Shown piece after piece: positions 1-64,000 of a stretch of DNA of 64,000 nucleotides. This DNA is from Stylophora pistillata (Eukaryota), in the NCBI RefSeq assembly GCF_002571385.2, contig NW_019218043.1, forward strand, positions 360,390 to 424,389, read 5' to 3'. The position numbers and the translations under genes are program-made. Every line of letters starts with the position of its first letter. Positions within the stretch are counted from its first letter, which is position 1. The notes beneath the pieces were generated by a model. The model was not told the DNA's origin. It was given only the letters and a program-made list of their open reading frames with translations, and made no database searches.

Positions 1-12690: not shown

Positions 12691-13664
12691 GACCATTTCA
12701 TTTGTTCCGAATGCCGACGTCTGAACTACTTTTGTTTTAGGCTACGAGCCGTCTCTCCTGACTCGCACGAAGGACTTCGCCCAAAAGAAGGCACTGCTTA
12801 GTCTACTTCCCTTTCAATGCCGTGACGAATTTTCAGCGCCAAGATATATCTAAGCAAAGCAATAGTTATTGTCGTTGACCATCGTGGTTTTAATTTTTCA
12901 TTTATGATTATCATTGCATGGGCTATTACCTAGCTGTATTCTTTTGAGCGAAGGTCTCACAACAGTTACAGCGGCATAATAAACAAGCTCATAACGCATT
13001 GTAAGTAAACATGATAAAACTTAGAAAACGTATGTTAATATACGTAATAACTGCTTAATAATAAGATGTTTATGAGTACTGAGTATATCATTCATTGATG
13101 TTGTTGACTCAAGATATGTTTTTGCTCTGCGTATGATTTTTGCTAGTGACCGTTAGTGCTTGCATAAGCCTTCCATTCTATCCGTTGTTCACATAAAAAG
13201 GCATACTTCACTGTGAAGATTGCATAGTTTTTAGATGCGAAATGTACGTTGCAGTCTGAAATGTGTAACTTTTGATATCTATGCGCTATGGCATGATTCC
13301 CAGAGGGATATAATTGCGTTCTTAATGAGAAGAGATTCCACGTCAAAAGCATTAGGTACACGCCTAAATTTTGTGTTAAAATTTCGTATTACACTTTGAC
13401 ATAATTCTTCATTGGGCGTTAAAATAACTTTCAAACTGAAATTTCATTATTCGATGCTTAAAAAGAATTGCGAACTTGTCAATTCTGTTTCTTAGTAGTG
13501 ACGCCACTAACGATTAAAACGTCGAAAGGTAGAATCTTACAAGCAATTAAAAGGAATCTTTCAGAAACGGGTTCTTTTGAAACAGGTTGAATGACAAAGT
13601 TAAATTAACGAAAAATTTTGAAAACATTTGTCGGATGGTTTGAATTCCACTACAACACAAATCC

Positions 13665-16600
13665 TTACAGTTTGCTGGACATAACTTCATTATGAGCATT
13701 TGCGTTGCTCGCTGGTCCACTGAGAGTACTTCCTGCCATCGGTGAATAATAATCCCCAAGGGAAGAGGTCTGTGGGCTTCCTTGCTCACATGAGTCACCA
13801 TTGTTCGCCATAGGCTGGTAATAGTCTGCTGAGGAAGTTCGATCTCTAGTTTCAACAGCTGATCCATCAGATCTTCCCGCCATAGGCAAAGAAGGATTAT
13901 TTCTCATATTCGATGCATCCATTGGAACATAATCCTGTGGCGTCGAGTTATTTAAGGCTTTGCTGTGCATTCCGTTTTCGATCGAGACGTAGTCTTGTGG
14001 CGAAGAATTATTTAAAACATTATTGGAGTCGCCATTTTCCATTGGTATATAACAGTATTTTCCAGGCCCCTTCGTTTGCGCATTAGACGCGGTATTTCCA
14101 GGTGGCACCTGGGTGTCATTTACAAGCTCGAGATATTCAGGAATAGGTCGCTCAGGATTAACATATTCATGGCCACTTTTCATGGATCTAAAATCTAACT
14201 TCTCATACAACCCGCTATCATTGAGGTCCTGTTCACTGTCTATTGGTTCATAACTTGGCATTGCTGTAGTTGTTGGGTCAAGGGCTTGATACAGGGGGAG
14301 CGGAGGGAGAGTAGCACGTCTCCTTGGTTTCTTTCCGCCTGTAACTTCGGTCGCATTGGTCCGAGGTGCGGATGAGTTACTTTGGCATACATCCAGGTAT
14401 CGTGGAGTTTCCTCCGTGGCATCCGATGTCTCTAAAGGATGACAAGAAGAAGTTTGTCAGAAATACCAGATAAAAACCTATTGATCATACTCAGTCAAAT
14501 GTTATACAGCGAATCAAAGATTTCTTAGTCTCCCTAAAATCTAAAGGGCTTGCCACGTATATCTTTGACCAGGAAACTTAATGAACTTAAACTGTTTTAA
14601 AAATTAGCATGAGTTAGTCCCAATGAGCAAATCATCTGTTAGCCAACTTAATTTAAAGCATCACAGCCCTATAACAGAAGACTAAAACTTCAAAACACAG
14701 CCATTTCATTTGAAGAACAACCCACCTCCATGTTCTCTGGCTTTTCTTCGTTTATAAAAAACTATGATGATAATAACTGCCACAATGAAAAGCACTCCCA
14801 GGACAGCAGTTATAATGATCCACAATGCATTATCTGAGAAGAATCCACTTCTTGAACTTGGGGCAAGGCTGGTTGGCGAGTCTGATGAAATTCAAGGAAA
14901 AATAAATACATTTTTTCGTATGTCCCTGATGAAATTCATGGAAAATAAATACATTTTTTCGTATGTCTTGTGTTTCCCCTACTCTTCTTTCATGCTCTTG
15001 CTGCTTCTAAATTATCGAAATGTTTTTCATTGTTTTTGTATATGTATGCTCTTCAAGTCATTTTTGCTGTGCAGTCAAACTTGTTATTAATGAATACATT
15101 TTGATGTTTATTTCCCTCCCGCCCCGATTAGCTTCGCTATTTTGCAGGTAGGGTTCGTTGGATATGTATTTTAATTGCTAAAAAATGAATAAATTTTGTT
15201 GTTGTTGCTGCTTCCAACGTGCTTCATAACAGAAAAAAAATCGGCACTCGAAATTTCTTTATCTGTTAAATAGTGCGTCCACATGAACGAGTGTCCCAAG
15301 GCTGCAACAGGAATGCAGATTGGAGAAGACTGTTGAACTTACCCTCAACATCAACCCAAACAGAGGACACAATCATTCCTTGATCATTTTCTGCAACACA
15401 CTGAAACACGGCATCGTGCCAGCTGTCCACATGAATCAGATGTAATTTGTTCTTCTCTATTTTCACCCGAGAGCTGCTAAAAGATTAGAAAAAAACTGGT
15501 TTAAACAAATCAAACGCAGTCAATCATTAAAGGATAATTTTTCACGGCATTTCCCTTACCCTGAAGCGTCGATTTCTTTTCCATTTCTGAGCCACTGGTA
15601 GCTTGGACTTGGAAAACCGTCTGCGATCAACATCAAGGATAAGTTTTTCGATCTCTGTACTTCGATTTTCCGATCAGATCTTACTTTCCATTCGGGTGAG
15701 GCTGCAGTTGGGATTAAAAAAATAAACAAAGTAATGAAAGAAAATACTTAGCTTGAGTAGTTTATGCTTAACAATTAAAAAAAACTAAAACAGTTGTTAC
15801 CTCTACCTATAATTAACGGGAAGAAGAAGTGGACCTACTTAAAAGAGTTTGCGCATTAAAAGCCAATTCTAACGTGCTCACGGCGTTCAATTCTTTAAAT
15901 GGAGCGAAATAGCAAACGGCGCGATAGCCGTAGCGGCAGAGCCAGGTTTGAGATGAGTTGTGTCACCACGTAACCCGACCCAAAACAGTACTGATATGCG
16001 TTAGCCCGACCACGTTTGCCGTAGTTGTTATTCTTGTGTAGTTAGACGTTCACAAGGTGGAGAAGTTTTGATTTTATTATCCATCAAATTCTTTGAGACG
16101 TACCTGTTCTATTTAAACGTGGGATTATGCTCGTTTTCTGATAATTACTTACCCCACCCTCCTAATGATTCATATTAAAAAGTTGAAAACGGAACAAAAA
16201 TTTCCCTCATATGATTAGACCTTAATAGTAACAGACGACTTCTAAACAAACCTTTCACTGTGAGGTAGGTAGAGGCTGACACACGTTTCTTCCCAGACGC
16301 TGAAACTGCCGTACAAGTATAATTTCCCTGATGTTTATTGGTAACTTTGTCGATGAACAAAAGCCTGTTGAAATGTTGTCTTGGAAGAGAATACTCATAT
16401 TTGATATCGTCGATCATTTTGCCATCTTTCCACCATATGATCTTGGGTGACGGTCTTGAGAGAGAAGAAAAGCAAGAGGTAACGCTGCTCGGAAATGCAC
16501 CGGTGAGCGCCGTGCAATCTTTCTGCGTGTCAGCTGATTCTAAAGCAACGCTCATTGGTCACTTTGTTCCGCAAATCATCGACGCCCGATAGAGTAAACT

Positions 16601-19600
16601 CAGCTCTCCGGTTTTCGTAATGTGATTTGATTTGCTATAATAATATAAATCTTGATACTCCGTTTTCTTCACCTTATGTACCCGTTACGCGCTCGCCTCC
16701 AGAGCTCACGTGCGAATTCAAGTCGATAATTTCATTCTGATGACGCATCAATTCTGCGTACAATTTTTGCGCACAATTTAACAAGAACGGTCGAATACAA
16801 AACATAAACAAATCATGTCGATAATTTCATTCTGATGACGCAGAAATTCTGCGCACACTTTTTGCGCACAATTTAACAAGAAGAGCAAACATAAACAATT
16901 TATGTGGACTAATGTTAGTATAAGTGCTAGTAAAAGCGTCAAGATAACCCGAAATAGTGAAACCATAGTCCAAACATAGTTGAAGAAGCGCTGTGGAGGG
17001 GCACAGCGTCCGAATGCTTTTTCATTGTTACAAATTTATGATATCTACAACAATCCGATGTTAACTTATTTGAGGAACACCTTTTGGTTTTTCCTAATTG
17101 TCTCAAGTTATACATGCANAANNNNNTNNANNNNANNANTNNNNAANNGNNNNNNNNNNTNGGNNNCCNNNNNGNNAANNNNNNAANCNNNTNANNNNAA
17201 ANTNNANTTNNTNNTTNNTTTNNNNTNNCNNNNNNNNNNTTTTTNCNNNNTTTNNANNAANNNNNNNNTNNNTNNNNNTTNNANNNCNNTNNNNNNAANN
17301 NNNTTNCTTTTTTCTAGGGAGTGTGGAATAGATATCTATGCAGATGACAAAGGTAATGACTGGTGAAATACATTAATTATTTCTTCTGTAAAAAAACCAT
17401 CTGGTAACGTGTTCTTACTTTGCTACGGCCAAACAATGAAGTTTCTTCGGATATCCTTCTCTAGCTTCTTCAAGGTGTTTCGGTGCAAAATAAATAACTG
17501 GTGATACCTTTTCGGTTGATTCTGAGAACAAAAGACATAAGGAAAATTCGTTACATGTTAATTATGCTGAGAATTTCAAGAAAGAAAGGTGGCAATAAGC
17601 TTGTTTAATCGTTTTGGGCGTGGCTCTGGGTTATTGGCCTCTTTCAAAGATTTTTCAAAGATTTTTCAAAGATTTTTCAAAGAAAAACCGGGGTGGACAG
17701 CTAACCTGATTATTCTCAGGGAAAGAGAACATCAATGGAAATTAAAATATCAGAAAGAAAGTGTCAGGTCCATGGAATGGACGCAGTGGCCAGGATTTTA
17801 CAGCAACTCTATAAATTCTCGACCACCACCTCGAACAAGAATAAACGTATCCCGCGAGGAAATACACGAATGTGTTAGACGAATACTTCTCAAAGGAAGA
17901 AAGGGACAGGATCGTTCGATTTGCAAGAAAAACCCTTAAGCTCGGGTGTAACCCGCTGGGAGTTCGTGTAGCTAGGCTAGGAAAGTGTCTTAAGTCAATT
18001 TAAACTTCCCTTATGTAAATAAGATGTGATGTTATCACTATTGAAGTGGTCTGACAAACTTTTGGTACATTTACCAGTAGGAAGCTGATGTAGAGACCAT
18101 CCCTCCCCGGAAGGAAAATTTGCTCGATTCTTCCACTTAAATTGAAAATCGAATTTGATTCTTTGATCCCAAAGAGTGACTGTTTAGTTTCTAATTTTTT
18201 CCTGACAGTACCACCACCGAATCAAACAGTATTATAACATAAACATAGTAAAGTGCGCGCTCTGATTGTTCAACTTAGTATCCACCATTTGCCTATGGGT
18301 ATACACTGCTGACGTGAGCAATTACAAAGACTAATTTTCCGAGCGCGCTTATTTTTTGTGGTCACGTAAGATTTGTTATGTAAAAGAAAACTTTTCTGCT
18401 ACAATGCATCAATGTTATGTTATAAAACAAATGGTAAACGCCACAGTGCACACCGTTGAGTTGTGGATGTACTTGGGAGGTTTGCTAAGCACTCAAGAAG
18501 CTAGAGTCGCTCTCGGCTATCGCCTCGCGCGACTCTTGCGCTTCTTTCGTGCCTAGCAGCCTCTCACCTGTATTCATAACTCAAAAGTGAACGCTGTCGT
18601 GTTTACCATTTGTTGAAGATCAAGAAAGATGATCACCAGTTCCAAATGCTCTTGTCTGGTTAACAAATGCTCCTCGTCGGTACCTTAGGGAATGTGTAGA
18701 GAACAGTATGGCTAAGAGAGTAAAACAAAAAAAGTTCATACCATTTCCAGTAAGATGAAATTTGACCGCATGTGAGTATCTTGCCGCCTCACTTATCGAC
18801 ATCTCGCAAGCTATTCCTTTCCTGTCATTCACTTTTTTTACGTCTTCTTTCTTCACAAACATGATCACAAGTGTTCCGTCCATTGTAACCGCTGTACGGT
18901 TGTCCTCGGGAAGAGGATAGAATGCATAAGGATCTGAAGAATCATAAAAGCCCCAGCGATACCTCACACCAAAACTAGGGTCGTGGTCCGGACAAGGAAT
19001 TTCAATAGGTTTTCCAAGCGTGACTGGGGCGTTTTTGTCGTTGTCGTAGTGAAATTGACCGGCGACTGATCATGAAAGAATAAACACACATTGACAAAAT
19101 TTAATCAATAGTAACTACAATGCTATCATCGTGGCCATTGATTGCTGTAGACTACAAACATTTCTTGGTTTTTTCTCCTATTCTTACCTTGCGCGGGTAG
19201 TTAAGAGAATTAGGGATGCTTTCAATTGATCGCTTACTCCCCTTCATGACTACCCTTAGTTCGAATTTAATCATTAAACCATTGTCGCCTATTATCTCAG
19301 TACCTTAAGTTAACCGGGTGAGAGAGATAACAAAAACAGAGAAACTCTGACTTAGGTTCATACCGATGGACGTTGCTTAAAATCAAGATTACTTGTTCGG
19401 AAAAGCTGATACAAGGCTGTCACCAAGGATGTAAGCTTTATTCAGAATATTGCGACCAAAATCAATGACTCACTGACTTAACTCCGTAACTTTGAGACAT
19501 TCTGGCAACGATTCAAAGACAAGTGTACAAGTCTCCACCCAAACAAGCGGCCTAAATGCGAGATATTCGGGGTATATCACAATGATATACTTACTACAGT

Positions 19601-21201
19601 CCATATCAGGGAAAACGATACAACACTGCAGAGGCCCACAACTGGGAACGCAGCCCCAATGTGATATTTCCCTTGGAAAAAGACAGTTCAACACCAGTAT
19701 AACTGGCATGCAGCCTCAGTGTACAATTTCCAGGATATTCCATTACCGTGATACACTGCATATAGACGTGCTAAGATTGCCAGGAAAAAGTTAATGATGC
19801 CCCAGGAAAAGTCAAGACCGAGAAACTCCTATCAAATAGAAAAGTCGGTATTTGAATATGTACAGCGCTACAAGGCGGATCTTAGAATAACAAGACTCCT
19901 TATTACTTCACATACCTGTAACACGGACTTTCAACTTTCTGCTGAAATCCTCACCGAAGCTGTTTTTCACGAAGCACTGGTAAATTCCGCTGTGAGTATC
20001 ATCAAGTTATCTTCCCTTGAGAGTCCCGTCCTTCATGATGTTAAAGTGAAAGTCATTCTCAATGTCCTGTCCGTTCAGTTTCCATTTGTGCTGCAAAGGT
20101 GAAGAACCAACTGCTTTGCAAGGAAGACGAAATCCAAAATCTGATAGGACATCTTCAGGTTTAATCAAATCCGCTGATGGAAAATCAGTTACGACTGGTG
20201 GCGCTCCTAGAACAGGTTGAACGGGAACAGTTTGCTAGGCCCTCTAAATTGTTTCACCGATGCTGCACTGAAATGGTTACAGCCAAAGTAGTTGGCAGTC
20301 GTTGAAGACTTTGATTGGTGCGTCATCCCGTGAGTAGGGATGGCACACTGCTGAGAACTTTCCCCTCCCAGAGCGCTGGCCTAGTTTGATTCACAGACTA
20401 CACGTCACATGTGGTTTAATTAAAGTCCTTGCTCCGAGAATATTTCTTCGATTTCTAACTCCTCAGAAAACATTAAGAAAACGAACAAAATTTCAACTAA
20501 GCCTTGCTACGCATACGCCTCCTAAATTCAGTAACATAGCCTTTACCATGACTTTTGTTCTATCATTTACAAGACACAGCCACACCGTGTTTCGTCTGCC
20601 TCAACACGGCCACATAAAAAGAGGATGCAAGTTTCAAAAGAAACTGTGGTGCTGCCTCGTTGGAGGATATTACAAGACAATTTCGTGTTATGAACTGAGT
20701 TAATAATGTAAATTGGCCACCGTCGGTAAAGAATTTATAAAGCTGAGGTTACAATCCTTAGCCCTTGGTCAAAGCGACCGTATGATGTTACTTTGAGGCA
20801 TTTAATTTCCTTTCAAAAGTCATATATTTTTCACCTGTTCAGTCAATCCTATATCTTTTTCTTAATCGACCGGTACCGTTTTTCAAAACTTGGACAAATC
20901 GACAAGATAGGGAAATGCAATGGAGACAACTCAACTTGATGTAAACCAATCAGATGCGAGTATTGGCGGCAGCTTACCATTTCTCAACACTTACTCTTAT
21001 TGATCAGATAGGACATTAGAATTTGAGATATTTCTTCTTAGTATAAACCAGTCAGATGCGGGTATTAGCGGCATGCGACAGTGCCATTAAAATCATATCA
21101 CATGTAGATAAAACTGGGCTATAAATTTAAATTTTTTTACCTGACAAAGCCCTCGAAATCCTCAGAACCAAAATAAGCCATGCGAACCATGGACGAAGCA
21201 T
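13665..21201 (-). CDS. Type I membrane receptor: signal peptide, 4 Ig domains (neuroglian/L1/contactin-like), TM, Tyr-motif-rich tail; one in-frame TAA in exon 2
   Basis: Exons 21201-21141, 20206-19916, 19065-18742, 17521-17419, 16454-16252, 15701-15560, 15476-15343, 14881-14726 and 14431-13665 are all GT-AG, phase-consistent, and total 2181 nt. Ig motifs: LPCKAVG..KWKLNG..HSGIYQC; IPCP..YRW; LHCLA..IIWWKDG..HQGNYTC; YQWLRNG..DAVFQC. TM: LWIIITAVLGVLFIVAVIIIIVFY-KRRK. Confidence 0.88.
16722..16881. repeat. Short direct repeat (2 copies, period ~95 bp) in a receptor intron
   Basis: gtcgataatttcattctgatgacgca...tttttgcgcacaatttaacaagaa occurs twice. Confidence 0.75.
18230..18611. mobile_element. 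Non-autonomous element ending in a ~185 bp imperfect palindrome (Crypton-like, tentative)
   Basis: aaatggtaaacg...gagtcgc (centre) gcgactc...cgtgtttaccattt forms a foldback at 18428-18611. Confidence 0.55.
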
Positions 21202-24200
21202 CGTTAAAATCTACGTTTCGTTAATATCTGAAATGACAAAAAATTATAAAATGGTCAATAAAACAAAAACAAAAATGACGATCATACTTCTAGTGGAAAG
21301 TTTAAACCTGCAATGAAAGGCAAATCAAACGGCGAAAAAGGTTCGCGAGCTTTATATTTGAAACTGTAACAAAGTAATCGGAAATGTTTTCGCATTTGTA
21401 TGGCGAGAAGTTTCAAAATTTCTAATCTTACTTTTTTTTCCGATCCCTCTTCTCTGGCGAGGAACATATACGATAATCATAAAATTCTCTTTAATCAAAT
21501 ATGTGATCAATTCAAGATAAAATTATCTGTTTTATTTTTGGTTAAGAATCTACGTCGACCAGATGTCCTGGAGTGATACACACGTGAGAGTCATTCACAT
21601 TGTAAAGTCAATAACCCTTCGCGCGACCTCATCTTATTCGAAAAGCACACATGGACACGAGTATGAAATAACTTTTAAATCGCTCCGGAACTTGTACTCT
21701 GGCCTCAAAAATAGTTTCAGATCAGTGCATGCCATGAAATGTACTCTGGTAAGTCAAAGGAAAGTAAATCAGTTAATAAACAAAAAAATTAATGGGAGAT
21801 TGGTCTAATTTTAGACCGAAAGAGACAACTATAACTCGCGAGGAAATATCTCTTATACCATATGGTTGGCGTTACAAACTACAGATAAGTTCGAATATTT
21901 CTTTCTTTGTTTGTCAAGTTCCTTTGTATAACATAACTCTTGTAAGACCGATTCATTAAAAACAGCGTATAATTTGAAACCAAAATCTATAAATCAGTAA
22001 CGATTGAGCTCAATATACGAGTACTTGTTTATATAAATGATGATCTTTCGCCTGGTTTAGACAGAGCTCTTCAGCGACGAAATTGTCATTACCTAACTAA
22101 TCAAGAGAATTATTCTGCCTAACAAAATGATAAAGAGTTTTAAAACAGACCGCTTCGACTTACCTGTCACATCTATTATACATTCAAAATATCTACCTTT
22201 ATCTACGAGCAATCGCCGACAGAGTTTACGCTGCTTACAATGATGTAAACAATATTCTACAGCTGCTTAGCTTCGTGCCATGAATACATATGTCGTCAAT
22301 AGCCTGCGGCCACATTCAGCAAAGAAAAGCGAAATAAACCTTACTGCTTGAGGAACGTGCAAGTCACCTTGTTCAGTGAAAACAATCCAACACGCATTTT
22401 TCTTTAGTTTTTAATTTGTTTTCTCGTTAAAAATTAATTACTTTGGACGCTGCAATTTGATGCATCAGTAATGATTGATCACGATTTGTATACATCGTTC
22501 AGGAAAATAACTAATTTACGAACGATACAGCCGGCAAAACTGGCTAAATAATTTTACGAAGTTATTGCTAGCAACAACACCAAAAGATTATTTGACTTTT
22601 AAGCGGCGAGTATTTGTAAAGCAATTGTTGGCAGGACAACAAAACTTTAAGTTTTAAATGAGACAATTACTCTAAGAGTTTCACTGCGAGATTTTACAAG
22701 TATCACTCTTTTCTGTGTCCATAATTAGCCCGGAAATACACTATAAGAATTCAAATTTACGTGCCCTTCAGCTATTTGCTTCCAAAAATGCTGGTTTTCG
22801 CCAGATAGATCTAAAAAGCTAGTCTCCAAACAAACTTACGCAGCAATTAATACGAATGGTGCTTGATCGAAATTTCTAGGTTCCTGCAAATTCTAAAACT
22901 TAATTTTATAGACTTTTCTTACCTCTTGAAATTTTCCTCGACGCGCTTGATCCCTATTAATCAAGCGGTGAACTCTGACCTAAAGTTTTTCGCTGGGGTG
23001 AACTGATCAACTTCTGTACTCGTTTCAAACGCAACTCATTATGGAAACATGACAAGAGAAAGGTTTACAACTACTTGGTATGCGGTAAGGATGACAGATG
23101 ACAAAAGTATATATTACCATGATAAAGCTTGCCGTTGTGATGTCCAAAATTTACTGTGTGCAGTGTACATGTAATTACCAGATGCTCAGTGCTTTTGGAA
23201 ACACACTGAAAGACTTCCTTAAGAGACGTAAATTAAAAGGTTACTTGTTCGCCATAATGAAAAGATTTTTTAATTCAGATTCAAACAAAAAACCTCATTT
23301 TACACTGATCAATTTTATTTGGTGTTCAGAATTGAAGGCAAATTCTTATTTACCTCGGCAATGACGTCAGACTAACAACAAAACGTGGGTTGCCTTGGAA
23401 TGATTCAGTCGGATTAACTAAGAAAGGGTAGAAACGGAGAAAATAATGATAAGCAACTTCAGAAGGATCTATTGTTGGGTATGTTTAAGGGAACGCTCTA
23501 TTACAAGGGCACCCGAGGCTTACTTTTCAGAGTCCGATTTAAGTGGAATCCTCTTAACAGGTTTTACTGTAAATTTTGCTGAAAGAAGGAAAACATTCCC
23601 GTTCGAAAGTTTCCCCCCGGCTTCATAGAACATGTTAGAGGGTGTGGACCCGGTCCACCAGGTAAATAGTTCAGCGTCCTAACTGCTCAGCCAAACTGTC
23701 TGCTTACCAAAATTAAAATGGTTCAATCATATAATCCAGACAAAAATTCCGAAACCGTTTATTCGAAGTTTGACAAAACCCCTAAGTTATTTGATGAGCC
23801 TTTGACTAATTACCAGGATAAAAACCTTTCCAAAGCTAAATCTACCATAGCTAGTATAACTATTTATAGAAACATTGCTCACACGTTGAAAGTAATTAAA
23901 GCTTAAAAACCTACATCGGCATAACTTCAGCAATCTCTCTCCACTTACTGCACTTTATCTTAAGTACAAAATACTTCCTAATCGATAAAAAGTACATTCC
24001 TTAAAATGTTTTTTTCCATGTTAAACACACGTGTTAGTTTTCTGCCGATACTTTTTTAAGAGAACGGAACCATTCCCTTCGAAGTGGTCTTATATCACTT
24101 CACTACTTTTATCTATGACTCCTTCTTTGGATTGATGAAAAACAAACCATTGTTAATATATATACAGGTCTACATATGTGCTACTTGAGCTAAGTCCTTC

Positions 24201-24996
24201 CTTTCCTGGTACAAGTTATTAGTATAGCTACAATAGTTGGTTCAGCGCAACTTCTCTTTTGGGAGATTCTCAAAAAAGATAATTTAATCGGAATCGGACG
24301 ATCCTGCTGAACCCAGAAAAACGTCGGCCCTATCACGTGACTCTAATGCGAGTCTTTTGTTAGGAAAAAAGGCTTCTTTTCTTAACTTAACATGAGGATA
24401 TATCATCCCCTCCTGAAACTGCCTTGGAAATGCGCGTGAGCACCTATAAAACTGAGACACTTATTTGGATGAACTAATTAACTGTTCTTCATCAATAAAC
24501 ACCCGCCTTGGATATATGTTTCAAAAATTTGATCAGGGAAAACTCTTGCTAATAATTTTACATTTAAGCTTCGAGTCTTCAAGCATCAGTTGCTACACAA
24601 CTGGTGCTATTGATAAGAACAGTGTTTTAAATAACGAAGGCAACCTCTCTACATTAATCCTATAGAGGTGTCAGTTTGGTCTTAAACTAAAGCATTGATC
24701 ACCTCAACACCTCACTACAAAAAAGCGTCATAATATAATTAACTGTAATTTATTTCGGTGAAACCGAACCATAATGGACGACTTCGTCAAAAATGATATT
24801 TACCGTTAATTCAACATGTACATGCAACACATTATCAAACAGAAGCAGCATATATCTGAGTTAACTAATTACCTATGAAAGCATTTGTCTAAATTAAGCA
24901 GTATATGATGCATTGTGATATAAATGGTTTAACTCTTTACGAATGATTGAACCATGCGCATGTATATCACCTCTTCCAGATCCAGATCTAGGAATG

Positions 24997-27172
24997 CTAA
25001 CGGAGTGAAATTTCCATTTTCACGACCAATGTATCGTTCTTTAAATATTTTGGCTGGGATACCTCATAAATGGGGGCAAATCTTTCGAATCCACAGCCAG
25101 TGCTGTTCCAAATGGCTGCGGGTTTTTGGAATGCTACCAGGTTCGGAGAGGCAGTCAGAACTTTGGTGATATCATTGGGGATTTCAGAACCACTTCTATC
25201 CAAGATTGACAACGTTACCACGCCAGTGAAGGGCCATTGCAGTCGGTCATCATATTCGCCTTGCATCATGTGGACATAGATCGCAACATGGCTGTCAACC
25301 CCACTTTTGACACCGTTAGGATACATCACCATGCAGAAATTGTACCCATAAAGCCTGTTGCAGATTGGGGGACTAAACTGAGCTACCATATCTCGGCTGA
25401 TAGCATCTTCACGACGCGTTTGAAAATTTCGAATTTTCCAATGATATGTTCCGGAACAGAATCGCCCTTCGAACTGGCTCATAATGGCTTCATCAAACCG
25501 ACCCAACCTGGAAAGTAAACCACAAGATCAGGGGCTTGCTCCTGGAGTAGGAAGCAAAGCATCTTCAAGATGTTTTAACATCTCAGTGTTTAATGCCGGT
25601 CTTAAAATGTCTTTCTTATGCCTATTCGGAATTAAAACTCGTCTCACAAAGATAACTAAATACGTTTTCTTATAAGAATTTGGTCGTTGCACTTTCACAG
25701 TCCACACTTATTTCTTTCATGTCTCTTAAGTGTACGTCGAACAAGCCTTGATTTTCATTTTCTAGGTATAGCTTAGAAGTAGCTAAAAAATGTCTGTATT
25801 GTCTATATTCAGTCTGGACATCCGAAACTTTCCACCGTTCTCTCTTACGAAAGCAGACACCTTGTGAAAGAGGCCGTTTTTTCGTTGCACTAGCCCCCCA
25901 AAGTAAATTGCAGAAGTTGGAAACTGTTATTAACACAAGTCCTTCATCCTTCCATCATTAAAGATACGCGAAGCTAAACGATGATGGATTGAACTAATGC
26001 AACACTCATTTGAGCAAGGACTAAAAAGGAGGACTGAAGCAACATTCAGATTTCAAACATTAAGTTTTGAAAAGAAGAATATGGTCAGTTCTGTATTTAT
26101 GGCAATAAGATACTACCTACCTGTAGACGTTTTCATCCCACAACACCATTCCCTGTGTGTCACAATAATGCTCTGTAGCATGATCCTTCTGTTTAGGTCG
26201 AATGGTCCCACTCGGCAATCCTCTCCGACGGTACTGTTGGTTAACATCAAGTCCCTCCTCAGTATCTGAAACATTCATACTACGCGAAAGGTGGTCTCCT
26301 GATTCCCGACATCCGATCGAGGAACTTAGAGTCCTTCCTTGGCCTGCATCTCGTAACAATCCCTCCAAGCATCTACTCAATCCACTCGTCTGATGGCCAC
26401 TTGCAGGTCCTTCAGTTTCTTCTACCCCAATCCGATGAGATGTCCAACTTCCCTCTCCGTACGCTTCTCCAGGTTCTGGCCGTAGCTGTGGTTGCTGTTC
26501 TTCCATTGGGAACCTTGGCTCCTGAATCGATTGAGGTGGAATCACCCGTCCAACTGGGCGCTGCCAAATGGGAAGTGATTGGCCACCAATTCCTTCCTAA
26601 TAGAAGAGAATTAAATAGTGTCACAGGTTGTTTAATGAATTTATCCATATAATATATTTCATTCTCAAATCTAAAGAAAAAAAAACAGTTCTCGTACAAG
26701 GAAAAAAACAGTGTTAGGTGTTTGCACATAATCGGTCGATACTTCGGCTTCAGTTGCACCTCTCAAAAAAGTAACTAGAGTGAAAAGGCTGTTACTAAAT
26801 ATCCATTTTATGAAGTTCTTTCTCAAGTTCTTCGGAAAGCGAGCCAAGCAGTTCTTACACATGTAGAGCACTACGAAAATTTGCTGAGAAATATGTTACT
26901 CCACCACATAGACCACTTGCGCAAATCTGCTCACACTGCTGAAGAGGTCTGCTGAGTACGACTTTCAATTGAAGTGGAACACGTCCGATTATTGTATACG
27001 CTGCTCCTCGATAAAAATACAATTGTTCTTCTGTCGCATGTATAGGATGCTACATGGCTGCGCGTTTTATGTTCTAGTCTTGAAAATATCTCAGAGGTAA
27101 AAAAATTTGCAAAATACCTCTTGGTGTCGTAACGGTTGATAACCGTCTTCTGGATTAGCTTGTGCGTTCCTG
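24997..27172 (-). CDS. TRAF6-like MATH/TRAF-domain protein without a visible RING (exons 27172-27118, 26596-26121, 25507-24997); 5' end not found
   Basis: MATH motifs GTYHWKIRNF, FSPP...GYNFC...YPNG, VHMMQGEYDDRLQWPFTG.VTLSILD and AFQKP...GCGFERF. The upstream P/Q/E/S-rich exon splices in frame (phase 2). Confidence 0.87.
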
Positions 27173-28786
27173 CTTTAAAAAAAAATAAAAGAATTTTTAT
27201 GTAGATTTCAAATAAAGCAAACCATAGCCATTCACACGCAACTCTAAGAACATCAACGTAATAATAACTTTCCATTAAACAATTAAGTACAATAGGTCAA
27301 TGAGGATAGTTAAGATGATTTGATTTGGTAGATTTCAAAGTTAGTTAGTCAGGTAACCGACTATAGGTTTACCATCGGGTTTCTCCACAAATGTCTGTCA
27401 CGTGCAATGGGGAATACCGCAGACACGTAAGCTTATCGTGCAAAATCCTTCAATTACTCTTTTCAGTCAGTTATCTGGCACAGATTCGGCTAACTCGCAA
27501 TATATTATGAAAGATGAGGTATTACCTCTAAGGCCCACAACAAAACTTATCCTTCTACAATTTTTTGCGCTGTAACCACAGCATCCGATAAGGATGCAAA
27601 GATCTTATAACTTACCGAAAATTAAAATGTTGACTTATACCGCAAACGTATATCAATTAATTATAGAGGCTTCAGCATTAATTTGATGACACCTGATCTC
27701 ACAATCGGTCTTAGTCTTGCTGGTTATTCGATTGTGCATGCAAATAAGAGATTATAGACCATTCTTTAGTAAACTGCTTAGACCTCTGACACTGAAAACC
27801 TACATTCCCTCTGTTTTACTCTACGATTGAACAAGCAAGCCCTAGAGACCAATTAGCAATGATTCTTGACAACTTCTACGTTAATCAATTACATAAAGAA
27901 CAAGACAATCCAAGATCGTAAGTCGGGCTACAGGAGACGTCCTGTTATGTGTATTGACCATTCGTGGTGCGCAGTGGTTCTAAAAGAAATATTAAGGAGG
28001 TACCAAGGTCCTGGTTTGTGGGCGTGGCATAAAATTTTTTTTTCACCCGAGAGACACCAATTCTACAACAACGCACTCTCACATATTTTTGGTGCAATGC
28101 CCTAAAAGGTATCACAGAAGCTGCTACTATTTCAGAAAATCGAACTCGCCAAGTGAGCTCAAATTTCTTGTTCATGAGCGTATATTTCGAACCGGTCGTT
28201 CCGCGAACTCAAAATAGCAAAAGAATCAAATGATTTAGCGAAGGTCTCTCTAGAATCAAACCAGAAATCGAATGAGTCATCAGTGAACAGAAAATGTGGA
28301 CAGAGAGACAGGAGAACATTTGCTGATAAATACAAGGTGCCTCGTGATCAAACTCTGGGAGACGACAACAAAGATGCCATGTTGGACTTTCATCAGTGAG
28401 GATAAACGTAATTGTTATATTTATGTGACCTCTATTATGATTATTAAGCTTACATAATTTTGTTATGCTTTTGCTTGAACAGAGTATATTATCTGTTGTT
28501 ATTTTTCTGTTCGTTCCATTAGTTATGTCGCTTTTGTGCGAATATTAAATTCACGTATTTGTTCTGCGGGAATGTTTGTTTGGTACAAAACAACGCGGTG
28601 TCAAATGAATGTGAATAATGTATAATTTGGACAAAGTAGCGCCATGTATACAACAAAAGTGTGACGAATCAGCGTTGTGTGCACAACAAAATGATGTTGC
28701 AAAAGAAATAAAGTATGTAAAAGAATTCAGATTTCATCATGCGGTGTTTGTTAATCGTTGTGATATTAACAGTGTAATTCAATAAT

Positions 28787-29854
28787 AGCCCTTATACCAG
28801 TTCCGCGCGCGCAGTTTAGTTGGACAGCATTATTCTTTGGTTGCGTACGCGAAAGCGAGGCTATCGGGTCAAGCTTCCCAGAAGATTACTAGCAGGGGTG
28901 TAGAAAATATTACATCGCTGTTAAAGTTTAGGTGAAACACAATGGTTAGACACTGTATAACCTTTGGCTGTACGAGCCGGAGTTCAAAAGAAGATTGTCG
29001 CGGCCTCGCATGGAATTCCTTGCCGCTATCAAACAATGATCTTCTCCAGAAATGACTGGTAAAAATCCGAAGAGAGAACACTCCTTTAAACAAAAATTCC
29101 TATCTATGTAGCAAGTAATTTGAGCCCGAGTGCTCTATAAAGTCCCTAGGGGGACAGCGAATGCGACTCAAACCGGACGCTGTACCTACGAAGTTTATTT
29201 TGTCTGCTGAAAAGCCACGGAGGAAAATACCTTATGATCGACAAGCAATAACAACAACAACAGAGAAGAGTAGTTACTGCGAGATGTCTCAATGTGACAA
29301 AGGATACGGCTGTCTACATTAATGTCATTGATGAGCAACTGAAGAGCATCGAAAACACAGATCCAATCGTGTTCAAAGATCCACTCGAATCCACAGAATC
29401 AGAAAGACCACTGCTTGCAACAGCTGCGGTGGTACTAGTAGTTTTTCTCGCTTCGCTCACTTGTTTACTTGCCAAGTGCTACCACTTTTTAAGAAAACCA
29501 TCATCCCATCCGTTCTTGTGTAGCATATAACCCTATTTTAAAGAAAAGGTCCACAGACATTACGATTCGGTAACGAGTTATCATCAGGGTAAAAATGCCA
29601 AGATTTAAATAAATGTTATGAACTCACCTTTGAACTAGCACGGGTTTCGAAGCTGTCCATCCAGCACTTCCATTTTTGGCAGTTAAAAATGCTGATTTTG
29701 AAAATAATTCAACATTTTCGACGCTAATGCTAAATTCGACTTACCACTTCTGTAATCTTCGAGAAAGCTTGACCCGATAGCCTCGCTTTTGTGTGCACTA
29801 ATACAGGAAGCCGCTGTCCAACTACACCGCACACGCAGAACTGGAATAAGGGCT
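28787..29854 (+). mobile_element. Defective THAP-bearing DNA transposon with ~100 bp imperfect TIRs (ISL2EU/Harbinger-like)
   Basis: AT|AGCCCTTAT...ATAAGGGCT termini. THAP domain from 28942: MVRHCITFGC...SLP...K*LVKIRR...LCSK*FEPEC...LKPDAVPT, with stops at the conserved W and H. Confidence 0.8.
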
Positions 29855-29859
29855 GTTGG

Positions 29860-30955
29860 GAAATATTAGTACAGTATGTCTACAGAAAGGGCTTTTGAAT
29901 CAGTCTTGTCACAAAATGACTATTCATTTATTCTGACAATAGAATGTAAATGGTGTCAGTATCTATCATACAGATAATGGAGGTTATGAGATATTTGATT
30001 CTCATGCAAGAGACGAATATGGTAGAGGCCATCGCTCAGGTATATGTGTACTATTGGAAGTACCATCTGTTCAGGGCTTAGTACAGTATTTCCACACTAT
30101 ACACTCCCTCAGTGACAATTATGAACTCAGAGGAGTGCAGATAAGTACGTATGAAATAACTGCAGTGAACAGTTTGAGAGAAGAACACAACTGCTCTTGA
30201 AAACAATGCTCTGCTGTAGGGCTTTACGCAATGTGTTACTAAGTAGCAAAGTCTTGTAGTTAGTAGAATTCCAGAACCCTATGTTGCATAGCTGACCGAG
30301 GAAATAAATTATATCGTAACATGAGCATCAACAGGCATCTGAAAAGGGAAGATTTATACGCGAGTATTAATGTTTGTGGAGTTGAGATATCAGTCCAAAT
30401 TAACGTTCAAAGCTATGGGATGTTATCCAGTGGTTTAAACTATAAAAAAAAAGTTGGAAAACTTAATTTTCAACAACTACAGTGGAAATACAAGGTTTTT
30501 ATAGTGGCTTGCAAGTTACTATTAGGTATTACTTGTATTTTTCAACAAACAGTCAGAGCAAAGTGCATGTTCTCCTTATTGACCTATGAAGATACTTGTG
30601 AACTTGCAAAACAGCAAATGAAAACAAGTGGTAAACCAACATTAGAACAAGCTATTTCTAACATCAATATTGTCACAAAGAAACTTAAAACAGGTATTTG
30701 TTCACTATGAAATACAATTTTTGTCTTGCTCATCTAACATGGACCTACATCAAATCAGACACATGCAAAAGCACAGACGAAAATATAATTAAAAAAAATT
30801 TGGAACCCGCTCCAAAAATGAAAAGATTGCCACAGATAAATTTTAGAAACAAAAGCAAATCCAAACTTAGACAGCAGCATGAGAGTGAGACAATCCCAAC
30901 TTTTGATATCTGCATTAATTAACTCAAGGAGAAAATCAGAGGTCCTTATTAGGTA
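29860..30955 (+). pseudogene. Decayed Helitron-like ORF fragment with herpes-tegument-type (peptidase C76-like) cysteine-protease motifs
   Basis: YEIFDSHARDEYG...GICVLLE at ~29985-30060; KQCSAVGLYAMCY...IADRGNKLY at ~30200-30315; KEKIR(E)GPY near 30930. Multiple stops and frameshifts. A mirror copy lies at ~35350-36440(-). Confidence 0.6.
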
Positions 30956-31486
30956 TATAATTAGGTATATATTAGGTATAGAATTGTACAGTCAATTGAG
31001 TATAAATAGTGATTATTGCTTAATGTTTTACTTTTTTGTTGCTTAATGTATTACTTTTTATATTCCTTTTTCTCTCTTTGTAAATCGTAAATATAGTATG
31101 CTAGCTTTTAATGAATATTTTCCTCGTGAAATCATGTGGTGGTGATCATCTCAAAAGCAATTGCTACTGTGGTCACTACACACTTCTCCCTTTCCTACAA
31201 TATGTAAAACTCTTAGCACTCTATTTTCTCCTTTTATTCTATCTCACTTGTAGTTAATGATATCAATAGGCCAAAATAAAGATGATGATGATGTTGATGA
31301 TGATGAGGTATGCTATGCATGCAATGTTTTCACGATGAAATATACTTCCTTGCATTCAGACCGTTATAATTACAGTTTCATAATATATCTTTTTCACACG
31401 TGTATCAATTGGCATGTACTTATCACCCTTGGGAAGGGGGGACTCCTTAAATAAAAAGGACTGGGGTGCTCATTGTACCTTTTAGG

Positions 31487-31559
31487 GCAACCTCGTTCCC
31501 AGAGCCTTTTCCCTTAGCCGGGGGCCAGCTAACGGAAAAGGCCCTGGGAACGAGTTTGC
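31487..31559. mobile_element. Small foldback element (caacctcgttcccag...ctgggaacgag)
   Basis: Hairpin with ~25 bp arms. A related copy is at 34669-34771. Confidence 0.7.
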
Positions 31560-32024
31560 TTTTAAGGGTTAAAAAAGGTGGGTTTGGTACCTCTTAGGCT
31601 GTTCATCCTTAAAAGGTCCACAGTAGCAGCTTCTGTGATACCTTTTAGGGCATTGCACCAAAAATATGTGAGAGTGCGTTGTTGTAGAATTGGTGTCTCT
31701 CGGGTGAAAAAAAATTTTATGCCACGCCCACAAACCAGGACCTTAGTACCTCCTTTATATTTTTTTTAGAACCAATGCGCACCACGAATGGACAATACAC
31801 ATAACAGCACGTCTCCTGTAGCCCGACTTACGATCTTGGATCGTCTTGTTCCTTATGTAATTGATTAACGTAGAAGTTGTCAAGAATCATTGCTAATTGG
31901 TCTCTAAGGCTTACTTGTTCAATCGTAGAGTAAAACAGAGGTAGTGTAGGTTTTCAGTGTCAGAGGTCTAAACAGTTTACTAAAGAACGGTCTATAATAT
32001 GTTATTTGCATAATCGAATAACCA

Positions 32025-32596
32025 GCAAGACGATGTTTCACTTCGTCGACCATCTTTGCAAGTAAATCTGCTGTAAGTTTACATTGCTCTTCTTCAATAC
32101 GCTCTGCTTCTCTATCTTCCAGATCATCCTTATGTTTACAGGTCATGTGTCTCTTCAATCCGCGTAAACTTTTACATTCCTTCGAGCAGAGCGTGCACAA
32201 GAGCTCGTCCTCTTGTACCTAAAAACAACAACAGCAAAATACACGATCAGAACGCCAACAAACAATCATAAAAGTTTATAAACTATAAAAAAAAGTTGTT
32301 TTAAATAATCAAAGTTATCAATTGTATGTGTTTTAGCAAGAGTTCGACCAGGCAAACTACCACAGATACGAAAAATCGAGTTTTTGATAGCAGCAACAAG
32401 CTTTTGAAAACTTTCGACCGAATAGTCGCAAAAATTAGTAAAATAAGCTACGTAATACGTAAAATTCTGGAATAATTTGCCTTACCTCACTAACAGCTTC
32501 ATTAAAGCTTTCATCAATGAGATCACTGGCCTCTAAAGCCTCAACAACCCCGTCTAAATCATCTCCAAACAAGAAAAGATCGCTATCTTCCGCCAT
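32025..32596 (-). pseudogene. Truncated two-exon acidic-leader + C2H2 zinc-finger ORF, probably transposon-borne (exons 32596-32486, 32218-~32025)
   Basis: MAEDSDLFLFGDDLDGVVEALE...VSE|VQEDELLCTLCSKECKSLRGLKRHMTCKH with a GT-AG phase-0 intron. The ORF runs into inverted repeat A. Confidence 0.65.
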
Positions 32597-34411
32597 GTTG
32601 CTTGGAATGCTGCTGGATTGAATGCACGGTGTATGTCACGTGAGAGGCAGTCTCGACCTCGAAAGTTAAGCAATAACCTCGGCCTTTCAAGTTTGCCGCC
32701 CTTCCTAACCTGTCCCCTCGATTAACTATGGTTTGATTTATCATCTTACGGGTTCATGTCGGACTAATTTGATGACCTGCTCCCAGTTAGCTTGTTAGCT
32801 GAGAGGATGGTGCACACATACGTGTTCCTTGAGTTGAATTCAGGAATAATACGCTGAGTTTGAGAGTTCCGCAATCAAAAGTGCGAACTTTGTAGACACA
32901 CCATGGTATAAGTGTGATTTCGGTTACCTTTATGGAAAACTAAGCCATATTGGCAATCGCAGAACTACATGCCAATAATTCAATGCCTATAATAAGCAAG
33001 TGCTCGGATTTTTATACTTTTATTTAATGTTATTTTGCTTTCTATTATCTTTATTATTTTTGAAAGCTTTGTTCGCATCGGCATCAAACAGCACGTAATT
33101 TCCTAGGCGAGGTGGTGGGTCATGGTGGCTCTTTCNCTTAAAGATCTTTTTTCCTCATAAAAAAGCATGATGGCAAGTGTTGAGGAAAATAACGTTAAGA
33201 TAAGAATTTGGACGCTAAATTTGAATCGAACTATACCTACCTTGCCATGATGCTCTTTTTGTTAAAAACTTTTTGACATCTCGTGCAAGAAACTTTGATA
33301 AAGAAGTTTTTCGAAAAAGACAGACCTAGTCGATGCAGTGTTTTTTTTTTGTGAAAGAAAAAGCAGAAATTCTGTGGTTTTTTTTTTCAACTAAAACTGG
33401 ATTTGGCATTTAGGGGATAATTTTTCTTTCAAGAGATGTTGTTTGACTAGTCTTAGCGGAAAATTTTGAAGGAGACCTTGATTGATTGCTTGGCACAAAA
33501 CTTGTCAAAGGAAACTGTGTGCAAACTGTGCCAAATTTTCCCGCCAAATGTCTTAATATATATACGAAATATTTTTCTAGACACCCTTTTAATTAATTTA
33601 ATTGTAAATTACTTAAAAAATTAACTTTCTACTTAATGAATTTTAAAGAAAATAGTGATTTGCTAATTGAGTATATTTATTGAAGACAATAAAAAAAATA
33701 CACCAAAAAACTGAATGCTTTATTTCATTGACTTGTTATTGGTACAAAAAGACAAGTAAAAATATGGAGGTTATGAAAGAAAATTAAAAAAAAGCGCATG
33801 CGTATTTTTTAAGTCTTTTGGCGGGAAAATGAACCACATTTGAACAGAAGTTACTTGCAGAATCACTAAAGAAATTAAGCGCATGCGTAGAAAAAGCGCC
33901 TGTATTTTTCTAAGTTTTTTCGGCGGGAAAATTTTAAGGATTTAAACAGCCCACGTGTCAATTGTACAGCAAAGTCCCAAAAATTGCGATTTCTTTTGGC
34001 TTTGAGTGTTCGATGTTGGCAAATAAATCCTTAATCTGAATAAATCGGTTCTTTCATTGAATTAGGTAATTCTCGATCAAATAGTGCTTGAAGCTTCAGA
34101 GATATTCCCAAGTTGGCCTGCAAAAAATTGATAACAATCATTGGAATCAACAACTGTGAAGCAATTAACTACCTGTAATCTGGTGGTTTGTTAGCAAGTA
34201 TATTATCCTTGATGTTAGGAGTTTAATTCATTATTTAATGAGTGAAAGCAGGAGGAAACGTGGATTGACGATGCAGTCAATTCGATTGCTGTTGATATTG
34301 CAATAATTAGTATAGATTCGTGGAGGTTTCTTTTCTTTCTAATTTTTCGCTGTCGAATAAGTTTGATTTTAATTTTCTCCCACTTGTTTTTACGGCTATC
34401 TAAGTTCACCT

Positions 34412-34620
34412 TTTAACTCCCATGCGTGACCAAGACAGAATTTCTCCCTACAATATCAATACAACATCAAGCAGACAAGTAATGAGAATAGGAAAAAAAA
34501 AAAAAAAAAATTAGGGGATTCAGTTGATCCAATACCAAATTCTCCAAACCAACATCATAAGAATTGTATGGCGGACAGTAAGGAGAATTGCTAACAAGAT
34601 CTTGGCAGTGAAAGGGTTAA
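34412..34620. mobile_element. TTAA-flanked MITE (piggyBac-like)
   Basis: ttaactcccatg...gtgaaagggTTAA terminus. A fragment of the same family is near 18165-18230. Confidence 0.6.
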
Positions 34621-36450
34621 GCAAGCATGTTATGATTTTGGATTCAAGCAACAACAAGCGATTAATCTCAACCTCGTTCCCAGGGCCTTTTCCCTTAGTT
34701 GGGTGGAGCTGGGGGTGGGGCGGGAAAAGCTCCACCCCCAGCTAAAGGAAAAGGCCCTGGGAAAAAGGTTGGATTTATCTCAATGCTCACCAACAATTAC
34801 ACGTGGATGATGCAATAGTTTCTTTTAACTAATATAACAATGAGCACCCCAGTCCCTTTTATTTAAGGAGTCCCACCTTCCCAAGGGTGATAAGTACATG
34901 CCAATTGATACACGTGTTAAAAAGATATATTATGAAATTGTAATTATAACGGTCTGAATGCAAGGAAGTATATTTCATCGTGAAAACATTGTATGCATAG
35001 CATACCTCATCATCATCATCTTTATTTTGGCCTATTTATATCATTAACTACAAGTGAGATAGAATAAAAGGAGAAAATAGAGAGCGCAGAGTTTTACATA
35101 TTGTAGGAAAGGGAGAAGTGTGTAGTGACCACAGTAGCAATTGCTTTTGAGATGGTCACTATCACATGATTTCACGAGGAAAATATTTATTAAAAGCCAG
35201 CATACTATATTTAAGATTTACATAGAGGGAAAAATGGATATAAAAAGTAATACATTAAGCAACAAAAAAGTAATACATTAAGCAATAATCACTATTTATA
35301 CTCAATTGATCGTACAATTCTATACCTAATATATACCTAATTATATACCTAATAAGGACCTTCTCTGATTTTCTCCTTGAGTTAATTAATGCACATATCA
35401 ATAGTTGGGATTGTCTCACTCCCATGCTGCTGTCTAACTTTGGATTTGCTTTTGTTTCTGAAATTTATCTGTGGCAATCTTTTAATTTTTGGAACGGGTT
35501 CCAAATTTTTTATAATTATATTTTCGTCTGTGCTTTTGCATGTGTCTGATTTGATGTAGGTCCATGTTAGCTGAGCAAGACAAAAATTGTATTTCATAGT
35601 GAACAAATACCTGTCTTAAGTTTCTTTGTGACAATATTGATGTTAGAAGTAGCTTGTTCTAATGTTGGTTTACTACTTCTTTTCATTTGTTGTTTTGCAA
35701 GCTTACAAGTATCTTCATAAGTCAATAAGGAGAACATGCACTTTGCTTTGACTGTTTGTTGAAAAATACAAGTAATACCTAACAGTAACTTGCAAGCCAC
35801 TATAAAAACCCTGTATTTCCACTGTAGTTGTTGAAAATTAAGTTTTTCAACTTTTTTTTTATAGTTTAAACCACTGGATAACATCCCATAGCTTTGAGCT
35901 TTAATTTGGACTGATATCTCAACTCCACAAACATTAATACTCGCGTATAAATCTTCCCTTTTCAGATGCCTGTTGATGCCCATGTTACGATATAATTTAT
36001 TTCCTCGGTCAGCTATGCAACATAGGGTTCTGGAATTCTACTAACTACAAGACTTTGCTACTTAGTAACACATTGCATAAGGCCCTACAGCAGTGCATTG
36101 TTTTCAAGAGCATTTTTGTTCTTCTCTCAAACTGTTCACTGCAGTTATTTCATACGTACTTATCTGCACTCCTCTGAGTTCCATAATTGTCACTGAGGGA
36201 GTGTATAGTCTGGAAATACTGTACTAAGCCCTGAACAGATGGCACTTCTAATAGTGCACATGTACCTGAGGGATGGCTTCTACCATATTGGTCTCTTGCA
36301 TGAGAATCAAATATCTCATAACCTCCATTATCTGTATGATAGATACTGACACCATTTACATTCTATTGGCAGAATAAATGAAGAGTAATTTTGTGACAAG
36401 ACTGATTCAAAAGCCCTTTCTGTAGACATACTGTACTAATATTTCTCAAT

Positions 36451-36680
36451 AGCCCTTATTCCAGTTCTGCGTGTGCGGTGTAGTTGGACATCGGCTTCCT
36501 GTATTAGTGCACACAAAAGCGAGGCTATTGTGTCACCAAACTTTAACAGCGATGTAATATTTTCTACACTCCTGCTAGTAATCTTCAGGGAAGCTTGACC
36601 TGATAGCCTCGCTTTCGCGTACGCAACCAAAGGATACTGCTGTCCAACTAAACTGCGCGCGCGGAACTGGAATAAGGGCT
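36451..36680 (-). mobile_element. 230 bp internally deleted derivative (MITE) of the 28787-29854 transposon
   Basis: Same TIRs and same flanks, with AT on both sides; the THAP-bearing interior is absent. Confidence 0.85.
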
Positions 36681-50262: not shown

Positions 50263-50790
50263 AATAGAGGATATCACATAGCCGCGCGGGGATAGGTTTT
50301 TTTTTTATCTTCGAGTGCTGTAAATATCTTTCACGAGTTCGCTTCGCTCACTCGTCAGAGATACTTTCAGCACGAGAGTATAAAATTCGTATCACCGAGC
50401 GGCCGTGTAAAGTTCTATTTATCTTATAGATACTGCTGAGATGTCCACATAAAGTACAACTCTTTTTTATTCATTTTTGAAACAGCAATTAAAGTGATCA
50501 CCTATCGCACGCAAAATGCCTATCACAAAAATATCATGAAACTCGGATATGATATAAAGGAGAAATAAAGACAACAATTCTTATATTTTCTGTTCCAAAA
50601 CGTCAAAATTCTGACGAAGAAGGAAAAAATTATATAACAGCAAAATTAACCATATTAGTAACCATTATGGCGACACCAATATCCTCACACGTAAAAGATA
50701 AAACTATAGTGTCTTTACTGCGCGCGATAACGATATGATTTTTTAAGTAAGGAAAAATCCTGGTATTTCATAATTATCTATATTATAAAT
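50263..50790. mobile_element. Non-autonomous element with a ~155 bp terminal imperfect palindrome (Crypton-like, tentative)
   Basis: aatagagga...cacgagttcgcttcgctcactcgtc...gttctattt foldback at 50263-50420. Confidence 0.5.
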
Positions 50791-53700
50791 TCTTTTTAAG
50801 AAATTATTTTTCCATCGTAGAAAGAAGAATCTACGAATAAATAGACTCTCAGAGCTTTTGATGTAAGGTCAAACCAAAAAATATACTCCAGTATATTTGC
50901 TCTATAAAAAGCTAGCCCTGAGCTTTCACCAGTGGTATCGGCGAATGATTTTAATGAAATGTTGTTGTAATTATAATTCCGTAGTTCAAGTCATTGGTTT
51001 TTCACAGATGTGTCTCGATTCCATGCTCGAATACCGTTTCAACCACTACTAAAGATAATCCATTATCTGTAAACTGTGGAGCCTACTCGTAGCCAACCCC
51101 TCAAGGAGAAACGAAAGTTGGTTATAGGGAGCTCAGTTTACGGTTTATTGAGCTGTACTTCATTCTACTGTACTTTGAAAACAATTGGTTCATACTTTGA
51201 TCACATGTCTCGGTCTGATGTTAATTGGTCAGATGAAGTCGATGAACATGACAACTCTTAGTTCTGAGTTCACAGTCTACGAAGTCGAAGATTTCATCGA
51301 CAAAGACGTTTCTTAAGGTGAAGTCTTTCTCGGAGGAACTTTACATGTTAACTAGATAATGAGAGGGATGCCTAAATATTGCGTTAATGGTCGCCAGATG
51401 TATGGAATATGCAGACTTAACAACTGTCGATTATAGACCCGTATAGTACGAGGGTTCTGTTGATACTAAGCCATGACCCACTTGACATTTCAGTTTACAG
51501 CGGCCCTATTGCATTGTCAGTAGACCTGACTACAACTGAAATAGCAAATTAGAGCTCAGAGATCACATTTGATTTGACTCCGCAGGCTTCTACGAGCATC
51601 CATTTATGGTTGTTGGACTCGAAAGTGCTAGAAGTTTGGAAAATAGAAATACAGGATTTAAAATACGTGTATCGATTAATTGGTTTGATATGATGTTAAA
51701 AACTATATGAATTGCTGTGTATGTCTGTGTATGTCTTGTTCGATGAAGTCAATCGGCACATGTACATATATATGATATAGTTTTATAATTTCCTCGGTGC
51801 TATACGGCCATTCGGCTTGTTTTTTTTTTTTTTAAAAACTCCGTTGTGTTTCCGGCGATCTGTAATTTTAAATTTATTCATATAGTCACATTTCAATATC
51901 TAGTTCATAACAATACGGATGCAAACTCCATCCAAAGCTATCAATTACAATTCATCGTAAAAATTTCTTATTTCAAACTTAACTAAACTTTGATCGGCTT
52001 GCATCTGAGCGACAAAAATATCTCGTTTAATGTGTTTGCGATGGGTTACTACAAAAATTATCGAATTCTTCTGCCTGCACACAAGGGCATGATGACGTAA
52101 TCGCAAATCACATTTTTTATGGCTCGTTTATGACATGTACTTTCCGCTCTTTGGAAAATAATGCTGTCCATAAATATAAAATACATTTAGGCAGAGTTTG
52201 ATTAATTCTTCCCCTTGTATAATTATCATCTTCTAAAATCGGTTTGCTTTGAACAGAGGCTACAAGTATCTTATCGTATTTTGAGATCGACAACGAAGTA
52301 AACAATGCCGCCATCTTTGAGATTTCCAGAAGGACAAAATCAGAATTCCTACCTGCTTTTGCATTTTACAGTTAAGGATAAGAACCTTTCTTTTTCAAGA
52401 GATCGTTTGTTGACTTTGGAAATCGCCTACGCATTTAAAAAAACTGTAGCTTCAGTTGCCTCATGGAAAAAAGATGCCTCGGTTGCCATATTTGGTCATG
52501 TTAAAGAGGTGCACAGTTAGTTGTCACAGTTAAAGTTCAGTCAGGTTAAATTAGTTCAATCATAGTATTTGCAACGATCACTGAGATAGATATGTAACAT
52601 CTCTTTCTAAAACTCAGCTCAACTTACGCTGTAAGAATGATTTCACCGGAATTTACTATCAATGGGCTGGATATGAAAAAGCAAGCTGTCAGTTTAGTTA
52701 TAGTTACAATCTAAAGATAAAGTTCAATTTTCTACCATGCTGTCTTGATTGCTATTGAAATCACCGACGATAAAGATGAATGATGAGACGAGAAAAGCGT
52801 TCGCGACAGCGGCGATAGTTTCTAGCAGCAGCATCGAAATTAGGACCAAAATGTTAGAATAAAAACAGCATTAAGATTTACAGGTTTTGTCTCAAATAAC
52901 TAAGCTCACTCTTTCACGTACATACCTCATAATGGAACGACTTTCCTAAATTTTGCTAATAAAAGTTATTGCGAGTGTCCACCCGACTGCCTTTTGATGC
53001 GTAACTTGTTTAGACCTTCGGCACTGCGATGCTGACTACTGATATCTTGGGTGGGAAGCCCGTTTATATACACATGCGACACCGTGTACGCGGAAAAATT
53101 AGACGCGTACGACCAGCTATCAGTCATAGCTTTCGACTGACGATAATACGACGGCGATAATATTGGCATAGAAGTGTTCTAGACGTTGACCACCACTGGC
53201 TTTAAACATGAAATATTTGATTCTGATAATTCCCGAACCTACGAGGAACAAGCCTCATCAAACTCATAAAACAAAAGTTAAGGTTGCTCCACTCAATATA
53301 GATAACAAAACAATGATTTATCTCGGCTGCAATTCTTTTGAGCACAATATTTAACCATTAGATACAAAGGACAGATAATTACAAATCACTAGTGTGCTCA
53401 TTACAAATGACTAACTATCAAAAATCTAAATTGGATATTGCTGAATGTGACGCAAACAGTGTTTGAAATGTTATAATCATCATGTTGTTTGCGCTGCTCG
53501 GCGAATTTTCTTAAGACTGACACTGTTTAGGTGTGTTGTATAGTAAGCTTAGTGTATCATTCCATTCGAAGTCTGTATCAAAAGCGTGAAATGGACAGTA
53601 ATAATGAATTTAAGCCAGTTTCGCTACATACCGAGTCGGCTGTGATCGAAGTTCGCCGCACATTATCTTGGCGCTATTGTTGATAAGTGCGTTAGACATG

Positions 53701-56191
53701 ACGAGCTTTGATTGACGCTCGCATTAGTGTGAAATTGAAAAGGAAGCAAGTACTTACAAATGGTGCCCTTTTTGATACCGCTCTCTTACAAAACATCTGG
53801 GCGCTGCACAATATGTTTCTTTATATCCTTTGACTTTTGGTGATAAGCCGCATCCACAATTCAACTAAATTAAGCCACGTTTTGAAATGCTTAAAAGCTG
53901 TTTGAAGGAGTTATTCGCATATTGTAATGCGTTTGAGTTTTTTCTGGGGTGGGAAAATACAATGCTCGCTTCCGAAGTCCGCAGATGTTGTAAAGTATCC
54001 CATTTCAAGATCTGCCGTGGTTTCCTGGAACGTGCTAATTTATATTTTGTATGTTAAAAGTGTTAATTGATTTCATCCAGCAAAAGTCAATACAGCCACA
54101 AGCATAACTGACAGGAGTTAACGCCTCGGGTACACGGTAGGAGGCCAAATTCTTTTGGTGTCCAAAGCTCGTCATGTTGAAGAGCTCCAAAGGAAAAGCA
54201 CAATAATAAAGCAGTGATTTAGTACTTACCAACACGAACTCAAATAAGCTCAGTGATATTCCAATATGGCTGCCTCGATGGACTGTCTCGTGAACATGGT
54301 ACTAAGGTGTACAAAGTAGCCGATCGAGGTTCCCCTAGCTGCGAACATTTCGGCTTCTCAATCCATATTGCAATTTTGAGAAGTTGCGAAATTATGACTT
54401 GATGTTAATTTATTTATTACACCATACAAACATTATTTTATTATTTGCACTTGCTTAGAGCGACATCGAAGTTTATCTGGACCTTATGACAAAGGCGAAG
54501 TGGGAAAGAGTGGTGAGAAACATCAGAAATCACTTCAGGTTTCATTCACTTCTGTCTGCAGTCCACAAAAAATGTTTACGGACTTCCGCTTATAATTACA
54601 TTATGGCCCTTCACAATACCTCATTCATTGTGCAAGCCCATGAATGAGCTAAAAAGGTAACAATACCGTTAAAAACAATGCGTGTGAAAACAAACGAACT
54701 TAAAGCAAATGTTACGGAAAGAAAAAAAAATACGAATTTATAATGAACAACTTCCACATAATTTTAGCGGCAACAGACAGTTGTTTCCAAAGTTCCTTGA
54801 TATGAACAATCGTACCCAGTAGCACTCTTTCGATATAGCTTTCCTGACAGTCTGTCACTCCCGACCACAGCAACTGGCTACAACTACACGATTGAGTCCC
54901 CAGAACATTCCAGAACTATTTTCTTTATTAATTCCTTGGAAAGTTCATGTATGCAAGTCATCATTACAAGGCATTCTATAAATCTATAGATAATTTTTTT
55001 TTCACAGTCACTACCCATAACACCTACAGGACTTACGACAGCTCAAGAAAGTTCTTGTACTAAAAAGGACAGATTGACTTGGCAAGCGGCATAACCAACT
55101 TATTGTCATCGCATTCCTTTTTCATAGCCGACTTGACTTCAAGTGAAGACCCAAAAGCAACTACTTTGTACGCAAATTACTGAGGCACAGCCGATAAACA
55201 AATTATAAGCGACATCTCACTTACATGGTATGTAAACACCTAGCTAATTTGTTAACTATTTGCCTCTATGTAGTAAAAGACAAATTCCGTCTTCGCTGAA
55301 AAAATAGCATAGTTTATATAATCGTCACACGTTCAGTAGAAATTAGTACACTCCAAGAAGAGAAATCCTGAACCCTGATAGGACCAAATTTAGAATAACA
55401 GGAGACTTACATAGATTAATATATATACCAATAAAAAATATTTTCCCATGAAAATCAGTTTCAACCAGCAAGCTGCGATTACATTCTACATAGAATGCAA
55501 AAGGTAAAAAGCAAAGCTTTGTCTTTAACTATGTCTAATCTAATTTCATCTCTTTGGGTACTCTGTGGGTTAATTTTTGCCACACAATTGCGCTCAACTG
55601 GAGAACAACTCGGAGATAATAAAAAAAAATAGGCTGAAAGTTGATTAAGTCGGAGAAGATGACATGACTTCGAGAGCTCAAAATAATAGCCTTGATTCTT
55701 TAGCGGGAAGTGAAAAACCAAATGAATGACAGAGCTCCTTGGAGATCGCTCGCATTCATTTCAGTTTTTAGCGTGGAGGTTACTCCACTCGACCTTACTC
55801 ATGCCCGCAGCTTCTCTACTTAACCTGAACCAGTCGATACCTTATAAAAGAAGTATATGTATGCATTTTATACTTTTCACTTAGTGCTTTGTCTTTTATG
55901 CCTCGCTTTCTACGCATACAAGAAGGTCGTCTGCAAACAGGCTTCCACTGAGAAGGCATTGAAAAACCACAAGCTCACAGAAAACAGTATACAGCACGTA
56001 GTTTTGTACATTCTCTAACAGAGTGAGGCAATGGAAACTATATTTTTGTGCACTGCTTTTTCTGATCATGAAGACCACCAGTGCCAGACCTCAGACCTCA
56101 GACAAACACTGTACTAAAACATTTTGCGCCTAAATCAGTGCCAAAAGAATGACAAACAAATCAAGTATTAATACTGGAGAGAGAAATATTG

Positions 56192-59100
56192 CTAGGCAGA
56201 AAACTGAATTTTGATAAACATCCTATCATTTTCTACATAAGGAGAACTAAACGCCTCCTCGATAGGAGCAAACCTAATGAAACCATATCCAGTAGGACTG
56301 ACTGCTTCAGTTGGCTTCTGAAAAGCTGCAAGGTGTGGCTTGGGTTGTATAATGTGGCTAATGTGACGCTTGGCGTCACTCTGGTCTAAGATAGACACAG
56401 TGATTCTCTGAGTAAATGGCCATCTCACTTCACTCGCGTTGTCGTATTCTCCCATCATCATGTGAACAAAGAGAGCGACATATCTGCCTTCCTCTTCGTC
56501 TACGCCATTCGGGTGTAGTCGTATGCCCACCTTGTATTCAAAGCTGTCAGAATAGATCGCAGGGCTGAAGATGGCGGGTGCAACTCCGTCCTCGTCAACT
56601 TGGCGAAGCTGTGCAATTTGTGTCAATATCTCAATGAAGAATGTTTCGCCGGAATTTCTCTTGTTCCTTGTCGCTTTCTGTGCGTCATATCTGACAACAA
56701 AAGGCCGCAAAATGATTTTCAGAGCGAAATATTTTCCATCTGACCCGACTAAGGACAATACCTGGAAGTTGAACTTTGTCATGAAAGACGAGTGGTTGTG
56801 CCTGTAAGGCTTTTGCATCTGTCATCAATATCATTACTTTCACTGTTATTGTTTACATTAATTAATGTCGAAATCTTATAATACTGTTTGCTTGTTTGTT
56901 TGCTTCACTGGTTGTATTTTTCTTTTATGTTCAGATATGTATAGTAATAAAAAATGCATAATACTTGCCCGTCAAGTTTTTGTTTCCATAACCGAAACTC
57001 CTCCCTGTTACAGGTATGCTCAATGGCTTGCAGAGTGGGACCCATGGAACTCACTGCATTTACGAGAGCACAATCATACATTTGGTGGCACTGGAACAGT
57101 CCTTGTTCCTCATCTGGCTGTGGCTGACTAACTGTTTGCTGGCTCTCTTGCGAGACAGCAATAGTGGGGTAACTGAATTGCTCATCATTCTCCTGTTGGT
57201 AAGCTACTGGCTCATCATGTCCATTGATCACGTGAATAACTGCTTGGGACTGCTCTTCGTTGAGAAAAATTGTTGCAGTGTCACGTTCGCCATTTGAAAG
57301 CGTTCCACGGTTGGGTCTCTGTTTACTTTTCTCAACTTCGCGCTTATTGCCACTTGCTACATTATCATGATCAGAACGTCTGCGCTAAAATTGAGAAAAA
57401 ACATCGAAATTAGTATCACCCTGTTTCGATAATCATGAATTCACCCTATTAAGGCATCTGATTAGGTAACTTCGCATTAACATATGGAGTTTATTTAAGA
57501 AACAAAATGGTACCCATGTAAAAAAAATCTTATTTCCTACAAGCAATGGCGAACCATCAATATTTTGGAGATCATGATAGCAAGAGAAGCAATTGTTCTT
57601 TTCAACTCGGTCTGGTTTTCATGCTTACTATTTATTTTTAACATGACCCAATTTCATCAGGAACATTAAACATTTAAGAAAGAACCGTTGATTTCTTGCA
57701 TTTTGATCCACAAAATGTAGAGATTACCTCGGACTCAGACAACGATTCGTCATCTCTGCCAAAAGATCTTGGGCCATTTTCCCTTTAAAGATAAAAAATA
57801 AAGCTATTCTATACTTTCCCTTCAAGCTCTGTCCTAATGTTTCAAATTAGGTAGTCTGATCTCGCAATTTGTTCTTCAATTATGACGAGAATTGCAAAGG
57901 GAACTAAGCCTCTTTTCGATAATGAACCACAATTGTCCGGAGAAGGGAATTTGAGATGGCGCAGAGTTAAGAGCGTTCGTCTTTCAACGCTCAAAGCTCT
58001 AATATCACCGGAAACCAGAGGAAAGAGGCACCTCATGGATTTCCACTGTTACAGCCGATTTTTTTCACCTTTCCAAATGGATTTGTGGGCATAGTTAGAT
58101 GAAAAATTCAACTTTCAAGAGGAAACTTTTGGGCCTCCCCTCCCCCCTTTTTTTTGCATGCATAAGTGCTACGAAGCTCAATAAGTTGTTTGTGCTCATT
58201 TGCACACCTAAAACTAACTGAATTGGTATTTGTACTTTATGATTTTCTGGTGATAATAACGAACATTTATTTCCATAAATTTCCATAATTTCCATAAATT
58301 TCCATTTTGTCCTCACTGGGAACATCTTATGGCCCGCCACGAGTAACATTGACTGCCAGCAGATCCGAGCTGTTTTTGCATGTAAACGTTATTATTCTCA
58401 ATATTCATTAAAAGACTGCAAAGCTATTTTAAAATCGACTTAAAATAACATACTGATTTAAAAGGGAATACTGTAAATTTTTTATATTCTATACAAGGCT
58501 AAAAGATTAGGAAAAAATTAAAATGTTTGAACCAAACGGTTTCGCCCGTTTGCCATCATCAGGGTAAAGTTTTTCTTACCTCGTTTCAAGACATCCCGTG
58601 TGATCTGAGGCTAACTCGTCAGTCCCTTGTGAACTGCAAGAAATTGGATAACTCATAACTGATTCGGTTTCGACAAAGGATGTTCGTGAGCTTCTCTATA
58701 AAATAATCCTTCCCGTTCACGCAGGAAGACTGAAGGTAGTGATAGAAGATGTGTCTATGCGCTGCAATAAACAATTGTAAAACGCGCTCCGATCGATTGA
58801 CATTAAAAGACTCGACGGTGAAACTTGACTGAAACGGAAAAGCGCTAGCTGTCAATCACTGGTAAGTCTGCATAACTTGAGACGGCGATAAACAATTGTA
58901 AAACGCGCTCTGATTGGCTGACATTAAAAGACANNNNNNNNNNNNNNNNNNNNNNNNNNNNNNNNNNNNNNNNNNNNNNNNNNNNNNNNNNNNNNNNNNN
59001 NNNNNNNNNNNNNNNNNNNNNNNNNNNNNNNNNNNNNNNNNNNNNNNNNNNNNNNNNNNNNNNNNNNNNNNNNNNNNNNNNNNNNNNNNNNNNNNNNNNN

Positions 59101-62100
59101 NNNNNNNNNNNNNNNNNNNNNNNNNNNNNNNNNNNNNNNNNNNNNNNNNNNNNNNNNNNNNNNNNNNNNNNNNNNNNNNNNNNNNNNNNNNNNNNNNNNN
59201 NNNNNNNNNNNNNNNNNNNNNNNNNNNNNNNNNNNNNNNNNNNNNNNNNNNNNNNNNNNNNNNNNNNNNNNNNNNNNNNNNNNNNNNNNNNNNNNNNNNN
59301 NNNNNNNNNNNNNNNNNNNNNNNNNNNNNNNCAAAGCTTGCGTAGTTTATCTCCTCCGTTCTTTCTTATTGCGGGGAAGCGAAAATATTGTATACAAGAA
59401 TCCCCTTTCTTTTTTTTTTCTTTTGTTACTGCAGTCTTTGACAGCACAAATATAGCCCATGGCCGAATAAAACAACAACAAAAACTCAACAACTGTGACG
59501 AAAAGTCTTTGCTTGGCTTTGTTTGCATCCGGCACTGGTCCACCAGCAATGGCCGAGTTCCGGTTTTCAGAGATCGCATAATTAGGTGTGACGTCACGTG
59601 CAAACGAAGAATTGCGGAATTCCAAAACTTTCTTTCGTGATGTCAACCGAAATAACCGTGACGATCGACAACCGAAACATTTCTATTCACCCTAACTTCA
59701 AAACAAGTGTTTTCTTTTTCAGGAACCAATTGGAACATCGAAAAAGTCTCACATAATTTTTTAGCCCATGCTATGTTGAAAATTACTGTCCACTTTGTTT
59801 GTAGGTCCGCAGTAACGTGAAGGCTGGTAATTCTGTAAAGCAAACACCTTCCCTTTTCGTATTACAGCCTCGCACGCACCTTACAAAACAAACACTGCGA
59901 AAATTCTCATCTTATTTATCATTTCTTTATAACTGTTACAGTGATGTATAGTTTTTTTTTTCGTTTCTCTTAAAAAAGCGTGCATGCGAAGATTTCTTCG
60001 AACGCACCCTATTTTGTTGACAGAAACTACTTTATATGAGCTTTTGCTTTTCAATAATCTAGTCATGCGTTTAGATATTTTCCATTAGCCTACAAGAGCG
60101 GCATCTACACGAATTATCAAAGAGAGTGAGTGGGCCAACAAACATATTTATGCCCATGAACATAAACACTGCGAAAATTTTCATCTTATTTATCATTTCT
60201 TTACAAGTTTTACAATGATCCATAGTTTTTTTTCCCTTTCTCTTAGAAAAGCGCGAATGCGTCGATTTTTTCGAGGGCACCCTATTTTTTTGACAGAAAC
60301 TACAGTATATGAGCTTTTGCTTGTTAATAATCTAGTCATGCACTTAAATATTTTCCATTAGTCTACAAGCGGGATCTACATGAATTATCAATTACTGTGA
60401 GTGGGCCCAAAACATATTTATACCCGTGAACATAAACTTTATTGCTATACTATAATGAGAACGTTACTTTTGCCAGAGGTTAACAGTGATCATTTTGCTA
60501 ATCCAGTACGGTTTATGGTTTGAGGTCGGCTTTTCGATGAAAAAAACATAATTTGACAAGATGATACCCTGAAATTTTCCAGTTCAAACAAAGAGAATAC
60601 TGCATGTCTTCCTGATGACATTCACCGATAGACAGCACAGTCTTGCGACTCTTTAATACATTAGACGATCCGTACGGATCCGTTCGACTCGTGAAGAAAA
60701 TGGAGGAAATGAAATGATACTGTGTGCTCCGATTTGTTTGATTTAAAGGACTCGACAATGAGACAACGCGCTCAAGACTTTTCACTCATTAATAGATATG
60801 TATATAAAATTAAAAACCGGACTTGACGTTTTTGGAACAGCAAATATAAAACTTGACAAAGTTGCAAACTGCACGAGATGCGCCATTGTTTTGCTCAACA
60901 GATCTTCTGTTTCGCTAGGCCGTCTCCGTCATGGTTTTCTTAAAGTCCCTAACGACCTCTAAAATTGAAAATAAAACTTTACTAAAGCCTTTTTTATCTA
61001 GGATGATCATTCTCTCTTGCAAATTTTGATACGTTTCTGGTCAGTGAAAATAGTTTTAGACTGATAGTGGAAACAGTTGAAAATGTTTCATTAGGTTTTT
61101 AAAGTCGTAATAATATCCTGTGACCACGCAATTCCGGATATCTATTGTCATCAATTTATGCATACAATACCAAATATGGAAGCAGTAACTAAGGGCACGC
61201 TAAGCAACAGCAGTATACCTAAACATCATTTCGAAAATCAACAGAAGCTGGCTTGAAATACTTACCAGTTCACCGATTCAACTCGGCGGGTTTTACTTCT
61301 TGTGTGAGAGTTGAAATGATGCAAATTGAAGCTGTCTTCGATAATGTCGGAGAAGTATCGAAGAGCTCTGATGCACCGGGCATATTTACTGCAAGATACA
61401 CTAAACTGCGAATTACTTCTTCTACAATCTTCAAGTCTGAACTGTTGGGAACGTATCATGTTCGATTCTAGGAAGGCTTTAGTTTCCTCTATGCAGTGCT
61501 TGCAATGGATATTGCAAAGACGCTGCCCATTGACCCTCTGTGGGTCACAACAGTCGCTTCGTCAGTCGACGGTAATATGACTTCAAAACTCGTTCGTTCT
61601 CCAAATCTGGTAGCGCCGTTTTCGAGATGTCTTCAGAGTTATCTCCTGGGTTGGCCATTTTTCAGGCTTCAGGCTTAACATCTGTACATGGTTTTGAGGA
61701 CTAGAGAACATTTTTCAAGTACGTGTATGAATTTCAATCCTATTTGTCATAATAAAAAAATTGCTCGGAAGATTTTGTAACACATTGTTTAGAAAGGGCG
61801 ATAGTTAACTCTTTTTCGTGCAATCAAACAATTTCTGAGTGACCTTCGTTCGATGACGATAACATGCCAAATCACAACATTTTCCCACTGCTTAGTGGTA
61901 ATGTTTCTTGTCAGTGACAAAACTTCCCACTTTAAAATCAATCAGGATAAGGCCATGCTCGTCTTTTAAAATTACAATGTCATCTATTCAATGTTTTTCC
62001 AATGCCAAAAAACTTCACGAACAAATCGAAAGTGGTTGGTAGGACTCATCGCAGTCTTAAGTCGGCAATTGCACCACGCACGTCTTAAAACAAACTTCAC

Positions 62101-62581
62101 ATAATTGAAGCGGTCTAGCCTGAAATTAACTGTTGGCTGAATTCATCTGCTTGAACAAATTGATAAATTTATTAGTCTAGGCACTGTCTGTTTCTTGCCA
62201 ATGCACTTGTCGGGATTATTGGTCTAGAATTCAGACTTGATACGAAAACTGAAAGGACCTTAGGTCCTTTCAAGCTCCCCAAGGTAGCTTTTGAAATTTG
62301 TGGACTTGAATTGAAACGTTGGTGTCATTATGATAATTATCCGTCATCATTTAGAAAGAGGTACTCTGTTAGTGAAGTGAAACTGACTTAACCTTAGACA
62401 CTTTCGTGACAGTTCCTGCCATTGGTCAACTATTCGACACACCTCCATACACACCCATATATCAAGTGATATAAGCCAATCAAAAACTACACAAGAAGCC
62501 AAATGTTATCAATTACGTCCTCTACAGGCCCCCAGACTGCATGAAATGAGAATAATAAAACAAAAGCTTACTTTCACCCAT
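56192..62581 (-). CDS. Second TRAF6-like MATH/TRAF-domain protein without RING, ~411 aa (exons 62581-62572, 61467-61266, 58633-58580, 57782-57728, 57384-56969, 56690-56192)
   Basis: MATH motifs FSPAIYSDSFEYKVGIRLHPNG, FVHMMMGEYD...WPFTQRITVSILDQ and KPHLAAFQKP...GYGFIRF. The exons chain in frame (1236 nt). The last three exons are well supported; the first three are less certain. Confidence 0.8.
59333..59460 (-). mobile_element. THAP-domain N-terminus of a defective DNA transposon, running into an N gap
   Basis: MGYICAVKDCSNKR, a frameshift in the poly-A run, then DSCIQYFRFPAIRKNGGDKLRKL. Confidence 0.65.
59888..60437. repeat. Tandem duplication, period ~274 bp
   Basis: aaacactgcgaaaatt.tcatcttatttatcatttcttta...gtgagtgggcc..aaacatattta occurs twice. 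ORFs 59881-60066 and 60071-60280 share a peptide. Confidence 0.85.
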
Positions 62582-63868
62582 CGCTGGAGATGGCGCTTGT
62601 TAAGCCATCGCTGAAGTAGAATTTAAATAAAGTATCCTGAGCAGAAAAGCCTCTTGTATATAAGGTGATCGACAGGTGTTTTGTCTCTTCGTATAATTTC
62701 ACCGATTTGAATTCCAAGAAAGAAATGAAAAACAAAACAAGCCTTCCTTGTTGCTAGTCGGGTGCGCTTTACAAAAGACCACGAAAACAACCACCTTATA
62801 AAATTCACAAAGTCAGTCAATCTTATAAAACATTCTCTTCCTTTCAGCCCGTGCCACGCAATTTGAACGACGTAATTGACCATGGCCTGTGTGTAGTACC
62901 TCTCAAACAACCATAACGTACGCGGCGACAAAGTGGACATTTGTATTTCACTAAGAGCTTGCTTCGTTCTTTTTCCAAAGTGGATCATAAGTATGAACGC
63001 CGCTGCTCTCATTTTCCTGTCTTCGAAAATCATCTCTTCGAATTCTGTGAGCACGAAAAAGAATCGACTCGAGTGGAAGGTTTGAGTTTTTCGCAATGTT
63101 TATGAGTGGCCGGGAATACAGCCGTTGAAGCATTTCGATCGCATTTCGGATAAAATTCATTTATTCGTGTGAGGTTTTGCACTTTCTACGAAGAAATACA
63201 TTGTGCCGTGCAAAGTTTGAGACAAAAGATCCAGGGTTACTTACAGAACATTGAAACACGGTTCCTTGCAGATAACCTTGGTATACTTAAATTGTTTTTT
63301 ACATGCAATCTTGTATCATTTTCCACTCAAGCTGATAAACGAAAATTTGGAACTTTTGACAGTTCAAAGTCTATTTTTTATCGGATGCCAATGAAATATT
63401 CCAGCTCCGCGCTGCCTTGGCACCTGTCATCGCAGTTTACATTATTTCTATTTTCTTCCCAATGGGAAATAATCCACAACGGTAAAAAAAAAAAAAAAAA
63501 AGCTGAGTTTGAGCACATACAATTGAGAGTGAACATATAAAATTTGCAAGAGTAAAGAAAACGGCAATCCTAGTATGGATAATTAACTAAATCAACTGAT
63601 AGAAAAACCGTGTATAAGTATGATTTATTTACACTTCTAATCAACGAATTAAGGCTGATAATCCACGAAAAAATTCAGAAATGAATAATGTATCGTACGA
63701 GGATCGATCGCGGTAAACAGATAAACCTATGGGTGAAACATTTGATAAATATGCAAAAAAATCATGTAAAATTATTGACCAGTACATCGCAGCACATACC
63801 TTGTAACATAAAGGTTCATCTGATCTGCAGTTAACTCACCATTTCCTTCTGGGCCGGTAGATTTAGCG

Positions 63869-64000
63869 GAGCTCCGACGAAGGGCTAATGCTCGAAACGT
63901 CAGCTTTTGTAATCATTACGGTGGCTAATTTACCATTTCAACTTTGTTGATATATCCAAATTATTTCGTTACTCCCACCGAGGCAGCCCTAAACAGTTTC
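63869..64000 (+). mobile_element. Penelope-like terminal repeat with a degenerate hammerhead core; related copies at ~5605-5745, ~8740-8872 and ~20720-20780(-)
   Basis: CCGACGA-agggctaatgctc-GAAAC-GTC followed by tacggtgg...ttgata...ccaaatta...ctcccaccga, shared among the copies. Confidence 0.55.

What the first reader, a model, noticed from the sequence alone, without database searches (positions are those of the whole stretch)
13665..21201. Hemolin-like 4-Ig receptor with no FN3 and a phosphotyrosine-packed tail: candidate cnidarian immune/recognition receptor
Seen in sequence: a signal peptide, exactly four Ig domains joined directly to a TM helix, then a ~265 aa low-complexity tail with no catalytic domain. 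The tail has 11 Tyr motifs: YLDV, YQAL, YEPI, YEKL, YVNP, YLEL, YIPM, YVSI, YVPM, YQPM, YSPM. Established knowledge: Ig1-4 of L1/neuroglian/contactin form a horseshoe normally followed by more Ig and FN3 domains. Insect hemolin is a four-Ig immune derivative of that unit. YxxM binds PI3K p85, YxN binds Grb2, and paired YxxL/I resemble ITAMs (here YQAL-x9-YEPI-x11-YEKL). Hydractinia Alr allorecognition proteins are Ig-like receptors with Tyr-based tails. Inference: this is a membrane-anchored horseshoe receptor wired to Syk/PI3K/Grb2-type signalling, possibly for allorecognition or microbe/symbiont sensing.
Basis: partly seen in the sequence, partly recalled or inferred. Interest (0 to 1): 0.8.

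Follow-up and report, generated by a model that had tools for sequence, protein, structure and literature searches.

The report
Coral four-Ig horseshoe receptor, tyrosine-motif tail
This is a real, expressed coral gene (Stylophora pistillata LOC111334984) for a membrane receptor with a contactin-like four-Ig "horseshoe" head and a conserved tyrosine-motif signalling tail, but in this assembly a stop codon interrupts the first Ig domain, and nothing yet ties it to immunity.

Summary
The 9-exon minus-strand model holds. All introns are GT-AG, the phases fit, and it codes 726 codons: signal peptide, four Ig domains, TM helix and a ~264-aa tail with the 11 Tyr motifs listed. The N-peppered stretch (17120-17310) lies inside intron 4, and no exon is missing there.

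A close relative has TAT (Tyr) at that codon.

The genome is Stylophora pistillata. RefSeq annotates only the 3' half, from a Met in exon 5, as "uncharacterized protein LOC111334984".

Full-length orthologues exist in Oculina and Desmophyllum and as a spliced metatranscriptome mRNA. They have the same architecture, with no FN3. The orthologue's ectodomain model (pLDDT 90, pTM 0.78) superimposes on contactin, sidekick, neurofascin and hemolin Ig1-4 horseshoes (TM 0.70-0.85).

In 23 tail homologues, Tyr columns are 85% identical against 48% for other columns. Conserved features are PxxP+YQxL, YxNP, PEYLEL, four to five YxPM and a C-terminal [ST]x[LF].

The ITAM spacing is non-canonical (9 and 11 residues). 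An immune or allorecognition role has no support.

Verdict: a new architectural variant of horseshoe IgSF receptors, of moderate interest. The scan also noted the overlapping TM+tail duplication (s1-773223).

The parts
21141..21201 (-). Exon 1: start codon and signal peptide (20 codons plus 1 base)
   Evidence: Conserved in relative L030 (65%). In mRNA L023 it is the first ATG after an in-frame stop.
19916..20206 (-). Exon 2: Ig1 (I-set)
   Evidence: Pfam I-set positions 13-53 and 67-84 match on the two sides of the stop, in register. It is 80-93% identical to L030.
20007..20009 (-). In-frame TAA stop inside Ig1 (codon 87)
   Evidence: The close relative has TAT (Tyr) at this codon. Eight further orthologue loci read L, M or D, and the two annotated proteins P0108 and P0109 read F. 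All of these orthologues have this exon open.
18742..19065 (-). Exon 3: Ig2 (divergent Ig)
   Evidence: No Pfam or PDB sequence hit on its own. The AF2 model of this exon has pLDDT 78.6 and an Ig sandwich fold, and its best Foldseek hits are contactin chains, including Ig2-3 fragments.
17419..17521 (-). Exon 4: first part of Ig3 (A-B strands, first Cys)
   Evidence: It abuts E5 in mRNA L023.
17120..17310 (.). N-peppered stretch (assembly gap or mask) inside intron 4
   Evidence: It is flanked by the E4 donor and the E5 acceptor. No exon is missing there, judged from the orthologue mRNA.
16252..16454 (-). Exon 5: second part of Ig3. The RefSeq CDS starts at a Met inside it.
   Evidence: Pfam I-set 1.2e-8; P0110.
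15560..15701 (-). Exon 6: first part of Ig4 (B-strand Cys replaced by Leu)
   Evidence: Pfam Ig_3 6e-5; P0110.
15343..15476 (-). Exon 7: second part of Ig4, with a NAGNAG acceptor (15476 or 15473)
   Evidence: RefSeq isoforms X1 and X2 differ by this one Ser.
14726..14881 (-). Exon 8: stalk, TM helix and basic stop-transfer
   Evidence: Kyte-Doolittle mean 3.46. RNA contigs L028 and L029 splice it to E9.
13665..14431 (-). Exon 9: 254-aa cytoplasmic tail with 14 Tyr, C-terminal SKL, and the stop codon
12582..13664 (-). 3' UTR as far as RNA contig L028 follows the window
   Evidence: An N run follows at about 12500-12545.
10857..11912 (-). Partial tandem duplicate of the TM exon (11912-11760) and the first ~200 codons of the tail exon (11459-10857)
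   Evidence: 96% nt identity over 1284 nt. Splice sites and frames are intact. dN/dS is 0.29 on 22 changes. No transcript evidence that it is used.

Best explanation
The locus is Stylophora pistillata LOC111334984. It is a nine-exon gene for a type I membrane protein of about 725 aa and is conserved among stony corals. The ectodomain consists only of the Ig1-Ig4 'horseshoe' adhesion module found at the N-terminus of contactins, L1/neurofascin, sidekick and hemolin. This module is joined by a short stalk directly to one TM helix.

The cytoplasmic tail is disordered and carries a fixed series of short motifs:
- a class I SH3 ligand next to YQxL;
- YEx[LI] and DSGxYE[KR]L;
- YxNP;
- an invariant PEYLEL;
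- four to five (Y)YxPM repeats;
- a C-terminal [ST]-x-[LF].

Most likely mechanism (inferred). The horseshoe binds a partner, either homophilic or heterophilic, at a cell contact. Clustering lets a Src-type kinase docked on the PxxP/YQxL site phosphorylate the tail. The pYxPM repeats then recruit class IA PI3K, pYxN recruits Grb2, and the C-terminus ties the receptor to a PDZ scaffold. On this reading the protein is an adhesion receptor with a built-in docking-adaptor tail.

In this reference assembly the reading frame is cut by one TAT-to-TAA change in Ig1. That change is either a nonsense allele of the sequenced colony or a base error. The rest of the gene shows no decay.
For: Shown:
- Exon model and phases.
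- Species and RefSeq identity, with exact agreement of the E5-E9 junctions.
- RNA contigs from two runs splice E8 to E9.
- RNA runs hold 0.17-0.21 of the sampled words of 17330-21260, where exons E1-E4 make up 0.198 of the letters.
- Full-length orthologues P0108 (729 aa) and P0109 (695 aa) and the spliced mRNA L023 have the same order of parts. They carry only Ig Pfam families and no FN3.
- One collinear match runs over Ig1-4 of contactin-2 (1.3e-28), neurofascin, CNTN4/5, sidekick and hemolin (1.9e-17).
- The AF2 model of the orthologue ectodomain has pLDDT 90.2 and pTM 0.78. It superimposes on CNTN4 Ig1-4 (TM 0.77/0.85, rmsd 3.3 A) and hemolin (0.70/0.74), but not on extended Robo1 (0.33).
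- In the tail, Tyr columns are 85% identical against 48% for other columns (p=3.6e-5).
- PEYLE[LI] and Y.PM occur in 27 of 27 sequences, Y.NP in 25 of 27, and the PDZ-type C-terminus in 18 of 27. The sequences that lack a motif are mostly truncated fragments.
- dN/dS of Ig1+Ig2 against a relative is 0.22.

Established knowledge: YVPM/YxxM are p85 SH2 sites (PDGFR-beta Y751, Gab1). pYxN is the Grb2 SH2 site. [ST]-x-hydrophobic-COOH is a class I PDZ ligand.
Against: - No phosphorylation, binding partner or cell type is known.
- The horseshoe is a prediction for an orthologue (48-70% identical exon by exon), not for the S. pistillata protein itself. AlphaFold was also trained on the horseshoe crystal structures.
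- Ig2 alone has no significant sequence match to anything solved.
- YxxL/I/M motifs can also act as AP-2 sorting signals.
- dN/dS across E5-E9 against the nearest relative is 0.65, so constraint there is only moderate.
- A search of the genome for the p85 inter-SH2 family was inconclusive.
- The stop codon would make the reference allele a null.
Confidence: 0.55

Rival explanations
1. The protein is an immune, symbiont-sensing or allorecognition receptor that signals through an ITAM to a Syk-type kinase, in the manner of Hydractinia Alr or Drosophila Draper.
For: The three YxxL/I motifs, with their spacings of 9 and 11 residues, are conserved in 22-23 of 27 sequences. DSGxYE[KR]L loosely recalls a hemITAM. 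Hemolin, the only other four-Ig-only horseshoe protein, is an immune protein. A TRAF-type MATH-domain ORF lies in the same window at 56195-56818, but it is about 35 kb away and proves nothing.
Against: The spacings lie outside the canonical ITAM range of 6-8 residues. The Ig exons occur once in the genome at high identity, and the nearest paralogues are 32-56% identical. Other corals carry orthologues, and Ig1-Ig2 evolve under purifying selection (dN/dS 0.22). An allorecognition determinant would be expected to be hypervariable and often multi-copy. There are no expression data from immune cells: the accession numbers were absent from the text-held supplements of the coral cell atlas.
Confidence: 0.12
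2. The protein is a structural adhesion molecule, for example of septate-like junctions or neurites. Its tail tyrosines serve mainly as YxxPhi sorting or endocytosis signals and as cytoskeletal or PDZ anchors, not as SH2 docking sites.
For: Its nearest solved relatives are junctional or neural adhesion molecules (contactin, neurofascin, sidekick). The C-terminal PDZ-type ligand is conserved. L1, contactin and sidekick families are reported in Cnidaria (PMC10084454).
Against: The L1 ankyrin-binding FIGQY motif and NPxY are absent from all 27 tails. Conservation extends to the +3 Met and the +2 Pro or Asn, that is YxPM and YxNP. Sorting signals do not require these residues, whereas SH2 domains read them.
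Confidence: 0.2
3. In S. pistillata the gene is a dying pseudogene, with the stop fixed in the species. The RNA then seen would be residual transcription of a non-functional locus.
For: There is an in-frame TAA in Ig1. RefSeq could only model a 453/454-aa protein that starts in exon 5. The neighbourhood holds several decayed copies of the 3' exons. dN/dS across E5-E9 is 0.65.
Against: This is the only lesion in 2.2 kb. All 16 splice sites are canonical. The exon that carries the stop still shows dN/dS 0.44, and Ig2 shows 0.13. RNA contigs from other colonies (98% identical) keep the tail frame open. All ten orthologues examined have this exon intact.
Confidence: 0.1

Closest known systems
Contactins (CNTN1-6, axonin-1/TAG-1)
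   Same: They give the best sequence matches (1.3e-28 over all four domains) and the best structural matches (TM 0.77/0.85, rmsd 3.3 A to CNTN4 Ig1-4). They share the Ig1-4 horseshoe.
   Different: Contactins have six Ig and four FN3 domains and a GPI anchor, with no TM helix and no cytoplasmic tail.
L1 family (L1CAM, CHL1, neurofascin, neuroglian)
   Same: Horseshoe head, single TM helix and a cytoplasmic tail with tyrosine motifs. Neurofascin matches at 2.3e-27. The Desmophyllum orthologue's odd public name ('ATP-dependent DNA helicase chl1') is probably a mis-expansion of a CHL1 best hit; this is my inference.
   Different: L1 proteins have six Ig and three to five FN3 domains and the ankyrin-binding FIGQY motif. 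Neither is present here.
Hemolin (lepidopteran immune protein, PDB 1bih)
   Same: It has exactly four Ig domains in a horseshoe and no FN3. The match is 1.9e-17 by sequence, with TM 0.70/0.74.
   Different: Hemolin is secreted, with no TM helix or tail. It matches less well than contactin, neurofascin or sidekick, so the shared four-Ig format looks convergent (independent truncations) rather than orthologous.
Sidekick
   Same: Horseshoe Ig1-4 (TM 0.69-0.73), a TM helix and a C-terminal PDZ ligand.
   Different: Sidekick has six Ig and thirteen FN3 domains and a different tail.
Multi-YxxM docking proteins and receptors (Gab1/DOS, IRS, PDGFR-beta Y751 YVPM, CD19, CD28)
   Same: The tail probably works like them. 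It has repeated YxPM sites of the p85 SH2 type plus a YxN site of the Grb2 type.
   Different: There is no sequence homology, and no PH, PTB or kinase domain. Here the docking region is fused directly to an adhesion ectodomain.
Hydractinia Alr1/Alr2 allorecognition proteins
   Same: They are cnidarian IgSF type I membrane proteins with tyrosine motifs in the tail.
   Different: I did not compare sequences here. Alr genes are hydrozoan, multi-copy and hypervariable. In this genome the Ig exons of this gene occur only once at high identity, and the gene is conserved across corals.

Membership tests
Immunoglobulin superfamily, I-set type domains | Sequence match to Ig profiles for each of the four domains | tested here: met
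   In the window's exons, Ig3 passes the I-set cut-off. Ig1 and Ig4 match in register but fall below the cut-off, because they are split by the stop or by introns. The orthologue L023 has three Ig stretches above the cut-off. Ig2 is recognised only by fold.
Ig1-4 horseshoe module (contactin/L1/sidekick/DSCAM/hemolin) | Four N-terminal Ig domains collinear with the horseshoe unit of solved members | tested here: met
   A single aligned stretch covers residues 46-422 of L023 against 33-389 of contactin-2, and likewise for neurofascin, CNTN4/5, sidekick and hemolin.
Ig1-4 horseshoe module (contactin/L1/sidekick/DSCAM/hemolin) | U-shaped fold with Ig1 packed on Ig4 and Ig2 on Ig3 | tested here: met
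   This is a prediction only, made on the orthologue (pTM 0.78). Global TM is 0.70-0.85 to nine different horseshoe proteins, against 0.33 to extended Robo1. The joined S. pistillata protein was not folded.
L1 family | Six Ig plus three to five FN3 domains | tested here: not met
   The orthologues have no FN3. The window holds no further Ig or FN3 exon.
L1 family | Ankyrin-binding FIGQY motif in the tail | tested here: not met
   Found in 0 of 27 tails.
Contactins | Six Ig, four FN3, GPI anchor, no cytoplasmic domain | tested here: not met
   The protein has a TM helix followed by a ~264-aa tail and no FN3.
Hemolin | Four Ig domains only, forming a horseshoe | tested here: met
Hemolin | Secreted protein without membrane anchor | tested here: not met
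   The TM helix and tail are present and are spliced in RNA.
ITAM-bearing receptors | YxxL/I-x(6-8)-YxxL/I | tested here: not met
   The spacings are 9 and 11 residues. Both are conserved (22 and 23 of 27 sequences).
PI3K p85 / Grb2 docking sites | YxxM and YxN motifs conserved among orthologues | tested here: met
   Y.PM occurs four to five times per tail, in 27 of 27 sequences. Y.NP occurs in 25 of 27.
PI3K p85 / Grb2 docking sites | Phosphorylation of the tyrosines and binding of SH2 domains | not testable with these tools
   Needs biochemistry. A genome search for the p85 iSH2 family was inconclusive.
Hydractinia Alr family | Sequence relationship to Alr ectodomains; hypervariability; clustered multi-copy family | not tested
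The single-copy Ig exons and dN/dS of 0.22 argue against an Alr-like mode.

The most novel reading that the evidence does not exclude
Stony corals carry a lineage-restricted receptor class in which the ancient contactin/L1 horseshoe head was cut down to four Ig domains. This amounts to a membrane-anchored equivalent of insect hemolin. The head is fused to a Gab/IRS-like multi-YxPM docking tail, so that contact with another cell, a microbe or a Symbiodiniaceae cell is converted directly into PI3K signalling, for example for engulfment. The reference S. pistillata colony would carry a natural null allele of it.
Probability: 0.2. Interest if true: 0.75.

Novelty: new variant of a known kind. Interest (0 to 1): 0.5.

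Why it matters
Horseshoe IgSF adhesion molecules are known in cnidarians only as the long contactin, L1, sidekick and DSCAM types. A conserved coral protein that keeps just the horseshoe and attaches it to a dense, conserved set of SH2, SH3 and PDZ ligand motifs would be a compact adhesion-to-PI3K/Ras signalling device. It is also a tractable candidate for cell-contact or partner-recognition signalling in reef-building corals.

There is a practical point too. The public S. pistillata protein lacks the signal peptide and the first two and a half Ig domains, so expression and orthology studies that use it misjudge the gene. If the premature stop is real, it gives a natural knock-out genotype.

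Tried and rejected
- **Read laying.** One local script used the whole window file as a BLAST subject. Later scripts masked or avoided the places.
- **Database searches for the 5' exons.**
  - The search for homologous proteins with the Ig1 piece found no candidate.
  - Exact look-ups of the exon-3 ORF, of P0003 and of RefSeq X1 found nothing.
  - The library of protein representatives returned mostly single-exon fragments.
- **Orthologue locus L012.** It has no Ig1 exon within 10 kb upstream; an integrase-bearing element sits there.
- **Ig2 by sequence.** The exon alone, and a profile built from it, gave no significant PDB match.
- **ESM Atlas.** It gave nothing for the tail.
- **Literature.**
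  - No paper mentions the locus or its accession numbers.
  - The coral cell-atlas supplements held as text do not contain them.
- **p85 check.** The p85 iSH2 family search of the genome gave only weak hits.
- **Rejected ideas.**
  - A cryptic intron that removes the stop: there is no GT donor nearby.
  - Exons hidden in the N stretch: the orthologue mRNA excludes this.
  - Retro-copies as the origin of the 3' duplicates: they retain intron sequence.
- The joined S. pistillata protein was never assembled or sent to a tool. All searches were made exon by exon by reference, or used the orthologue mRNA and proteins.


Full report
**What is in the sequence**

The finding lies on the minus strand. 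Stop-to-stop frames and splice signals give nine exons in window coordinates: 21201-21141, 20206-19916, 19065-18742, 17521-17419, 16454-16252, 15701-15560, 15476-15343, 14881-14726 and 14431-13665. All eight introns are GT-AG and the phases fit throughout. The total is 2181 nt, or 726 codons plus the stop.

- Exon 1 encodes a signal-peptide-like N-terminus.
- Exons 2 and 3 encode Ig1 and Ig2.
- Exons 4+5 encode Ig3, and exons 6+7 encode Ig4.
- Exon 8 encodes a short stalk, a 25-residue hydrophobic helix (best 19-aa Kyte-Doolittle mean 3.46) and KRRKAR.
- Exon 9 encodes a 254-aa tail rich in Ser, Pro and Asn.

Pfam finds I-set/Ig_3 pieces in the right register in exons 2, 5 and 6. It finds nothing in exon 3. 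Queries that carry many Ig and FN3 domains (coral paralogues, arthropod Dscam2) hit only these exons and one duplicate tail exon anywhere in the 64-kb window. There are therefore no further Ig or FN3 exons.

**The gap, tested first**

The N-containing stretch 17120-17310 lies entirely inside intron 4. Exon 4 ends after two bases of a codon and exon 5 supplies the third base. An orthologue's spliced mRNA and two orthologous proteins join these two exons with nothing in between. The gap hides no coding sequence. I did not try to read or fill it.

An in-frame TAA sits at 20009-20007, inside Ig1, 86 codons after the start. It lies between the C'-D part of the domain and the conserved D-x-G-x-Y-x-C block, with no shift of register.

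- A close relative (Tara metagenome scaffold L030, 80-93% identical in this exon) has TAT (Tyr) at that codon, so one third-position change makes the stop.
- Eight further orthologue loci read Leu, Met or Asp there, and the two annotated proteins read Phe. All have the exon open.
- It is the only lesion in 2.2 kb.
- Against L030, dN/dS is 0.44 for Ig1, 0.13 for Ig2 and 0.22 for the two together.

The stop is therefore recent or artefactual. One local script used the whole window file as a BLAST subject, and later scripts masked or avoided the places. My prior, which is inference only, is that a heterozygous nonsense allele in a highly heterozygous coral is more likely than a consensus base error.

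**Identity of the gene**

The gene is LOC111334984, 'uncharacterized protein', with isoforms X1 (454 aa) and X2 (453 aa). Both RefSeq proteins start at a Met inside exon 5 and reproduce my exon 5-9 junctions exactly. They differ from each other only by one Ser at the NAGNAG acceptor of exon 7. The public annotation therefore lacks the signal peptide, Ig1, Ig2 and half of Ig3.

**Expression**

- Two Logan RNA contigs from different runs, 98% identical to the window, splice exon 8 to exon 9 at the predicted bases. They also follow the 3' UTR down to 12582.
- RNA runs hold 0.17-0.21 of the sampled words of 17330-21260, where exons 1-4 make up 0.198 of the letters. This fits transcription of the 5' exons but is indirect.

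**Relatives**

- The tail exon has 24 homologues in coral genome, metagenome and transcriptome contigs, at 38-88% identity.
- The Ig2 exon has relatives at up to 62% identity in the library of representatives, and 74% to fragment P0007 in a direct alignment.
- A scan of JGI contigs with an Ig2 alignment gave 12 loci. One of them, L023, is a spliced mRNA in which all nine exon equivalents abut. It has an upstream in-frame stop before the ATG, and one frameshift in the tail that looks like a contig error.
- With L023 as query I found full-length orthologues in Oculina patagonica (729 aa) and Desmophyllum pertusum (695 aa). The latter is publicly named 'ATP-dependent DNA helicase chl1', probably a mis-expanded CHL1 hit; this is my inference.
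- More distant paralogues appear in Porites and Oculina. The next best hits are arthropod Dscam2 at 22-28% identity.
- The orthologues carry only Ig Pfam families and no FN3.
- No sea-anemone, octocoral or hydrozoan orthologue surfaced. That search is word-limited, so this is weak evidence of restriction to stony corals.
- In S. pistillata the Ig exons occur once at high identity. The nearest paralogues are 32-56% identical and lie on other contigs.

**The ectodomain is a horseshoe**

The L023 protein gives one collinear match across all four domains to contactin-2 (1.3e-28), neurofascin, contactin-4 and -5, sidekick, axonin-1 and hemolin (1.9e-17).

An AlphaFold2 model of its ectodomain used an alignment of orthologues and exon pieces, with the window's own exons included by reference. 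It reached pLDDT 90.2 and pTM 0.78. Foldseek superimposes all ~410 columns on the following structures:

| Structure | TM (query/target) | rmsd |
|---|---|---|
| CNTN4 Ig1-4 | 0.77/0.85 | 3.3 A |
| CNTN5 | 0.77/0.84 | 3.5 A |
| Sidekick, axonin-1, neurofascin | 0.69-0.76 (query) | 3.9-4.8 A |
| Hemolin | 0.70/0.74 | 5.3 A |
| Robo1 Ig1-4 (extended) | 0.33 | 44.7 A |

The window's own Ig2 exon has no significant sequence match. Folded alone, it gives an Ig sandwich (pLDDT 78.6) whose best hits are contactin chains, including Ig2-3 fragments.

Two caveats apply. The horseshoe is predicted, and for an orthologue. The joined S. pistillata protein was deliberately not assembled or submitted; all searches on the window were made exon by exon.

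**The tail**

In the alignment of 23 homologues, 12 of the 14 Tyr columns are at least 91% conserved. Mean identity is 0.85 at Tyr columns against 0.48 elsewhere (Mann-Whitney p=3.6e-5). The conserved blocks are:

- [RK]xxPxxP followed by YQxL (22 of 27 sequences);
- YQxL-x9-YEx[LI] (22 of 27) and YEx[LI]-x11-YE[KR]L (23 of 27);
- YxNP (25 of 27);
- PEYLE[LI] (27 of 27);
- YxPM, four to five copies (27 of 27), mostly as YYxPM;
- a C-terminal [ST]-x-[LF], typically SSKL or SSRL (18 of 27).

The sequences that lack a motif are mostly truncated fragments. FIGQY and NPxY are absent from all 27.

YVSI is YVPM in most other corals. The following YVPM lies in a stretch where only three of the 22 aligned homologues have a Tyr.

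By established knowledge, YVPM/YxxM is the p85 SH2 site (PDGFR-beta Y751, Gab1), pYxN is the Grb2 site, [RK]xxPxxP is a class I SH3 ligand, and [ST]-x-hydrophobic-COOH is a class I PDZ ligand. The ITAM reading fails the canonical spacing of 6-8 residues, although the 9 and 11 spacings are conserved.

**Most likely function**

What is shown is a conserved coral type I IgSF protein made of a contactin-type horseshoe, a TM helix and a motif-dense tail.

What is inferred is the mechanism. Partner binding at a contact clusters the receptor. A Src-type kinase docked at PxxP/YQxL phosphorylates the tail. pYxPM repeats recruit PI3K and pYxN recruits Grb2. The C-terminus anchors the protein to a PDZ scaffold.

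It works like an adhesion receptor fused to a Gab/IRS-type docking region. It is not a member of the L1 family (no FN3, no FIGQY), of the contactins (TM helix instead of GPI anchor, no FN3) or of hemolin proper (it is membrane-anchored, and hemolin is a weaker match than contactin). Nothing here supports an immune or allorecognition role. Single-copy Ig exons, orthologues across corals and purifying selection on Ig1-Ig2 speak against an Alr-like hypervariable determinant. dN/dS of 0.65 across exons 5-9 against the nearest relative shows only moderate constraint there.

**Surroundings**

The 3' end of the gene has been copied several times on this contig.

- A 1284-nt tandem copy (96% identical) of the TM exon and the first ~200 tail codons lies at 10856-12138. 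Its splice sites and frames are intact, and dN/dS is 0.29 on few changes.
- More decayed pieces lie about 16-18 kb and 39-41 kb beyond the window's left end.

This overlaps the scan's other note, s1-773223. I found no transcript that uses the copy.

**Verdict**

The structural half of the interpretation (hemolin-like horseshoe, no FN3, conserved tyrosine tail) is supported. The functional half (Syk/ITAM, immunity, allorecognition) is not. I class it as a new architectural variant of a known kind of receptor. It is uncharacterised and mis-annotated in public databases, and of moderate interest.

Noticed in passing
window 10856-12138 (minus strand): A tandem partial duplicate of the TM exon and the first ~200 codons of the tail exon. 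It is 96.1% identical over 1284 nt, has intact splice sites and open frames, and loses the last two YYxPM motifs and the C-terminal SKL. dN/dS is 0.29 on 22 changes. No transcript was seen that uses it.
   Followed up: partly
G000:C259 about 319,200-321,620 and 342,400-344,490 (16-18 kb and 39-41 kb left of the window; loci L003-L010): Further decayed copies of exons 6, 7 and 9, intron pieces and the 3' UTR (87-90% nt identity; one short 3' UTR piece 99%). Several end at the same boundary as window 12582. One tail copy carries a TAA.
   Followed up: partly
window 10386-10441 (+ strand) and about 12500-12545: RNA contig L028 runs from this gene's 3' UTR into a 56-nt piece identical to 10386-10441. 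On the + strand that piece is followed by GTAAGT, so it is probably an exon of a convergent + strand gene merged by the assembler. An N run (assembly gap) lies just past 12582.
   Followed up: partly
window 56195-56818 (minus strand): A 208-aa open frame with a TRAF-type MATH domain (Pfam 1.6e-32), so a TRAF-like gene lies about 35 kb from the receptor.
   Followed up: no
window 1355-2206 (+ strand): An open frame with a thrombospondin type 1 repeat (TSP_1, 1.2e-5). Several overlapping long frames on both strands at 1355-2300 and 4064-5069 suggest low-complexity or repeat sequence; GC falls to 0.23 at 4001-6000.
   Followed up: no
window 18426-18614 (intron 3): A 190-nt stretch that matches its own reverse complement at 73%, a hairpin-forming and possibly MITE-like element. 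Intron 4 has a tandem pair at 16715-16825 and 16810-16913 (81%). Intron 1 (20616-20777) shares a dispersed repeat with 5601-5755 and 8782-8887.
   Followed up: no
locus L012 (ENA ERZ25071797 contig, 1.68 Mb) 1-9000: In this other coral, the 10 kb upstream of the Ig2 exon is filled by a mobile element with an rve integrase, and no Ig1 exon is seen. The same contig carries a second, diverged tail copy (P0105).
   Followed up: partly
protein P0109 (Desmophyllum pertusum KAJ7377576.1): The orthologue is publicly named 'ATP-dependent DNA helicase chl1' although it contains only Ig domains, a TM helix and the tyrosine tail. This is probably a mis-expanded CHL1 (close homologue of L1) label.
   Followed up: partly
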